Assembly (NCBI GenBank): GCA_965263185.1
Contig: OZ253588.1
Span: 1,153,454 to 1,217,453 of the forward strand
DNA length: 64,000 nt
Origin: Dehalococcoidia bacterium
GTDB lineage: Bacteria > Chloroflexota > Dehalococcoidia > Lucifugimonadales > UBA2985
Direction of reading: 5' to 3'
The position numbers were made by a program, and so were the translations under genes. Within the stretch, counting starts at the first letter, position 1. Every line of letters starts with the position of its first letter. The notes below the pieces were generated by a model. The model ran no database searches, had not been told where the DNA came from, and saw only the letters and a program-made list of their open reading frames with translations. Of this stretch, positions 1 through 64,000 are shown one piece after another.

Positions 1-2
1 TA

Positions 3-917
3 ATGAACGAGGAGCTTGGCATGACCCTCCAGTTGGCCGATGCCCTGAAGGCCTCACAGGGGAGGGCTTTCTTCATCAACACAGGCTTCCTGGACCGCAC
101 CGGCTCCCAAATAAGGGCGCAGATGCACGCAGGCCCCGTAGACATCCGGGACGACCTCACCCAGGCAACCTACAACGCGAGCTATGAGATGCATAACGTG
201 GACGTGGGCATTCAGACGGGCATCCACAAGCACGGCAAGATAGGCAAGGGGATGCAGGTCCGGAACCGCGCCATGTCGGAGATGCTCCAGAGGAAGATAG
301 ACCATCCCAGGACCGGCGGCAACACCGCGTGGGTTCCCGCCCCGTACCCCAGCGACCTCCACTCCATGCACTACCACATGATAGACGTTGACCAGGTACA
401 GCGGGTCATGGAGGATTCGCCGGCGCGGGACATCGGCAGGAAGGCCCTCCTCACCTTCCCGCTCTTGGACCCGTCCAAGCTCTCGGACCAGGACGCAAAG
501 GAGAACCTCCTGCTGCGATACATCCACAGCATGGTTGCCTACGCAGAGCCCTGGGTGAACCGCGGAATAGGTTGCAGCGGAGTGCTGAACTTTGACCGCG
601 TGGAGGAGATGAAGGACAGGGCTACCGAGAGGATCGACAGCGCCATCCTGGCCAACTGGAGGCTGCACGGAGTCATCAGCCAGGCGGACATCGAGGGCGC
701 GCTGAAGAAGGTCGTTGAAATCCTGGACGAGCAGAACGCCGGGGTGCAAGACTACATGCCCCTGGCTGACACCCCGGAAAAGCGAGAGGGCATCCTTGCC
801 AACCCTGCTATTGCCTCAGTCATTGAGGTGATAGACGAGGCTGCCACGTCCCCAAGCGCCTTCGTGGAGCCCGGCCTTTTCAGAAACCGCAAGGCCATCA
901 AAGCCGCCGCAAGGTAG
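3..917 (+). CDS. glcB: Malate synthase G, C-terminal ~300 aa (5' end lies upstream of the window)
   Basis: ORF is open to the window edge. Motifs FINTGFLDRTG, IGKGMQ, GGNTAWVPAPY, GIGCSGV, MKDRATERIDS..ANWRLHG and DEQNAG match the conserved C-terminal half of GlcB. Confidence 0.85.
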   Translation: MNEELGMTLQLADALKASQGRAFFINTGFLDRTGSQIRAQMHAGPVDIRDDLTQATYNASYEMHNVDVGIQTGIHKHGKIGKGMQVRNRAMSEMLQRKIDHPRTGGNTAWVPAPYPSDLHSMHYHMIDVDQVQRVMEDSPARDIGRKALLTFPLLDPSKLSDQDAKENLLLRYIHSMVAYAEPWVNRGIGCSGVLNFDRVEEMKDRATERIDSAILANWRLHGVISQADIEGALKKVVEILDEQNAGVQDYMPLADTPEKREGILANPAIASVIEVIDEAATSPSAFVEPGLFRNRKAIKAAAR

Positions 918-1002
918 GCTGGGCGTCCGGGCGGGCCTCAGACGCGGAGGCCCGCCTCAAGGTGGCTGCGATGCGCTAACAGGGCGTTGGGCCGGGCCAG
1001 GC

Positions 1003-1893
1003 TCACTCCGGCAACAGGACGTTGCCAATGCTCCCGACCTCGCCTCCCGCAAGGCTCCGCTCTTTTGTCATGGAGTCGGCTCTGTAGACGTAGGTCCTGT
1101 CCGGTTCCAGTTGCTCCATGTACAGGACTTCCTCGTGTCCGGGGTACTTGATTACCAGGGCGTACCAGTTGGGAGCCGGCAGGGTTATCTCGGCGTAGCC
1201 ATTCTCGTTGGTCCTGGAGCGGCCGCCGCCGCCAACCGTCACCTCTGCCTCGGCCACCGATCGGCCCTGCTCGTCCAGCACCCTGATCCAGCTCGGCTGG
1301 CCGGGCAGATCCGTAACCGGCATCTTCTCAACCACGTCCTTCTCATACGCCCCCGCCTTCTTCGGGACCATCCACTCCGCGCCGTACTTCAGGGCAAGGT
1401 ACTCCTCAGGGGGGTTCGGCACGTTGAACCTCTCGCCGAGGAACTCTATCTCTTTTGGATGGATAAACATGAGGGCTGGAAGCGAAATCCCGGGGTAGGC
1501 GTACACGCAGTCATCTTCGATACGCAGGGCCTCCAGGCTTATTCTCACGTGGTCTTTTACCGTCATCTTGGTGGTCGAGTGGGGGGCGTCCAGCTCGCCT
1601 ACGAAATACCCCTTCTCCCTTAACGCCACCACCGCGGTATCGACTATCTCCTCCGTCAGGCCGTTGGCGCCGATCACCGTCAGCAGGTCTACGTCATCGT
1701 CCCAGGGGATGAACGCCTTGTTTCTCGTCGCCCCAAGGCATGAGCCTGAGCCGAGGAGAAACACAACTCCCAGCCCGTCCAGTATCCCCTTTATCTCCTT
1801 CAGGTTGCGTTCAGCCACCGCCAGGTCCATGGGCGGGTTGTACTTGAGGGTATAATCCAGGGTGGCTTGATCTGATCCATTGCCCGTGTCCAT
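1003..1893 (-). CDS. LicD-family transferase-like protein with a C-terminal carboxypeptidase-regulatory-like beta domain
   Basis: LGSGSCLGATRNKAFIPWDDDVDLL resembles the LicD DxD core. Start moved from the ORF-track 2103 to ATG 1893, which is preceded by AAGGAGGTGA. Confidence 0.65.
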   Translation of the reverse strand: MDTGNGSDQATLDYTLKYNPPMDLAVAERNLKEIKGILDGLGVVFLLGSGSCLGATRNKAFIPWDDDVDLLTVIGANGLTEEIVDTAVVALREKGYFVGELDAPHSTTKMTVKDHVRISLEALRIEDDCVYAYPGISLPALMFIHPKEIEFLGERFNVPNPPEEYLALKYGAEWMVPKKAGAYEKDVVEKMPVTDLPGQPSWIRVLDEQGRSVAEAEVTVGGGGRSRTNENGYAEITLPAPNWYALVIKYPGHEEVLYMEQLEPDRTYVYRADSMTKERSLAGGEVGSIGNVLLPE

Positions 1894-1999
1894 TCTCACC
1901 TCCTTGCATGAGTTCTGTGGACGCAGCTGTCCACAGCTAAGTCTATCAGTATACACGATAATGAGGCCGCCCGCCCGGCGCGAGGTGGACGCGGCCTGG

Positions 2000-2587
2000 C
2001 TACCCGCGCCACGTCCCGGCCTCCAGGGCCGACAGCCAATCGCGAGTCGCCCCCGGCGAGCGAAGGTGGACCACCTCAAGGTTGGAATGCTCAGGCAGCC
2101 CAATCTCCAGGGGTATGGCCCGCCGTCTCCGCCGGTAGGTGCGGAGCAGCCACAGGAACAGGGAGTCCCTGCTTAGGAACTGGACACGGAACTCCTCCCT
2201 GTTGCCGTTCCAGAGCTCCTCCCCGGTCAGCGTCCGTCGCAGTGTCCGGCGAAGAAGCCGCCAGAGCAGCGTCCTTAGGGGATAGTCGAGCCAGATGAGC
2301 GCGGTCGCGCGAGGCCACATCAGGTCTCTCACGGCGGTGTAGTTGCCGTCCACCACCCAAGCGTCTCCCGCAACGGCGTCCTCTACCCGCTGCCGGAAGA
2401 CCTCTAACTGAGCGGCGACCCAGTTTGGCTCCCAGTTGAGGGCGTCCAACTCCACGTGCGGGATATCCAACAGCGCTGAGAGACGCCGGGCCAGCGTCGT
2501 CTTGCCGGCACAGGTCGAGCCTACGACGACTATCCGCGGCGTCCGTCCCACGAGGCCGCTGCGGCTGCCGGCAGAGATGGAGGTCAT
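2000..2587 (-). CDS. P-loop NTPase / adenylate-kinase-like small kinase
   Basis: Walker A motif VVGSTCAGKTTLARRL near the N-terminus; ~195 aa, the size of AAA_18/topology-modulation-like kinases. Confidence 0.6.
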   Translation of the reverse strand: MTSISAGSRSGLVGRTPRIVVVGSTCAGKTTLARRLSALLDIPHVELDALNWEPNWVAAQLEVFRQRVEDAVAGDAWVVDGNYTAVRDLMWPRATALIWLDYPLRTLLWRLLRRTLRRTLTGEELWNGNREEFRVQFLSRDSLFLWLLRTYRRRRRAIPLEIGLPEHSNLEVVHLRSPGATRDWLSALEAGTWRG

Positions 2588-2744
2588 GCGTCAATTCTAC
2601 AGCATCGCGTAACGCCGCGCGGATATTCCCGGATATGTCTGGTGAAGACGGGCCGCTTGGGCTACAATGGGCGGTATACCGGCCCCGGAAAGACGCCGGG
2701 GCGTCTCTGACCTCCGACAGCGAGGGAGAGCAAGGGGGTAATCC

Positions 2745-3389
2745 ATGACAATCCATGAGTCCGGCGCAAAGCTGGTTCCCGTCACCGTGTGGTACGACTA
2801 CATTTGACCCTGGTGCTACATTGGCCTGGCCAGGTTGGACCAGCTAGAGCGGGAATTTCCACTGGACATCACCTATAAGACCTTCTATCTCAGGCCGGAC
2901 ACGCCTCCGGATGGCATTGTACGCGCGCCGAGGGAGGGCGAACAGCCGGGAGCGCCCCTCACGGGCCACATCGGCGAGGTGGCGGAGGAGGCCGGGCTTG
3001 TCATGAAGCGCGCGCCCCTCACTCCCAACAGCCGTCTGTCCTTTGAGGCATCCGAGTTCGCCAAGGACAAGGGCGTTTTTGAGCCTTTCCACAGGGCGTG
3101 CTACCGCGCCTTATGGGAAGACGGCGCCAACTTGGGCCTGCTTTCGGAGCTTCAGCATCTGGGGGAGCAGGTGGGCCTGGACCCTGCGGAGATGAAGGAA
3201 CGCCTGGACGCGGGCTACTACACCGCCCAGGCTCAGGCCCAGTACGAGGAGGCTATCTCCGTAGGCGTGCAGGGCATACCCTCCTTCATCATAGGGAGGT
3301 ACTTCTTCTCAGGCGCTCAGCCCTACGAGCTTTTCAAGAAGGTGGCCGATATGGCGCAGAAGGAGGGCAACTCCGAAGGGGAAGGCTGA
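2745..3389 (+). CDS. DsbA/FrnE-like thiol:disulfide oxidoreductase, putative selenoprotein (Sec at TGA 2805-2807)
   Basis: The ORF track starts at TTG 2835, which removes the redox motif. Reading the same frame upstream from ATG 2745 (GGGGGT SD-like) gives MTIHESGAKLVPVTVWYDYI-TGA-PWCYIGLARLDQ, i.e. UPWC where FrnE/DsbA proteins have CPWC. The C-terminal GVQGIPSFIIG is typical of DsbA. Confidence 0.7.
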
Positions 3390-3712
3390 TGGCCGGCCCC
3401 GCGTGACGCCTTTTGCCCGAATAAATGTCGAAAAAATTGCGTTGCCAGCCTATTGCATCATCGCAGGGGCTGGTGTATCTTATTCGGTAAGCTAAGAAAG
3501 GAGGTGATCAATATTTTGTTACCTGATAAACGGACTTCTAGTGAGGTGTCTGTAGCGTAAACGGCACCGGACGAAATGGCGCTCTGGTATCCGTTTACGG
3601 AATACCGGCAGGCACCGGACCCCGAAGTTCCCGGCTCAGTCCACCGGGACGGTCATTGACCGAAGCGCTTCGGGGTTCTTCATTTATCCGGATCAGCGGG
3701 GGCGTCCGCCCT

Positions 3713-4087
3713 TTAAGCGAACCAGATGCCGAGGTACTTGGTGAACCAGAATAGGCCGGCGTATGTGGCTGCGCCCGACGCCATTAGGACGATCAGCATG
3801 CGGCGGTATTGATATGCGCCACGTACGTTGCAGACTCCGCGGCCGCGCAGAAACAGGATGACAGCCAACGCCGCTATGCCGAGTCCGGTTGCCCTAAAGT
3901 ACCAACCGTAAGTGTAGTAGAGAGTGTCCCCAAGCGTCACCGCTTCGGCAGCGGTCGCTACGCCCAGCAATGCCAACACTACCGGCGATACGCAGCAAGT
4001 GATGGCGACCAGACCCGAAGCCACACCCACTAGGACTCCCCTTCTCAGAGACCTGTTCGCTGCCTCAGGCGCCGCGTTTTCAGACAT
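3713..4087 (-). CDS. Small 3-TM membrane protein with vicinal Cys in TM1 (MerT/MerF-like architecture)
   Basis: AITCCVSPVVLALLG resembles MerT ACCLGPLVLIALG. It has three hydrophobic segments and one further Cys in the loop. Assignment is by architecture only. Confidence 0.45.
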   Translation of the reverse strand: MSENAAPEAANRSLRRGVLVGVASGLVAITCCVSPVVLALLGVATAAEAVTLGDTLYYTYGWYFRATGLGIAALAVILFLRGRGVCNVRGAYQYRRMLIVLMASGAATYAGLFWFTKYLGIWFA

Positions 4088-4267
4088 CGTCTAGTCCTTC
4101 GTTCAGAGAAGTTGCTACCCTGATCTTGGCTGATTCATCAGGCCTGTCTGCTGTGTTTGGGCACGTCAACAAGGGTTTGATGCCGATGGGGTCCAGACGG
4201 TTTCACCCAGAACCACCTCTAAAGCCGACAGTGGGCAGGTGGGGGTTTGCTATGCTGGATTCGCCTC

Positions 4268-5350
4268 CTAGTCGAAGCTCTGGAGGCCTTGAACGGCGCC
4301 CGCGTCCAGCCTGCGGATGACGGCTTCCACCAGGTCAACCGTGCGGTCGAAGTCCTCGCGGCTGATTATCCCGTAGTGGCTGTGGAGATAGCGGGTTGGG
4401 ACGGCTATGTTGATGGCGGGAGCGCCACCGTGCGACCGCTGCATCTCGGCGCCGTCCTCGCCGTAGCCGCTCAGGACGTCGAACTGGACGGGTATCTCCT
4501 GGGCCTCAGCCACGTCCAGAATCAGGTCCCGCAGCTTAAGGCTGGGCAGCATGGAGGAGTCGTGCAGAAAGATGGCCGGGCCTTTGCCCAGGCTTTCCTG
4601 GGACTCGTCCTGGGTCATGCCCGGGAAGTCCCCGGCAACTCCCGACTCTATGTTGATGCCTATGTCCGGCTCAATGCGATAGCTGCTGGTGTGCGCCCCC
4701 CGCAGTCCAACTTCCTCCTGGACCGTTGCCACGGCGTAGACCGCGCAGGGCGGCGCGCCGGCCTTGAGACGCTTCACCACCTCAATCATGACCGCCAGGC
4801 CAACGCGGTCATCCCAGGCCTTGGCAAGGTACAGCTTGCCGCCGCTCATAGGCGTGAAGAGGCTGTCCGGCGCTATGGGGTCGCCGGGACGGATGCCAAG
4901 CCGCTCCTCGGCGTCCTTCAGGTCGGCGGCGCCCACGTCAATGAACATCTGCTCCCGTTTGAAGACCTGCGCGCGGGCCTCCGTAGTCATAACGTGGACG
5001 GTCTTGATGCCCGAAACGCCGTGCACCGGGCCGTTCCTGGTCTGAATCACCCAGCGTTGGTTGATTAGGGCCTGGTCCAGCCACCCGCCCAGGGCCTGGA
5101 ACTTCACGTAGCCCTCCGGGGTAACGAACCTGACCATCAGGCCAACCTCGTCCATGTGAGCGGCCATCATAACCCGCGGAGCGCCGCCGTCCTCGCCCAG
5201 CCTACCTATCAGCGACCCGATGCCGTCGGTCTCGACGTGGTTGCAGAGGGGCGATAGCTCGCGCTGCATGACGGCCCTGACCGGGCCCTCAAAGCCCGAT
5301 GGCCCGTGAGCGTTGGTCAGCTCCTCAAGCAGAGACTCGATATTGTCCAT
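4268..5350 (-). CDS. M42 family metallopeptidase (FrvX/PepA-like aminopeptidase)
   Basis: The N-terminus LLEELTNAHGPSGFEGPVR, the motif HMDEVGLMV and a 360-aa length are typical of M42. Confidence 0.85.
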   Translation of the reverse strand: MDNIESLLEELTNAHGPSGFEGPVRAVMQRELSPLCNHVETDGIGSLIGRLGEDGGAPRVMMAAHMDEVGLMVRFVTPEGYVKFQALGGWLDQALINQRWVIQTRNGPVHGVSGIKTVHVMTTEARAQVFKREQMFIDVGAADLKDAEERLGIRPGDPIAPDSLFTPMSGGKLYLAKAWDDRVGLAVMIEVVKRLKAGAPPCAVYAVATVQEEVGLRGAHTSSYRIEPDIGINIESGVAGDFPGMTQDESQESLGKGPAIFLHDSSMLPSLKLRDLILDVAEAQEIPVQFDVLSGYGEDGAEMQRSHGGAPAINIAVPTRYLHSHYGIISREDFDRTVDLVEAVIRRLDAGAVQGLQSFD

Positions 5351-5465
5351 TGCTGCGCCCCCTGTACGTGTGATACCGGTAGCGTACTCGCAATCCGTGC
5401 GGTGTCAAGCGCAGAGCCGAGTGCGCAAGCGCGCGTTCATAGTCCAATGAGCCGGTTGCAAACGG

Positions 5466-6236
5466 GTGGCTTTGCCCGCTCCGTCCTTGTATCCTAGAAA
5501 AGGACTTGCGGGAGGAAGGAGACAGCCCGTCTTGGAAGGAGCCCTGAGCGAGAGGCTGATGGACGTGTACAACAGGCTGCTTGGCCGGTACGGGCAGCAG
5601 CGCTGGTGGCCCGGAGACGGAGCCTTCGAGGTCATCATTGGGGCCATTCTCACCCAGTCGGCCGCCTGGACCAACGTGGACAAGGCGCTGGATAACCTGA
5701 AAACCAGGGGTCTTCTGACCCCGGCGGCCCTGAGGTCGCTTCCCATCGAGGACCTGGCTGTCCTTATACGCCCCTCGGTGTACTTCAACTCCAAGGCGTT
5801 GAAGGTCAAGGCCTTTGTGGAGCGCCTGGGCGACCATTACAACGACGACCTTGAGGCGATGTTCCGGCAAGACGTCAAACCTCTCCGCCGTGAGTTGCTC
5901 TCCATCTATGGGATAGGGGAGGAGACCGCCGACGATATTCTGCTGTACGCCGCCGGCAAGCCCATCTTCGTGATCGACGCGTACACCAGGCGCATACTTG
6001 GTAGGCTGGAGGTCACCCCCGTTGAGGACAGGTACATCGTCTACCAGGCCCTCTTCATGGATAACCTCACTCACGAAGCGGCGTTGTTCAACGAGTACCA
6101 CGCTCTGCTGGACCGTCACGGAGTGGAGGCGTGCCGGAAGCGGGAACCCCTGTGCGGGGGATGCTGCTTGCTGGATCTGTGCCCCACCGGAGCGCAGCGG
6201 ACTGCCGGACTGCCGGGGGCCGACGCCCGCTCATAG
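5466..6236 (+). CDS. Endonuclease III-related HhH-GPD family protein with a C-terminal Cys cluster
   Basis: FEVIIGAILTQSAAWTNV, IYGIGEETADDILLYA (HhH) and C-x6-C-x2-C-x5-C at the C-terminus. Start is ambiguous: GTG 5466, TTG 5532 (AAGGAGA upstream) or ATG 5559. Confidence 0.75.
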   Translation: MALPAPSLYPRKGLAGGRRQPVLEGALSERLMDVYNRLLGRYGQQRWWPGDGAFEVIIGAILTQSAAWTNVDKALDNLKTRGLLTPAALRSLPIEDLAVLIRPSVYFNSKALKVKAFVERLGDHYNDDLEAMFRQDVKPLRRELLSIYGIGEETADDILLYAAGKPIFVIDAYTRRILGRLEVTPVEDRYIVYQALFMDNLTHEAALFNEYHALLDRHGVEACRKREPLCGGCCLLDLCPTGAQRTAGLPGADARS

Positions 6237-6312
6237 CCTGCCTCCGCATCAAGCGCGGGGCAAGCTCCGTACTTGATACGTGGGTGAGTGGGTCGAACCA
6301 AATGAGCGTGGG
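6237..6312. repeat. Intergenic modular repeat (CCGTACTTGATACG hairpin module plus GTCGAACC module)
   Basis: atcaagcgcggggcaagctccgtacttgatacgtgggtgag..gtcgaacc shares modules with the sites at 9.2, 15.0, 25.1, 31.7 and 62.9 kb. Boundaries are approximate. Confidence 0.6.
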
Positions 6313-6392
6313 AAGGGAGTCCCCAGGACGCTCCTGCCGCTGGTCGTGCGCGCTCTTCAATTTTTGCGATCTCTTGCTGGCAAGCATCCTGG

Positions 6393-7166
6393 CTATTGAT
6401 CAACAACCTCCAGTAGTATCGTCACTTTCTCGTAAACCAGGGTCTTGTTTCCCCCGGCGTCCACGGCCCAACGCTGGTTGCGCTTGATCAATGGGTTCTC
6501 AACCACCAGCTCATAGCGCGCCAGTATATACAGTGGTTCCAGGTCATCGAAGTAGGGCAAGCTGTAGCCTGGTTCGTTCGAAAGACGGAGATACTGATAA
6601 CTAGGCGCGGAGTAGTCATACTCTCTCTCGTAAATGACCGTCCTCTTTCCGTCCCAGTCCCCTTCGCCCACCTTTTCCAGTCCAAGGTCTGCCAGTTTTT
6701 GAGGAGCGCTCCCGGCCCGCCGCGCCCACTCTTGGAGGGAGTAGGGTGTGTAGGGGGCGCGATGCTCCCTGTCGCAGTTGGCATACTGGTGAACGGTCTC
6801 GCCATCAATCGTCTGGCTCGTCATATAGGCATCGCCGTTGAGCTCTGTGGACCTTCCCCGTCTTTCGGATGCAAGGCCATCATTGTCGACCTGGATCCAG
6901 GACTCGCTATAGAATCGTTCAGGCTGAGCACATGGATCTGATGCAATTCTGTCTGCCATGGGGCCATGCCGTAAGTACCGCTCGTGTACTCTGCGCAGCG
7001 TTTTCCCGGGCAGCAGCTCGTCGGCAAAAGAGGTTGATGCAGCCTGTTCCGGAGCAGTGGCGCCCGCTTCCGCTGGAGGCTCAAGCGCAGCACACGCAAG
7101 AAGTATGCCGGCGAAGAACGCTGCCAGTGACCCCCCTACTATAATTGTTCCAATTTGACGTTTCAT
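6393..7166 (-). CDS. Hypothetical lipoprotein
   Basis: Start set at ATG 7166 (MKRQIGTIIVGGSLAAFFAGILLAC, signal peptide plus lipobox). No recognisable domain. GC is lower than the flanks. Confidence 0.5.
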   Translation of the reverse strand: MKRQIGTIIVGGSLAAFFAGILLACAALEPPAEAGATAPEQAASTSFADELLPGKTLRRVHERYLRHGPMADRIASDPCAQPERFYSESWIQVDNDGLASERRGRSTELNGDAYMTSQTIDGETVHQYANCDREHRAPYTPYSLQEWARRAGSAPQKLADLGLEKVGEGDWDGKRTVIYEREYDYSAPSYQYLRLSNEPGYSLPYFDDLEPLYILARYELVVENPLIKRNQRWAVDAGGNKTLVYEKVTILLEVVDQ

Positions 7167-7375
7167 TACAACTACACTGTAACATATACTGGTGGTCTGT
7201 TTGGCAACCAGCAAAATTCGGACGTTTTGAGGTTCGAGAGATCAGGGGTCGGATTGAGGTCTTGTAAGCTCCCTGAGGGCCCTGTTGCTCTGACCCACAT
7301 ACAACGGCTTTACTGTGCCCGTTGTGTCCTGATAAACTAGAGGGGAAGACTTGGGAACGGTCAGGAGGTGGCCCT

Positions 7376-7522
7376 ATGAGTGACCGAGACTACAGGCATC
7401 GAGAGGCCAAGAAGCCCAAAAAGGCGAGCCGCCCCATCAAAGTGGAGGCGCTGGCGCCTTCGGTGGAGGTTGCGGTGGTGAAGAAAAAGAGGTCAAAGCG
7501 GGAAGAGGACCCCTCCGGCTAG
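7376..7522 (+). CDS. Small lysine-rich hypothetical protein (48 aa)
   Basis: ATG 7376 is preceded by AGGAGGTG. It ends 2 nt before acyP. No homology recognised. Confidence 0.3.
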
Positions 7523-7523
7523 A

Positions 7524-7829
7524 ATGGCAGAGCGCGAGGGACTTCATGCCGTAGCGCGCGGGCGGGTGCAAGGCGTCGGCTTTCGCGACTTCGTGCTGCG
7601 CAATGCGAAGAGCCTGGGCCTGAAGGGGTACGTGCGCAATCTGCCGGACGGTTGTTCCGTGGAGGTGGCGGCGGAGGGAGGACGAGAAGGTCTGGATGAG
7701 CTTCTGGGACGTATTCGCCAGGGGCCGCCGTCTGCCGAGGTGCAGGGGGTGGATGTACAATGGACGGAGGCATCGGGCGAGTACGAGGACTTTCGCTTGG
7801 TTTACCGGACGCCCGCAGGCGGGGCGTAG
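7524..7829 (+). CDS. acyP: Acylphosphatase
   Basis: [28 protein letters not shown] is the acylphosphatase signature. Confidence 0.85.
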
Positions 7830-7849
7830 GTCTCAGGAGGGTGACATAA

Positions 7850-9157
7850 ATGGAAATGGACGTTAACAGGGGTCTGCCCTATATGCTGAGCGTAGAAGAG
7901 GCTCAGGCCAGGATTCTGGGCATGTTCCGTACCCTGGAGTCGGAAAGGAAACCCCTGCTGGATGCCTTGGGCCAGGTACTGGCCGAGGACGTGGTATCCA
8001 CGTTGGATATTCCTCCCCTGACCAACTCCGCTATGGACGGGTATGCCGTGTGTTACGAAGCCATTGCAGGGGCAACCTACGACAGCCCCAGGGAGCTGCG
8101 GGTCATTGGACACTTGGCTGCGGGCCAGCTTCCTGAGCAGGAGGTGTCCGGCGTGAACGCGGTGCGCATAATGACCGGCGCTCCAATACCCTCCGGCGCG
8201 GACACGGTCGTGCCCTTTGAGGAGACGGACGAGTTCGAGAGGAAGGGCATGGGCATGGGCCCCCTGGACATAACGGAGATAATGGTCAGAACGGACGTTC
8301 CAAGAGCAGCAAACCTGCGGCCCGCCGGTCAGGACGTGCAAAAGGGTCAGATGGTACTGGAGAAAGGCGCTCTCCTGCGCCCTTCAGAGATAGGAGTGCT
8401 GGCATCCCTTGGCCGTGACGCGGTGGAGGTGACGCGCCGCCCGGTGGTGGCGGTCATAGCCACCGGGGATGAGCTTTTGGAGCCTGGAGAGCCCGCCGCC
8501 GCCGGCAAGATCTACAATAGCAACAGCTACAGTGTAGCGGCGGCCGTCCTTCGCTACGGCGGGATTCCCAGGATGCTGGGCATAGCCGGGGACAACCTGG
8601 AGTCGATGAACGCCAAGCTGGAGGAAGGGCTGACGGCGGATATGCTGTTGACCTCCGCCGGGGTGTCCAGGGGGGACTACGATATTGTAAAGGACGTGCT
8701 GGCCAGCCGCGGGGAGATCGACTTCTGGTCGGTCAGAATGAGGCCGGCAAAGCCCCTGGCATTTGGGGTTTTTCCTGGTCCGGGAGGCAGGAAAGTCCCC
8801 CACATTGGTCTGCCGGGGAACCCGGTGAGCGCGCTGGTCGCCTTTGAGGAGATGGTGCGTCCCGCCATCCTGAAGATGCAGGGGCGCACAGACCTTGGAA
8901 AGCCTGTTGTGAGAGCGGCGCTGGAGGACGACATCGTCAATGGCGATGAGCGGAGGGTGTACGCCAGGGCGGTTATTACCCGTAAAGACGGGCGCTACTA
9001 CGCCCGCTTGACGGGAGACCAGGGGTCCGGGGTGCTCACCTCAATGGCGCTGGCTAACGGTCTGGCCATATGCCCGGAGGACGTTCCGGTGATGAAGGCG
9101 GGTGAGGAGGTGGATGTCCAGATGCTGGACTGGCCGGAGGACGCGGGGCAGCGCTGA
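7850..9157 (+). CDS. moeA: Molybdopterin molybdenumtransferase MoeA
   Basis: SVEEAQARIL, PLTNSAMDGYAV, GDELLEPG, TSAGVSRGDYD and GLPGNPVSALV motifs. AGGAGGGTGA lies upstream of the ATG. Confidence 0.9.
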   Translation: MEMDVNRGLPYMLSVEEAQARILGMFRTLESERKPLLDALGQVLAEDVVSTLDIPPLTNSAMDGYAVCYEAIAGATYDSPRELRVIGHLAAGQLPEQEVSGVNAVRIMTGAPIPSGADTVVPFEETDEFERKGMGMGPLDITEIMVRTDVPRAANLRPAGQDVQKGQMVLEKGALLRPSEIGVLASLGRDAVEVTRRPVVAVIATGDELLEPGEPAAAGKIYNSNSYSVAAAVLRYGGIPRMLGIAGDNLESMNAKLEEGLTADMLLTSAGVSRGDYDIVKDVLASRGEIDFWSVRMRPAKPLAFGVFPGPGGRKVPHIGLPGNPVSALVAFEEMVRPAILKMQGRTDLGKPVVRAALEDDIVNGDERRVYARAVITRKDGRYYARLTGDQGSGVLTSMALANGLAICPEDVPVMKAGEEVDVQMLDWPEDAGQR

Positions 9158-9159
9158 GG

Positions 9160-9245
9160 CCGGACTACACGGGCATCGTGGGTGGGGGTCCCGCTCACCC
9201 ACGTATCAAGTACGGCGCAGGCTCTGAGCCTGTCGAATGGCGTGG
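9160..9245. repeat. Intergenic modular repeat
   Basis: cgtatcaagtacggcgcaggctctgagcctgtcgaa carries the same modules as the other repeat sites. Confidence 0.6.
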
Positions 9246-9272
9246 GCGAAGATGGCAGGCAGAGGTCCCAGC

Positions 9273-10145
9273 CTAAGGGATGTCCTCGGACGTTTCGGCG
9301 GACGTTGTGGTTATGATCCCCTTAAGAACGTCGGCGCCCGTGGGGTCGTGGCTTCCCTCGACCGGCTCTATGGACACCGCGATATTATCGAAATCCCTGA
9401 TGGAGCCTATACCCTGCACCATTAGCTGGCCGTAGCCCGCGCTGTTCACGGTGAAGGTCCCTCCGCTTTCCATGGCGCCGTTTGTCATGAGCCACAGCTG
9501 GTACGCCTGGTCTCTTGGCAGCGGGTCCAGATTCAGCGCTTCCAGGACGGCCCAGGTGGCGCGAGGGCTGATCATGAGCATACCCCTGGACTTGGGAGAA
9601 GCCTCAGCTCCGTCCAGCATGACGGTGGAAACCCCAGGCATGGCCGCGACGTAGGCCAGGTCCAGCTGGTCGAAGAGCAGCTGGGATATCTTCTGGTTCT
9701 CCTCTTGCATCTGGCTCAACTCTTCCCGGAGGCTCGCCGAAAGGCGAGCGTCCTCGTCCTTCAGCTCATTCACCTCCATCCACAGCAGCAAAGCGCCCAG
9801 GCTCAAGCCCACCAGGGATATGGCTACGACAGCCATCGCCGAGGCGGCCAGGGGTTGTCTCAGGCTGCTTCTGAGGAGCCCCAGGATTCCGCCCGCCATA
9901 TCCGGCCTCGTCTTCGGCCTGGCGCCGGAGTCCACAATCGCCATGATGCGCTGCTTGAGTCCCAGGGGCGCCGGCAGCGAATCGCCCAATCTCGATAGGG
10001 TTACGGTAGCCGGGCTTTCCTCGTAGAACAGGGCAAGGCAGCCCGGACACCCCTGCATGTGGGTCTCCAGCGCGGCCCGCTCATGCTCATCAAGCGCGCC
10101 CAGCAGGTAGGCTGGTATTAGCTCCTCCGCCTCATAACACTTCAT
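9273..10145 (-). CDS. Anti-sigma factor (zf-HC2 N-terminus, TM segment, RskA-like C-terminus)
   Basis: H-x3-C-x2-C motif (THMQGCPGC), a central TM segment and YQLWLMTNG in the C-terminal domain. It overlaps the upstream sigma gene by 4 nt. Confidence 0.75.
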   Translation of the reverse strand: MKCYEAEELIPAYLLGALDEHERAALETHMQGCPGCLALFYEESPATVTLSRLGDSLPAPLGLKQRIMAIVDSGARPKTRPDMAGGILGLLRSSLRQPLAASAMAVVAISLVGLSLGALLLWMEVNELKDEDARLSASLREELSQMQEENQKISQLLFDQLDLAYVAAMPGVSTVMLDGAEASPKSRGMLMISPRATWAVLEALNLDPLPRDQAYQLWLMTNGAMESGGTFTVNSAGYGQLMVQGIGSIRDFDNIAVSIEPVEGSHDPTGADVLKGIITTTSAETSEDIP

Positions 10146-10708
10146 AATAGCTCCTCCGCCGGAACTCCAATGCTCTCTCTCAGCCTCTTCAGGGCGGACC
10201 TCATGTGGGTCTTCACCGTGCCAAGGGGTTGGCCCAGCATCTCGGATATCTCCTTCTGTGTGTAGCCCTGGAAATAGCTCAGGTATATCACCTTTTGGTA
10301 CTGGTCAGGCAGATCGCGGAGAGCGCCCTGTACCCGGTAAAACTCCGCGCCCGTTTCCAGTGAAGGGGCATCCTGAGACTCAAGCTGCTCCAACATCTCA
10401 TTCTCCATGGGTGTTTCCTGCGACCTCCTGCGTCGCTTCCTGAGCTCGTCCACGGCGCGGTTGTGGGTAATGTGAGTTATCCAGGTCGAAAACCGCGCTT
10501 TCAGGGGATCGAAATTCCCACTGTTGCGCCACACAGACAGAATTACGTCCTGGGTCACCTCTTCCGCGTCCGCGCGGTCTCCCAGAATGGTCATAGCCAG
10601 AGAGAACACCCTGGAAGAATGCCGGTCATACAAAGCCGCCAGGGCCTCTTGGTCGCCGGAAGAGACCAGGTAGGTTAGCTCCGTGTCCTCCAGGAGGTTG
10701 TATTCCAC
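10142..10708 (-). CDS. ECF-type RNA polymerase sigma-70 factor
   Basis: Region 2 (EEVTQDVILSVWR, FSTWITHITHNRAVDELRK) and region 4 (YFQGYTQKEISEMLGQPLGTVKTHMRSAL). Confidence 0.9.
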   Translation of the reverse strand: MEYNLLEDTELTYLVSSGDQEALAALYDRHSSRVFSLAMTILGDRADAEEVTQDVILSVWRNSGNFDPLKARFSTWITHITHNRAVDELRKRRRRSQETPMENEMLEQLESQDAPSLETGAEFYRVQGALRDLPDQYQKVIYLSYFQGYTQKEISEMLGQPLGTVKTHMRSALKRLRESIGVPAEELL

Positions 10709-10912
10709 GGCGTTCCCTCATCCGGACGCGCACCGCCGCGTGACTTAATATACGTAGCAACGGCGCGTTCGGATGTTATCTTGACTGGGTAGATTATAAA
10801 TGAAACGGCCGAAAATCCCTAATCGTTCCTACGGCTGAATTGCGCTGCCATGCAGAGGCTGTTAGAATTCTCGCAGCGCCATCGGTGTGTAGACCCATTT
10901 TGGGAGGGCGGC

Positions 10913-11485
10913 ATGGTCCTTAGCGACCGCACAATCAAGGATGAGCTGGAGCAGGGGAGGATAGTCATTGAGCCTCTGGATCCTTCGTGCATACAACCGG
11001 CCAGCGTTGATCTCCATCTGGACCGCAGGCTGCTGGTGTTCCGCAATACACGGCAACCCTTTATAGACGTGCGGAAGGAGATGCAGGGCTTGACGGATGT
11101 GGAGGAAATACCCGGCGACGATCCGTTCATCCTGCACCCGGGGGAGTTCGTCCTGGGCAGCACCTTGGAGTCGGTTGCCCTGCCGGAGGACATTGTGGCG
11201 CGCCTGGAGGGCAAAAGCTCACTGGGCAGGCTGGGCCTTCTCATCCATTCTACGGCGGGCTACGTGGACCCGGGTTGGAAAGGCCACCTGACCCTGGAGT
11301 TGAGCAACGTTGCCAACCTGCCCATTACACTCTACTTTGGAATGAAGATAGGCCAGATCTCCTTTCTCCGGCTTACTACGGCGGCGGAGAACCCATACGG
11401 CTCCCCGGCCCTGGGTAGCAAGTACCAGGGACAGACGGAACCCACCGCCAGCAGGATTCACAGGGACTTCACGAAGAGCGGATAA
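10913..11485 (+). CDS. dcd: dCTP deaminase
   Basis: [32 protein letters not shown]. Start set at ATG 10913 (GGGAGGG upstream) rather than the ORF-track 10850. Confidence 0.9.
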
Positions 11486-11490
11486 CGCCC

Positions 11491-12573
11491 ATGGGCTACA
11501 TGAAGCGGGCTCTGGAGCTGTCCCGAGAGGCTTTGGGCCCTTCCAGTCCCAATCCCCCGGTAGGGGCGGTGGTGGTGAAGGATGGGCGGGTGGTAGGCGA
11601 GGGTCATACGCTGCCCCCGGGCCAGTCTCACGCAGAGGTCATCGCCCTGGAGCAGGCGGGGGAGCAGGCAAGGGGAGGCGCGCTGTACACCACTCTTGAG
11701 CCCTGCTGTCACTTCGGAAAGACACCGCCCTGCACCGGAGTCATAATCCGGGCGGGCATCGCCCAGGTCCACATTGCTACCCTGGACCCAAACCCCTTGG
11801 TGAACGGCAAAGGCATGGCCGAGTTGGAGGGCGCGGGACTCAGCGTTCACATGGACGAGCGCGGTGAAGAGGCCAGGGAGGTGGCGGAGGCATACATCAA
11901 GTTCGTGACCACCGGCCTCCCGTTTGTGATAGCCAAGTTCGCTATGAGCCTGGACGGGAAGATAGCCACATCCTCAGGCGACTCAAAGTGGATCAGCTCA
12001 GAGGCAGCTCGCCGGTGCGCCGGTGAGCTGCGGCGGCAGGTCGACGGCGTAATGGTAGGGGCCGGCACCATCCTGAGCGACGACCCACGACTGACCGCTC
12101 GCGATGCGGAAGGCAACCCATTGGCAAGGCAGCCGCTGCGTATAGTGGTGGAAGGCTCCACCCCTGTGCCTCTGACCGCGCAGCTCTTCCGAGAGGACGG
12201 CCCGCTCCTGGTGGCGGCGGCGCGCTCGGAAGGGGACAGGATGGAGGAGCTGTGCGCCGCCGGAGCGCAGGTAATGATTTTCCCTACGGAGGATGGGGCC
12301 GTAGACCTGACCGCCCTTCTCCAAGCGCTGGGAGAGCGTGGCATAACCAGCCTGCTGGTAGAGGGAGGAGGCGCTCTGCTGGGCTCCTTCTTCGACCTTG
12401 GATTGGTGAACAAGGTGGTGGCCTTTGTATCGCCCGTCATTCTGGGAGGCAGGGACTCTCCCTCGCCGGTTGCGGGTACGGGCGTAGCCGCCCTGGCCGA
12501 CGCCCTGCGCTTGAGCCGTACAAGAGTGGAGATAATTGGAGATGACGTGATGATGACTGGGATCGTGAGGTAA
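11491..12573 (+). CDS. ribD: Bifunctional riboflavin biosynthesis deaminase/reductase RibD
   Basis: NPPVGAVVV, HAEVIAL and TLEPCCHFGKTPPC deaminase motifs, plus a C-terminal reductase domain. Confidence 0.9.
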   Translation: MGYMKRALELSREALGPSSPNPPVGAVVVKDGRVVGEGHTLPPGQSHAEVIALEQAGEQARGGALYTTLEPCCHFGKTPPCTGVIIRAGIAQVHIATLDPNPLVNGKGMAELEGAGLSVHMDERGEEAREVAEAYIKFVTTGLPFVIAKFAMSLDGKIATSSGDSKWISSEAARRCAGELRRQVDGVMVGAGTILSDDPRLTARDAEGNPLARQPLRIVVEGSTPVPLTAQLFREDGPLLVAAARSEGDRMEELCAAGAQVMIFPTEDGAVDLTALLQALGERGITSLLVEGGGALLGSFFDLGLVNKVVAFVSPVILGGRDSPSPVAGTGVAALADALRLSRTRVEIIGDDVMMTGIVR

Positions 12574-12579
12574 CGGAGG

Positions 12580-13167
12580 GTGTTTACAGGCATCATACAG
12601 GAGGTGGGAAGGCTCAAGGAGAGCGATCAAGGCTCCATGAGCGTGGAGGCCGCGGCCTGCCTGGAGGGGCTTCGAGAGGGGGACAGCATAGCCGTCAACG
12701 GGACGTGCCTGACAGTGAAGGCCTTAGGCGAGGGGAGCTTCTCCCTGGACACCATGCCGGAGACCCTCAGACGCACTAACCTGGGATCCTTGAAGCTGGG
12801 AGACCCGGTAAACCTGGAGACGGCGCTCACACTCAACACACCCCTGGGGGGACATCTCACCCAGGGACACGTGGACGCTACCGGCGCCATTTCCTCCATG
12901 CAGCCGGAGGGCGACGCCCTGCTGATAAGGTTCCAGGCGCCTCCCCAGGTGATGAAGTACGTGGTGGAGAAGGGCTTCATAGCCGTGGACGGCATCAGCC
13001 TCACAGTGACGGAGTGTGACGACTCTACCTTTGGGGTATCTGTGGTAAAATATACATTGGAGCATACAAACTTGGGCCGGCGCGGGCCAGGCGACGTTGT
13101 GAATCTGGAGGTGGATATCCTGGCTAAATACGTGGAGAAACTTCTGTCTTTCCGTGGGCCGCAGTGA
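12580..13167 (+). CDS. ribE: Riboflavin synthase alpha chain
   Basis: MFTGIIQEVG and duplicated GDSIAVNGTCLTV / GFIAVDGISLTV motifs. GTG start. Confidence 0.9.
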   Translation: MFTGIIQEVGRLKESDQGSMSVEAAACLEGLREGDSIAVNGTCLTVKALGEGSFSLDTMPETLRRTNLGSLKLGDPVNLETALTLNTPLGGHLTQGHVDATGAISSMQPEGDALLIRFQAPPQVMKYVVEKGFIAVDGISLTVTECDDSTFGVSVVKYTLEHTNLGRRGPGDVVNLEVDILAKYVEKLLSFRGPQ

Positions 13168-13216
13168 CGCTCCGCGTAACTGCCCCAACACCCCCGACGC
13201 TATTTGGAGGGCGCTT

Positions 13217-14431
13217 ATGGCTCTAGTCACCATCGAAGAGGCGATCCAGGATCTCCAGGACGGCAAGTTCGTTATCCTGGTGGACGACGAAGACCGGGAG
13301 AACGAGGGCGACCTGATCATGGCTGCGGAGAAGGTTACTCCTGAGTCCATCAACTTCATGGCCATACACGGTCGAGGCCTGATATGCATGCCGGTCACCG
13401 GCCAACGCCTGGAGGAGCTCAGGCTGCCCATGATGGTCCAGGATAACACCTCCCGCTACACCACGGCATTCACCGTCACTGTCGACGCAATCCACGGCGC
13501 TACCACCGGCATCTCCGCTTTCGACAGGGCGACGACGGTCCAAGCCGTTCTTGACCCCGCCACCAAGCCGGAAGACCTGGCAAGGCCGGGACATATCTTC
13601 CCACTGCGATACCAGGAGGGCGGCGTCCTGGTCAGGGCAGGCCAGACGGAGGGGTCGGTGGACCTGGCCAAGCTGGCCGGCCTGTATCCGGCGTCCGTCC
13701 TCTGCGAGATGATGAAGGAGGACGGCACGATGGCCCGTATGCCGGACCTGGAGGAGTTCTCTGAGCTTTACGGAATCAGGATTGTCAGCGTAGCCCAGAT
13801 TATCGCCCACCGCCGCCGCCATGAGAATATGGTGCAGCGAGTGGCCGAGGCCAGGCTCCCCACGGAATTCGGAGAGTTCACCGCTGTGGCATTTAAGAGC
13901 GAGGTGGATAGCGCGGAGCACTTGGCCCTGGTTATGGGTGACGTTAAGGACGAGGCCCCGGTACTGGTCAGGGTGCACAGCGAGTGCCTCACGGGAGATG
14001 TCTTCGGCAGCCGGCGCTGTGACTGCGGCGCCCAGATAGACCTGGCGCTGGGACTCATTGCCAAGGAAGGCAGGGGTGTCTTCCTCTACATGCGACAGGA
14101 AGGGCGGGGCATTGGACTGCACAACAAGATAAAGGCCTACGCGTTGCAGGATACAGGGCTGGATACGGTGGAGGCCAATGCCAGTCTGGGCTTTGCGCCG
14201 GACCTGCGCCACTACGGCATTGGCGCTCAGATACTGGTGGAACTGGGGGTACGGAACATGCGCCTCCTTACCAACAACCCCAAGAAGGTGATAGGGCTAG
14301 AGGCCTATGGCCTAAAGCTGGTGGAGAGGGCGCCGATAATAGCGCCTTCCACGCCTGAAAACGAGAGGTATATGGAGACGAAGCGCCGGAAACTCGGCCA
14401 TCTGTTGGAGGTAGAGGGGGCGAAGGGTTGA
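13217..14431 (+). CDS. ribBA: Bifunctional 3,4-dihydroxy-2-butanone-4-phosphate synthase / GTP cyclohydrolase II
   Basis: DDEDRENEGDLI and RVHSECLTGDVFGSRRCDCG motifs. Start set at ATG 13217 (GGAGG upstream). Confidence 0.9.
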   Translation: MALVTIEEAIQDLQDGKFVILVDDEDRENEGDLIMAAEKVTPESINFMAIHGRGLICMPVTGQRLEELRLPMMVQDNTSRYTTAFTVTVDAIHGATTGISAFDRATTVQAVLDPATKPEDLARPGHIFPLRYQEGGVLVRAGQTEGSVDLAKLAGLYPASVLCEMMKEDGTMARMPDLEEFSELYGIRIVSVAQIIAHRRRHENMVQRVAEARLPTEFGEFTAVAFKSEVDSAEHLALVMGDVKDEAPVLVRVHSECLTGDVFGSRRCDCGAQIDLALGLIAKEGRGVFLYMRQEGRGIGLHNKIKAYALQDTGLDTVEANASLGFAPDLRHYGIGAQILVELGVRNMRLLTNNPKKVIGLEAYGLKLVERAPIIAPSTPENERYMETKRRKLGHLLEVEGAKG

Positions 14432-14976
14432 AGGGCCCTTCCTTTGACGACGATGAGCCGCAGGGCCCCGGACTCCACCTGAGGGGCGGCCTGGACGGCC
14501 GCGGCCTCAGGATAGCGATAGTCGCCGCCAGGTTCAACCGCTTCGTCACATCCAGACTGGTAGAGGGCGCACGCGAGGCTCTCATATCCCACGGCATTGC
14601 GGAGAATGACCTGGTTGTTACCTGGGTTCCCGGCTCTTTTGAGGCGCCGTTGGTGGCTCTGGAGATGGCCAGGACCGGGGAATGGGACGCCCTGGTCTGC
14701 CTGGGCGCCGTCATTCGAGGGGAGACCGCCCACTTCGATTACGTGGCCAGAGAGGCGGCGCGTGGCATTGCCTCCGCCTCCGTAGAGACGGGAGTCCCCA
14801 TGTCATTCGGCATCCTAACCACGTACACGGAAGCGCAGGCGCTGGAGCGCGCAGGCGGCAAATCCGGCAACAAGGGCTACGACGCGGCCCTTGCAGCCAT
14901 AGAGATGGCCAACCTGATGCGCCTTCTGCGGCGGACAGAGGACCGGCAGCCCCCGGCGCCCCCCTCGCGCCCTTAG
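14428..14976 (+). CDS. ribH: 6,7-dimethyl-8-ribityllumazine synthase
   Basis: IAIVAARFNRFVTSRLVEGA, VPGSFE and GAVIRGETAHFDYV motifs. It overlaps the ribBA stop. Confidence 0.9.
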   Translation: MKGPSFDDDEPQGPGLHLRGGLDGRGLRIAIVAARFNRFVTSRLVEGAREALISHGIAENDLVVTWVPGSFEAPLVALEMARTGEWDALVCLGAVIRGETAHFDYVAREAARGIASASVETGVPMSFGILTTYTEAQALERAGGKSGNKGYDAALAAIEMANLMRLLRRTEDRQPPAPPSRP

Positions 14977-15345
14977 ACAAGCTCAGAGCCTGCCCCGTAC
15001 TTGATACGGGGGTGAGCGGACAGATAGATCCCGCTCGTGTGCCAACCCCCGCCCGTTCGTGGTGAGCCTGTCGAACCAGGTGAGCGGGGCAACCATCCAC
15101 AGTCATTCCTGCGTAGGGAGGAATCCAGGGCGGGGGCGGTGGAGGCCCCTCCCCCCTCTGGATGACCGCGTTCGCGGGCATGACGACGTGACCCCTCTTT
15201 TCATAGATGAGCTTGTCGAACCAGGTGAGCGGGCGAATGGGGTGGCCCCCTGCGTTCCGCTCACGCCCTTCGACACGCTCAGGACGAGCGGAACCCCCGC
15301 GTCCCTTGAAAGCCCGCGGCTGTGATAGTAAGCTGTCTTGCAGAA
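14977..15345. repeat. Cluster of modular intergenic repeats (four or more modules, both orientations)
   Basis: Contains cagagcctgccccgtacttgatacggggg; ttcgtggtgagcctgtcgaaccaggtgagcgg (also at 15207-15240); ggatgaccgcgttcgcgggcatgac; and cccttcgacacgctcaggacgagcgg. Spurious ORFs here read VSLSNQVSG / LTWFDKL, as at the other sites. Confidence 0.75.
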
Positions 15346-15356
15346 AGGGGGTGGAC

Positions 15357-15695
15357 ATGACGGAACTGGTGCAGGAAAAATGCGTGGCGTGTCGCAGAGA
15401 TTCGCCCCTGGTGACCGATGAAGAGGTGGCCGAGCTGCATCCCAAGGTAGCGGAGTGGGCGATGACCTCCGAAAACTCCATCCCCCAGTTGCAGCGCACG
15501 TTCAGCTTCCCCAACTTTGCCCGGGCCCTGGCCTTCGGCAACAGCGTTGGCGAGGCGGCCGAGGACGAAGGGCACCACCCGCGCATCGTCACGGAGTGGG
15601 GCAGAGTAACGGTCACTTGGTGGACTCACAAGATACGAGGGCTTCACCGCAACGACTTCATCATGGCGGCCAAGACGGACCGGCTTTACGGCTAG
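15357..15695 (+). CDS. phhB: 4a-hydroxytetrahydrobiopterin (pterin-4-alpha-carbinolamine) dehydratase
   Basis: FSFPNFARALAFGNSVGEAAEDEGHHPRI..WGRVTVTWWTH is the PCD signature. Start is ATG 15357. Confidence 0.85.
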   Translation: MTELVQEKCVACRRDSPLVTDEEVAELHPKVAEWAMTSENSIPQLQRTFSFPNFARALAFGNSVGEAAEDEGHHPRIVTEWGRVTVTWWTHKIRGLHRNDFIMAAKTDRLYG

Positions 15696-16405
15696 CCTTC
15701 CAGAAGCCGCCGGACATCTGAGAAGACGCCCTCGAACATCTCCCGCGTGAGCCTTCCGGTTTGGGTGTTCTGCCGGCTGGGGTGGTAGGACGATACCAGG
15801 GTCTTGCCGTCCGGCAGCCGATGGGCCGCCCGATGGGAGAAGCGCGGCTTGGGCGCAGGCGTCTCCTGCCCCATCTCCCGCCGGGCCGTCAGGTAGCTGT
15901 CGAAGGCGATCTTCCCCAGGGCCACTACGACGCTTACCCCGGTTAGCAGCGACAACTCTTGCAGCAGGTAGGGGCGGCACGCGGCTTTCTCAACGGTCGA
16001 TGGCTTGTTGTCAGGAGGCGCGCACCGCACCGCCGCTGTGATGTAGGCGTCCCTCAGCGCAAGCCCATCGTCGCGGCGCTGTGAAATGGGGGAGCTGGCG
16101 AACCCAAATTTGTATAGCGTCTCGTAGAGCCAGTCGCCGCTGCTGTCGCCGGTGAACATGCGCCCGGTGCGGTTTCCGCCGTGGGCTGCGGGGGCCAGCC
16201 CGATGATCAACGCCCGCGCATTGGGGTCTCCAAAAGAGGGCAGCGGCCGACCCCAATACTCCTGGTCAAGGTACATACGGCGCTTCTCTCGGGCCGTCCG
16301 CTCCCTGTGCTCCACCAGCCGCGGGCACAGGCGGCAGGCCGTCACCGCAAGGTTCAGCGTCTCAAGGGCCTGGGCAAGGCCCGTTTGCGTGGCGGTGTGC
16401 GTCAT
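15692..16405 (-). CDS. Uracil-DNA glycosylase, family 4/5 (Fe-S type)
   Basis: CRLCPRL, LIIGLAPAAHGGNRTGRMFTGDSSGDWL and HPSRQNT motifs. Start set at ATG 16405. Confidence 0.85.
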   Translation of the reverse strand: MTHTATQTGLAQALETLNLAVTACRLCPRLVEHRERTAREKRRMYLDQEYWGRPLPSFGDPNARALIIGLAPAAHGGNRTGRMFTGDSSGDWLYETLYKFGFASSPISQRRDDGLALRDAYITAAVRCAPPDNKPSTVEKAACRPYLLQELSLLTGVSVVVALGKIAFDSYLTARREMGQETPAPKPRFSHRAAHRLPDGKTLVSSYHPSRQNTQTGRLTREMFEGVFSDVRRLLEG

Positions 16406-16455
16406 GGGGTTATTGGTGGGAAGATGTTCTGGAAGCGCAAACGGTCCCGGCCGGC

Positions 16456-17439
16456 CTACTCCTGGGGCCGAATCAGCAGCACGGGGCTGTAGGACGACCT
16501 GAGGACGCGATCGGCCACGCTTCCCATTATCCAGCGTCCCAGGCCGGAGCGGCCGTGGGTGCACATTACGATGAGGGTTCCATCGTTCTCGGCGGCCAGG
16601 TCGACAATGTGGTCCGCCGGAAAGCCGACCTTCACCGTGCAATCGACGTCAAACCCCTTCATCTGCAGCTCCGCCTGCTTCTCATTCAGATAGCTGACGG
16701 CGGCGCTCTCTATGCTCTCGACCATCTGCGGGTCAAAGGCGTAGCCCTCCATGGACGGGTAGGCCATTGTGGGCGTGGTCACCACCTGCACCAGGGACAG
16801 CTTGACGCCCATTGGCCCGGCCAACGCCTCCGCGTGGGACAGCGCCAACTCCGCCAGCGCTGAGCCGTCCAGGGGCACCAGGATGGTGTCGATTGTCTTT
16901 CTCTCCAACGCGGTCTCTCCGCCGTCTCTGGGCCGCAGGAGAAACAGGGGGACGGACGAGGATTGCAGCAGCTTGCCGGCGTTGCTGCCGTACACCCACC
17001 TGCTCAGTCCGGAGCGGCCGTGAGTGGACATGGCTATGAGGTCGATGTCCTCCTCCTGGGCGATGGCCGTTATCGCCGATGTGGGGTCGTCTCCGTGGAC
17101 GGCCCTTGTCCTGGTCCTGAGCGACGGCAACGATGCGGCGACCTGCGCCAGTCGCTCCTCCGCGGCGCGGAGGGCGCGTTCCATCATCTGCTCCCTGGTC
17201 TCGGCGGAAGCGACCGAGGAGTCCGGCATGTCGCGAAGGTATGACGTCCCCGCCATGCCGAACGCGCCCGTGGCCTCGTCGACCATGGGCAGGGCCTCCA
17301 TCCAGGTGCCTCCGATCTTTGGCTCCTCCACCACGGTCAGCAGAAGCGCCTCAGCGTCGACCGCCTCCACCAGCTGAGCCACCCGTCCCAAAACCGCTTC
17401 CGAAAACCTGGAGCCGTCCAGAGGAACGAGGACCTTCAT
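16456..17439 (-). CDS. Tandem-domain universal stress protein
   Basis: Two UspA domains, each ending in the G-x2-G-x9-GS motif (MSTHGRSGLSRWVYGSNAGKLL; MCTHGRSGLGRWIMGSVADRVL). Confidence 0.85.
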   Translation of the reverse strand: MKVLVPLDGSRFSEAVLGRVAQLVEAVDAEALLLTVVEEPKIGGTWMEALPMVDEATGAFGMAGTSYLRDMPDSSVASAETREQMMERALRAAEERLAQVAASLPSLRTRTRAVHGDDPTSAITAIAQEEDIDLIAMSTHGRSGLSRWVYGSNAGKLLQSSSVPLFLLRPRDGGETALERKTIDTILVPLDGSALAELALSHAEALAGPMGVKLSLVQVVTTPTMAYPSMEGYAFDPQMVESIESAAVSYLNEKQAELQMKGFDVDCTVKVGFPADHIVDLAAENDGTLIVMCTHGRSGLGRWIMGSVADRVLRSSYSPVLLIRPQE

Positions 17440-17558
17440 TGCAACCTCCCGTCTTGTTTCATCACAGGCTGGGTATATTATACTCCACCGTCAACCTCCT
17501 CACGTCCTATTTGCGTGTGGTATTATCTAGGGACTTGGGTTGCCGGAGAGAAGTTGCA

Positions 17559-17901
17559 ATGCACATAACGAGCATAGCTAGTCAAGACATACCACAGATA
17601 GACGGTATTGATTTCCAATTTCATAAGCGGGTGAACCTGTTCATCGGCCCAAACGCGTCCGGCAAGAGTACCATCCTGCGGGCTATAATGCATTTGCGCT
17701 CCTTGGCGCTAGCGTCGGGGGGATCTACTATTCGCTCATTAGAAGCCAGAGGTATCTTTAACTGGGGCGATAGCACTACATATGTGGATGGAATCAACTA
17801 CCCCAGCCCTGGGGGTGGTCTGTCATTTGGTATGGAAGCAAGCGATGATTGGCCGCGAGATGACAAAGGGGGCATCAGATGGACCGAAGTGCCTTTCTTA
17901 T
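17559..17901 (+). pseudogene. ptuA: Septu-like PtuA ATPase, N-terminal fragment (gene split by IS1380-family insertion)
   Basis: Walker A motif LFIGPNASGKST. The reading frame runs straight into the IS left end at 17902. Confidence 0.7.
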
Positions 17902-19606
17902 CCCGAATCCACCGAAGGACACGGATGGGCGGCGTGAGGACCGGAGAAGGGGGATGAGAGAGCTACAGGGGAGATGGCCTGGGCTCGATTGGGGTAGATG
18001 GGAGGTCGGCGGAGGGACTTCAGTCACCGCACAGGCCCCCAATGGCCGTCTGCGGGAGCTGGGATGCGGGGGATGGCAAGAGAATAGGCAGCAGGGAACT
18101 CCCGCGGAGCTGGTTGGTGCGAGTTGGCGGGGACGTTGGGTCAGTGGCGGAGGGCGCCGTCAGGCTGGGAGTGGAATGGCTCGCAGCCGGGCCAGGGCGC
18201 GACTGAACTGGGTATCCCAGGGCCAGCGCCGGGGAAGATGCAGGGTCAATCGGCGTGCCGAGCGAGTGAGCCGTCCGGCCAAGGCGAAGACCCGTCGTCT
18301 GAGGGTCTTGGTGGTCACGATCTGCTCACCCAGGCCGATGCGGGCTGTCCAGCGGGCCAGGTTGTGTGCCATCACCTGTACCGCCAGCCAGGCTCCGTTG
18401 GCGGCGAAGCGGCCGGACGGCATGTGGTTCAGTCCGACACCGTACTTGAGGTCGCGTATCGCATTCTCGATCTCGGCGTGACGGCGATGATCAGCCTCCA
18501 GTTCGAGCATCTCCCCATCGCGGTCGGTGATGAAGCCGTGATAGCTGTAGGTGGCGAAGAGGGCCAACTGGGAACCGGGCGTGGGTTTCACCCGCCGGAC
18601 GATGAGCCGCACCGGCGCGGCGTCGGGCTCACTCTGGAAGGGGATATAGGTGGTCTCTGCCACATCGGCGGCGCCGTCCATCCAGTAGGGAATGGGAGTC
18701 CAGTCCTCTTCTGGTATGGCCTCGATGACATTGTGCAGGCTTTTGTGCTGGCGGATGGTGATGGAGAAGCGGACATCCATCTTGCGGCAGACGGATACCA
18801 CGCTATGAGCGTAGAAGCCGCTGTCGGCCCGCATCGTGAGTTGTCCCCTGGCCCCGGCGAAGCGCACCCGCCCCACCGTCTCACGCAGGAAGTGGGCGGC
18901 GCCGCGGGCGGTGTTGGCCCGGCCCTCGCGCAGCCGGGCCATCAGCACGTCTCCGGTTCCGGCGGCGACGGCCAGCAGCGGGTGATAGCCCCGCTGACCG
19001 GTGTAACCATGGTGGCGCGCCCCTTCCTTGGCCAGTCCATAGGTCTCGCAGATGGTGGAGTCCAGGTCGATGGTCAGGGGCCCGTCGCCGGGTCCGGCCC
19101 CGGCAGCCCAGGCCCGGGCCAGCAACTCCCGGCTAACCCGGTCCAGTTGGCGGACATGGCCCCACCTGAAGCTGCGCAGGAAGGCGCCCAGGGTGGAGGG
19201 AGCCTTAGCCGTGAAACCGAGAACGCGGGCGGTCCCGCCGGCGCGTAGCACATCGGCGTCGTCGATGCAGTCGCCACCGGCCAACGCGGAGGCCACCAGC
19301 GTCATCATCTTGTCACCGGTGTTGGCTCTGCCTTTTGCATGGCCCAGGTCCAGGTGCCGGTCAACCAGTTGGGGCAGGCCAAGGCGCAGGGCCAGGGTGG
19401 ACGGAAGAATCAGCCCGGCATTGGCCACCAGGCGGTGATCATCGAAGGCGATGCGGATGCGGTCGGGTTGGTGGCGTGGTAGCATCTATTGGGTGCTCCT
19501 TTTCCGGGACTGGTTTGCTGTTACAAAACCATTATCCCAGATTCAGAGGAGCACCCTTTGGCCACTTCAGGACGCTGACCCGACGCCCTCCTTCGGTGGA
19601 TTCGGG
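17902..19606 (-). mobile_element. IS1380-family insertion sequence, copy 1 (1705 bp)
   Basis: Perfect 17-bp terminal inverted repeats CCCGAATCCACCGAAGG. 5-bp direct target duplication CTTAT (17897-17901 and 19607-19611). Near-identical second copy at 54921-56625. Confidence 0.9.
18160..19485 (-). CDS. IS1380-family DDE transposase
   Basis: 441 aa. The C-terminal HRRHAEIENAIRDLKYGVGLNHMPSGRFAANGAWL block is typical of IS1380 transposases. Confidence 0.85.
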   Translation of the reverse strand: MLPRHQPDRIRIAFDDHRLVANAGLILPSTLALRLGLPQLVDRHLDLGHAKGRANTGDKMMTLVASALAGGDCIDDADVLRAGGTARVLGFTAKAPSTLGAFLRSFRWGHVRQLDRVSRELLARAWAAGAGPGDGPLTIDLDSTICETYGLAKEGARHHGYTGQRGYHPLLAVAAGTGDVLMARLREGRANTARGAAHFLRETVGRVRFAGARGQLTMRADSGFYAHSVVSVCRKMDVRFSITIRQHKSLHNVIEAIPEEDWTPIPYWMDGAADVAETTYIPFQSEPDAAPVRLIVRRVKPTPGSQLALFATYSYHGFITDRDGEMLELEADHRRHAEIENAIRDLKYGVGLNHMPSGRFAANGAWLAVQVMAHNLARWTARIGLGEQIVTTKTLRRRVFALAGRLTRSARRLTLHLPRRWPWDTQFSRALARLRAIPLPA

Positions 19607-20618
19607 CTTATATATACCCTCAACTCGGATCAGCCTCCCGGTCCAGCATGTTTTTGAGCCTCACATTTTTGACCAAGCAATAGAGGAGCCGGAAGATGTA
19701 GACGCAGATACAATACTGAAGCGCCTGTTTGACACTGAATCCGGTATCTTTGACGGCCGGTACGTGGAGTTGGCTATAGACCGGCTTCGCAAGGGAATGG
19801 TTGGGAATATAATCCAGCAGAACAACCTCAGTCGTGCTTTAGAGGACGCGTATACCTGTGCCTCGCGCATTTGTTCAGAGGTAATAAGCGATCGTTCCCC
19901 GCATCCCTACGTTGACCAGTATGAGACCGAGGGGACTAAGAGGACTGTTCATCATGCCATGGGGATAGGGACAAGCGACGTTTCTTGGAATACAGAGCAG
20001 CCTCTGTACGCAGGCGCTTTGAGCTCGGGGACCCAGGGAACTCTCCTGTGGGTCTACGCCCTAGCTCTCAAGATAGGAGAGCACTATGGGTTCGACGAGT
20101 ATTGGTGGGGCGGACAAGATAAGCCTGCAATCCTACTGATTGACGAGATAGAGAACCACCTGCATCCCACCTGGCAGCGGAGGGTTATACCGAAGCTGCT
20201 GGAGCATTTTCCCGGCTTGCAGATATTCGCTACAACCCACTCCCCCTTCGTGGTGGCCGGCCTGAAGGCCTGGCAGGTCCACCTGCTGAAGCGCGACGAA
20301 AACGGACGCGTCACCGCCACGACCTACCCCGAGGACGTTATCGGCTGGACGGCGGACGAGATCCTGCGGAACATGATGGGCGTTGAGGAGCCTACTGACC
20401 AACTCACAGTCGACCGCGCTAACCGGCTGCGGCAGCTCAGGGAAAAGGAAACGCTGACTCCCGAGGAAGAGTCCGAGTTGAACGAGCTGCGACGCCAGGT
20501 AAACGAGGATTTGTTGTCCAAGGGCGGCCCACTGGAAGCTCAGAGGGAGCGTTACGCGGACTTGATGGAGCGATTCCTGCTTTCCCGACAATCTGATCTC
20601 ACTCAAGAAGGAGATTAG
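19607..20618 (+). pseudogene. ptuA: Septu-like PtuA ATPase, C-terminal fragment
   Basis: ABC-type signature LSSGTQG, Walker B ILLIDEIENHLHP and H-loop ATTHSP. Deleting the IS and one TSD copy joins it in frame to 17559-17901 (..TEVPFLYIPSTRISLP..). Confidence 0.7.
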
Positions 20619-20623
20619 GCGGG

Positions 20624-21298
20624 ATGCGATGGATTGACAGAGGGCCGGAACCAGGCGGAGTCGCCGGATACGCCGGACGGTTCACACAAGGCTGGATCGA
20701 TTATTTTGAGAACGCAGTTGGCGGGAGGCCGTCGGATTTCTTCTGGGCAGAGTTCCGGTCAACCCTCGGAAGCCGGACCAACAGTATCTGCTGGTATTGT
20801 GAGAGGCAATGCTACGCCAATGCTGAGTCCGGTGGACGCGCCCCTACTGTTGACCACTTCCGGCCCCTCAGCAGGTTTCCGGTGCTGGCCTACGATTGGT
20901 CGAACTGGGTTTTCAGTTGCCGGCGGTGCAACGTTGAGAATAAACAAGACGGGTGGCCGGAACAGGGGTACGTGGACCCTTGCGCTGCCGTTGCTGCAGA
21001 GCGACCGGACCGTTACTTTGACTATGACGCTAAAACCGGGGGAATAATACCCAATGGCGGTCTTGCCGGTGACGCCCGCCTGAAAGCTGTGCGTACTATA
21101 AATGACTTGGGGCTAAACAAGCTGGACGTACAACACTATCGCTTTTATCATACGCAAAGGTTCATCAACGACTTGAGGAAGCTGCCCGTTAGCGACAGGC
21201 AGGATTTCATCGCTCTATTCACTGAACAGTTCGTTGAATATGCCGGAGTGACCAGGATGGTTGTAGAACAAGAGCCTGAACTATTCCAGGAGAATTGA
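20624..21298 (+). CDS. ptuB: HNH endonuclease of the PtuB / TIGR02646-like type
   Basis: CWYCERQC..TVDHFRPLS..NWVFSCRRCNVENK (HNH with Cys pairs). 224 aa, 5 nt downstream of the ATPase gene. Confidence 0.7.
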   Translation: MRWIDRGPEPGGVAGYAGRFTQGWIDYFENAVGGRPSDFFWAEFRSTLGSRTNSICWYCERQCYANAESGGRAPTVDHFRPLSRFPVLAYDWSNWVFSCRRCNVENKQDGWPEQGYVDPCAAVAAERPDRYFDYDAKTGGIIPNGGLAGDARLKAVRTINDLGLNKLDVQHYRFYHTQRFINDLRKLPVSDRQDFIALFTEQFVEYAGVTRMVVEQEPELFQEN

Positions 21299-21329
21299 TG
21301 CCCGGCGCGCATAGATGCTCGCCTGATAA

Positions 21330-21650
21330 TCAGCCGCCGACCTGCGCCGTATCCCTGGGCTGCACCTGTTCCCTGATGTCCTTGCCGGACGCTATCTCCG
21401 CCGTTCGCAGCTCAAAGGTCTTCTGGAGGTTTAACCAGAGCTGCGGGCTTGTGCCAAGGTAGCGGGACAGGCGCAGGGCGGTGTCGGCGGTTACGCCACT
21501 CTGCCCCTTTAGGATAGCCGTGATCCGGTTGGTGGGGACTCCCAAGGCAAGAGCCATCGCATTGGCCGACATGCCAAGCTCTCCAAGCTCCTCGCTCAGT
21601 ATCTCGCCGGGATGCACCGGCCGCATACCGTTGCTCACGTTCATCTCCAA
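21330..21650 (-). CDS. higA: HigA-family antitoxin (XRE-type HTH)
   Basis: RPVHPGEILSEELGELGMSANAMALALGVPTNRITAILKGQSGVTADTALRLSRYLGTSPQLWLNLQ is the canonical HigA HTH. No intact higB is adjacent. Confidence 0.8.
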   Translation of the reverse strand: MEMNVSNGMRPVHPGEILSEELGELGMSANAMALALGVPTNRITAILKGQSGVTADTALRLSRYLGTSPQLWLNLQKTFELRTAEIASGKDIREQVQPRDTAQVGG

Positions 21651-21808
21651 AGTGGCTCAAAGGTTGATTTTCAACTCTACTGCAGGCCGCTTGGCCTGGC
21701 AACCGGCAGGGCAAATGCAGCCCGGTATGGGGCCTGTGGTGAGATATGGTATGATTCGACTACTACACTATCGCACAGGTCTATAAGGCCGTCATTCAAG
21801 GAGGCAGC

Positions 21809-23497
21809 ATGCAATCTAGCGCACGGGATTTCAACCCAAAGCACATGAGCCAGGAGATAACCCAGGGCCCGGAGCGCGCCCCGGCCCGTACCATGCTCCG
21901 GGCAACCGGACTCGATGACGCCGCGCTGGCAAACCCCTTTGTCGGCATTGCCAACCTTGCGAGCGACGTTACACCCTGCAACATGCACCTGGGACGCCTG
22001 TCCGTCAGGATCAAGGAGGGCATACGGGCCGCTGGCGGCACACCCTTCGAGTTTGGGACCATCACGGTCAGCGACGGCATCTCTATGGGCACAGAGGGCA
22101 TGAAGGCCTCCCTGGTCAGCCGCGAGGTGATCGCCGACTCCATTGAGCTTGTGTCTATGGCCGAATGGTTTGACGGCCTGGTGACCGTTGGCGGCTGCGA
22201 CAAGAACCTGCCGGGGTGCCTCATGGCAATGGCGCGGCTGAACATACCATCAGTTTTCGTCTACGGGGGAACCATCCTTCCGGGCCGGTTCCAGGGGCGG
22301 GACGTCAACATCCAGGACGTGTTCGAGGCTGTGGGCGCCCACTCCCGCGGCAATATGTCGGACGCCGAGTTGCTGGAGCTGGAGCGCGTCGCTTGCCCAG
22401 GTGAGGGTTCCTGCGCCGGCCTCTTTACCGCCAACACCATGTCCTCGGCCATCGAGGCCCTGGGCATGTCTCTCCCAGGCGATGCCTCAATTCCGGCGGT
22501 TGACCCCCGGAAGGCGGACGAGTGCAAGCGCGCCGGGGAGGCGGCGCTTCATCTGCTGGAGTTGGGCATCAGGCCCAGCGACATCCTCACCCGCGCGGCC
22601 TTCGAGAACGCCATTGCCGTGGTGGTGGCGATGGGCGGGTCGACCAACGCGGTGCTTCACCTGCTGGCCATCAGCCGAGAGGCGGGCGTGCCGCTGGAGA
22701 TAGACGACTTCGACTACATCAGCCGGAACACCCCCTACATCGCCGATATGCGGCCCGGCGGGAAGCACGTCATGGCAGACCTGGACAGGGTGGGCGGGCT
22801 TTCCCAGGTGATGAGGCGTCTGCTGGATGCAGGCCTGCTTAACGGCGATACCCTGACCGTTACCGGCAAGACCCTTCGCGAGAACCTGGAGGGTATTGAG
22901 GAGGCGAGCGACCAGAGCATTGTCTATCCCGTGTCCTCGCCGCTGAGCGAAACAGGCTCCCTGGTCATACTCAAGGGCAACCTGGCTCCGGAGGGCGGGG
23001 TCATAAAGGTGGCCGGCAACCAGAAGACGTACCACCAGGGGCCCGCCAGGGTGTTCGACCGGGAGCAGGATGCCTTTCAGACGGTGCGGAGCGGGGGAAT
23101 CAACCAGGGCGACGTGGTGGTCATTCGCTACGAAGGGCCCAAGGGCGGGCCGGGGATGCGGGAGATGCTTGCGGTGACGGCGGCGCTGGTGGGACAGGGG
23201 CTTGGTGAGCATGTAGCCCTGCTCACCGACGGCAGGTTCTCAGGCGCAACCCACGGACTGATGGTTGGACACGTAGCCCCGGAAGCGGCGGTGCAGGGGC
23301 CAATCGCCGCGCTGCAAGACGGCGACATCGTAACACTGGACGTCCCCAACCGGCGGCTGGACGTGTCTCTCTCCGATGACGAGATAGCTGAGCGGTTGGC
23401 GGCGTGGGCTCCGCCAGCGCCAACGCACACCACCGGCGCCTTGGGCAAGTACGCGCGGCTGGTGGGCTCCGCGTCGATGGGCGCGGTCACGGGGTAG
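21809..23497 (+). CDS. ilvD: Dihydroxy-acid dehydratase
   Basis: [35 protein letters not shown] and TDGRFSGAT motifs. Confidence 0.95.
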
Positions 23498-23558
23498 CTG
23501 TGACGGAGGCGCTGAAGGCGGGGACGGACCCCCCGGAGTACCCGCTTCGCGCGCTCTA

Positions 23559-23587
23559 TTGACTATGGCGATGTGGGGATATACTAT
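23559..23587 (+). promoter_or_regulatory. Candidate sigma-70-type promoter of tatA
   Basis: TTGACT (23559-23564), 17-nt spacer, TACTAT (23582-23587), about 40 nt upstream of the tatA ATG. Confidence 0.4.
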
Positions 23588-23625
23588 GGTTGCCAAATAC
23601 GGGGAGCCTGTGAGGAGAGAAGGGT

Positions 23626-23829
23626 ATGCCTAGAATAGGACCCACAGAGCTTATAATCGTCTTGGTCATCATACTTATCATATTCGGCGCGGGCCGCCTG
23701 CCTGAAATAGGCTCGGCGCTTGGCAGGGGCATCAAGGAGTTTCGCAAGGGTCAGTCCGATCAGGCGGACGCGGAGATCGTCGTCGAACCCGAGCCGGCGG
23801 CAGGCAGGAAGAGGAAGGGCAAGGCGTAG
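23626..23829 (+). CDS. tatA: Twin-arginine translocase TatA/E family protein
   Basis: [39 protein letters not shown]. Confidence 0.9.
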
Positions 23830-23851
23830 CTCTTCGATACAGGCATTCGAC

Positions 23852-23896
23852 AGGCCGAGTCCCCATCTGCATTAAGGGGTCTCGGCCTTCTTGTTT
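23852..23896. terminator. Hairpin terminator between convergent tatA and tatC
   Basis: AGGCCGAGTCCCC...GGGGTCTCGGCCT stem followed by TCTTGTTT on the + strand. Confidence 0.55.
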
Positions 23897-23899
23897 CCG

Positions 23900-24694
23900 C
23901 TAGCTTCTGGAAGTCTTGGAGGGGACCGCCTCAACCAACTGATCCTTCTGGCCCAGGCGGGCCAGCCTTGCCAGCCAGATGCCTATCTCATACAAGAGGA
24001 CTATTGGCACCGCGACAAGGGTCTGGTTGACGGGGTCGAAGGTGGGCGTTATCAGCGCGCCGAGGATGAAGGCGGCAACGACGGCAAAGCGTCGCTGACG
24101 CGCCATTGCCCTGGGCGTAATGATCCTGACCTTGCTCAGGAAGAACATGACAAGGGGTGTCTGAAAGGATACCCCAAGCCAGAACAGCAGAGTCACCACC
24201 AGGTTTATGTAGTTTCCCACCCTTATCATCGGCGTTGCTATGTCTGAGCCGAAGGTGAGCAGGAACCCGATGGCTGGTGGCAGCAGGAAGAGGTACCCGA
24301 AGGTGGCGCCCGCCACAAAGGCTATCATGGTCCCGGGGAGGAGAGCAAAGAGATAGCGTTTCTCTCTGGGGGTCAGGCCGGGGGCCACGAACATGACCAT
24401 CTGGTACAGGATGATGGGAGAGACCAGCGCCAGCCCACCCATGAGGGAGACCTTCATGGTGATGCCGATCATCTCCGTTGCCTGGGTGAAGATGAGCTTG
24501 TTGTCTCTGAGGGACTCGAAGCCCTGCGCCGGGCCCATCAACACGTCGAAGATCATTCTGTGGAAGACGAATGCCACCACGGTGCCAACAATGAGGGCTG
24601 CTACGGCCACGACTAGCCTGCGCCGCAGCTCTATAAGGTGCCCTGCAAGGGAAAGCTCTCTATCTTGCAACGGGGCCCTCCTCGTCGGGGCCAC
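23900..24694 (-). CDS. tatC: Twin-arginine translocase subunit TatC
   Basis: LSLAGHLIELRRRL start and a 6-TM profile. 264 aa. Confidence 0.9.
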   Translation of the reverse strand: MAPTRRAPLQDRELSLAGHLIELRRRLVVAVAALIVGTVVAFVFHRMIFDVLMGPAQGFESLRDNKLIFTQATEMIGITMKVSLMGGLALVSPIILYQMVMFVAPGLTPREKRYLFALLPGTMIAFVAGATFGYLFLLPPAIGFLLTFGSDIATPMIRVGNYINLVVTLLFWLGVSFQTPLVMFFLSKVRIITPRAMARQRRFAVVAAFILGALITPTFDPVNQTLVAVPIVLLYEIGIWLARLARLGQKDQLVEAVPSKTSRS

Positions 24695-24914
24695 CCCCTG
24701 CCGGCTCTGCCTTCTTACCCGTTTCGGACGAGGGCTTTTTGGGCCCCTCCTCCAGCTCTAGCAGTTTGGGCAGCTCGCTGGTGGTTCGCCTCACCTCCTG
24801 AACGAAGCTGCTCAAGGAGCGCGCCACGTTCACCATCCGGGCAGGGCCCAGGACCAGGTAGGCAACGAGCAGTATTATCAGGACCTCTATTGGGCCTATT
24901 CCCAGAAAATCCAT
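24660..24914 (-). CDS. TatA/TatB family protein
   Basis: MDFLGIGPIEVLIILLVAYLVLGPARM N-terminal TM plus amphipathic helix. It overlaps the tatC start. Confidence 0.75.
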   Translation of the reverse strand: MDFLGIGPIEVLIILLVAYLVLGPARMVNVARSLSSFVQEVRRTTSELPKLLELEEGPKKPSSETGKKAEPAGGGPDEEGPVAR

Positions 24915-25074
24915 CTACCGCTATCCTCACTATCGGGCGCGAAGGGTTGTCCTTCCGGGCACTCAGCGCTCTAGGAGTTCAACTATACCCTATCGGTAGT
25001 GGAGCGCCAAGGCTCTTTCTCTCAGCTCCTCAGGGTGAGCCGCCAAACTTACTCCTCACATCCGCTCATATGGT

Positions 25075-25385
25075 TCCACCAACTCACACCCCGAATCAAG
25101 TATGGAGCAGGCTATGAGCGGGGTAGTTTGGGTTTCCGCTCATCCCCGTATCAAGTACGGGGCAGGCTCTGAGCGTGTCGAAGGGCATGAGGGGAACGGG
25201 ACGGCCCTCCCGCTTACCTGGTTCGACAAGCTCACCATGAGCGGAGCAACCAACCACCATCATTCCTGTGTCTGGGCGATGCGATGTAGGGGCGGTTCGC
25301 GAACCGCCCCTACTCATATGGTTCGACCGGCTCACCATGAGCGGGAGGAGGTTGGCATGAGCGTTAAGGGCGGAAGGTCTATGCA
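25075..25385. repeat. Cluster of modular intergenic repeats
   Basis: Two copies of the cgtatcaagta(c/t)gg module, two GTTCGAC..CTCACCATGAGCGG modules, and CATTCCTGTGTCTGGGCGATGC plus the 28-bp palindrome GTAGGGGCGGTTCGCGAACCGCCCCTAC (25286-25313). Confidence 0.75.
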
Positions 25386-25436
25386 CGCGCGTGAAGGTCG
25401 CGCCCATGCAGGGTTTGTACACGCGTGTTACAATAA

Positions 25437-27932
25437 TTGTATCCCACGGATTCCAGAATGTGGAGGCCCACATTGCCAGAGCTGCTACCGGAATCTCTAC
25501 GCAACGTCTGTGACGACTCGTGTCTGCAATTCCAGACCACCGCAGACCTGCCGCCACTGCAAGCCATAATAGGACAGCGGCGCGCGGTGCGGGCCCTGGA
25601 GTTTGGACTTGGCATAGAGGAAAAGGGTTACAACGTATACGTGGCCGGCCAGTCCGGGACGGGGAAGACCTCCGCCATAACCACCTTTCTCCGGGAGCGA
25701 GCCGGCGACAGAAAACCTCCCCCCGACTGGTGCTACGTCCAGAACTTCAGGGACCCCAGCCAGCCCAGGGCGCTGCGACTGCCCGCCGGCATGGGCAGAG
25801 AGCTCCAGCGAGACATGAGGAACCTGGTGGACGAAGCCAAGCGCGACATCACTAGTTCCCTGGAGGGCGAAGAGTACTCCAATCGTAGAGAAGACCTTAT
25901 CCAGGAGTTCCGTCGTGAGAGAGAGCGCCTCTTCGGCGCCCTCAACGACCGCGCCAGGGAGGAGGGGTTCCTCCTTCAGACAACCTCCACCGGCCTGGTC
26001 CTGGTCCCGCACAGAGACGGCAGGCCCCTATCCGAAGACGAGACTGCCTCCCTTACCGCCACCCAGCGGGAGAGACTGACCCAGACGCGGGAGTCCCTGG
26101 AGAGCGACCTGAAACAGGTCTTCACACAGGTGCGCAGGACCGAGCGGCACTCCTATGAGCGCATCCAGCAAGTGGACCAGGAGATAGTCCGCTTTACCCT
26201 TGATTTTCTCATTCAGGAGCTGACGGAGAAATACGATTCCCTCCCGCAGGTCAAAGCCTACCTGGATGAGGTGGAGTCTGACATGGCGGATAACGCCGAC
26301 CTGTTCCGGGCCAAGCCCCAGGAGGAACGGAACCCCGCCCAAGCGCAGTCCGCCACAGTCTCCTCTCACGCCCTGCGGCGTTACGAGGTCAACGTCATTG
26401 TGGACAACTCCCAGACTCAAGGCGCGCCGGTGGTGTCGGAGTTCAACCCCACTCCCGGCAACATCATGGGGCGCGTGGAGAGGGAGGCCCAGTTCGGCGC
26501 TCTGGAGACGGACCTGACCATGATACGGCCGGGCTCGCTGCACCGGGCCAACGGCGGCTTCTACATCCTCAGAATAGAGGAGGCGCTGCGCAACCCCTTC
26601 TCCTGGGAAGGACTCAAGCGGTGCCTCAAGGAAGGCAAGATAGCCATTGAGGAGACGGCGGAGCGCATGGGCTTTATGGCCACCAAGGGGTTGTCGCCAG
26701 AGCCTATACCTCTGGATATAAAGACCATACTCATTGGCAACCCCGGGCTCTATCACAGGTTGTACTCCCTTGACCCGGACTTTGTGGACCTGTTCAAGGT
26801 GAAAGTGGAGTTCGATAGCAGCATGGATCGCACGGACGAGAACGTCAGGGACTATGCCGCCTTCATCTGCGCCCTTGGAGAGAAGGAAGACCTGCTGCCG
26901 GTGGACCGCAAGGGCGTGAGTAAGCTGGTGGAGCACAGCTCGCGCCTGGCAGACAACCAGTCGAAGCTGTCCACACGCTTCTCGGAGATAAGCGACATCA
27001 TCCGCGAGGCCAACTACTGGGCCAAGAAGGATGGCGCTCCCTGCATCTACGCGCAGCACATGACCCGCGCCATCGACGAGAAGATATACCGCTCGGACCT
27101 GATTCGGGAGAAGATCCTTGATCTGATCGCCAGGGGGACCATCGACATAGACACGGAGGGCGAGGTCGTAGGGCAGGTGAACGGCCTGGCAGTCCTGGAC
27201 CTGGGCGACTTCTCCTTTGGACGGCCCGGCCGCATCACGGTCAGCGTCTCACCCGGCAGGCAGGGACTCATAGACATTGAGAGGGAGGCCAACCTGGGAG
27301 GAAGGCTCCACACAAAGGGAGTGATGATCCTGGGCGGCTACCTGGCGGACAGACACGCGCAGGATATTCCCATGTCGCTTGCAGCCCGCCTGACAATGGA
27401 GCAGAGCTACGCGGAGATTGAGGGCGATAGCGCATCCAGCGCAGAGCTGTACGCCCTTCTATCTCGCTTGGCGGACCTGCCCATCAAGCAGGGAATCGCG
27501 GTTACCGGCTCCGTAAACCAGAAGGGGCAGGTGCAGGCCATAGGGGGCGTCAACGAGAAGGTGGAGGGGTTCTTCTACGTCTGCCAGGCCAAGGGTCTGA
27601 CGGGAGGCCAGGGCGTGATGATACCCGCGGCCAACGCGCAGAACCTGATGCTCCGGGAAGAGGTTGTGCAGGCGGTGAGCGAAGGCCGGTTCCACGTCTA
27701 CAGCGTGAGCACGATCGACGAGGGTATTGAGGTTCTCACCGGGGTGAAGGCAAGCGCCAAGGGAGCCGACGGCTCCTTTGAGGAGGGGTCGGTGAACAGG
27801 CGGGTCAGCCAGAAGCTGCGAGACATGGCCAGGGGCCTCCGGGACTTCGGCCGCCGAGAGCGCAACAGGCCCACGAACGGCGCGGAGCCAACCGCAGCCG
27901 AGGAATCGCCCGGCAGCCCCACCGAAGGCTGA
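25437..27932 (+). CDS. Lon-like ATP-dependent protease (COG1067-type: AAA+ module plus C-terminal S16 protease domain)
   Basis: Walker A motif VAGQSGTGKTS. C-terminal IEGDSASSAELYALLS and GSVNQKGQVQAIGGVNEKVEGF are typical of the Lon S16 domain. Start is uncertain (TTG 25437 or ATG 25458). Confidence 0.8.
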   Translation: MYPTDSRMWRPTLPELLPESLRNVCDDSCLQFQTTADLPPLQAIIGQRRAVRALEFGLGIEEKGYNVYVAGQSGTGKTSAITTFLRERAGDRKPPPDWCYVQNFRDPSQPRALRLPAGMGRELQRDMRNLVDEAKRDITSSLEGEEYSNRREDLIQEFRRERERLFGALNDRAREEGFLLQTTSTGLVLVPHRDGRPLSEDETASLTATQRERLTQTRESLESDLKQVFTQVRRTERHSYERIQQVDQEIVRFTLDFLIQELTEKYDSLPQVKAYLDEVESDMADNADLFRAKPQEERNPAQAQSATVSSHALRRYEVNVIVDNSQTQGAPVVSEFNPTPGNIMGRVEREAQFGALETDLTMIRPGSLHRANGGFYILRIEEALRNPFSWEGLKRCLKEGKIAIEETAERMGFMATKGLSPEPIPLDIKTILIGNPGLYHRLYSLDPDFVDLFKVKVEFDSSMDRTDENVRDYAAFICALGEKEDLLPVDRKGVSKLVEHSSRLADNQSKLSTRFSEISDIIREANYWAKKDGAPCIYAQHMTRAIDEKIYRSDLIREKILDLIARGTIDIDTEGEVVGQVNGLAVLDLGDFSFGRPGRITVSVSPGRQGLIDIEREANLGGRLHTKGVMILGGYLADRHAQDIPMSLAARLTMEQSYAEIEGDSASSAELYALLSRLADLPIKQGIAVTGSVNQKGQVQAIGGVNEKVEGFFYVCQAKGLTGGQGVMIPAANAQNLMLREEVVQAVSEGRFHVYSVSTIDEGIEVLTGVKASAKGADGSFEEGSVNRRVSQKLRDMARGLRDFGRRERNRPTNGAEPTAAEESPGSPTEG

Positions 27933-27970
27933 GGCCGGAACGGCGGGCAGACTCAAGGAAGGGGACACAC

Positions 27971-28747
27971 TTGACGGACCGGCCGTCTTTCTTGCAACGG
28001 CTCCGTGAGGCTGTGCGCGACAGTCGCGATGCTATGCGCGGCAGTTATGACTGGCGCTCGGCTCCCAACCACAGGACCGCCCGAGGCGAGCAGCCCGGCC
28101 GCGAGTTTCTGACCCCCTACTTCTCCAACAGGGATGACTTTTCCTCAGGCTTGTATGCATGCCTGTGCGCTTTTGACGTTGAGGACTTGGACTTTCATTT
28201 CCGCCTTCAGCAATGGGGAGGCGTAAATGAGACGGGTGGGACGGTACCAAGCAATTACGTCCGCCTGGTTTACACGTTCCCTCAATTCGAGAACCCTACC
28301 AAGGCCATCGAACTGGAGCAGGTTGACATAGCAAAGGGTTCAAAGAGAGGGCTGCACCATGGGCTGTCGGACGAAGGGCGACAAGAGGCTCTATTGTTAT
28401 CCCTGAAGCATAACCTGTACGCCTCTAGCGATAAGGAGCGACGGCTCCACCACATGGATAAGCGGACGGTCACTCTGGATGCCATTCCAGAGACCCCGGC
28501 GATACTGGATTACTGGAGAGGCCCAACGCGCGGTTATTGTATAATGCAGGTTTTTGTAAATGATGTCCGGATCCAAGCCGCGTTGTCGGGGTTTGACAGA
28601 GAAGAGGCTGCCAGCATCTTGGAACGGCTTGCTCCTATCGCAGGCAATGACCGCCTGGCTGAATGGCACGACACGACCATAAGGCAAATGCAAACCATCC
28701 GCCAACCTTTGGGAGGTAGCTACGCGGAGGGAAGGTGGCACACTTGA
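27971..28747 (+). CDS. Hypothetical protein (258 aa), orphan insert
   Basis: TTG start preceded by AAGGAAGGGGA. Lower GC. No domain recognised. Its RBS, start and first 6 codons duplicate those of the next gene. Confidence 0.5.
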   Translation: MTDRPSFLQRLREAVRDSRDAMRGSYDWRSAPNHRTARGEQPGREFLTPYFSNRDDFSSGLYACLCAFDVEDLDFHFRLQQWGGVNETGGTVPSNYVRLVYTFPQFENPTKAIELEQVDIAKGSKRGLHHGLSDEGRQEALLLSLKHNLYASSDKERRLHHMDKRTVTLDAIPETPAILDYWRGPTRGYCIMQVFVNDVRIQAALSGFDREEAASILERLAPIAGNDRLAEWHDTTIRQMQTIRQPLGGSYAEGRWHT

Positions 28748-29400
28748 CGGACCGACCGTCGGAGCTGAAGGCGCTGGCTGAGAAGGCGCGCGCCTTCTTC
28801 GGCGACAAGCACGCAGCGCGTGAGCGCGCGTTGCAGCTCTCCCGCGTGACAGTCCAGCTATCCTCGACCGCCATCCGCGCCGTGCATCGCAACGAGTACG
28901 ACGAGGCCCGCGCGCTCATCCGCTCGGCCGGGGAGCGCGTGGCTGAGATGAAAGACATCCGGGAGAACCACCCGGACATCTACTACACCGGCTTTGTGCA
29001 GGACGCCCAGAAGGAGTACGTTGAGGCCAACGCAACCCTGGCGTTCATCACCGGCGCATCGCTGCCCTACCCGGAGGAGCTTGGAATATCCTACGGCGCG
29101 TACCTGAACGGCTTGGGCGAGACCATTGGAGAGATGCGAAGATACCTGCTGGACTCCCTCCGCCGCGGCGACGTGTCGCGCTGCGAGGAGCTGCTGGACC
29201 TGATGGACCACGTCTACACGGAGCTGTTCACCATGGACTTCCCAGAGGCTATCACCGGCGGGCTCAGGCGCACCACGGACGCCATGCGGGGCATTCTGGA
29301 GCGCACCCGAGGAGACCTGACCACGGCCCTGAGACAGCAGAGCCTGGAGGAGCGGCTCAGCCGGCTATTGGACAGGTTAACCACGCAAAACCTTGACTAG
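28735..29400 (+). CDS. Translin-family protein
   Basis: YLNGLGETIGEMRRYLLDSLRRGD and the helical repeat organisation resemble archaeal/bacterial translin. Start is GTG 28735 or TTG 28744. Confidence 0.6.
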   Translation: MAHLTDRPSELKALAEKARAFFGDKHAARERALQLSRVTVQLSSTAIRAVHRNEYDEARALIRSAGERVAEMKDIRENHPDIYYTGFVQDAQKEYVEANATLAFITGASLPYPEELGISYGAYLNGLGETIGEMRRYLLDSLRRGDVSRCEELLDLMDHVYTELFTMDFPEAITGGLRRTTDAMRGILERTRGDLTTALRQQSLEERLSRLLDRLTTQNLD

Positions 29401-29542
29401 AAGAAGGGGTAGTGATAGATTGCACACTTGGATAGAACCGGGCAAGAGACCTGCCATCGACTTCCCCGGCCCTTTATCCCGCGCATGGCGAGACTATTAT
29501 TGTCCGCTCATGCCGAGCTTGTCGGACCATAGGAGATAGCAA

Positions 29543-31552
<2,010 letters not shown>

Positions 31553-31554
31553 GC

Positions 31555-31865
31555 GCAGCCGTCCCGCGGGGTATGTTTGAGGCGTGGCCCGCTCATGCCC
31601 CCCGCCCGTTCGTGGTGAGCTTGTCGAACCATATGAGCGGTATGCGGCAGTACGTAGTCATGCCCGCGGACGCGGGCATCCAGAGGGGGGAGGAGGGATG
31701 GATTCCCGCTCGTAGGCGGGAATGACGGGGGAGGGTTGCCCCCGCTGACGCCCTTCGACACGCTCAGAGCCTGCCCCGTACTTGATAGGGGATGAGCGGA
31801 CAGATGGACTCCGTTCGTGGTGAGCTTGTCGAACCATATGAGCGGGTCAACGCTTGCCCCTGCGG
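31555..31865. repeat. Cluster of modular intergenic repeats
   Basis: ttcgtggtgagcttgtcgaaccatatgagcgg occurs twice, plus the catgcccgcggacgcgggcat hairpin and cccttcgacacgctcagagcctgccccgtacttgatagggg. Confidence 0.75.
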
Positions 31866-31938
31866 CAGCGCGGGGTAGTATGCTATAATTGGGGGCACAA
31901 CAAACGCGGGCCGCGTACCTCGCGCCAGGAGTTGAAAC

Positions 31939-32796
31939 ATGACCCCAAGCGACTATCCTCGCCCGGACCTCTTGGTGGAGTCGGAATGGCTTGAGGCTCA
32001 CCTGAACGACCCAGACCTGCGAATCATCGACTGCGACCAGTACGACCTGTACACCCGCGCCCACATCGCGAACGCCGTGGGCATCCCGGAGCACAACTTC
32101 ATCAAGAATCCGAACTTCCCCAGCGATCCCACTGGCTATCCCTTGGTGGCGTCGGCGGAGGACTTTGCGCGTTTGATGGGCAGAATGGGTATTGGGAACG
32201 ACACGACTGTTGTGGCCTACGACGCCGGTGGAGGAACACGCGCCGCCCGGCTGTGGTGGGTTCTCAACTACTACGGGCACACCAAGGCCATGATGCTCAA
32301 CGGCGGCTGGAAGAAGTGGCACGACGAGGGTCGGCCCACGTCGACGGACGCGCTGAGGCCACCGGAGGCCTCTTTCACCTCTACGGAAGTCCCCGACTTG
32401 GTCTGCCTGATGGACTACGGAGTCTCGTGCGTCGGGGACCCGGACACGGTGTTCCTGGACGTGCGATCCGAAGACGAGTGGACGGGCGCCGGCGCACGCG
32501 GCAACAAGCGGGCAGGCCACGTGCCAGGAGCCGTACACCTGGAGTGGCTCAACTTCGTCACCAGCGACAAGCACCAGACCGTCAAGCCCGCCGCAGAACT
32601 GCGAGCGATGCTGGAGGAGCGCGGCGTCACCCCGGACAAGCAGGTGATCACCTATTGACAGGGAGGAATCCGTGCGGCGCACGGCGCGTTCGTTCTCACC
32701 CTAATGGGATACAACCGGGTACGTAACTATGACGGCTCCATGGGAGAGTGGGCCAACCGAGACCACACTCCTCTGATGGTGGAAGGCGCTGGCTGA
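31939..32796 (+). CDS. Two-domain rhodanese-like sulfurtransferase, putative selenoprotein (Sec at TGA 32656-32658)
   Basis: The ORF track stops at 32658 (..KQVITY*). Reading through gives [44 protein letters not shown], so the TGA sits at the catalytic Cys of the CxxGxR loop. The true stop is TGA 32794-32796. Confidence 0.75.
32670..32684 (+). promoter_or_regulatory. Candidate bacterial SECIS hairpin
   Basis: CCGTGC-GGC-GCACGG begins 12 nt after the in-frame TGA and has Gs in the apical loop. Confidence 0.45.
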
Positions 32797-32907
32797 TCCG
32801 GAGCGACGCCATCCACAAGATGCGGTATTCGTTGACAGGGCTGCGCCTGTCGTATCCACAGCAGGCCCCGGCAAGGCTGGCCTGTCCCGGTAAGGAGGCA
32901 CACGTTC

Positions 32908-33921
32908 ATGATGATCAGCCCCAATGACCCGCGTATCACGTGGCAAGGCGCCATATCCTTTCAAGACGCCGGTGAGTGGTTACAGCCCTGGCGGCTCCCC
33001 TACGAGGATCTGGCCCTGTTCCCGCCGGACGCCCTGAGGGAACGAGCGGCAATGCCCGCGGGCGTGCGTATCAGCTTCCACAGCGACGCGACTACGCTGG
33101 CGGGCCGGATTGAGCCGTCCCCTGAGGCCTCGCCGCTCGACCTCCTCTGCGACGGGTTGCCCTGTGGCTCGGCGGAGCTGGCGGGCCGGAGCTCCTTTGC
33201 GTTCCACGACCTGCCGCCCGGCGAGAAGCTGATAGAGCTGTGGCTGCCCCAGTTCGGCGAGTTCCGCCTCAGGTCCCTGGAGGCGCCCGATGGGGCCACC
33301 ATCGCCCCTTACGATGACCCCAGGCCGCGATGGATTACGTATGGCAGCTCCATAACCCACTGCCGCACCGCAGGAAGCCCCAGCCTGACCTGGCCGGCCA
33401 TAGTCGCCCGTGAGCATGGACTGAACCTGACCTGCCTTGGCTACGGCGGAAACTGCCACCTGGAGCCGATGGTCGCACGAATGATGCGCGGCCTGCCCGC
33501 CGATTTCATCTCCATCAAGGTGGGCATTAACGTCTACGGCAACGGGAGCCTGAACCTTCGCACCTTCCGGCCCGCCGTCATTGGATTCGTGGAGATACTC
33601 AGGGAGGGACATCCAAACACGCCCCTGGCGGTTATTTCGCCCATCTACTCGCCCTCGCGGGAGGAGACACCCAACGCGGTGGAGTTTACCCTGCGGGACA
33701 TGCGGGAGGAGGTCGCCGAGGCGGTGAGCACTCTACAGGGGCGCGGCGACCGCAATATCCACTACGTGGACGGGCTGAGGCTGTTCGGCTCCGACTACAC
33801 ACACATGCTCCCGGACGGCTTGCACCCGGACCCGGAGGGGTACAAGACGCTTGGACACAACTTCCTGAGAGAGGTGGCGACGCCCCTGTTTCGGAAAGCC
33901 GCCGCCCCTTCAGCGCCCTGA
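32908..33921 (+). CDS. SGNH/GDSL-type hydrolase family protein
   Basis: ITYGSSITH (block I Ser), GYGGNCHLE and DGLHPDPEGY (block V DxxH). Confidence 0.65.
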   Translation: MMISPNDPRITWQGAISFQDAGEWLQPWRLPYEDLALFPPDALRERAAMPAGVRISFHSDATTLAGRIEPSPEASPLDLLCDGLPCGSAELAGRSSFAFHDLPPGEKLIELWLPQFGEFRLRSLEAPDGATIAPYDDPRPRWITYGSSITHCRTAGSPSLTWPAIVAREHGLNLTCLGYGGNCHLEPMVARMMRGLPADFISIKVGINVYGNGSLNLRTFRPAVIGFVEILREGHPNTPLAVISPIYSPSREETPNAVEFTLRDMREEVAEAVSTLQGRGDRNIHYVDGLRLFGSDYTHMLPDGLHPDPEGYKTLGHNFLREVATPLFRKAAAPSAP

Positions 33922-33995
33922 GCGCACCGGCTGCAAGATACCATTCCCACTATGAAGGAGGACGTGGTACGCCTCCTGCCCATGAATGAGGCCAT

Positions 33996-36920
33996 ATGGT
34001 AGTGAGCAGGGTAGCAGGAGCAGTCTTGGCGGTTCTAATGCTCGTGGCTGCCCTGGCGTGCCAGGAGCAGGAACCTACCAGCACTCCGGACACCCAAGCC
34101 ACCATAGACGCCAGCGTGGCCGCTACCATGGCAGCAATGCCAACCGCTTTGCCTACGCCGACTCCTACACCTACGAGTACCCCGACTCCCACCCCAATCC
34201 ATGCACCTTCCAGCATCTCCACGCCCACACCCTTTCTCATGCCGACTAGAACCCCTTCCCCGACTCCTAATCCTGTACATACAGTGACTCCCGATACAAG
34301 TAAATTTACTGCCATCAACAGCGGCGCCTGGCAAACCTGCGCGCTTCGAGCTGACGGCTCTCCAGTTTGCTGGGGTGACAATTATTCCGGCCAGACATCG
34401 CCGCCCACGGACGAGAGGTTCACCGCGGTCAGCAGTGGTAGCTCACACATCTGCGCGCTCCGCGCCGACGGCTCCCCCGTCTGCTGGGGGGACGATGGTT
34501 CGGGCCAAGCGTCGCCCCCCATGGACGAGAGGTTCACTGCAATCAGCAGTGGGAATTATCACACTTGCGCACTCCGCGCCGACGGCTCTCCGGTCTGCTG
34601 GGGCAGTGATTTCTACGATCAGATACCGCGGCCGTCGGACGAGAAATTTGCCGCCATAAGCAGTGGCGATGACCACACTTGCGCGCTTCGCGCCGACGGC
34701 TCTCCCGTCTGCTGGGGCAATAATGATGAACGCCAAACGTCTCCACCTACGAACGAGACGTTTACATCCATCAGCAGCGGTGCTAATCACACCTGCGCAC
34801 TCCGCACCGACGGTACTCCCGTCTGCTGGGGCAGTGATTCCGATGGCCAAGCGTCGCCTCCTCCAGGCAAGAAGTTCGCCGTCATCAGCAGCGGACGTTA
34901 CCACTCCTGCGCGCTCCTAGCCGACGGATCTCCTGTCTGCTGGGGAAGCAACGCCTACCGTGGTGAATATGTAGGTCAGGCGTCACCGCCTGAAGACGTG
35001 GGACTTACTGCCATCAGCAGCGGTGGTTGGCACACTTGCGCGCTACGCGCCGATGGCTCTTCCGTCTGCTGGGGGTCGGATTTGGAAGGAAAAGCCTCAC
35101 CACCCGGGGGCGAGTTCATCGACAATACTCGCGGCCAAAGTTTCACCTGTGCAATCCGAGCCGACGGATCGCCCGTTTGCTGGACAGATGATAGCGATGG
35201 TCAAGCTCTGTTTCCAACTGGTGAAAATATCAGCGTCATCAGTAGTGGCGCAAATTACACTTGCGCACTCCGTTCCGACGGGTTGCCTGTCTGCTGGGGC
35301 AAAGAAGGTTCCCGGATAGCGTCGCCTCCCACGAATGAGAGGTTCATCGCCATCAGCAGCGGCTTGATCCACACCTGCGCTCTGCGGGCCGACGGCTCTC
35401 CGGTCTGTTGGGGTAGCAACTCGGGCTTATTGGGCAACTACATCGGCCAGGCGTCGCCTCCCTTGGGCGAGAAATTCACCTCCATAAGCAGTGGCTGGTT
35501 CCACACCTGCGCTCTGCGCGCCGATGGCTCTCCGGTCTGCTGGGGTGGCGATGAGGATGGCGAAGCGTCGCCTCCCTTGGGCGAGAAATTCACCTCCATA
35601 AGCAGTGGCGCTCTCCACACCTGCGCATTGCGCTCCGACGGCTCTCCGGTCTGTTGGGGGTCCAATCTAGATGTGTTAGAAAGTGAATTCCTCGGACAGG
35701 CTTCACCACCCGCAAATGAGGAGTTCACCACCATCAGCGCGGGAGACTTCCACACCTGCGCACTCCGTAGCGACGGCTCTCCCGTTTGCTGGGGCAGCAA
35801 CTTGGGCTATCTCACCGGCTACTCCGGCCAAGCATCTCCTCCAACGGACGAGTCGTTTGCTTCCATCAGTAGTGGCGAATATCATACCTGCGCACTCCGC
35901 GCGGATGGCTCCCCTGTATGCTGGGGCAAGTATAGAGATTTCGGAAACATGATCAGCCAGGCGTCGCTGCCAGCGGACGAGAAGTTCACTTCCATTAGCA
36001 GTGGGAGCGCTTATGCATGCGGATTGCGTTCCGACGGCTACCTTGTCTGCTGGGGCAGCAACCTGGACCATCTCTCCAACTTCGTCGGCAAAGCATTACC
36101 TCCCACAGGTGAGAGCTTTACTTCCATTAGCAGCGGAGAATTCCACACCTGCGCACTCCGAGCCGACGGCTCGCCCGTCTGCTGGGGTAGTGACTTTTAC
36201 GGCCAATCGTCACCTCCCGAGGGTGAGAAATTCACTGCGATAAGCAGCGACTTTTCACACACATGTGCGATCAGTGTCGACGGCTCACCCGTCTGCTGGG
36301 GAATCAATTCATTTGGCCAGGCGTCGCCCCCCACATGGGAAAGGTTCACCGCCATCAGTAGCGGCCTTTCTCACACCTGCGCCCTCCGGGCTGACGGCTT
36401 CCCCGTCTGCTGGGGTTTTTGGAGTGATGAGTTTGGTCGTATATCACCTGTGTCGCCGCCCACAGGCGAGGACTTCACCGTCATCAGCACCGGAACTCTG
36501 CACACCTGCGCGCTCCGCGCTGACGGATCTCCTGTTTGCTGGGGCGACAATGAGAACGGCCAGGCATCGCCGCCTCCCAGCGAGAAGTTTATTGCTATCA
36601 GCAGCGGAGAATCCCACACTTGCGCGCTGCGCGCTGACGGCTCACCCGTCTGCTGGGGTGATAATGAGAACGGCCAGGCATCGCCGCCTCCAAACGAAAA
36701 ATTCACTGCCATCAGCAGTGGGGATAGACACAGCTGCGCACTCCGCTCAAACGGTACTCCCGTCTGCTGGGGCAGTAATCTGTTTGGCCAAGCGTCGTAT
36801 CCCGCGGGCCAGAAGCTGATTGTCATCAGCTGTGGAGATAGTCACACGTGCGCGCTACGCCCAAACGGTACCCCAGTCTGCTGGGGCTGGGATAATGATG
36901 GCCAAGCGTCGCCGCCTTAG
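33996..36920 (+). CDS. Secreted lipoprotein with about 22 short RCC1-like repeats
   Basis: Signal peptide plus lipobox (LVAALAC), a PT-rich linker, then 22 repeats of about 37-43 aa of the form F(T/A)xISSGxxHTCALRxDGSPVCWGxxxxGQASPP. Confidence 0.8.
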   Translation: MVVSRVAGAVLAVLMLVAALACQEQEPTSTPDTQATIDASVAATMAAMPTALPTPTPTPTSTPTPTPIHAPSSISTPTPFLMPTRTPSPTPNPVHTVTPDTSKFTAINSGAWQTCALRADGSPVCWGDNYSGQTSPPTDERFTAVSSGSSHICALRADGSPVCWGDDGSGQASPPMDERFTAISSGNYHTCALRADGSPVCWGSDFYDQIPRPSDEKFAAISSGDDHTCALRADGSPVCWGNNDERQTSPPTNETFTSISSGANHTCALRTDGTPVCWGSDSDGQASPPPGKKFAVISSGRYHSCALLADGSPVCWGSNAYRGEYVGQASPPEDVGLTAISSGGWHTCALRADGSSVCWGSDLEGKASPPGGEFIDNTRGQSFTCAIRADGSPVCWTDDSDGQALFPTGENISVISSGANYTCALRSDGLPVCWGKEGSRIASPPTNERFIAISSGLIHTCALRADGSPVCWGSNSGLLGNYIGQASPPLGEKFTSISSGWFHTCALRADGSPVCWGGDEDGEASPPLGEKFTSISSGALHTCALRSDGSPVCWGSNLDVLESEFLGQASPPANEEFTTISAGDFHTCALRSDGSPVCWGSNLGYLTGYSGQASPPTDESFASISSGEYHTCALRADGSPVCWGKYRDFGNMISQASLPADEKFTSISSGSAYACGLRSDGYLVCWGSNLDHLSNFVGKALPPTGESFTSISSGEFHTCALRADGSPVCWGSDFYGQSSPPEGEKFTAISSDFSHTCAISVDGSPVCWGINSFGQASPPTWERFTAISSGLSHTCALRADGFPVCWGFWSDEFGRISPVSPPTGEDFTVISTGTLHTCALRADGSPVCWGDNENGQASPPPSEKFIAISSGESHTCALRADGSPVCWGDNENGQASPPPNEKFTAISSGDRHSCALRSNGTPVCWGSNLFGQASYPAGQKLIVISCGDSHTCALRPNGTPVCWGWDNDGQASPP

Positions 36921-36943
36921 CGTGTGCCACTCTGCTCTTGTCG

Positions 36944-38392
36944 TGTCGTTGTCCAGTGAAAATGTCAGGGTAATTGTTCAATGATTATGTCAGTAGGGGT
37001 TTCATCCAAGGGTGGTTGGGTGATGGCTTGGTAGTGTTCTGGCTTCTTGTCTTCTTAGGGGTGAAGGGGGTGGTTCTCAGAGCATCTTGGTTGCCGTTGT
37101 CTGAGAGGCTTGGTGTGTCTGCCAACAACAGCCCGTTGTAGCGTGGACCCTTTTGCGCCCTGAGGGTGACCGGTTCAAGGGGCGCAGGGGCCGAAGCCAC
37201 GCACCTGCCCTGATGGAAGACCAGGATGCTGCCGTCCAGTCGAACTTGGACTTCGACCCTGGCTCTGGCATAGCTGGTCCTGAGGCCATCTGGCAACATC
37301 TGCAGTGCGGCGCCGTTAAAGGGGACGGTATTGTCGTTGGCTACGGTGCGCAGATACTTGAAGCACAGGGCGGCATCAAGGGAGAGGCCCGGGGCCGGTT
37401 GGCGATAGGCCGAGCCGGGTTGAGCCGGCGCGACGCCGAACCGTCGATTGTATCTTGGCAGGAAGTCCCGGAGCATTCCGTTGGCCTGCTCAATGGTAGC
37501 AGCGCCGGCGAGGCGCATCTCAGAGACCAGGCGGTCCTGGAAGGTGTCCCACGCCCGCTCCACTCTACCCTTGGCCTGCGGTGTATGGGCCAGGATGAGC
37601 CTAATGCCCAGTTCCTCCAGCGCTCTGGCGAACTGCGTGGGGTCACGCCTTCCCCGGAGTTGCTCTTCCAGACTCTCAGGTTCCCTGGTGGAGTTCTGGA
37701 ATATGCTATGCCGGTCGCTGTACAGGGCCATTGGGATTCCGTGGCGAGCGATGATCTCCCTGAGCATCAGCATGTAGCCGTGGGCGTCCTCCTGCTGACG
37801 GAACAGAGCGAAGGGGACTGTCCCGGTGGCGTCGTCCACGGAGCCGATGAGAGTCAGATGTGGTCCGCGACCCTCCAGCCAGTTGTGCCGGCTCCCATCT
37901 ATCTGCAGCAGCATTCCCTCCTGGGGGTAGCGCTCCCTTCGAAGGTAGCGCTTGGGCGCTCGGCGACGACGAGGGCTTCCGATTCCCCCGGCCAAAAGGA
38001 CCCGCCGGACGGTGGAGCGAGACAGATGGATGCCCTCCCGATCTGCCAGCATCTCGGTCAAATGCGAGTGGTTGAAGCCTGAATAAGCGCCGGTGGCCAG
38101 CTCCATCACCTTCTCCTGAATCTCCGGACACGTGGTGGTAGACGGCCTTCTGCCTCTGTTTCCGTGAGCCACTCCAGCAACTCCCTCCTTTCGATATGCT
38201 CTCAGTAGTCGCCATGCATGGCGCTCGCTCACACCCATCAGCCTGGCCGCCTCTGCCACCAACACCTTCCCTTCCATTACTCCGTTCAACACCCCTATCC
38301 TCGATTGCTCTCTGATGGTCAACGTCAGTCCTTTCATAGACTGACATTCTCATTGAACATTTAACTACTGACAAAATCATTGCACAATGACA
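36944..38392 (-). mobile_element. Insertion sequence with rve-type transposase (IS481/ISNCY-like; family call uncertain), 1449 bp
   Basis: Imperfect ~25-bp terminal inverted repeats TGTCGTTGTCCAGTGAAAATGTCAG / TGTCATTGTGCAATGATTTTGTCAG (TGT..ACA ends). Flanked by the 16-bp direct repeat CACTCTGCTCTTGTCG (36928-36943 and 38393-38408). Confidence 0.8.
36985..38337 (-). CDS. DDE (rve/integrase-core) transposase with N-terminal HTH
   Basis: N-terminal EAARLMGVSERHAWRLLRAYRKEGVAGVAHGNRGRRP. Core motifs LQIDGS, SDRHSIF and AHTPQAKGRVER. Confidence 0.85.
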   Translation of the reverse strand: MKGLTLTIREQSRIGVLNGVMEGKVLVAEAARLMGVSERHAWRLLRAYRKEGVAGVAHGNRGRRPSTTTCPEIQEKVMELATGAYSGFNHSHLTEMLADREGIHLSRSTVRRVLLAGGIGSPRRRRAPKRYLRRERYPQEGMLLQIDGSRHNWLEGRGPHLTLIGSVDDATGTVPFALFRQQEDAHGYMLMLREIIARHGIPMALYSDRHSIFQNSTREPESLEEQLRGRRDPTQFARALEELGIRLILAHTPQAKGRVERAWDTFQDRLVSEMRLAGAATIEQANGMLRDFLPRYNRRFGVAPAQPGSAYRQPAPGLSLDAALCFKYLRTVANDNTVPFNGAALQMLPDGLRTSYARARVEVQVRLDGSILVFHQGRCVASAPAPLEPVTLRAQKGPRYNGLLLADTPSLSDNGNQDALRTTPFTPKKTRSQNTTKPSPNHPWMKPLLT

Positions 38393-38475
38393 CACTCTGC
38401 TCTTGTCGTTGACACCACGGGGCGCTACTGAGAAAATGGCGACAGCCCATTCCTAATATCTAGGAGGACAACGCA

Positions 38476-39423
38476 ATGGCGATATTTCTTCGTGAGGAGG
38501 ACGTGGTACGCCTTTTGCCCATGAATGAGGCCATAGAGGTGGTGGAGCAGGGCTTCATGGAGCAGGGCAACGGGACCGGGGTAAACCTCCCCAGGGAACG
38601 GGCGCAGGCTAACGAAACAGGGCTGACCATGATGGTTGCGGTCCTGGGCGGCCTTGGAGTTGGCGGCTTCAAGACTATGGGCGCAGGCAAACCCCTGGTC
38701 ATGCTGTACGGGGGCGAGCCTAGGCAGGTCCTGGCGGTCATGGAGGCGGGGAACCTGGGGCAGATTCGCACGGGTGCGGCCAGTGGCGTGGCTACCAGGC
38801 ACATGGCACGGGAGGACGCCTCATCCGTCGGCATCATTGGGACGGGTTTTCAGGCCATGTCTCAGCTTGCCGCCGTCTGCGCCGTCCGGCCCATACGGAC
38901 CGTCAGGGCGTACAGCCGGACGCCTGAGCGCAGAGAGGAGTTCTGCCGCGACATGAGCGACTCCCTGGGCGTAGAGGTCTCGCCGGTATCCTCCGCGCAG
39001 GAGGCCGTCCGGGGGGCAGACATCGCCATAGCCATCACCAACGTCCGGACGCTGGACCCCGTGCTCCTGGGCGACTGGCTGGAGCCTGGGATGCACATCA
39101 ACGCTGCGGGCGCCAACTCCCTGAATCGCCGGGAGCTCGACGACGCTGCGGTGGTGCGCTGCTCCGTAATAGCCGCCGATGCCGTAGACCAGGCCAAGCT
39201 GGAGTGCGCCGACCTGGTCATCCCAATCGACTCCGGGCTGCTGGACTGGAGCGCGGTCTTGGAGCTGGGGCAGGTGGTCGCCGGCCAAGCGCCCGGCCGC
39301 CTCTCCGACGACGACATTACCCTCTTCGAGTCCCAGGGGATAGCCCTGGAGGACGTAGCGGCGGCGGCCCACATCTTCCGGCGCGCCCAGGAAGAGGGCA
39401 TCGGCGTACCTCTCCCCTTTTAG
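38476..39423 (+). CDS. Ornithine cyclodeaminase / mu-crystallin family protein
   Basis: LREEDVVRLLPMNEAIEVVEQGF, IRTGAASGVATRHMAR and the Rossmann motif VGIIGTGFQA. Confidence 0.85.
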   Translation: MAIFLREEDVVRLLPMNEAIEVVEQGFMEQGNGTGVNLPRERAQANETGLTMMVAVLGGLGVGGFKTMGAGKPLVMLYGGEPRQVLAVMEAGNLGQIRTGAASGVATRHMAREDASSVGIIGTGFQAMSQLAAVCAVRPIRTVRAYSRTPERREEFCRDMSDSLGVEVSPVSSAQEAVRGADIAIAITNVRTLDPVLLGDWLEPGMHINAAGANSLNRRELDDAAVVRCSVIAADAVDQAKLECADLVIPIDSGLLDWSAVLELGQVVAGQAPGRLSDDDITLFESQGIALEDVAAAAHIFRRAQEEGIGVPLPF

Positions 39424-39426
39424 GCC

Positions 39427-40779
39427 GTGAACCGAACGTTGCCCGTACCGATGTATATCCTGTCCCTGGGGCTTCTGCTCCTTGCAGGCTGCGCGGGGTC
39501 GGCGGATACGCCGGCGACCCCGCCATCCCCTACGGCAACCACACAGCCCGCGCCGACGCCTACGTCAATCCCGCCGGCAACAACACGGCCTACGCCAACT
39601 CTGCCGGCAACCTCTACGCCGACCCCTGCTACAGTCCGGCAGCCCCAACCCTCGGCCAACCCCACCGCGATGCCGACAGCCGCGCTCGCAGACGAGTCTC
39701 TACCGGCCCTTCGAGTCCAGCGAGCCTTTTCCAACCTGGCCTTCCGTCGACTCACCAATCTGGCGCAACCCCGGGACGCGCCAGACCGCATCTTTGTCAC
39801 GGAGCAGGCGGGGCTTGTCCGCGCGTTCCCCAACGATCCCCAGGCAACGGAGGCAGGGGTTTTCCTGGACATCCGGGACAAGGTGAGCGAAGCTAGCAAC
39901 GAGGAGGGGCTGCTGGGCCTGGCATTCGACCCGGACTACGCCGCCAACGGCCATTTCTACGTCTACTACTCCGCAGACTCGCCCCGGCGCTCTGTGGTGT
40001 CTCGATTCACCGTCCTGCCGGACAGCCCCATCGAAGCCGATCCTGGCAGCGAGCTGGTCATCATGGAGATACCACAGCCCTACAGCAACCACAACGGGGG
40101 CCAGCTTGCCTTTGGGCCGGACGGCTATCTGTACGTTGGGCTTGGCGACGGCGGCAGCAGGGGCGATCCAATGGGCAACGGGCAGGACCTCGGAACGCTC
40201 CTGGGGACGATACTACGCGTCGACGTGGCGGGCGCGTCCGTGGATGGGGGCTACGCCGTACCTTCGGACAACCCATTTGTCGGAATCGAGGGCGCGCGAA
40301 CGGAGATATGGGCCTACGGGCTGCGCAACCCCTGGCGATTCTCCTTTGACAGGGAGACTGGCGCGCTCTGGGTGGGCGACGTGGGGCAAAACAGGTGGGA
40401 GGAGATAGACCTGGTGGAGAAGGGGCTGAACTACGGCTGGAACATCGCCGAAGGACAGAGCTGCTTCTCCCCTTCCACCGGCTGTGACACCGCCGGGCTG
40501 GAGTTGCCTGTGGCGGTGTACGGCCGGGACGACGGCTGCTCGGTCACCGGCGGATACGTCTACCGCGGCAGCGACATGCCGGCCCTCGCGGGCGTCTACG
40601 TGTACGGCGACTTCTGCTCCGGCAAGATATGGGGCCTCCGCCACAATGGGGAGGCGGTTGCAGAGCAGACGCTGTTGGTGGATTCCGGCCTCTCCATCAC
40701 GTCCTTCGGAGAGGATGCGGAGGGCAACCTGTACGTCCTCTCCCGCGATGAAGGCATATACCGACTGGCCCCGGCGTAG
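39427..40779 (+). CDS. PQQ-dependent (soluble) sugar dehydrogenase family lipoprotein
   Basis: Lipobox LLLLAGC and a PT-rich linker. Motifs GLLGLAFDPDY, NHNGGQLAFGPDGYLYVGLGDGG, YGLRNPWRFSFD and GDVGQNRWEEID. Confidence 0.85.
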   Translation: MNRTLPVPMYILSLGLLLLAGCAGSADTPATPPSPTATTQPAPTPTSIPPATTRPTPTLPATSTPTPATVRQPQPSANPTAMPTAALADESLPALRVQRAFSNLAFRRLTNLAQPRDAPDRIFVTEQAGLVRAFPNDPQATEAGVFLDIRDKVSEASNEEGLLGLAFDPDYAANGHFYVYYSADSPRRSVVSRFTVLPDSPIEADPGSELVIMEIPQPYSNHNGGQLAFGPDGYLYVGLGDGGSRGDPMGNGQDLGTLLGTILRVDVAGASVDGGYAVPSDNPFVGIEGARTEIWAYGLRNPWRFSFDRETGALWVGDVGQNRWEEIDLVEKGLNYGWNIAEGQSCFSPSTGCDTAGLELPVAVYGRDDGCSVTGGYVYRGSDMPALAGVYVYGDFCSGKIWGLRHNGEAVAEQTLLVDSGLSITSFGEDAEGNLYVLSRDEGIYRLAPA

Positions 40780-40798
40780 CGGCGCGTCCCTTTGTGGG

Positions 40799-41605
40799 TC
40801 ACAGGTGGAGGGTCACTTCGCCGGCCGACAGGGTCTGTGTGGAGCCGTCCGCCTTGCGCAGGAGCAGGCTACCGTCGTCGTCCACCCCTTCGGCATACCC
40901 TTCGTACAGCGCGTCCCCGGAAGCCACCCGTATATGATGGCCCAGGGTGTCCAGCAGCCCTGCCCACTCATCCCGCACGGAGCCTCCCGACCTGATGCCA
41001 AGGTACAGCCACTCCAACTCCGCCATTATATCCGCCAGGAGCTCCGCCCGCGGAACGGGCTGCCCCAGCTCCTGCCGCAGGCTGGTGGCAATGTCCCTGA
41101 TCTCCGGGTACTCCCCGGGGTCGAAGTTGACGTTGACCCCCATGCCGATTATGGAGAAGCCGTCTGCGCCCTCCTGGGCAAGGGAGCTCTCTATGAGAAT
41201 GCCTCCTATCTTCTTCCCGCCGACGCGGACGTCGTTGGGCCACTTGATGGTGACCTGCGAGGCATCCGGGACAAGCCTGCGAAGCACGTTGGCAAGGGCC
41301 AGCGAGGCCATCATGCTTAACTGGGAGGATGCCTCTGGCTCCGGGCGCAGGACCAGCGAGAACAGCAGGTTTGCGCCCGCAGGAGAGACCCATACCCTCT
41401 GAAACCGGCCTCGGCCCGCCGTCTGCTCATCGACCACCACAAGGGCGCCCTCCGGGGCGTTGTCCAGGGCGGCCTTCCTTGCGTCGTCCATCGTAGACCC
41501 GGTGGTGGGAAGATAATACACGCGCCGGCCCAGCAGGGCGGTGGATAGCGCGCTCACAATCGTCTCGCGGCTCAGTTGGTCGGAAAACATATCAATGTCC
41601 ACCAA
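40799..41605 (-). CDS. birA: Biotin--[acetyl-CoA-carboxylase] ligase (no N-terminal HTH)
   Basis: QTAGRGRFQRVWVSPAG and IKWPNDVRVGGKKIGGILIE. Confidence 0.9.
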   Translation of the reverse strand: MVDIDMFSDQLSRETIVSALSTALLGRRVYYLPTTGSTMDDARKAALDNAPEGALVVVDEQTAGRGRFQRVWVSPAGANLLFSLVLRPEPEASSQLSMMASLALANVLRRLVPDASQVTIKWPNDVRVGGKKIGGILIESSLAQEGADGFSIIGMGVNVNFDPGEYPEIRDIATSLRQELGQPVPRAELLADIMAELEWLYLGIRSGGSVRDEWAGLLDTLGHHIRVASGDALYEGYAEGVDDDGSLLLRKADGSTQTLSAGEVTLHL

Positions 41606-41670
41606 TGGGTGACGGATTCGTTACTACGGTTTCAGCCTCCGCAAGTCGGGGCTGCCCGGTTCGAGAGCAT

Positions 41671-42031
<361 letters not shown>

Positions 42032-42131
42032 CACTTAAGTGTAGCGCCGACAGGCGCGCTGGTCAAAAGGGTGCTGTCTCAGGCCAAAGTCTCTCGTCTG
42101 TTTCCCCTGGACGGCCTACGAGCGAGCGGCC

Positions 42132-43502
42132 TCACTCCGGGCGCCCGCTCTCCTGTCTCAGGGAAAGCTGGACGGAGTCGTCTCCCACAGAGACGTGAGA
42201 GACCAACGCCCTGAGAACACGGCCGGCGGCCTCGCCTTCCAGTGAGTCCCAATTTTGCAGCAGAGACGACATGTCTCCGGTGGCAAGCGCTTCCTCCAGT
42301 GGGCTTGGAGATGAGGGGCCACCCTCCGGGCCGGCTCTCTGAGCGTCCAACTCTGCAATGGTTGATCGGAGCCGCCCCAAAGACGTGATGCCGGCGGCGG
42401 CGCTCTCAAGCGCTCTCAGGAACTGGGGGCTGAGAGGCCGGTCGCCCGTTTCTGCGTTGTGTTGGAGGCTGGACGGGTCCAGCCTGGATTCCCCGCTCTC
42501 CAGCGCCTCTTTGGCCCGGTCGAGCGCCCGGCGCTCCAGGGCGTCGGCGCGCCAGGTATGATAGCGGCACATTCCCTGGTTGGTCCTGGACTGGCACTGG
42601 TAGTAGCGGTACTGTCCCTCAACGCGAGAGCCGTCCTTGCGCTTCCACCCCTGACGCCTGCTCACCCCAATCATGCGATTCCCGCAAGAGGCGCAGTATG
42701 CCAGCCCCGATAGGAGGAACGGCTGGACTGCGCGAGTCCTGCGCCTCTTCCTCCCTTGCTCCATCTTGTCCTGGGCCAATCTGAAGTCGTCTCGGCCTAT
42801 GATTGCCGCGTGGTTGCTGGGAACCCTCATCCCAAAGCGGGTGTAGGTGCCAATGTAGGCGCGATTTCGCAGGATGTCCCTTATAGTGACTATGCTCCAT
42901 CCCCTGCCGCCCCTGGTTTGGACCCCTCTCTCGTTCAGGCTGCGTACTATGCGCCTCATGCCCAGTTTCTCATTGTTGTACATGTCGAATATGAGCCCCA
43001 CTGCGGCGCTTTCATCCGGCACAACCTCAAGCCTGCGATCGGAGCCAATCCTGTATCCAAAAGGAGGCTTGCCAAGCCCCTCGCCTCGCATGGCCTTGGC
43101 GATCATGGCCTCCTTGATACGCTCCCCCCTGGGCTTGCTCCCTCTCCCCCTGTTCCAATGCTTCAGGGCTTGCTGAAGCGGGTCCGGAAACTCGTCGTCG
43201 CTGCATTTGACCTCGGCCCTCAGGGCGTCCAGCTCCAGAACGCGGCGCACGGAGGACTCCAGGGTGTCTCCAAGGTGTTGGGGGCCGGCGATGATAACCA
43301 GGAACTCAGCTTTGGACTGCTTGAGGTAGTCCAGCATTTCCCCGTAACGGAGGCGTCCGCCGTCGGGGTCGTCTTCTGCAAAGGTCGCTACTTGCTGGTG
43401 GCCGTGCTTTTGGCAGTAGCTAGAGAATGCCTCCTGCTGGCCAAGCAGCGCGGTCTCTCCCTGTGCCCCGCTCTGGACGGAGAAGTAACCTATAGCCCTC
43501 AT
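42132..43502 (-). CDS. Large-serine-recombinase-like protein (recombinase and zinc-ribbon domains; N-terminal catalytic motif appears degenerate)
   Basis: The central GKPPFGYRI..VPDESAAVGLIFDMY..GMRRIVRSLNERGVQTRGGRGWSIVTIRDILRNRAYIGT and CASCGNRM..YYQC are typical. The N-terminus reads GYFSVQSGAQ where resolvases have YxRVSTxxQ. Confidence 0.7.
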   Translation of the reverse strand: MRAIGYFSVQSGAQGETALLGQQEAFSSYCQKHGHQQVATFAEDDPDGGRLRYGEMLDYLKQSKAEFLVIIAGPQHLGDTLESSVRRVLELDALRAEVKCSDDEFPDPLQQALKHWNRGRGSKPRGERIKEAMIAKAMRGEGLGKPPFGYRIGSDRRLEVVPDESAAVGLIFDMYNNEKLGMRRIVRSLNERGVQTRGGRGWSIVTIRDILRNRAYIGTYTRFGMRVPSNHAAIIGRDDFRLAQDKMEQGRKRRRTRAVQPFLLSGLAYCASCGNRMIGVSRRQGWKRKDGSRVEGQYRYYQCQSRTNQGMCRYHTWRADALERRALDRAKEALESGESRLDPSSLQHNAETGDRPLSPQFLRALESAAAGITSLGRLRSTIAELDAQRAGPEGGPSSPSPLEEALATGDMSSLLQNWDSLEGEAAGRVLRALVSHVSVGDDSVQLSLRQESGRPE

Positions 43503-43508
43503 GGGTGG

Positions 43509-44210
43509 TCAGCTTACATACAGTATTCGACTGCAACTGGGGCATTGAGCCGGCTCTTGCGAAGTGCGGGCCTGCTGCACCGCCCTGGTGGGCAGAGAGA
43601 TGCGGCAGCCCTGACATATCCCTCTTTCGACTTTGGCCACCGCCTGGCTCTGGCGGGTGGAGCGAAGGGAGTCGTAGAGCCTCATATGATTGGGGTTCAC
43701 CTGTGAGGATACGCTGTGGCGCCGCTCCTCCAGCTTCGTCAACTCCTTCTGCAGACGCGCTTTCTCCTCCAGCAGCTGCGCTTGCTCCCTCTGCTTCGCC
43801 GTCTGTACCTCGCGAAGGGTCTTCTCCAAGCCGCCAAGCCTCTGCTCCGCCTTCTCTGTGGTCTCCAGGGCCAGGAGCAGATTATCCTCTTGCTGCTTCT
43901 GTTGCTCCCTGAGGAGTTCCAACTCTTGCTGCATACCCTTCAGCTCGCGGGGGTTGCGCACCGTTCCTCCGTAGAGCTTCTCCTCCAGCTGTTTGCCCTT
44001 ATCCTGGTAGCTCCCTACGGTCAGGTCCAGATCCTTGCGCGCGATCTCCTGCTTGCTTAGAGCGGCTCGCGCCACCTCCACCGCCCGCCGGGACCTCAGG
44101 AGCAGCTGGTTATCCGCCAGTGTCTCATCAATAGAGGCTATGGATTGCCCGTGACGGTCAATTCCCCCGTCTATGCCTGAGAGGTCGTAAAGCTGCTGAA
44201 CGACTGTCAT
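43509..44210 (-). CDS. COG1579-type coiled-coil / C4 zinc-ribbon protein
   Basis: Long coiled coil followed by CQGCRISLP..CPSCSRIL. Start set at ATG 44210 (GGAGAC upstream); the ORF track extends to 44264. Confidence 0.7.
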   Translation of the reverse strand: MTVVQQLYDLSGIDGGIDRHGQSIASIDETLADNQLLLRSRRAVEVARAALSKQEIARKDLDLTVGSYQDKGKQLEEKLYGGTVRNPRELKGMQQELELLREQQKQQEDNLLLALETTEKAEQRLGGLEKTLREVQTAKQREQAQLLEEKARLQKELTKLEERRHSVSSQVNPNHMRLYDSLRSTRQSQAVAKVERGICQGCRISLPTRAVQQARTSQEPAQCPSCSRILYVS

Positions 44211-44289
44211 CGTAGTCTCCGCATCGTTGCCATTGTAGGGATAGGAAGCTATCTTTGTCAACAAAAGCGGGAGGCCACGCCGGGCGTGG

Positions 44290-45573
44290 CTATCGGGGAG
44301 CGCCTGCGGGTGACGGCTGCCAGCGAGTCACCACGGTCAGCAGCGCTGTGGACAGCACAACCCCGGCGCCGAACATGAACGCCGCCTTTGTGCCCATAGC
44401 GTCGGCCATCACGCCCGCTATGGCGGGCGCAAACGCCGATACAATGATGGCAGAGCCAAACACAAGGGAAACCGTGGTGGCCTGCGCTCCCGCCGCCACC
44501 AGGTCCATTGCGGAGGCAAGCAGGATGGACATCAATGGGAACAGGAAGCCCCCCATGAGAAACACTACCACCGCAAACACCCAACCGTACGGCGCAACGC
44601 CAAGCCCGATGAATGTCAGCCCAAGCACGACCAGGCTGGGGACCAGGATGAGCTTGCGCCCAAAACGGTCCGAGGCAAAGCCCAGAACCGGCTGCGACGC
44701 AATCCCTCCCACCTGGGCCAGGGACAGGAACAGTCCTGTGGTGGCGCTGGAGGCTCCCAAGTCTTCTTTCAGGTATATTGGCAGAAAGGTCAGAATTGCG
44801 CTCTGTCCTCCCACAAATCCGGCCGCAAACAGGAGCACCAGCAGGAGCCGTCGATTCCGCAGAAGGGTGGATGTGTCCGCCAGGTAGCGCGAGACACTCG
44901 CCCCCGAGGACCCCGTAGTGGGGATGCTCCTCAGGAAGAGCCATATCAGGATGCCGCATACAAGCCCAAGCCCTATGCTCCCCTGAAGGATAATCCGCCA
45001 GGTGATAAACCCCAGAAGAAACCCTACCAGAACCGGCCCAACGGTCTCGCCTACGCTGCCACCCGTGCCGTGAAGGGAAATGGCAAATCCCCTGCGGGAG
45101 GCGAACTCCCTGGAAAGGGATGATATGGCCGATGGATGCCAGAACGTGATGGCAATGGTGAATAGAGAGGCGGCTATCACGGCCATCCAGTAATTGGTGG
45201 CCAGCCCCAGCGCCATCGCGAAAGCCGACACCAGGATGATGGAGAGGCCAAGGATCTCGGCCCGTCGGTGGGCGAACCGGTCGCCTGTAAAGCCCGCAGG
45301 GATGTTCGCGAGCCCTCCCGCAATGTTCCTGAACGTGGACAGTGTGCCCACCTGGGTATTGCTGAGGCCCAGGCTGGCCTTGATCTCCGGAAGCAGAACG
45401 AAGAAGGCAGCATTGAAAATGTGCTTCAGGCCATGCCCCGCTACCGCGACCACCAGCAGCGTAATGCGCTGACCGCCGGTTATCTGCCGGGTTCCAGGGG
45501 TCGGATGTTCTCTATCCTGCATACACGTCTCTTTGCGGTCAGAATTTCTCCACGTCATATTACCACATGCCAA
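44290..45573 (-). CDS. MFS transporter
   Basis: 12-TM profile and the GDRFGRK-type loops (GFTGDRFAHRR; FASDRFGRK). An alternative start is at ATG 45522. Confidence 0.8.
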   Translation of the reverse strand: MACGNMTWRNSDRKETCMQDREHPTPGTRQITGGQRITLLVVAVAGHGLKHIFNAAFFVLLPEIKASLGLSNTQVGTLSTFRNIAGGLANIPAGFTGDRFAHRRAEILGLSIILVSAFAMALGLATNYWMAVIAASLFTIAITFWHPSAISSLSREFASRRGFAISLHGTGGSVGETVGPVLVGFLLGFITWRIILQGSIGLGLVCGILIWLFLRSIPTTGSSGASVSRYLADTSTLLRNRRLLLVLLFAAGFVGGQSAILTFLPIYLKEDLGASSATTGLFLSLAQVGGIASQPVLGFASDRFGRKLILVPSLVVLGLTFIGLGVAPYGWVFAVVVFLMGGFLFPLMSILLASAMDLVAAGAQATTVSLVFGSAIIVSAFAPAIAGVMADAMGTKAAFMFGAGVVLSTALLTVVTRWQPSPAGAPR

Positions 45574-45586
45574 AAGGCTTTACCTG

Positions 45587-45648
45587 CCACGTGTAGGGGC
45601 GGTTCGCGAACCGCCCCTACACGTGGCATCGCCCAGACATAGGAATGG
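45587..45648. repeat. Repeat unit: perfect 40-bp palindrome plus flanking module
   Basis: CCACGTGTAGGGGCGGTTCGCGAACCGCCCCTACACGTGG (45587-45626) followed by the reverse complement of CATTCCTATGTCTGGGCGATGC. The same unit occurs at 25262-25313. Confidence 0.8.
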
Positions 45649-45774
45649 CGGTTGAGGCCGACGCTTCAGCCGCACACGCGCGCCTTAGCTCCCTTTCCTT
45701 CAGCATACACGCTGACAGACGGGGCTAATGGTGTTAACATATTTGAGATGCACAGAATCAGGGGAGGTGAAGCC

Positions 45775-46089
45775 GTGCAAGAGTTCGTAAGGGTAGCTTC
45801 AACCGGAGACCTGGAGCCGGGCCAGATCATGCTGGCGGATGTGGATGACAAACGCATTATGCTGGTCAACGTTGACGGCCAGTACTACGCTCTGCAAGAG
45901 GAGTGCACCCATGCAGCGTGTCCGCTGTCGGAGGGCAATTTGGAGGGGCAGGTCATCGAGTGCCCCTGCCACGGCAGTGAGTTCGACGTGACCACCGGTG
46001 TGGCGCTCACCCCGCCCGCCAACGAACCGCTGGCCATGTACGCCGTCAGGGTGGAGGATGATAACATACTGGTCGGCCCGGCCGGTTGA
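45775..46089 (+). CDS. Rieske [2Fe-2S] ferredoxin
   Basis: CTHAACPL..CPCHGSEF. GTG 45775 is preceded by AGGGGAGGTGA; the ORF track starts at 45652. Confidence 0.8.
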   Translation: MQEFVRVASTGDLEPGQIMLADVDDKRIMLVNVDGQYYALQEECTHAACPLSEGNLEGQVIECPCHGSEFDVTTGVALTPPANEPLAMYAVRVEDDNILVGPAG

Positions 46090-46123
46090 GGGAAGTGGCC
46101 TATAAGCCGTCCCTGTCCCGGCG

Positions 46124-46552
46124 TTATGCCTCAGGGGCTATGTAGGAGACCTCCACCGCGGTATGGATGCCTCCGCGCGTCTTGAAGTCCAGCGTCAGAG
46201 CCAGACGACGGGGTTGGCAGACCGCCACCAGATCTGCAAGGATGCGGTTGGCGGCGTGCTCCTGGACTATTCCCACCTGCCTGTAAGACAGCAGGTAATA
46301 CTTGAAAGACTTGAGCTCCAGCAGCTTCAGGTGGGGCGTGTAGCGGACCGTAAGGGTCCCAAAGTCGGGGAGGCCGGTCCAGGGACACACGGCTGTGAAC
46401 TCATCGCTGTCCATCACTATCTCGCACTCCTGCTCCGGGTACTCGTACTCAAAGGCCAGGAGGCATGAAGCGTCTACTGCTCCCTCTTTCCGTACCTCGT
46501 AGCTGTGGTCCAGGCTGGAATACGCCTCCCGTAGCTCCTCAGCTTTAACCAT
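46124..46552 (-). CDS. queF: NADPH-dependent 7-cyano-7-deazaguanine reductase
   Basis: EFTAVCPWTGLPDFGTLTVRYTP..ELKSFKYYLLSYR..QEH. Start is ATG 46552 (GAGGTG upstream). Confidence 0.9.
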   Translation of the reverse strand: MVKAEELREAYSSLDHSYEVRKEGAVDASCLLAFEYEYPEQECEIVMDSDEFTAVCPWTGLPDFGTLTVRYTPHLKLLELKSFKYYLLSYRQVGIVQEHAANRILADLVAVCQPRRLALTLDFKTRGGIHTAVEVSYIAPEA

Positions 46553-46638
46553 GCTCTCACCTCTTACCGGGATGTGCCGCAAGTATAGCATATCCCCAGG
46601 GCCACAGCGCTCGGAGTGGCCGACCGCGAGGCCGAAGG

Positions 46639-47385
46639 CTACCTGCCCAGCTCTCCCACCTGGTACATCGCAGCAGCGGCCATGACAAGCCCCGCCGTTT
46701 CGGCTCTGAGCGTGCGATACCCCAGGCTCACCGGCGTCACCCCCGCCTCCCTGGCTTCCTCCACCTCCTCAGGCTCAAAGCCTCCCTCCGGGCCAACCAG
46801 AATGCTGACCCCTTCCGTCCTGGCCGTCTCCAGGCGCTCCATCAGGGTCTCCCGGAATCCCCTCTCTCTTTCTCCCTCCCAGGCCATGAGCCTCACGCCG
46901 GGGGCCGTATCCAGGACTTCCCTCAGCGACGCCAGGGGTCTTAGTAGCGGTATGCGAGTGCGACCGCACTGCTCCGCCGCTTCCTTGAGAATACTGTTCC
47001 AGCGCGAATACCGGCTATCGGCCCAGCCCTCGGACGCCCTGGGTATGCTGCGACGGCATAGTACAGGGACGAAGGTCGATATGCCTATCTCGGCGCCCTT
47101 CTGAAGCGCCATCTCGAACTTATCCCGCTTCAGCGCTCCCTGGTACAGAGTCAGCGCCAACCCCGGCTCGCCCGACCCGCGCCTCTTCTCCACAACCTCA
47201 CCCGCCAGGCGGGAGGGAGACACGCTATGCAGGGTCACAACGTACTCGCAGCCAAGGTTATCCAGCAGTACCACCGGGTCGCCGGGGCGGAGACGGAGCA
47301 CCTGCGCCGCTTGACGGGCTACCGGGCCATCCACCACGGCCTGCCCGCCCTGAATGCACTGTGGGTCTACGAAGAACCGGTGCAT
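46639..47385 (-). CDS. rsmE: 16S rRNA (uracil1498-N3)-methyltransferase
   Basis: MHRFFV N-terminus and ILVGPEGGFEPEEV..LGYRTLRAETA C-terminus. Confidence 0.9.
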   Translation of the reverse strand: MHRFFVDPQCIQGGQAVVDGPVARQAAQVLRLRPGDPVVLLDNLGCEYVVTLHSVSPSRLAGEVVEKRRGSGEPGLALTLYQGALKRDKFEMALQKGAEIGISTFVPVLCRRSIPRASEGWADSRYSRWNSILKEAAEQCGRTRIPLLRPLASLREVLDTAPGVRLMAWEGERERGFRETLMERLETARTEGVSILVGPEGGFEPEEVEEAREAGVTPVSLGYRTLRAETAGLVMAAAAMYQVGELGR

Positions 47386-47388
47386 CGC

Positions 47389-48294
47389 CTACCCATCGGC
47401 CTTCGAGGCCACGAGCGCGGCCCAATCGCCCTCGCGGTCCACTCGGAGAAGCGCGCAGCCCTCTGCCGCAAGCGACCGCTCCACCTCCTCCGCCCTTTCC
47501 GCCATGATGCCGGAAAGCGTGAGGATGCCGCCGGGAGCAAGCTGGGCCGCCAGGGCCTGGGTCATGCCCAGGATGACCTTGGTGTAGAGGTTCGCCACCA
47601 CCAGCCCAAAACCGCCGTCCACGGCGGAGTCAGTGGACAGGGTTCGTTGCTGCACCTTGACCACGCGTTGCAGCCCATTGGCCCGGACGTTGGCGCGCGC
47701 GGCCCTGACGGCAACCGGGTCTACGTCCAAGGCCAGGACGCGGCCTGCGCCCAGCCTGGCTGCCGCAATGCTCAGGATACCGGAACCCGTTCCCACGTCC
47801 ATCACACTCATCCCGGGGGTCACCAGCCTCTCCAACTCAGCAAGGCACATCCGGGTGGTGGGATGGTGGCCCGTGCCGAAGGCCATACCGGGGTCCATGT
47901 CGATTATCACCTCCCTGTCCCTGGCCGTGTACTCCATCCAGGACGGGCAAACGACAATGCGCCCAACGTGCAGCACGGAGAAGTGGCTCTTCCACGACTC
48001 CATCCACTCGTCTTCCTCCATCTCCCGTTCCTCAAGTGGAGATAGGGGATAGAGGCGCGAAATCAGGGCCACGGCTATTCCAATCTGCCCCCTTCGAGAC
48101 GCCGTCGTGTGGTCGACCGGAAGATAGCAGCGGAGAATGGCCGTAGGATCATCGGCCGGCGTTTCGTCCTCGTCCGGATTGTAGCCTCCCTCCAATTCCA
48201 CAGCCACGCCTCCATAGCCGTAGCGCTGGAAGACCACAGAGAGAGGCTCAACGTACTCCGGGGGCGCCCTAAGGCTCAACTCAAGCCATTTCAT
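47389..48294 (-). CDS. prmA: Ribosomal protein L11 methyltransferase
   Basis: DPGMAFGTGHHPTTRMCL and VMDVGTGSGILSIAAARLGA. Confidence 0.9.
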   Translation of the reverse strand: MKWLELSLRAPPEYVEPLSVVFQRYGYGGVAVELEGGYNPDEDETPADDPTAILRCYLPVDHTTASRRGQIGIAVALISRLYPLSPLEEREMEEDEWMESWKSHFSVLHVGRIVVCPSWMEYTARDREVIIDMDPGMAFGTGHHPTTRMCLAELERLVTPGMSVMDVGTGSGILSIAAARLGAGRVLALDVDPVAVRAARANVRANGLQRVVKVQQRTLSTDSAVDGGFGLVVANLYTKVILGMTQALAAQLAPGGILTLSGIMAERAEEVERSLAAEGCALLRVDREGDWAALVASKADG

Positions 48295-48299
48295 AGCTT

Positions 48300-48690
48300 A
48301 TGACCAGTCCTGTCTGCCCCCATACCGTATGAGAGGGCGGCCCCATGCCCTTCCCCTAGACCCCTGCTCCCCGTTAACCACAGGCCATTCCTGCGAAAGG
48401 AAACCATTGCGCAACTGCCACAACGCTCCATTTGATGTCATTCCGAGCGCAGCGAGGAGTCTAAGGCGTTGAGCCGTAGTCATGGGAAGATTCCAGCCAC
48501 AGGAACCCTCGTGGAGGATGAGAGCCTTTAGATTCCTCCCTCCGCTGCGCTCCGTTCGGAATGACAGTTGGGTCGTCTCTTCACAGGATGGCGCCCAAAG
48601 TCTCGCAAAGGTCTCCGAAAGCAGGAATCCAGGAGGAATGGGTCTTTGGACGCGGATGGGTGGCGCGCATGGGCGCTATGGATGCAGGAG
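48300..48690. repeat. Intergenic repeat cluster including a MITE-like inverted pair
   Basis: GTCATTCCGAGCGCAGCGAGGAGTCTAAGG (48437-48466) and its imperfect inverted copy (48525-65), about 58 nt apart, inside the dnaJ-prmA spacer. Confidence 0.65.
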
Positions 48691-48691
48691 G

Positions 48692-49828
48692 TCAAGAGCC
48701 CTTGCCGTCTTTGCCGAGGGCTCCCTTGAACTTCCCAAACCAGCCCTTATCGTCCTTGGAGCCGTTGCCCATAGTCTCCGCGAGCTCCATGAAGAGCCGA
48801 CGCTGACGCTCATCCAGGTGACTGGGCGTGATGACGTTCACGATGACCATCTGGTCGCCTCGCCTGCCCTTGGCGGAGTAGGGGATGCCCCTGCCCTTGA
48901 TCCGAAACTCGGCGCCGGACTGGGTGCCTCCCGGAATGCGTATGGTCTCCGGACCGTTCAGTGTGGGAACCTGCAGCTCATCGCCCAAGGCCGCCTGGGC
49001 GAAGTTTATTGGAAGCTCAAGCAGAATATCGTGGTCCCTGCGGGCAAAGATTTCGTGGGGCTGCACTCGAAGCTCTATGTACAGGTCGCCGGGCGTTCCG
49101 CCGTTGCTGCCTGCATCGCCCTCCCGTGTCAGGCGGACCTGCATCTCGTCCTCCACGCCGGGAGGAATATCCACCATGATCTTGCGATGCCGCCGTTCAC
49201 GCGCCGACCCACGGCAGTGGGAGCATGGGTTGGTTATAATGGTCCCCTCTCCGTTGCACTGTGTACACGGGCCCACCTGTGTGAACTGCCCAAAGATGCT
49301 GCGTTGGACCCTCCTGACCTGGCCCGCGCCGTTGCAATGAGCGCACTGCTCCGGGGATGACCCCGGCTCTGATCCCACGCCCCTGCAGGCGGCGCACTGC
49401 TCCACTCGCTCCACCTCTATCTCACTGCCCACCCCAAACACGGCTTCCTCAAAGGTGACGGTGGTGGCGGTATGCACGTCGCGTCCACGCTGGGGCGCCT
49501 TGCGCGTGCGAGCGCCGGAGCCTCCGAAGAAGGCGTCGAAGATGTCGCCGAATCCTCCAAAGTTCTCGGCTCCCTCAAAACCGTGGCCCGCGCCTCTCCC
49601 GCCTCCCACGCCCAGGTGACCGAAACGGTCGTACTGCGCCCTCTTTTGGGGGTCGCTGAGCGCCTGGTAGGCGGAGTTGACCTCTTTGAACTTCTCCTGT
49701 GCCCCCGGGTCCTTGTTCCTGTCGGGATGGTACTCCAGGGCCAAGCGGCGAAACTTGGTCCTTATGTCCTCCTGAGAGGCGCTGCGGGGAACGCCCAGAA
49801 CCTGATAGTAGTCTCTCTGATTAGCCAT
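48692..49828 (-). CDS. dnaJ: Molecular chaperone DnaJ
   Basis: J domain (DYYQVLGV..HPDRN), G/F region and four CxxCxGxG zinc motifs. Confidence 0.95.
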   Translation of the reverse strand: MANQRDYYQVLGVPRSASQEDIRTKFRRLALEYHPDRNKDPGAQEKFKEVNSAYQALSDPQKRAQYDRFGHLGVGGGRGAGHGFEGAENFGGFGDIFDAFFGGSGARTRKAPQRGRDVHTATTVTFEEAVFGVGSEIEVERVEQCAACRGVGSEPGSSPEQCAHCNGAGQVRRVQRSIFGQFTQVGPCTQCNGEGTIITNPCSHCRGSARERRHRKIMVDIPPGVEDEMQVRLTREGDAGSNGGTPGDLYIELRVQPHEIFARRDHDILLELPINFAQAALGDELQVPTLNGPETIRIPGGTQSGAEFRIKGRGIPYSAKGRRGDQMVIVNVITPSHLDERQRRLFMELAETMGNGSKDDKGWFGKFKGALGKDGKGS

Positions 49829-50010
49829 AACCTTAAATCATCCGTACAGATTACCAGCCTACATTATATTCCATGCCCTGCATAGGACACAACCGGATGT
49901 TTGGCGGCCCGGGGGCCGCTCCATACCCCCGGTGGCGGACAGCGCTATTGAACACGCCCCTTTGGTGGTAGTATCCTCAGAGCGCATCCCATAGACGGAG
50001 GAGTGGAGCA

Positions 50011-51203
50011 ATGCCAGGCCCCCTGAACGGAATCGTTGTGCTAGACCTTTCCCACGTTCTGGCCGGACCTTTTGCGGCCATGACCTTGGCGGATCTTGGC
50101 GCGCAGGTCATCAAGGTGGAACAGCCGGAGATAGGGGACAGGTCCCGGGCCAGCGGCCCGTTCATAGAGGGAGAGAGCTCCTACTTTATGAGCATCAACC
50201 GGGGCAAGCTGAGCGTGACCCTGGACCTGTCCAAAGCCAGGGGCAGGGAGGTCTTCCTGCAAATGGCCGCGCGGGCTGACGTGGTCCTGGAAAACCTATC
50301 GCCCGGAGCCATGAAGAGGCTGGGAGTGGACTACCCCGTCCTCGCGCAGATCAACCCGCCATCATCTACGCTGCGATATCCGGCTTCGGGCAGGACGGGC
50401 CATACGCCGGCAAGCCGGCGCTGGACGTCATTGTCCAGGGGATGGGAGGCGTCCTGAGCATTACGGGAGAGCCGGGTGGGCCGCCCATTCGCCCCGGCGT
50501 CTCACAGGGAGACATCACAGCCGGCCTCTTCGCCATAATCGGCATCCTGGCGGCGCTGCAAGAGCGCAGCCGCAGCGGCCTCGGCCAGATGGTGGACATA
50601 TCCATGTTGGATTGCCAGCTATCCATACTGGAAAACGCCTTTTCCCGCTACTTCGCCACGGGAGAAGTCCCCAAACCACTGGGAACCAGGCACCCCGTTA
50701 CGGCCCCATTCCAGGCGTTCCGCGCCAGCGACGGCTATATCACAATCGCTCTGGCCGACGGCCGGCGGGAGAAGTGGCCCCTGCTGTGCTCTGCCATAGA
50801 CCGAATTGACCTGATAGACGACCCGCGCTTCGATAACGGCTGGACGCGAAGCCTGCAATGGGACATCCTGGAGCCTATTCTGGCCGAGGCGATTAGCAAG
50901 AAGACCACCCAGGAGTGGCTGACGGAGCTGGAAGCCCTGGGTATCCCATGCGGCCCCGTGAACACCATAGACCAAGCGGCCCATGACCCCCAAGTGAGCC
51001 ATCGCGGGATGATCAAGGACGTGCCTCATCCACGCCTGGGCAAGGTGACTATGATAGATACCCCGGTGAAGCTGTCCCGCACCCCGGGCGGCGCCGAACT
51101 CCCGCCCCCAGACTTAGGGGAGCACACCGTTCAGGTACTCATGGAGATGCTGGGCCTCACCGAGGAGCAGATAGCCTCGTTGAGGGAGGAAGGGGCCATA
51201 TAG
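50011..51203 (+). pseudogene. Family III (CaiB/BaiF) CoA-transferase carrying a 1-nt frameshift
   Basis: The frame of ORF 50011-50457 gives ..VDYPVLAQINP and then nonsense. The conserved IIYAAISGFGQDGPYAGKPALDVIVQGMGGVLSITGEPG continues in the frame of ORF 50442-51203. The switch is at about 50358-50361 (CCCGCC). Confidence 0.75.
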
Positions 51204-51213
51204 CGCGCAGGCC

Positions 51214-51819
51214 CTAACCGGCCTCCTCAAACAGCGGCCGCGCTCCCTCAAGGTCCTCAGGCGAGTTGACGTCCACCCTCACAACGGGGTTGTCCATCGG
51301 CAGTTCGTAGATGTCGTCGCTATGGCGGCGGGTGATCTCCCTCATGCCCTGGCCCTCCTCAGTGATGGACATGATCTCAGGGACAAGGCTGGATGCAAAC
51401 ACCATCGGATGGCCCCCGCGCCCCTGGTACACAGGGCTGGTAATGAGCGCGGACGTCGCCAAGTGGGCCTCCAGAATGGGCCGCAATACGCTTGGCGGCC
51501 TGGGTTGGTCCACCGCCAGCAGCAGGACTCCCCGGACCGGCCCGGAGATGGCGCGCACACCCGCCTTGATGGAGGTTGTCTTCCCCTGCTTGTAGTCCAG
51601 GTTGACCACGGTAGTTACCCCGGACCTGCCCCTTACCGGCGCTCCAACCTCATCTGCCCGGTGGCCCACCACCACGACAACCTCGGCGACTCCCGCGCTC
51701 AGGAGAGACTCCACCTGGTACTCTATCAGGGTTGAACCCTGCCAGGGCAGGAGGGCTTTGAGCCGCCCCATGCGGGTGGACTCCCCAGCGGCCAGGAGAA
51801 TAGCGGAGATGCCGTCCAT
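51214..51819 (-). CDS. MobA/MocA-like molybdenum-cofactor nucleotidyltransferase
   Basis: ILLAAGESTRMGRLKALLP N-terminal motif. Adjacent to xdhC. Confidence 0.75.
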   Translation of the reverse strand: MDGISAILLAAGESTRMGRLKALLPWQGSTLIEYQVESLLSAGVAEVVVVVGHRADEVGAPVRGRSGVTTVVNLDYKQGKTTSIKAGVRAISGPVRGVLLLAVDQPRPPSVLRPILEAHLATSALITSPVYQGRGGHPMVFASSLVPEIMSITEEGQGMREITRRHSDDIYELPMDNPVVRVDVNSPEDLEGARPLFEEAG

Positions 51820-51829
51820 TACCGGTATG

Positions 51830-52951
51830 CTATACCGGGACCCCCACCTTTTGGGCCAGCCTCTGGAGGTATCTGCCCTCCATAGTCATAGCCTTGCCGG
51901 GGCGACCCTCGCGGGATGCCACAATCTCCGCAACTATGCTCATGGCTATCTCCTCCGGCGTCTTGGCGCCGATGTCCAGGCCAACGGGCGCATGGACAGC
52001 CTGCAACCTCTCCAGGGGGATGCCATGCCGAAGCAGTTCTTCGTAAATGAGGATGGTCTTGCGCCGGCTGCCCACCAGGCCCACGTAGCCTGCGGGGCTG
52101 CGAACGGCAGCCTCCAGGGCGCGGTCGTCCTCGCGGTGCCCCCTGGTCGCTATCACAACCGAGCTGTTGGGGCGAATGTCCAGTTGGGTTAGACCCTCGG
52201 CGTAGTCAGCAACCACCACGCTGTCGGCCTCTGGGAACCGCTCTTTGTTGGCGAACTCAGGCCGGTCGTCTACAACGTGCAACCGCAGGCCCATCATCTT
52301 CACCAGTGGAGCCAGGGACTTGCCTATGTGGCCTCCTCCCGCAACTATGACGGAGGCCGGCATGGTATAGCCCTCCAGGAAGACCTGCGCGCCGTCCTGT
52401 GTGACCAGCACCTTGACCCTCCCGTAGTCCACAAGCCCACGGAGAGCCTCGGACACCTCCTTGTCACGCAGTGGGTCGCCCACGGATCCACTGACCTCCC
52501 CGTCATCTCCGATAAAGAGCTTGTCCCCCACATTTCCCTTGTCCTGGGAAGGCTTCAGAAGAGTGGCCAGACCCACGCCGGGTTTCCCGTCGTACGCGCC
52601 GACGATTTCGCTCACGGGCTGCATGACAGCCCCCGGCTCCAGGACGGGGTCAATGAGGAAGTACATGGTGCCGCCGCATACCAGCCCCTCCCTGGCCGCG
52701 ATGTCCTCGTTCAACTCGTAGTCAGTAACGGTGGGCCCTCCGCCCTCCTTCAAGAGCATCTTGGCGGCAAACCATATGTCCCCTTCCACGCAGCCGCCTC
52801 CCAGGGTGCCCACGCCGCTGCCGTCCTCGCGCACCAGCAGCTTGGCTCCGGGCTTCTGGGGAGTGGACCCCTTGGCGCCCACCACCGTGGCGATTACAAA
52901 CGGCTCGCCTTTATCCAGCAGATTCAATGCTTCCCTGAAAACTTCTTCCAT
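51830..52951 (-). CDS. XdhC/CoxI family accessory protein
   Basis: VIATVVGAKGSTPQKPGAKLLV..GTLGGGCVE N-domain and a Rossmann-like C-domain (VIVAGGGHIG). Confidence 0.85.
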   Translation of the reverse strand: MEEVFREALNLLDKGEPFVIATVVGAKGSTPQKPGAKLLVREDGSGVGTLGGGCVEGDIWFAAKMLLKEGGGPTVTDYELNEDIAAREGLVCGGTMYFLIDPVLEPGAVMQPVSEIVGAYDGKPGVGLATLLKPSQDKGNVGDKLFIGDDGEVSGSVGDPLRDKEVSEALRGLVDYGRVKVLVTQDGAQVFLEGYTMPASVIVAGGGHIGKSLAPLVKMMGLRLHVVDDRPEFANKERFPEADSVVVADYAEGLTQLDIRPNSSVVIATRGHREDDRALEAAVRSPAGYVGLVGSRRKTILIYEELLRHGIPLERLQAVHAPVGLDIGAKTPEEIAMSIVAEIVASREGRPGKAMTMEGRYLQRLAQKVGVPV

Positions 52952-53483
52952 GACTGCTCCCTAATTACTCAGGATTTGGAGATATACCACAGGGCTAATT
53001 ATACCACATCGCGTTGAGTTTGCCTCAACAATTTGGACGCAGGGTCGCGATGGGCAAGTCCATTGTACTCCATTCTCCCGTTTTGCGCACGGAGACGAGT
53101 GCAAAATAGAATCCCTATAGCACCGGCCAATACTGTCCGCACTCCCGTTCCCCTTGATCTAGCCTAGCCCCTAGGGTAGTTGGCCCTGCCATCGTCTCGG
53201 ATTTAGTCGGCTGCCAAGGTAGAAGTGAAAACCTGTAGTCAAGGTCTGGCACCGTGCCCCCTTGCGAGAGGTTTTCACTTGACTCCGGCGACAATGGCAC
53301 GTAGCCAGATCCCACAGCTCATTGAAAGGCAGGTCGCCAAAGGAGTATGCTGAAGCTGTAACTCCACTCTACTAGCCTCGGATACTAATAACGGGGTAAG
53401 GTCAGTAGAGCCTACCATGCTCAGTAGATTTGTCCTACCAAATTGGTACAGAGAAGCAGGCTAATGTCTAGAGGGGGTGGACT

Positions 53484-54524
53484 ATGGTACAGAAAAATGC
53501 GAGCAAGGGCAAAACTTCGCCCAGCCATAGATTCCAGACGCTGATCCGTCGATTGTCGCAGGCAGGGTTTGACAAAGGATTCGTTCGCCCAGCCCTTCTG
53601 CCTGACTGGTGGGATGAAACTTGCGACCAAGACCCCGATCTGTTGCCAGACTTCGAAATAAGGGTGGCAAGGTTTTTAGGGATGCCTCTCACTAGCATAC
53701 GGGACTCTGGCACCACTTTGGCCCTACCACCATTTCCGGGTGCGAAGCTACGTCGGGTGCGAGACGTTGATAGTGAGCGTCTAAAACCAGCAATTCACTT
53801 GGCTGTTAGGATTGCTGAAGCAACAGTTCGTAGTCTTCGGGACCCCACATCCCAACCTGTGATACCTCCCATTGACGGGATCGAATGGCGCAAGAACATT
53901 GAGTCTAATGGCTCTGCCATCACTCTGGATCAGATGCTCGGCGACCTGTGGCTACGTGGCATCCCCGTCGTTCCGCTGGAAATAATCCCAGCTCCCAGTT
54001 TCCAGGCCATTGCGTGCATCGTAGAGGACCGGCCCGTAATCTTGCTTGGCTACAAATATGACGAACCCGGACGCATAGCCTTCTTGTTGGCACATGAGGC
54101 CGCGCATCTCGCTGTGGGCGACTGCGATTCCGACCATATCGTCTTAGATGGTGAAGAAGGGATTGTAGATGAAACGGACATTGAAGTTAAGGCTGACCAG
54201 TATGCTCACAATGTGCTTGTCGGGGAGAAACAAATACCTGAACTGGAGAATCGAGAGTTCAAGGGAATTGCCAAAGAGTCGGCGGAACAAGAACGTTTGA
54301 CGGGTATCGACGCCGGAATTATCATAGCGGACTGGGCTTCGCGCACACGGGAATACGCCAAGGCTACTATGGCGTTGAAAGCCCTCTATCGGAGTTCAGG
54401 CGGAAGGCAAAAGATTGGTCGGTATTTTAATAGTCTGGTTGACGTTGCGTCCGCGACCGAGAGTGACCGCAACCTGCTACGCTGTGTGTACGGCGTGTCG
54501 AATTTGTATGAAACTGTTGGTTGA
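53484..54524 (+). CDS. ImmA/IrrE (COG2856)-like zinc metallopeptidase domain protein
   Basis: HExxH motif in FLLAHEAAHLAVGD. 346 aa. No recognisable HTH. First gene of an overlapping operon in a lower-GC island. Confidence 0.65.
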   Translation: MVQKNASKGKTSPSHRFQTLIRRLSQAGFDKGFVRPALLPDWWDETCDQDPDLLPDFEIRVARFLGMPLTSIRDSGTTLALPPFPGAKLRRVRDVDSERLKPAIHLAVRIAEATVRSLRDPTSQPVIPPIDGIEWRKNIESNGSAITLDQMLGDLWLRGIPVVPLEIIPAPSFQAIACIVEDRPVILLGYKYDEPGRIAFLLAHEAAHLAVGDCDSDHIVLDGEEGIVDETDIEVKADQYAHNVLVGEKQIPELENREFKGIAKESAEQERLTGIDAGIIIADWASRTREYAKATMALKALYRSSGGRQKIGRYFNSLVDVASATESDRNLLRCVYGVSNLYETVG

Positions 54525-54920
54525 TACTGATGCCTTTTGCAAGTTGTCTGCGAGCGGATTGTTCTTCAAGGCGATTGATCTCCTTGGGGCAGATATCACC
54601 GAATGTGCTCGGTTACCGGCCCTTCCGTACATGCTAAAGAAGGGCCGATTGAGGACTATGTATGGCCCTGCAGTATGTGACGAATTGATGCCGATTGCTC
54701 ATAGTATGCCCATCGTGGATTGCACTAACAACGTCTGGCTGGACAAGTTGACGTTGGTGCAATCAATAGACCCTGGTGAGGCTCAACTCTTCGCAATGGG
54801 CGCTGCGACCGGGTTTCTAGTGATGACCGGAGACAAACGTGCACTTCGTGAGCTAAAGAGTATTCCCGATTTCCCCCAATTGCTTTCCGGACGTATAGTC
54901 GTATTGGAGACTGTTCTAAT
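54508..54920 (+). pseudogene. PIN-like domain protein, N-terminal fragment (split by IS1380-family insertion)
   Basis: MKLLVDTDAFCKL.., DPGEAQLFA and LVMTGDKRALREL give the D/E/D pattern of PIN-like nucleases. It overlaps the upstream gene by 17 nt, and the frame runs into the IS at 54921. Confidence 0.55.
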
Positions 54921-56625
54921 CCCGAATCCACCGAAGGACACGGATGGGCGGCGTGAGGACCGGAGAAGGGGGATGAGAGAGCTACAGGGGAGATGGCCTG
55001 GGCTCGATTGGGGTAGATGGGAGGTCGGCGGAGGGACTTCAGTCACCGCACAGGCCCCCAATGGCCGTCTGCGGGAGCTGGGATGCGGGGGATGGCAAGA
55101 GAATAGGCAGCAGGGAACTCCCGCGGAGCTGGTTGGTGCGAGTTGGCGGGGACGTTGGGTCAGTGGCGGAGGGCGCCGTCAGGCTGGGAGTGGAATGGCT
55201 CGCAGCCGGGCCAGGGCGCGACTGAACTGGGTATCCCAGGGCCAGCGCCGGGGAAGATGCAGGGTCAATCGGCGTGCCGAGCGAGTGAGCCGTCCGGCCA
55301 AGGCGAAGACCCGTCGTCTGAGGGTCTTGGTGGTCACGATCTGCTCACCCAGGCCGATGCGGGCTGTCCAGCGGGCCAGGTTGTGTGCCATCACCTGTAC
55401 CGCCAGCCAGGCTCCGTTGGCGGCGAAGCGGCCGGACGGCATGTGGTTCAGTCCGACACCGTACTTGAGGTCGCGTATCGCATTCTCGATCTCGGCGTGA
55501 CGGCGATGATCAGCCTCCAGTTCGAGCATCTCCCCATCGCGGTCGGTGATGAAGCCGTGATAGCTGTAGGTGGCGAAGAGGGCCAACTGGGAACCGGGCG
55601 TGGGCTTCACCCGCCGGACGATGAGCCGCACCGGCGCGGCGTCGGGCTCACTCTGGAAGGGGATATAGGTGGTCTCTGCCACATCGGCGGCGCCGTCCAT
55701 CCAGTAGGGAATGGGAGTCCAGTCCTCTTCTGGTATGGCCTCGATGACATTGTGCAGGCTTTTGTGCTGGCGGATGGTGATGGAGAAGCGGACATCCATC
55801 TTGCGGCAGACGGATACCACGCTATGAGCGTAGAAGCCGCTGTCGGCCCGCATCGTGAGTTGTCCCCTGGCCCCGCCGTAGCGAACCCGGCTCACCGTTT
55901 CACGCAGGAAGTGCGCGGCGCCGCGGGCGGTGTTGGCCCGGCCCTCCCGCAGCCGGGCCAGCAGCACGTCTCCGGTTCCGGCGGCGACGGCCAGCAGCGG
56001 GTGATAGCCCCGCACACCGGTGTAGCCGTGGTGGCGTGCGCCCTCCTTGGCCAGTCCGTAGGTCTCGCAGATGGTGGAGTCCAGGTCGATGGTCAGGGGC
56101 CCGTCGCCTGGTCCGGCCCCAGCCGCCCAGGCCCGGGCCAGCAACTCGCGGCTCACCCGGTCCAGTTGGCGGACATGGCCCCACCTGAAGCTGCGCAGGA
56201 AGGCGCCCAGGGTGGAGGGAGCCTTAGCCGTGAAACCGAGAACGCGGGCGATCCCCCCGGCGCGTAGCACATCGGCGTCGTCGATGCAGTCGCCACCGGC
56301 CAACGCGGAGGCCACCAGCGTCATCATCTTGTCACCGGTGTTGGCTCTGCCTTTTGCATGGCCCAGGTCCAGGCGCCGGTCAACCAGTTGGGGCAGGCCA
56401 AGGCGCAGGGCCAGGGTGGACGGAAGAATCAGCCCGGCATTGGCCACCAGGCGGTGATCATCGAAGGCGATGCGGATGCGGTCGGGTTGGTGGCGTGGTA
56501 GCATCTATTGGGTGCTCCTTTTCCGGGACTGGTTTGCTGTTACAAAACCATTATCCCAGATTCAGAGGAGCACCCTTTGGCCACTTCAGGACGCTGACCC
56601 GACGCCCTCCTTCGGTGGATTCGGG
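54921..56625 (-). mobile_element. IS1380-family insertion sequence, copy 2 (1705 bp)
   Basis: Same 17-bp terminal IRs as copy 1. 5-bp target duplication CTAAT (54916-54920 and 56626-56630). Confidence 0.9.
55179..56504 (-). CDS. IS1380-family DDE transposase
   Basis: 441 aa. Differs from the copy-1 protein at a handful of positions clustered in the N-terminal half. Confidence 0.85.
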   Translation of the reverse strand: MLPRHQPDRIRIAFDDHRLVANAGLILPSTLALRLGLPQLVDRRLDLGHAKGRANTGDKMMTLVASALAGGDCIDDADVLRAGGIARVLGFTAKAPSTLGAFLRSFRWGHVRQLDRVSRELLARAWAAGAGPGDGPLTIDLDSTICETYGLAKEGARHHGYTGVRGYHPLLAVAAGTGDVLLARLREGRANTARGAAHFLRETVSRVRYGGARGQLTMRADSGFYAHSVVSVCRKMDVRFSITIRQHKSLHNVIEAIPEEDWTPIPYWMDGAADVAETTYIPFQSEPDAAPVRLIVRRVKPTPGSQLALFATYSYHGFITDRDGEMLELEADHRRHAEIENAIRDLKYGVGLNHMPSGRFAANGAWLAVQVMAHNLARWTARIGLGEQIVTTKTLRRRVFALAGRLTRSARRLTLHLPRRWPWDTQFSRALARLRAIPLPA

Positions 56626-56829
56626 CTAATTGCTCTTTGTGATCGGTTCGGGCCTGACAAGATACGCCAATGCATTCAGGGACTGGCCGCATGGGACATA
56701 GTCGCCCGGAATAGTTTCTCCTCTGGCAACACCGATCCTCGGGATGGCCTGAACTCGTATTACAATGACCTCGAGGTCGAAGTCGACCCGTTAGTCCTGT
56801 GGAATCCTAGATCGCAAGGGAACTCATGA
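56626..56829 (+). pseudogene. PIN-like domain protein, C-terminal fragment
   Basis: Removing the IS and one TSD copy restores ..VVLETVLIALCDRFGPDKIRQ.. in frame. The stop overlaps the next start (ATGA). Confidence 0.55.
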
Positions 56830-57866
56830 CTTTCGGCTCTTGCCATTACGTGCCTGTATTGAAAATGAAGCGTGGTGAAAAGGGCGCGCTTCGTGCCATC
56901 ATACCTAGCCTTCGACCACGCATTACACCATTGCTAGAAATTGTGGAGAGAACTAAACCCACAGTGGGGGAGCACCTCGATACTGCTTTCAAGGATCTTG
57001 CAGAGAGCCTTCAAGGATACCAGCGTTGTTTCCTAGACACCCGTGCAATCGCTCTGGACGGCCCACCGGCTGCAGAAGAAGTCTTCAATCGGGCGAATGC
57101 GGCTGGTATTTCCTTTACACCAGTTACTGGAGTCACTAGGACCGAGGACGTTGCTGCTGCCCTTAGCCACAATTCCAACGGAGTGGCCTTACGTCTAACC
57201 CGTCAGGAATTCGAGGACGGACTCCTCCCCGGAGCTATTCCAAGAGTAATGGGTACGCATGGGCTTACTCCAGAGGAAATAGACCTCATAATTGATCTGG
57301 GCCCAGTTGATGATTTCGTTACCGATGGTATTGTCGCGTTAACCAACGCCTTTCTCGCAGAAGTCCCCCATCATACAAGATGGCGGACATTCACCATTTC
57401 AGGATGCGCATTCCCGCCGAACATGGGGATAGTACCACGAAACTCTTATGCTTATGTTGAGCGTACAGAGTGGCTTGCTTGGAGAGATAATCTCCGGGCG
57501 AGTGCGAATGCGATTCCACGTGTCCCAACATTTAGCGACTGCGCCATTCAGCACCCCATTGGCGTGGAGGGCTTTGACCCAACGTTCATGAAAGTCTCTG
57601 CCTCCCAAAGATACACGCTAGATGAGCACTGGCTTTTAATTAAAGGTGAAAGCACAAAGAACTTTCCAGCAAGGGATCAATTTCCAAGTCTAGCCACCCA
57701 ACTAGTTTACGGATTTCATAGGGGTTCTTATATGGGACCCCAGCATTGTCAGGGATGTGAACAAATTGAAAGAGCGGCAAATGGTGAACCCAAACTCGGT
57801 TCAGCAGAAGTTTGGCGCCGGATCGGCACAATTCACCACATTTCTACAGTTGTGCAGCATCTGTAA
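56826..57866 (+). CDS. Beta-protein / sce7725-like family protein (function unknown)
   Basis: The N-terminal YVPVLKMKRGEKGALRAI matches, from memory, the YxPxLKxKxGExxAL hallmark of the Beta_protein family. 346 aa. Confidence 0.55.
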   Translation: MTFGSCHYVPVLKMKRGEKGALRAIIPSLRPRITPLLEIVERTKPTVGEHLDTAFKDLAESLQGYQRCFLDTRAIALDGPPAAEEVFNRANAAGISFTPVTGVTRTEDVAAALSHNSNGVALRLTRQEFEDGLLPGAIPRVMGTHGLTPEEIDLIIDLGPVDDFVTDGIVALTNAFLAEVPHHTRWRTFTISGCAFPPNMGIVPRNSYAYVERTEWLAWRDNLRASANAIPRVPTFSDCAIQHPIGVEGFDPTFMKVSASQRYTLDEHWLLIKGESTKNFPARDQFPSLATQLVYGFHRGSYMGPQHCQGCEQIERAANGEPKLGSAEVWRRIGTIHHISTVVQHL

Positions 57867-58440
57867 TTCTTTTCCTGACCCTAAGCTGGGTCCTCACCCT
57901 GTCGGCGATTTCCTGTGTTTTGAAGAAATGACACACTTTGTCCCAGACAACCCTGCGAGGCTTTCCACGTACGCCACGCGCCGCAGAGCGTTCTTCCAGA
58001 AGTGCGATGGCTTCGTTATGCCATAACAGCTCAACCAAAGCCCTAGAATCGACAGATACGTTTTTCTTGGGTCGCCTTATAGTCTTAATTCTTGAAGTTC
58101 TTGGACCACCCGTAAAGAGTAAGACCCCCCACCATTCAGGAACGATCTCCAGGACTGAAGTGAGGTGACGTTCGCCCACAACTATCGTGGCCCGGTCTAA
58201 TACTTTACTGTACAGCTCAACCTGATGGTCGAGGCGATGTAGACTGTCACGATCAGACTTAATTTCGTATCCCTCGAGAGAGGAATTTACCACCAACATG
58301 TCTATTCGCACTGAACCCCGACAGATTCCGAGCTCTTCAATTAACAGGAAATCTGCGCAATTTGTATGTCTACTGAACAGCCGCTGACGTAACGCTTGTC
58401 GAATATCTGAGTCACTCGAAAGGGGGTTCCGGTTATCCAT
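57844..58440 (-). CDS. sce7726-like protein, predicted PD-(D/E)xK nuclease fold
   Basis: IEELGICRGSVRIDMLVVNSSLEGYEIKSDRDSLHRL gives a D..E-x-K arrangement. Start is ATG 58440. The 3' end overlaps the convergent gene by 23 nt. Confidence 0.55.
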   Translation of the reverse strand: MDNRNPLSSDSDIRQALRQRLFSRHTNCADFLLIEELGICRGSVRIDMLVVNSSLEGYEIKSDRDSLHRLDHQVELYSKVLDRATIVVGERHLTSVLEIVPEWWGVLLFTGGPRTSRIKTIRRPKKNVSVDSRALVELLWHNEAIALLEERSAARGVRGKPRRVVWDKVCHFFKTQEIADRVRTQLRVRKRITDAAQL

Positions 58441-58495
58441 GCCGTTCGGATTCTCCTTAAGTGATCCTGTTCTCACTCTACCACGTCCCGAAGCT

Positions 58496-58765
58496 TCATG
58501 CCACCCGCCTGACCTGCCAGCGCAGGTACTCAACCTGACCAGAGACAACGCGCGTCAGAGCCGTCGCCTGGAATGCCAAGACCGACATAGTGTTGTGCAG
58601 GCTGATCTTCCTGATCCCACGCACACAGTGGGCTTCCAGCCGTCTGGATTGCTTCAGGCTCTTGAAGACCCGCTCCACGCTTTGCCGCAGGACGTACAGG
58701 TCCTTCCACTCACGGCTCCCCGCACGTAAAAGGGGTTGACAGGCGTTATCAGGAGCGGGTATCAT
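58496..58765 (-). pseudogene. C-terminal remnant of an IS4/IS5-superfamily (DDE_Tnp_1) transposase
   Basis: YVLRQSVERVFKSLKQSRRLEAHCVRGIRKISLHNTMSVLAFQATAL is the typical C-terminal block. No catalytic N-terminal part is present. Confidence 0.6.
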
Positions 58766-58781
58766 GTAAGCAAACGCTTAC
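58736..58781 (+). promoter_or_regulatory. Candidate promoter plus palindromic operator upstream of the TetR gene
   Basis: TTGACA (58736-41), 18-nt spacer, TATCAT (58760-65), then GTAAGC-AAAC-GCTTAC (58766-81). Confidence 0.5.
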
Positions 58782-58794
58782 TTGCAACAATGCT

Positions 58795-59372
58795 ATGAGT
58801 ACACGGATGGAAAGACAGAGCACCCTGATACGGCAGCACCAGATTATAGAAGCTGCCAGAAATCTCATCACCGAGCAGCCATAGCCGAGCAGGTGGGACT
58901 GACCGAGGGGGCCATCTACCGCCACTTTGCCAGCAAGCGACAGATATTCTCCCTGCTCATAGACGACATAGAGACAAACCTGCTGAATACGGTGCGCAAC
59001 GCCCGGGTGGAAGGGGCCTCCGCAATGGAGAACATGGAACGCATCCTTGAGGCCCATCTCAGCGACGTAGAGAGTCACAGAGCGGTCTCCTTCATCATCA
59101 TCACAGAGGCCGTGAGCTTCGACGGCATTGGCCTCAGCTCCCGCGTATCCCTGATGCTTACTCACTACCTGGAGTTTCTGCGTGGAGTCCTGGAGGAGGG
59201 TATCCGGGAGGGCAGCATCAGGCCCGACCTAGACCCGGATGCGGCGGCGACCGCGTTTCTCGGCATGGTGCAGAGCACTGCCACTCTGTGGGCCCTCAAC
59301 AGCTACTCGATGACGTTGGCGGAGCAGCGGGCCCAGATGTGGAGCATATATAAGAGAGGGGTTGCCTCCTAG
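58795..59372 (+). pseudogene. TetR-family regulator with disrupted HTH region (frame change near 58880)
   Basis: ATG 58795 gives MSTRMERQSTLIRQHQIIEAARNLITEQP* (helix 1). The rest (AIAEQVGLTEGAIYRHFASKRQIF..) is in the frame of ORF 58782-59372. The linker residues between the two are missing. Confidence 0.6.
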
Positions 59373-59572
59373 GTTTGACCCCAATCTCAAAATTGCCTCC
59401 CGGCGTCATGGGGCCGCAGAAATTGGACGGACCCCGTGAGACTCATCCGGGAGAGGCATAGATACACCCGGGGCATCTGCTCCGGATGAGACCCGGCGAT
59501 GGACGCCAACACAGGAGGACACGCGCTGCTAATGGCGCGTCCACTATGAAGGGTCTACAAAGGAGGTAAACC

Positions 59573-60868
59573 ATGAGCTTGGATAACGGACTGTCAACCG
59601 GCGGGACTGCCGTAGCCAGCGCTTTCTCACGCGACGTGAGCGGGGTCTGCATTTCCGTCAACTCGCTCTGGAAAGTGTTCGGAAACAACCCGGAACGGGC
59701 CATGACCCCGGAATACGCCGACCGCACAAAGGCGGATATTCAGGCTGAGTTGGGCTGCGTGGTAGCCCTGCAGGACGTGAGCTTCGACGTGTCCCTCGGC
59801 GAGATATTCGTGGTCATGGGACTCTCAGGTAGCGGCAAGTCCACCCTCATACGCTGCCTTATTCGCCTCATAGAGCCCAACGCCGGCGAGATAGTGATAG
59901 ACGACGAGAACATCCTGGAGTACGACGACCGCAGGCTTAACGACTTCCGCCGGCGCAAGTCCGCTATGGTTTTCCAGCACTTTGGCCTGCTCCCCCACCG
60001 CACCATCATAGACAACGCGGCTTGGGGGCTGGAGGTACAGGGGATGGGCAAGAGAGAGCGCCACGAGCGAGCCATGGAGTCTCTTGATCTCGTGGGGCTG
60101 CGGGGATGGGAGAACGCCTACACCACGGAGCTAAGCGGGGGTATGCAGCAACGCGTGGGACTGGCTCGAGCCCTGACGGTTGACCCGGAGATCCTGCTAA
60201 TGGACGAGCCGTTCAGTGCCCTTGACCCCCTGATACGCCGCGAGATGCAGGACGAGCTGTTGAACCTGCAACAGCGAATACAGAAGACCATAATATTCAT
60301 CACCCATGACCTTGACGAAGCGCTGAAGCTGGGAGACCGCATAGCCATTATGCGGGACGGCAAGATAATCCAGATGGGCGCCCCGGAAGACATCGTTGAG
60401 AATCCCGCCGACGCTTACGTGAGTGAGTTCATAAGAGACGTTTCCAAGACCAAGATCCTTGGAGCCGGCAGTATAATGGAGAGTCCGCAGGTCACTGTGC
60501 CGGGTTCCCAGCCGGCCCAGGCGGCCCTGGAGGTGATGCGGGGCAACAACGCGGGGTATGCCTTTGTGGTGGACTCGGAAGGCGCCTTCATAGGAGTAGT
60601 TACGGCAGAACAGGCGACCGCGGCCGCCCAACGCGGGTCCACGCCCCTTCAGGGCCTGGACTATCCCGAATCTCCACACCGGCCCAGGGTCTCCCCGTCC
60701 ACCTCCATAGATGCCCTTATCCCACTGTCTGCGGCGACCGATTGCCCCATTGCTGTGGTGGACGACGGAGGCAAGCTCCTTGGAGTGATACCCAGAACAG
60801 CGCTCCTATCCAGCTTGGCCGAGAACCAGCAGAATCAAACGGATGCCCCCGTCACACCCACCAGATAG
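59573..60868 (+). CDS. proV: Glycine betaine/proline-type ABC transporter ATP-binding protein with tandem CBS domains
   Basis: Walker A GLSGSGKST, signature LSGGMQQRVGLARAL, Walker B ILLMDEPFSALD, and a C-terminal CBS pair. AAAGGAGGT lies upstream. Confidence 0.9.
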   Translation: MSLDNGLSTGGTAVASAFSRDVSGVCISVNSLWKVFGNNPERAMTPEYADRTKADIQAELGCVVALQDVSFDVSLGEIFVVMGLSGSGKSTLIRCLIRLIEPNAGEIVIDDENILEYDDRRLNDFRRRKSAMVFQHFGLLPHRTIIDNAAWGLEVQGMGKRERHERAMESLDLVGLRGWENAYTTELSGGMQQRVGLARALTVDPEILLMDEPFSALDPLIRREMQDELLNLQQRIQKTIIFITHDLDEALKLGDRIAIMRDGKIIQMGAPEDIVENPADAYVSEFIRDVSKTKILGAGSIMESPQVTVPGSQPAQAALEVMRGNNAGYAFVVDSEGAFIGVVTAEQATAAAQRGSTPLQGLDYPESPHRPRVSPSTSIDALIPLSAATDCPIAVVDDGGKLLGVIPRTALLSSLAENQQNQTDAPVTPTR

Positions 60869-60958
60869 GACGTTTCGAATACCCGGCGGCACGGCCGGTC
60901 AAACATTGCACACAGCCGAACTACGAGACCTGATACCTTACTGACATAGGAGGATACA

Positions 60959-62197
60959 ATGGACATTCCTCGTAGCATGAGCACAGTTCGCACTTGGAGC
61001 AGCGCCTCTTCCCTACGGCAATGGGCTTTGCGCAGCGCCTTTGTTTTGGTGGCTGCCTTTTTGATATGGGACCTGGCTATGAAGTTCATTGCCGGCCCAA
61101 CCATGGAGCATTTCTTCCCACGGCTCTACGTGTGGCTTTTCGTGGGATTCATGGGATTCCTCCTGTGGAACACCCTGAAAGCCCTGAACCGATGGACGTG
61201 GCGGCTGGCTCTCGGCGTGGTGGTGCTCCTGGCCGCCACAATCTCCACCGTTGGCCCCACGGACTCGTTCCCGTTCCGCGCGCCGAGCCAGGAGATAACG
61301 GTGGAAGGCCGAAACGTATTCGTAAAGCCTCTGACCGTGAATGTGTTGGGCCTTGAGGTCCGCCCCGGCGCCCTGGACAACTGGATAGATGCCAGGGTGA
61401 AGTGGATGGTGGCCGAGTGGCGCGGCTACTTCCAGTCCTTCAGAAACGGCTTGAACAAGGCCCTTGTCCCCCTGGAAAAGGGGCTGATAGCAATGCCCTG
61501 GTGGCTCTTCATAGGGTCAACCGCCCTGATAGCGTGGAAGGTGAGTGGGTACAGGATAGCGCTCATTGCCGTCCTGGGTCTTATGGGCATAGGGATATTC
61601 GGCCTGTGGGATAACGCCATGCGCACTATGGCCGTGGTGGGCACTGCAACCATGATGTCCGTAGCCGTGGCCATCCCCGTGGGCATTCTGATGGCCAAGA
61701 GCGAACGCCTCCAGGGCGCGATGGGTCCCGTCCTGGACCTGATGCAGGTCATGCCCGCTTTCGTATATCTCATACCGGCCATATTCTTCCTGGGAATCGG
61801 GAAGGTGCCGGCGGTGATGGCCACCATGATCTACGCCACACCCCCGGCCATGAGATTGACCAGCCTGGGTATCCGCCTGGTGTCTCCGGAGCTGATCGAG
61901 GCCGCCAAGGCCTTCGGCACCACCCCTTGGCAGCTGCTCGTCAAGATTCAACTCCCCCTGGCGCGGCCTACCATAATGGCAGGGGTCAACCAGACCATAA
62001 TGATGTCTCTTGCAATGGTGGTAGTCGCCTCTATGGTGGGCGCCGCCGGCCTGGGCGCGGACGTGCTTGCGGGTATCAACCAGCTGGAGTTCGGCAGAGG
62101 CCTGCTGGGTGGCATTGGCATCGTCATTCTCGCCATCATCATAGACCGCACGTCCCAGGGTCTTGCAAAGGACCCCCGCAACCAACGCGAATCATAG
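60959..62197 (+). CDS. proW: Glycine betaine/proline-type ABC transporter permease
   Basis: BPD_transp_1 core with the EAAKAFGTTPWQLLVKIQLPLARPTIMAG loop, plus an N-terminal extension with extra TM segments. Confidence 0.85.
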   Translation: MDIPRSMSTVRTWSSASSLRQWALRSAFVLVAAFLIWDLAMKFIAGPTMEHFFPRLYVWLFVGFMGFLLWNTLKALNRWTWRLALGVVVLLAATISTVGPTDSFPFRAPSQEITVEGRNVFVKPLTVNVLGLEVRPGALDNWIDARVKWMVAEWRGYFQSFRNGLNKALVPLEKGLIAMPWWLFIGSTALIAWKVSGYRIALIAVLGLMGIGIFGLWDNAMRTMAVVGTATMMSVAVAIPVGILMAKSERLQGAMGPVLDLMQVMPAFVYLIPAIFFLGIGKVPAVMATMIYATPPAMRLTSLGIRLVSPELIEAAKAFGTTPWQLLVKIQLPLARPTIMAGVNQTIMMSLAMVVVASMVGAAGLGADVLAGINQLEFGRGLLGGIGIVILAIIIDRTSQGLAKDPRNQRES

Positions 62198-62388
62198 CAG
62201 CGCTCGGCTGAAGGCTAGCCGGAGCGGTGGTCCGTTCCCCAGGGCCCATTGAAGGCTCAACGGGTTCAAGGGGAACGGACGCCCTCACCTACCCAACCTC
62301 CGCGGCGCGTTGCCGTTGGGCCACCGCGCGTATCGCAGTAAGGCCACGTTTTGCGCTATGATAGAGTCATAAACTTCAGGAGGTACAA

Positions 62389-62847
62389 ATGCCGGCAGAG
62401 GTAGGAGACAAGGCGCCAGATTTCACACTCCGCTCCCACACGGGTGAAGACGTCACCCTGAGCCAGTACCTTGGACAGAAGACGGTGGTGCTCCAGACCC
62501 ACGTTCTATCCTTCACAGGCGGTTGAACGCACCAGTGCTCCTCATTCCGGCTGGATAACCGCCGGTACGAGGAGCGCGACGCCCAGGTCCTGGGCATGAG
62601 CGTTGATAGCGCGCCAACTCAGAGGGCTTTCGCCACAGGGTTGGGAAACCTCCCATACCCGTTGCTGGCCGACTTCCACCCCAAGGGACAGGTGTCGGAA
62701 CTCTTCGGCATTTACAACGAGGAGCGGGGCGTAACAAGGCGGGCCGTGATCATCATAGACAAAGAGGGTGTGATAAGGTACAAGAGGATTTACACCGAGG
62801 GCCTGCCGGACTCCAAGGAGATTCTGGAGGAGTTGGACAGGCTGTAG
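62389..62847 (+). CDS. Peroxiredoxin (AhpC/TSA, BCP-like), putative selenoprotein (Sec at TGA 62524-62526)
   Basis: ATG 62389 follows CAGGAGGT. Translation is MPAEVGDKAPDFTLRSHTGEDVTLSQYLGQKTVVLQTHVLSFTGG-TGA-THQCSSF, and it continues in frame into ORF 62596-62847 (..RAVIIIDKEGVIRY). The TGA is at the peroxidatic Cys (TxxC) position. Confidence 0.75.
62535..62577 (+). promoter_or_regulatory. Candidate bacterial SECIS hairpin
   Basis: The 7-bp stem GCTCCTC/GAGGAGC encloses the 5-bp stem CCGGC/GCCGG with a 9-nt loop TGGATAACC. It starts about 10 nt after the TGA. Confidence 0.5.
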
Positions 62848-63140
62848 AGGCCACCCAAATCCCTTCCCACGCTCAGAGCCTGGATTCCTGCCCCGTATCG
62901 GAGTACGGGACAGGCTTTCGCAGGAATTACGGTTGGGCGCAAAGGGCAACGTCGTAATTGTAGGGGGGCAGGTGTCAAACCTGCCCCCCCATACGCGCCC
63001 GATCCCCTCTCCCCTCTGGATGCCCGCTTTCGCGGGCATGGCGATGGTGAGAGTGTGCCCGCTCGTGTGGTTCGACAGGCTCACCACGAACGGGCATGAA
63101 CGGGAGGCGGTGGGATTGCGTTTGCGCTGCGGCGTCCTGC
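62848..63140. repeat. Cluster of modular intergenic repeats
   Basis: cacgctcagagcctgg.., the ccccgtatcggagtacggg hairpin, ggatgcccgctttcgcgggcatggc, and gtggttcgacaggctcaccacgaacggg. Confidence 0.7.
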
Positions 63141-63156
63141 GCCCTACAATACCCTC

Positions 63157-64000
63157 ATGGCGGCGGACATTCACCCCGATACGGCAAATGGGCCTCGCCT
63201 GTTTGCAGAGGGTGACCCCGCTCTACTGGTGGACAGGCGCGGCAGGCGGTATCTGCTCTCGCTGTCGCCGGATAAGTCATACCACACCCACATGGGGGTG
63301 GTAGCCCACAACGACCTGATTGGCCGGGCGACGGGAGCCCGGCTGTACACCACCACCGGCCACATGCTGCTGGCCTTCTCCCCCACCCTGGGCGACTACG
63401 TCCAGGAGATGCCACACTCCACCCAGGTGATATACGCCAAGGACCTGGGCGCAATACTACTGTACGGAGACATCTTCCCCGGCGCCACAGTCCTGGAGGC
63501 CGGCCTGGGGTCGGGAGCCCTGACCATGGCCCTTCTGCGAGCGGTAGGGGGGAGGGGCAGGGTCATCTCCTTTGAGATGAGACCGGAGTTGGTGGAGAAG
63601 GCTCGAAAAAACATCAAGACCATAGTCCCGGACACGGCCAACCTGGAGATACAGGTTAGAGACGTCTACCAGGGCTTGGACCAGACCGTTCTGGACCGGA
63701 TCGTACTGGACATTCCTGAACCCTGGCGCGTAGTCCCGGAGGCCGCCAGAGCGCTGGCTCCCGGGGGAATCTTCCTCAGCTACCTTCCCACCATTCTTCA
63801 GGTACACCAGCTTCACGAGGCGCTGGCGGACGACCCACACTTTGAGCTGATGGAGGCTGTGGAGCTGCTGGCCCGGCCTTGGTCGGTTACCCATCGCAGC
63901 GTGAGGCCGGAGCATCGTATGATAGGCCACACCGGCTTCATCACCACCGCGCGAAAATGCGACCCAAAGCAGGCCGCGTCGGAAGAGGAGAGCGACCCGC
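63157..64000 (+). CDS. trmI: tRNA (adenine-N1)-methyltransferase TrmI/Gcd14 family (3' end beyond the window)
   Basis: Not in the ORF track because there is no stop in the window. Translation gives ..THMGVVAHNDLIG.., VLEAGLGSGALTMALLRAVG, DRIVLDIPEPW and SVRPEHRMIGHTGF. Confidence 0.8.
   Translation, partial: MAADIHPDTANGPRLFAEGDPALLVDRRGRRYLLSLSPDKSYHTHMGVVAHNDLIGRATGARLYTTTGHMLLAFSPTLGDYVQEMPHSTQVIYAKDLGAILLYGDIFPGATVLEAGLGSGALTMALLRAVGGRGRVISFEMRPELVEKARKNIKTIVPDTANLEIQVRDVYQGLDQTVLDRIVLDIPEPWRVVPEAARALAPGGIFLSYLPTILQVHQLHEALADDPHFELMEAVELLARPWSVTHRSVRPEHRMIGHTGFITTARKCDPKQAASEEESDP

Follow-up and report, generated by a model that had tools for sequence, protein, structure and literature searches.

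Positions 62389-62847 of the stretch of DNA analyzed here (64,000 nucleotides, hereafter the window) raise the question of whether a peroxiredoxin-like reading frame with an internal TGA is a single gene, in which this codon is read as selenocysteine (Sec), or a pair of separate fragments. We conclude with high confidence that the interval is one intact gene and not two fragments, and that it encodes a 152-residue AhpE-like peroxiredoxin (Prx) with a peroxidatic Sec.

The reading frame and its product

A Shine-Dalgarno-like ribosome-binding site (CAGGAGGT, 62377-62384, + strand), read directly from the sequence, is spaced 4 nt from ATG 62389. Translation from this ATG (MPAEVGDKAPDFTL...SFTGG[TGA]THQC...DRL) meets an in-frame TGA at 62524-62526 and is otherwise open until TAG 62845-62847, giving a frame of 152 codons in which the TGA is codon 46, in the context S-F-T-G-G-[TGA]-T-H-Q-C. 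The original prediction had placed the ribosome-binding site, the start codon, and the TGA correctly, and no later stop precedes the TAG. The features of the locus are as follows.

62377-62384, + strand: ribosome-binding site CAGGAGGT, by direct reading of the sequence
62389-62847, + strand: coding sequence of the AhpE-like (AhpC/TSA) Prx, very probably with Sec at residue 46, from translation, Pfam, the AhpE match, and dN/dS
62524-62526, + strand: TGA, assigned to U46 of the motif T43-G-G-U46, aligned with the peroxidatic Cys and kept as TGA in relatives
62535-62577, + strand: hairpin 1, two-tier and bacterial SECIS-like, from folding, synonymous recoding, covariation in Chloroflexota, and the contrast between Sec and Cys forms
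62579-62597, + strand: hairpin 2, with the core GCCCAG-GUC-CUGGGC at 62581-62595, from pairing and compensatory changes across Sec forms

With Cys put in place of the TGA, the product matched the Pfam family AhpC-TSA (PF00578) at an E of 1.6e-31 and 109 bits (cut-off 26), along positions 1-123 of the 124-position profile and across the TGA. The AhpC/TSA N-terminus recognized at the outset is therefore part of a whole domain, and the protein is predicted to adopt the AhpC/TSA fold. The top matches among solved structures were AhpE chains of M. tuberculosis (E 2.6e-27 to 3.5e-25), with the 2-Cys Prx BAS1 (E 6e-18) and BCP (E 1.8e-14) matching worse. No NCBIfam model was above its cut-off, the top one being the PrxU model NF040737 (59.7 bits against 270). 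These results place the protein with the AhpE-like Prx and argue against a PrxU equivalog.

The nearest solved structure, M. tuberculosis AhpE (Rv2238c; PDB 1XXU, 1XVW, and 5C04; E 2.6e-27, residues 4-137), is a 1-Cys Prx of the same length as the window Prx, with the catalytic Thr and Arg conserved. Its peroxidatic Cys45 lies opposite U46 in the alignment, as do the Cys residues of Cys-containing database homologues, which bears out the earlier assignment of the TGA to the peroxidatic position. R118 aligns with the catalytic Arg of the AhpE motif ANRGTFVVD and is invariant in both family alignments, and the Thr at position -3 from Sec (T43 here) was present in 74 of 74 Sec relatives. AhpE differs from the window Prx in having Cys instead of Sec, in keeping the active-site Pro, and in lacking a Cys at +4. 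The conserved Pro of PxxxTxxC (position -7) is V39 in the window Prx, which departs from the motif at this point; at this position, 52 of the Sec relatives have V, I, L, or A and 22 have P, as do six of six Cys forms. The loss of Pro is a feature of the Chloroflexota clade, most forms of which carry V, I, or L and within which Cys forms also lack it. C50, which completes a U-x-x-x-C motif, was restricted to the window Prx and its four nearest genomic relatives. Cys homologues carry the database name 'mycoredoxin-dependent peroxiredoxin'; to our knowledge, the mycoredoxin/mycothiol system that reduces AhpE is actinobacterial and is not expected in Chloroflexota.

The gene (prx) lies between genes for a betaine/proline-type ABC transporter (proV and proW) on one side and a TrmI-like tRNA methyltransferase on the other. 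The methyltransferase gene, 3' of prx, was considered as a selenoprotein relative and rejected, since its weak NCBIfam ArsM/UXPK matches represent the methyltransferase domain alone and the product is TrmI/GCD14-like. Scans for sigma-70 promoters and intrinsic terminators around prx yielded nothing useful.

Among the best 80 loci from species-representative genomes, codon 46 was TGA in 74 and TGC in six, and TAA or TAG in none. The TGA forms span Dehalococcoidia, other Chloroflexota, Acidobacteriota, Deltaproteobacteria, Binatia, Eisenbacteria, Armatimonadetes, and Planctomycetota.

RNA structure downstream of the TGA

The two-tier hairpin proposed at 62535-62577 (hairpin 1) is real and begins 8 nt after the TGA. 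Its lower stem has 9 bp (GUGCUCCUC/GAGGAGCGC) and contains the originally described 7-bp stem GCUCCUC/GAGGAGC; above it are an inner stem, CCGGC/GCCGG, and a loop, UGGAUAACC, the ends of which are able to add two weak G-C pairs. The apical region starts ~28-31 nt from the U of UGA. The minimum free energy (MFE) of the segment 62518-62590 was -36.4 kcal/mol, with a z of -3.5 to -3.7 against dinucleotide shuffles, of which 1 of 200 and, in a repeat, 0 of 200 were equally stable. Against 200 synonymous recodings, in which the 19 codons after the TGA were changed with each gene's own codon usage, z was -3.7 and none was as stable. These results indicate that hairpin 1 exceeds what the peptide or the base composition would give.

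The same recoding test separated Sec from Cys forms. The mean z for hairpin 1 was -2.1 in the 74 Sec forms (52 of them below -1.64) and -0.4 in the six Cys forms. When 71 additional Cys forms from metagenomes were included, giving a contrast with 80 Cys forms, the means were -2.26 for Sec and -0.75 for Cys (Mann-Whitney p 2e-12), with a mean MFE of -17.0 and -9.5 kcal/mol, respectively. Over the two comparisons, the mean MFE of hairpin 1 was -17 to -19 kcal/mol in Sec forms and -8 to -9.5 kcal/mol in Cys forms. RNAalifold returned no consensus structure for 75 segments downstream of the TGA, and 53.6% of hairpin 1 cells were paired when all sequences were held in a fixed register. Because hairpin 1 does not keep one register from clade to clade, we relied on the per-sequence recoding tests and on an alignment of Chloroflexota only. 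In the latter (50 distinct sequences), 76.9% of hairpin 1 cells were paired in a fixed register, and seven of 11 pairs had double changes; none of 500 shuffles scored as high, and slid registers reached 35-48%. The SECIS check called for by the original prediction thus shows RNA-level selection on hairpin 1 where codon 46 is TGA but not where it encodes Cys.

The distance from the UGA to the start of the apical loop was 16-37 nt in 72 of 74 Sec sequences, which is the range of the bSECISearch model. The apical loop of a SECIS is expected to contain a conserved G, which the MFE loop of the window hairpin (AUAA) lacks; once the weak 2-bp GG/CC helix at the top opens, the loop becomes UGGAUAACC and has G at its positions 2-3. 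Among the relatives, a G was located within the MFE loop in 44 of 74.

A second hairpin (hairpin 2), with an 8-bp stem and a 3-nt loop, lies directly 3' of hairpin 1, at +55 to +73 from the UGA and with a gap of 1-3 nt between the two. Its consensus, AUGCCCAG-GUN-CUGGGCAU, codes for D-A-Q-V-L-G-I, and its core for A-Q-V-L-G. Over 68 distinct Sec forms, 96.1% of hairpin 2 cells were paired and six of eight pairs had compensatory double changes, with none of 500 shuffles as high and slid registers at 18-45%. The 6-bp core was completely paired in 63 of 74 Sec forms and in one of nine Cys forms. In-clade Cys forms numbered just three, and the counts are not independent, since the Sec forms may share ancestry.

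Hairpin 2, together with part of hairpin 1, could instead reflect codon preference within a conserved peptide and have no function as RNA, an explanation that we regard as possible, if rather unlikely. The peptide A-Q-V-L-G written as GCC CAG GTN CTG GGC is self-complementary, and these palindromic codons are presumably the commonest in GC-rich genomes. The window hairpin 2 forms seven of the eight consensus pairs, and its own recoding z was just -1.3, which is not significant alone; the Sec forms may, moreover, be a single clade. Nevertheless, with controls that use each gene's own codon usage, the mean z was still -2.0 for the Sec forms and only -0.11 for 80 Cys forms (p 5.5e-19), and the hairpin is not retained by Cys forms whose peptide is identical or closely similar. 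Compensatory changes also preserve pairing despite changes of amino acids, as in ACC...GGU, in GCU...AGC (Gly to Ser), and in GUCGAG/CUCGAU (V-E-I-L-D). One TGC form (L101) is near-identical to a Sec form (L014), yet retains both hairpins, which fits a recent switch from Sec to Cys. RNA-level selection therefore acts on both hairpins, and hairpin 2 probably supports the recoding signal.

Selenocysteine insertion and its alternatives

No selA, selB, selD, or tRNA-Sec was found by Pfam, NCBIfam, and ARAGORN within the 64-kb window or 8 kb past its end. The window corresponds to roughly 45.8-109.8 kb of the 387-kb contig ctg818686_17x_l of ENA ERZ25071132, and no member listed for the SelA cluster lay on this contig. 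ARAGORN detected no tRNA-Sec in either the window or the flanks of 60 relatives, and tblastn with E. coli SelA and SelD queries found SelA in L001 alone and SelD in none. Accordingly, SelA is the one component observed in relatives, and SelB, SelD, and tRNA-Sec were observed nowhere in the sequence covered.

In syntenic relatives, the gene order is TetR, proV, proW, prx, trmI, and HD, followed by acs, an HMGL-like gene, and selA. The selA gene lies 5-7 kb downstream of the prx orthologue in three relatives (L001, L099, and L100) with a Prx 89-93% identical to that of the window. L001 is a closed Dehalococcoidia chromosome (OY821663.2), the SelA of which scored 550 bits on TIGR00474 (cut-off 268); in L099 and L100, the Prx is 92-93% identical and SelA is encoded ~5 kb downstream. 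SelA homologues named for Chloroflexota, Dehalococcoidia, and SAR202 are abundant. The window genome is rearranged 3' of HD, where L28, FakA, DegV, and RecG follow. The presence of Sec machinery, on which the original prediction depended, was thus borne out for syntenic relatives of the lineage and not for the window, the 8 kb beyond it, or, as regards the listed SelA cluster members, the 387-kb contig. Since the available sequence of the window genome yielded no sel genes, we infer the machinery of this exact genome from its relatives.

Two further genes in the window have a TGA at a catalytic Cys, in agreement with the earlier count of three such cases in 64 kb. A scan of codon usage around all in-frame TGAs in the 64 kb yielded three with coding potential on both sides, all at a catalytic Cys; a scan of long ORFs for TGA read-through gave 163 pairs that were mostly spurious, so that the codon-usage scan alone was informative. 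In a DsbA/FrnE-like gene (2745-3389), the TGA at 2805 is part of the motif Y-I-U-P-W-C, and the DSBA domain (residues 13-199) extends across it. In a tandem-rhodanese gene resembling 3-mercaptopyruvate sulfurtransferase (31939-32796), the TGA at 32656 is located in the active-site loop (U-Q-G-G-I-R), and the rhodanese Pfam domain likewise spans it. Both DsbA-like proteins and rhodaneses are known selenoprotein families (PMC1088965). The three putative selenoprotein genes in the 64 kb are each mis-called or uncalled.

Sec-independent readthrough of the UGA by, for example, a near-cognate Cys- or Trp-tRNA, stimulated by the downstream hairpins, would give a Cys or Trp protein in low yield, possibly with a regulatory role. 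Stable downstream structures are generally able to stimulate readthrough, and the available sequence of this genome yielded no Sec machinery. We nonetheless consider such readthrough highly improbable, given that relatives with a 92-93% identical Prx have SelA beside the same gene cluster. In addition, bacterial selenoproteins are defined by a TGA/Cys pair at a redox-active site with a hairpin ~10 nt 3' of the codon (PMC1088965), a signature that prx shows, as do the two further redox genes of the window.

A nonsense mutation that split a Cys-Prx into two dead fragments is a still less credible origin of this locus, with a probability that we place close to zero. Every contig shown is called as products of 45 and 83 aa, and the Sec machinery is absent from the window, as would suit a pseudogene. 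The 45-aa call lies just upstream of the 83-aa call in each of six contigs read whole, and the identical 83-aa fragment occurs on 17-18 contigs in all; the same split on multiple contigs excludes a sequencing error. However, across several phyla and 74 species-level genomes, the stop is always TGA and falls precisely at the catalytic codon. Against four relatives, dN/dS was 0.10-0.16 upstream of the TGA (codons 1-45) and 0.11-0.26 downstream of it (codons 47-152); these low values on both sides of the TGA indicate that both halves are translated in one frame. The uncalled stretch from the TGA to the internal ATG is also conserved and bears the selected RNA structure. The halves are thus not separate pseudogene fragments in relatives, and the conserved TGA, the purifying selection, the Sec-specific hairpin, and the SelA of syntenic relatives together uphold the original designation as a probable selenoprotein.

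A search of 5.8 billion proteins showed how the gene calls have shaped the databases. The nearest relatives were mostly C-terminal fragments of 83-99 aa, representing truncated gene calls, and some of these were named SAR202, Chloroflexi, or Dehalococcoidia. Full-length relatives had Cys or 'W' opposite codon 46, and the 'W' at this catalytic column would be a TGA translated under a Trp code.

An altered code that assigns TGA to Trp or Gly, so that the residue is not Sec, as the W at the codon-46 column of homologues P0001, P0003, P0004, P0006, P0007, and P0009 might suggest, can be dismissed as next to impossible, given that TGA terminates 20 of the 52 confidently predicted genes in the window, as expected of the standard genetic code, that just three TGAs in 64 kb have coding sequence on both sides, all at a catalytic Cys, that Trp or Gly as the peroxidatic residue would abolish catalysis, and that close relatives have SelA.

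Known systems, proposed mechanism, and meaning

The founding Sec-Prx is PrxU of Eubacterium acidaminophilum (Söhling et al. 2001, cited in PMC13188914), through which Sec-Prx with a TxxU motif are established by experiment, and the Sec-Prx family has been found in 78 sequenced bacteria (PMC5029168). The window Prx resembles PrxU and other Sec-Prx (PF00578, TxxU) in its AhpC/TSA fold, as predicted, in the motif T-x-x-U, and in a peroxidatic UGA followed by a stem-loop. It differs from PrxU in belonging to a short AhpE-like branch of ~150 aa with a score below the cut-off of NF040737, in having Val for Pro in PxxxTxxU and a Cys at Sec+4, and in its second conserved hairpin. The Prx-like thiol:disulfide oxidoreductase selenoproteins, which are frequent in marine metagenomes, have their Pfam clan in common with the window Prx. 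In that family, a thioredoxin-like UxxC replaces TxxU (PMC1088965); the motif T-G-G-U found here therefore indicates a true Prx and not a Prx-like protein.

Like the bacterial SECIS elements of the E. coli fdhF type that bSECISearch models, hairpin 1 is a stem-loop that lies within the reading frame just 3' of the UGA, with an apical loop ~16-37 nt from it, and it is kept against synonymous drift only together with the TGA. Unlike them, the window element has no common primary sequence, an ambiguous loop G, a long two-tier stem, and an adjacent hairpin 2 that covaries with the Sec state. It also had no match in Rfam, whether the whole window was searched at gathering thresholds or 62380-62700 at E <= 10.

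On these grounds, translation would start at ATG 62389 and proceed until UGA 62524 enters the A site. Hairpin 1 (62535-62577) would then recruit SelB·GTP·Sec-tRNA(Sec), and Sec would be inserted without termination. These steps are those of the standard SECIS mechanism in bacteria, the operation of which in this organism is proposed by analogy. Hairpin 2 (62579-62597), which co-occurs with the TGA in relatives, probably supports the signal. The U46 selenolate, presumably activated by T43 and R118, would reduce peroxide and be converted to a selenenic acid; this chemistry, like the peroxidase activity as a whole, is predicted from sequence. The selenenic acid may be resolved by C50, which would form a selenenylsulfide with U46, or by an external thiol reductant, as for the 1-Cys AhpE, with a redox partner that is likewise conjectural.

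Sec-peroxiredoxins form an abundant selenoprotein family of long standing, and as the TxxU type was already known in 2001, there is nothing unusual in the gene itself. What goes beyond the textbook case is modest, namely an AhpE-like subfamily with a lost Pro and a Cys at +4, the near-universal mis-annotation of the gene in Dehalococcoidia, and hairpin 2. Only the last of these, as a Sec-associated structure supported by covariation, could add to knowledge, and if functional it would extend the one-hairpin picture of bacterial SECIS elements; a brief search of the literature turned up no account of a second hairpin in them. We offer only tentatively, as a rather doubtful proposal, the wider view that the recoding signal of this Sec-Prx is bipartite and that the family marks a largely unannotated selenoproteome of Dehalococcoidia (SAR202-related). 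In a bipartite signal, hairpin 2, maintained across phyla by compensatory changes and lacking in Cys forms, may aid Sec insertion by insulating the SECIS or stacking on it, or through pacing of the ribosome.

In all public contigs inspected, prx is called as 45 aa plus 83 aa or is shown with a catalytic Trp, and as a result the catalytic half of this enzyme is missing from protein databases. The enzyme affected is an antioxidant enzyme that is very common in Dehalococcoidia and other Chloroflexota, and the word 'selenoprotein' was absent from the top-ranked genome literature on SAR202 and Chloroflexi. Given the DsbA-like and rhodanese selenoproteins predicted beside the Prx within these 64 kb, thiol-redox functions of the organism probably depend on selenium, and such a dependence bears on trace-element ecology.

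Second hairpin and the Cys form L101

A second hairpin was identified directly 3' of the SECIS-like hairpin 1 of the AhpE-like Sec-peroxiredoxin gene (prx), and a Cys form of the gene was compared with L014, a Sec form (TGA at the catalytic codon):

Window 62579-62597, +55 to +73 past the TGA in L001-L080 (the 80 best related prx loci): hairpin 2, an 8-bp stem with a triloop
L101:301-762 (ENA ERZ23496604 scaffold_106): Cys (TGC) peroxiredoxin form

Among 68 distinct Sec forms, hairpin 2 was 96% paired and showed compensatory changes; it was absent in 80 Cys forms whose encoded peptide is the same or very similar. The TGC form L101 is almost identical to L014 and retains both downstream hairpins (z -3.9), which look like a fossil SECIS, the remnant of a recent Sec-to-Cys replacement.

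Active-site proline and linkage to selA

In the window, V39 (codon 62503-62505) of prx occupies the Pro position of the peroxiredoxin motif PxxxTxxC. Of the 74 Sec forms, 52 had V, I, L or A in place of this otherwise universal Pro (loci noted: the window and relatives L001-L051). The Pro-less set takes in the Chloroflexota Sec forms and their in-clade Cys relatives, and the Pro was kept in the acidobacterial and deltaproteobacterial forms.

The prx neighbourhoods of three syntenic relatives, compared with the window's own contig (L084), contained selA, in the order prx, trmI, HD, acs, HMGL-like and selA:

L001:17754-19106; L099:10001-11365; L100:10001-11365: selA in the prx neighbourhood

In the window's genome, this linkage was lost past the HD gene, and L28, FakA, DegV and RecG were found there instead.

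Other in-frame TGA genes and features of the window

Two further genes with an in-frame TGA were identified in the window:

2745-3389 (+): DsbA/FrnE-like thiol-disulfide oxidoreductase gene, TGA at 2805-2807
31939-32796 (+): tandem-rhodanese, 3-mercaptopyruvate-sulfurtransferase-like gene, TGA at 32656-32658

The first TGA lies inside the span of the Pfam DSBA domain (E 2.2e-27), at the first Cys position of the CPWC motif (Y-I-U-P-W-C), and the gene is represented in ORF lists by its downstream portion alone (2835-3389); a modest hairpin at +5 to +38 past this TGA showed no significance against shuffles. The second TGA is the catalytic Cys position of the rhodanese (Y-U-Q-G-G-I-R); public gene calls end this gene at 239 aa, beyond which 45 further in-frame codons carry the remainder of the rhodanese domain.

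Additionally, the window harbored two direct copies of an IS1380-family insertion sequence (17895-19608 and 54914-56627; 1,714 bp, 98.4% identical), each with a 441-aa transposase on the minus strand (18160-19485 and 55179-56504). A 974-aa ORF (33996-36920, +), given in public calls as an 832-aa product without domains, had atypical codon-position GC (0.54/0.61/0.64), diverged internal repeats (35319-35659 and 36453-36911, 75-80% identical) and no Pfam or NCBIfam match. Bacterial class A RNase P RNA (41673-42024, -; 316 bits) adjoins a large serine-recombinase gene (42132-43502, -; domains Recombinase and Zn_ribbon_recom), a neighbourhood that may mark an integrated element.

Public annotation of the peroxiredoxin

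The prx selenoprotein is present in public protein collections in three wrong forms, as seen from database proteins P0001, P0003, P0004, P0006, P0007 and P0009 and from the genes called in L081-L100: an 83-99-aa fragment, a 45-aa fragment, and a full-length protein with a catalytic Trp, which we infer to be the TGA translated as Trp. Therefore, family-level statistics for this peroxiredoxin are distorted.
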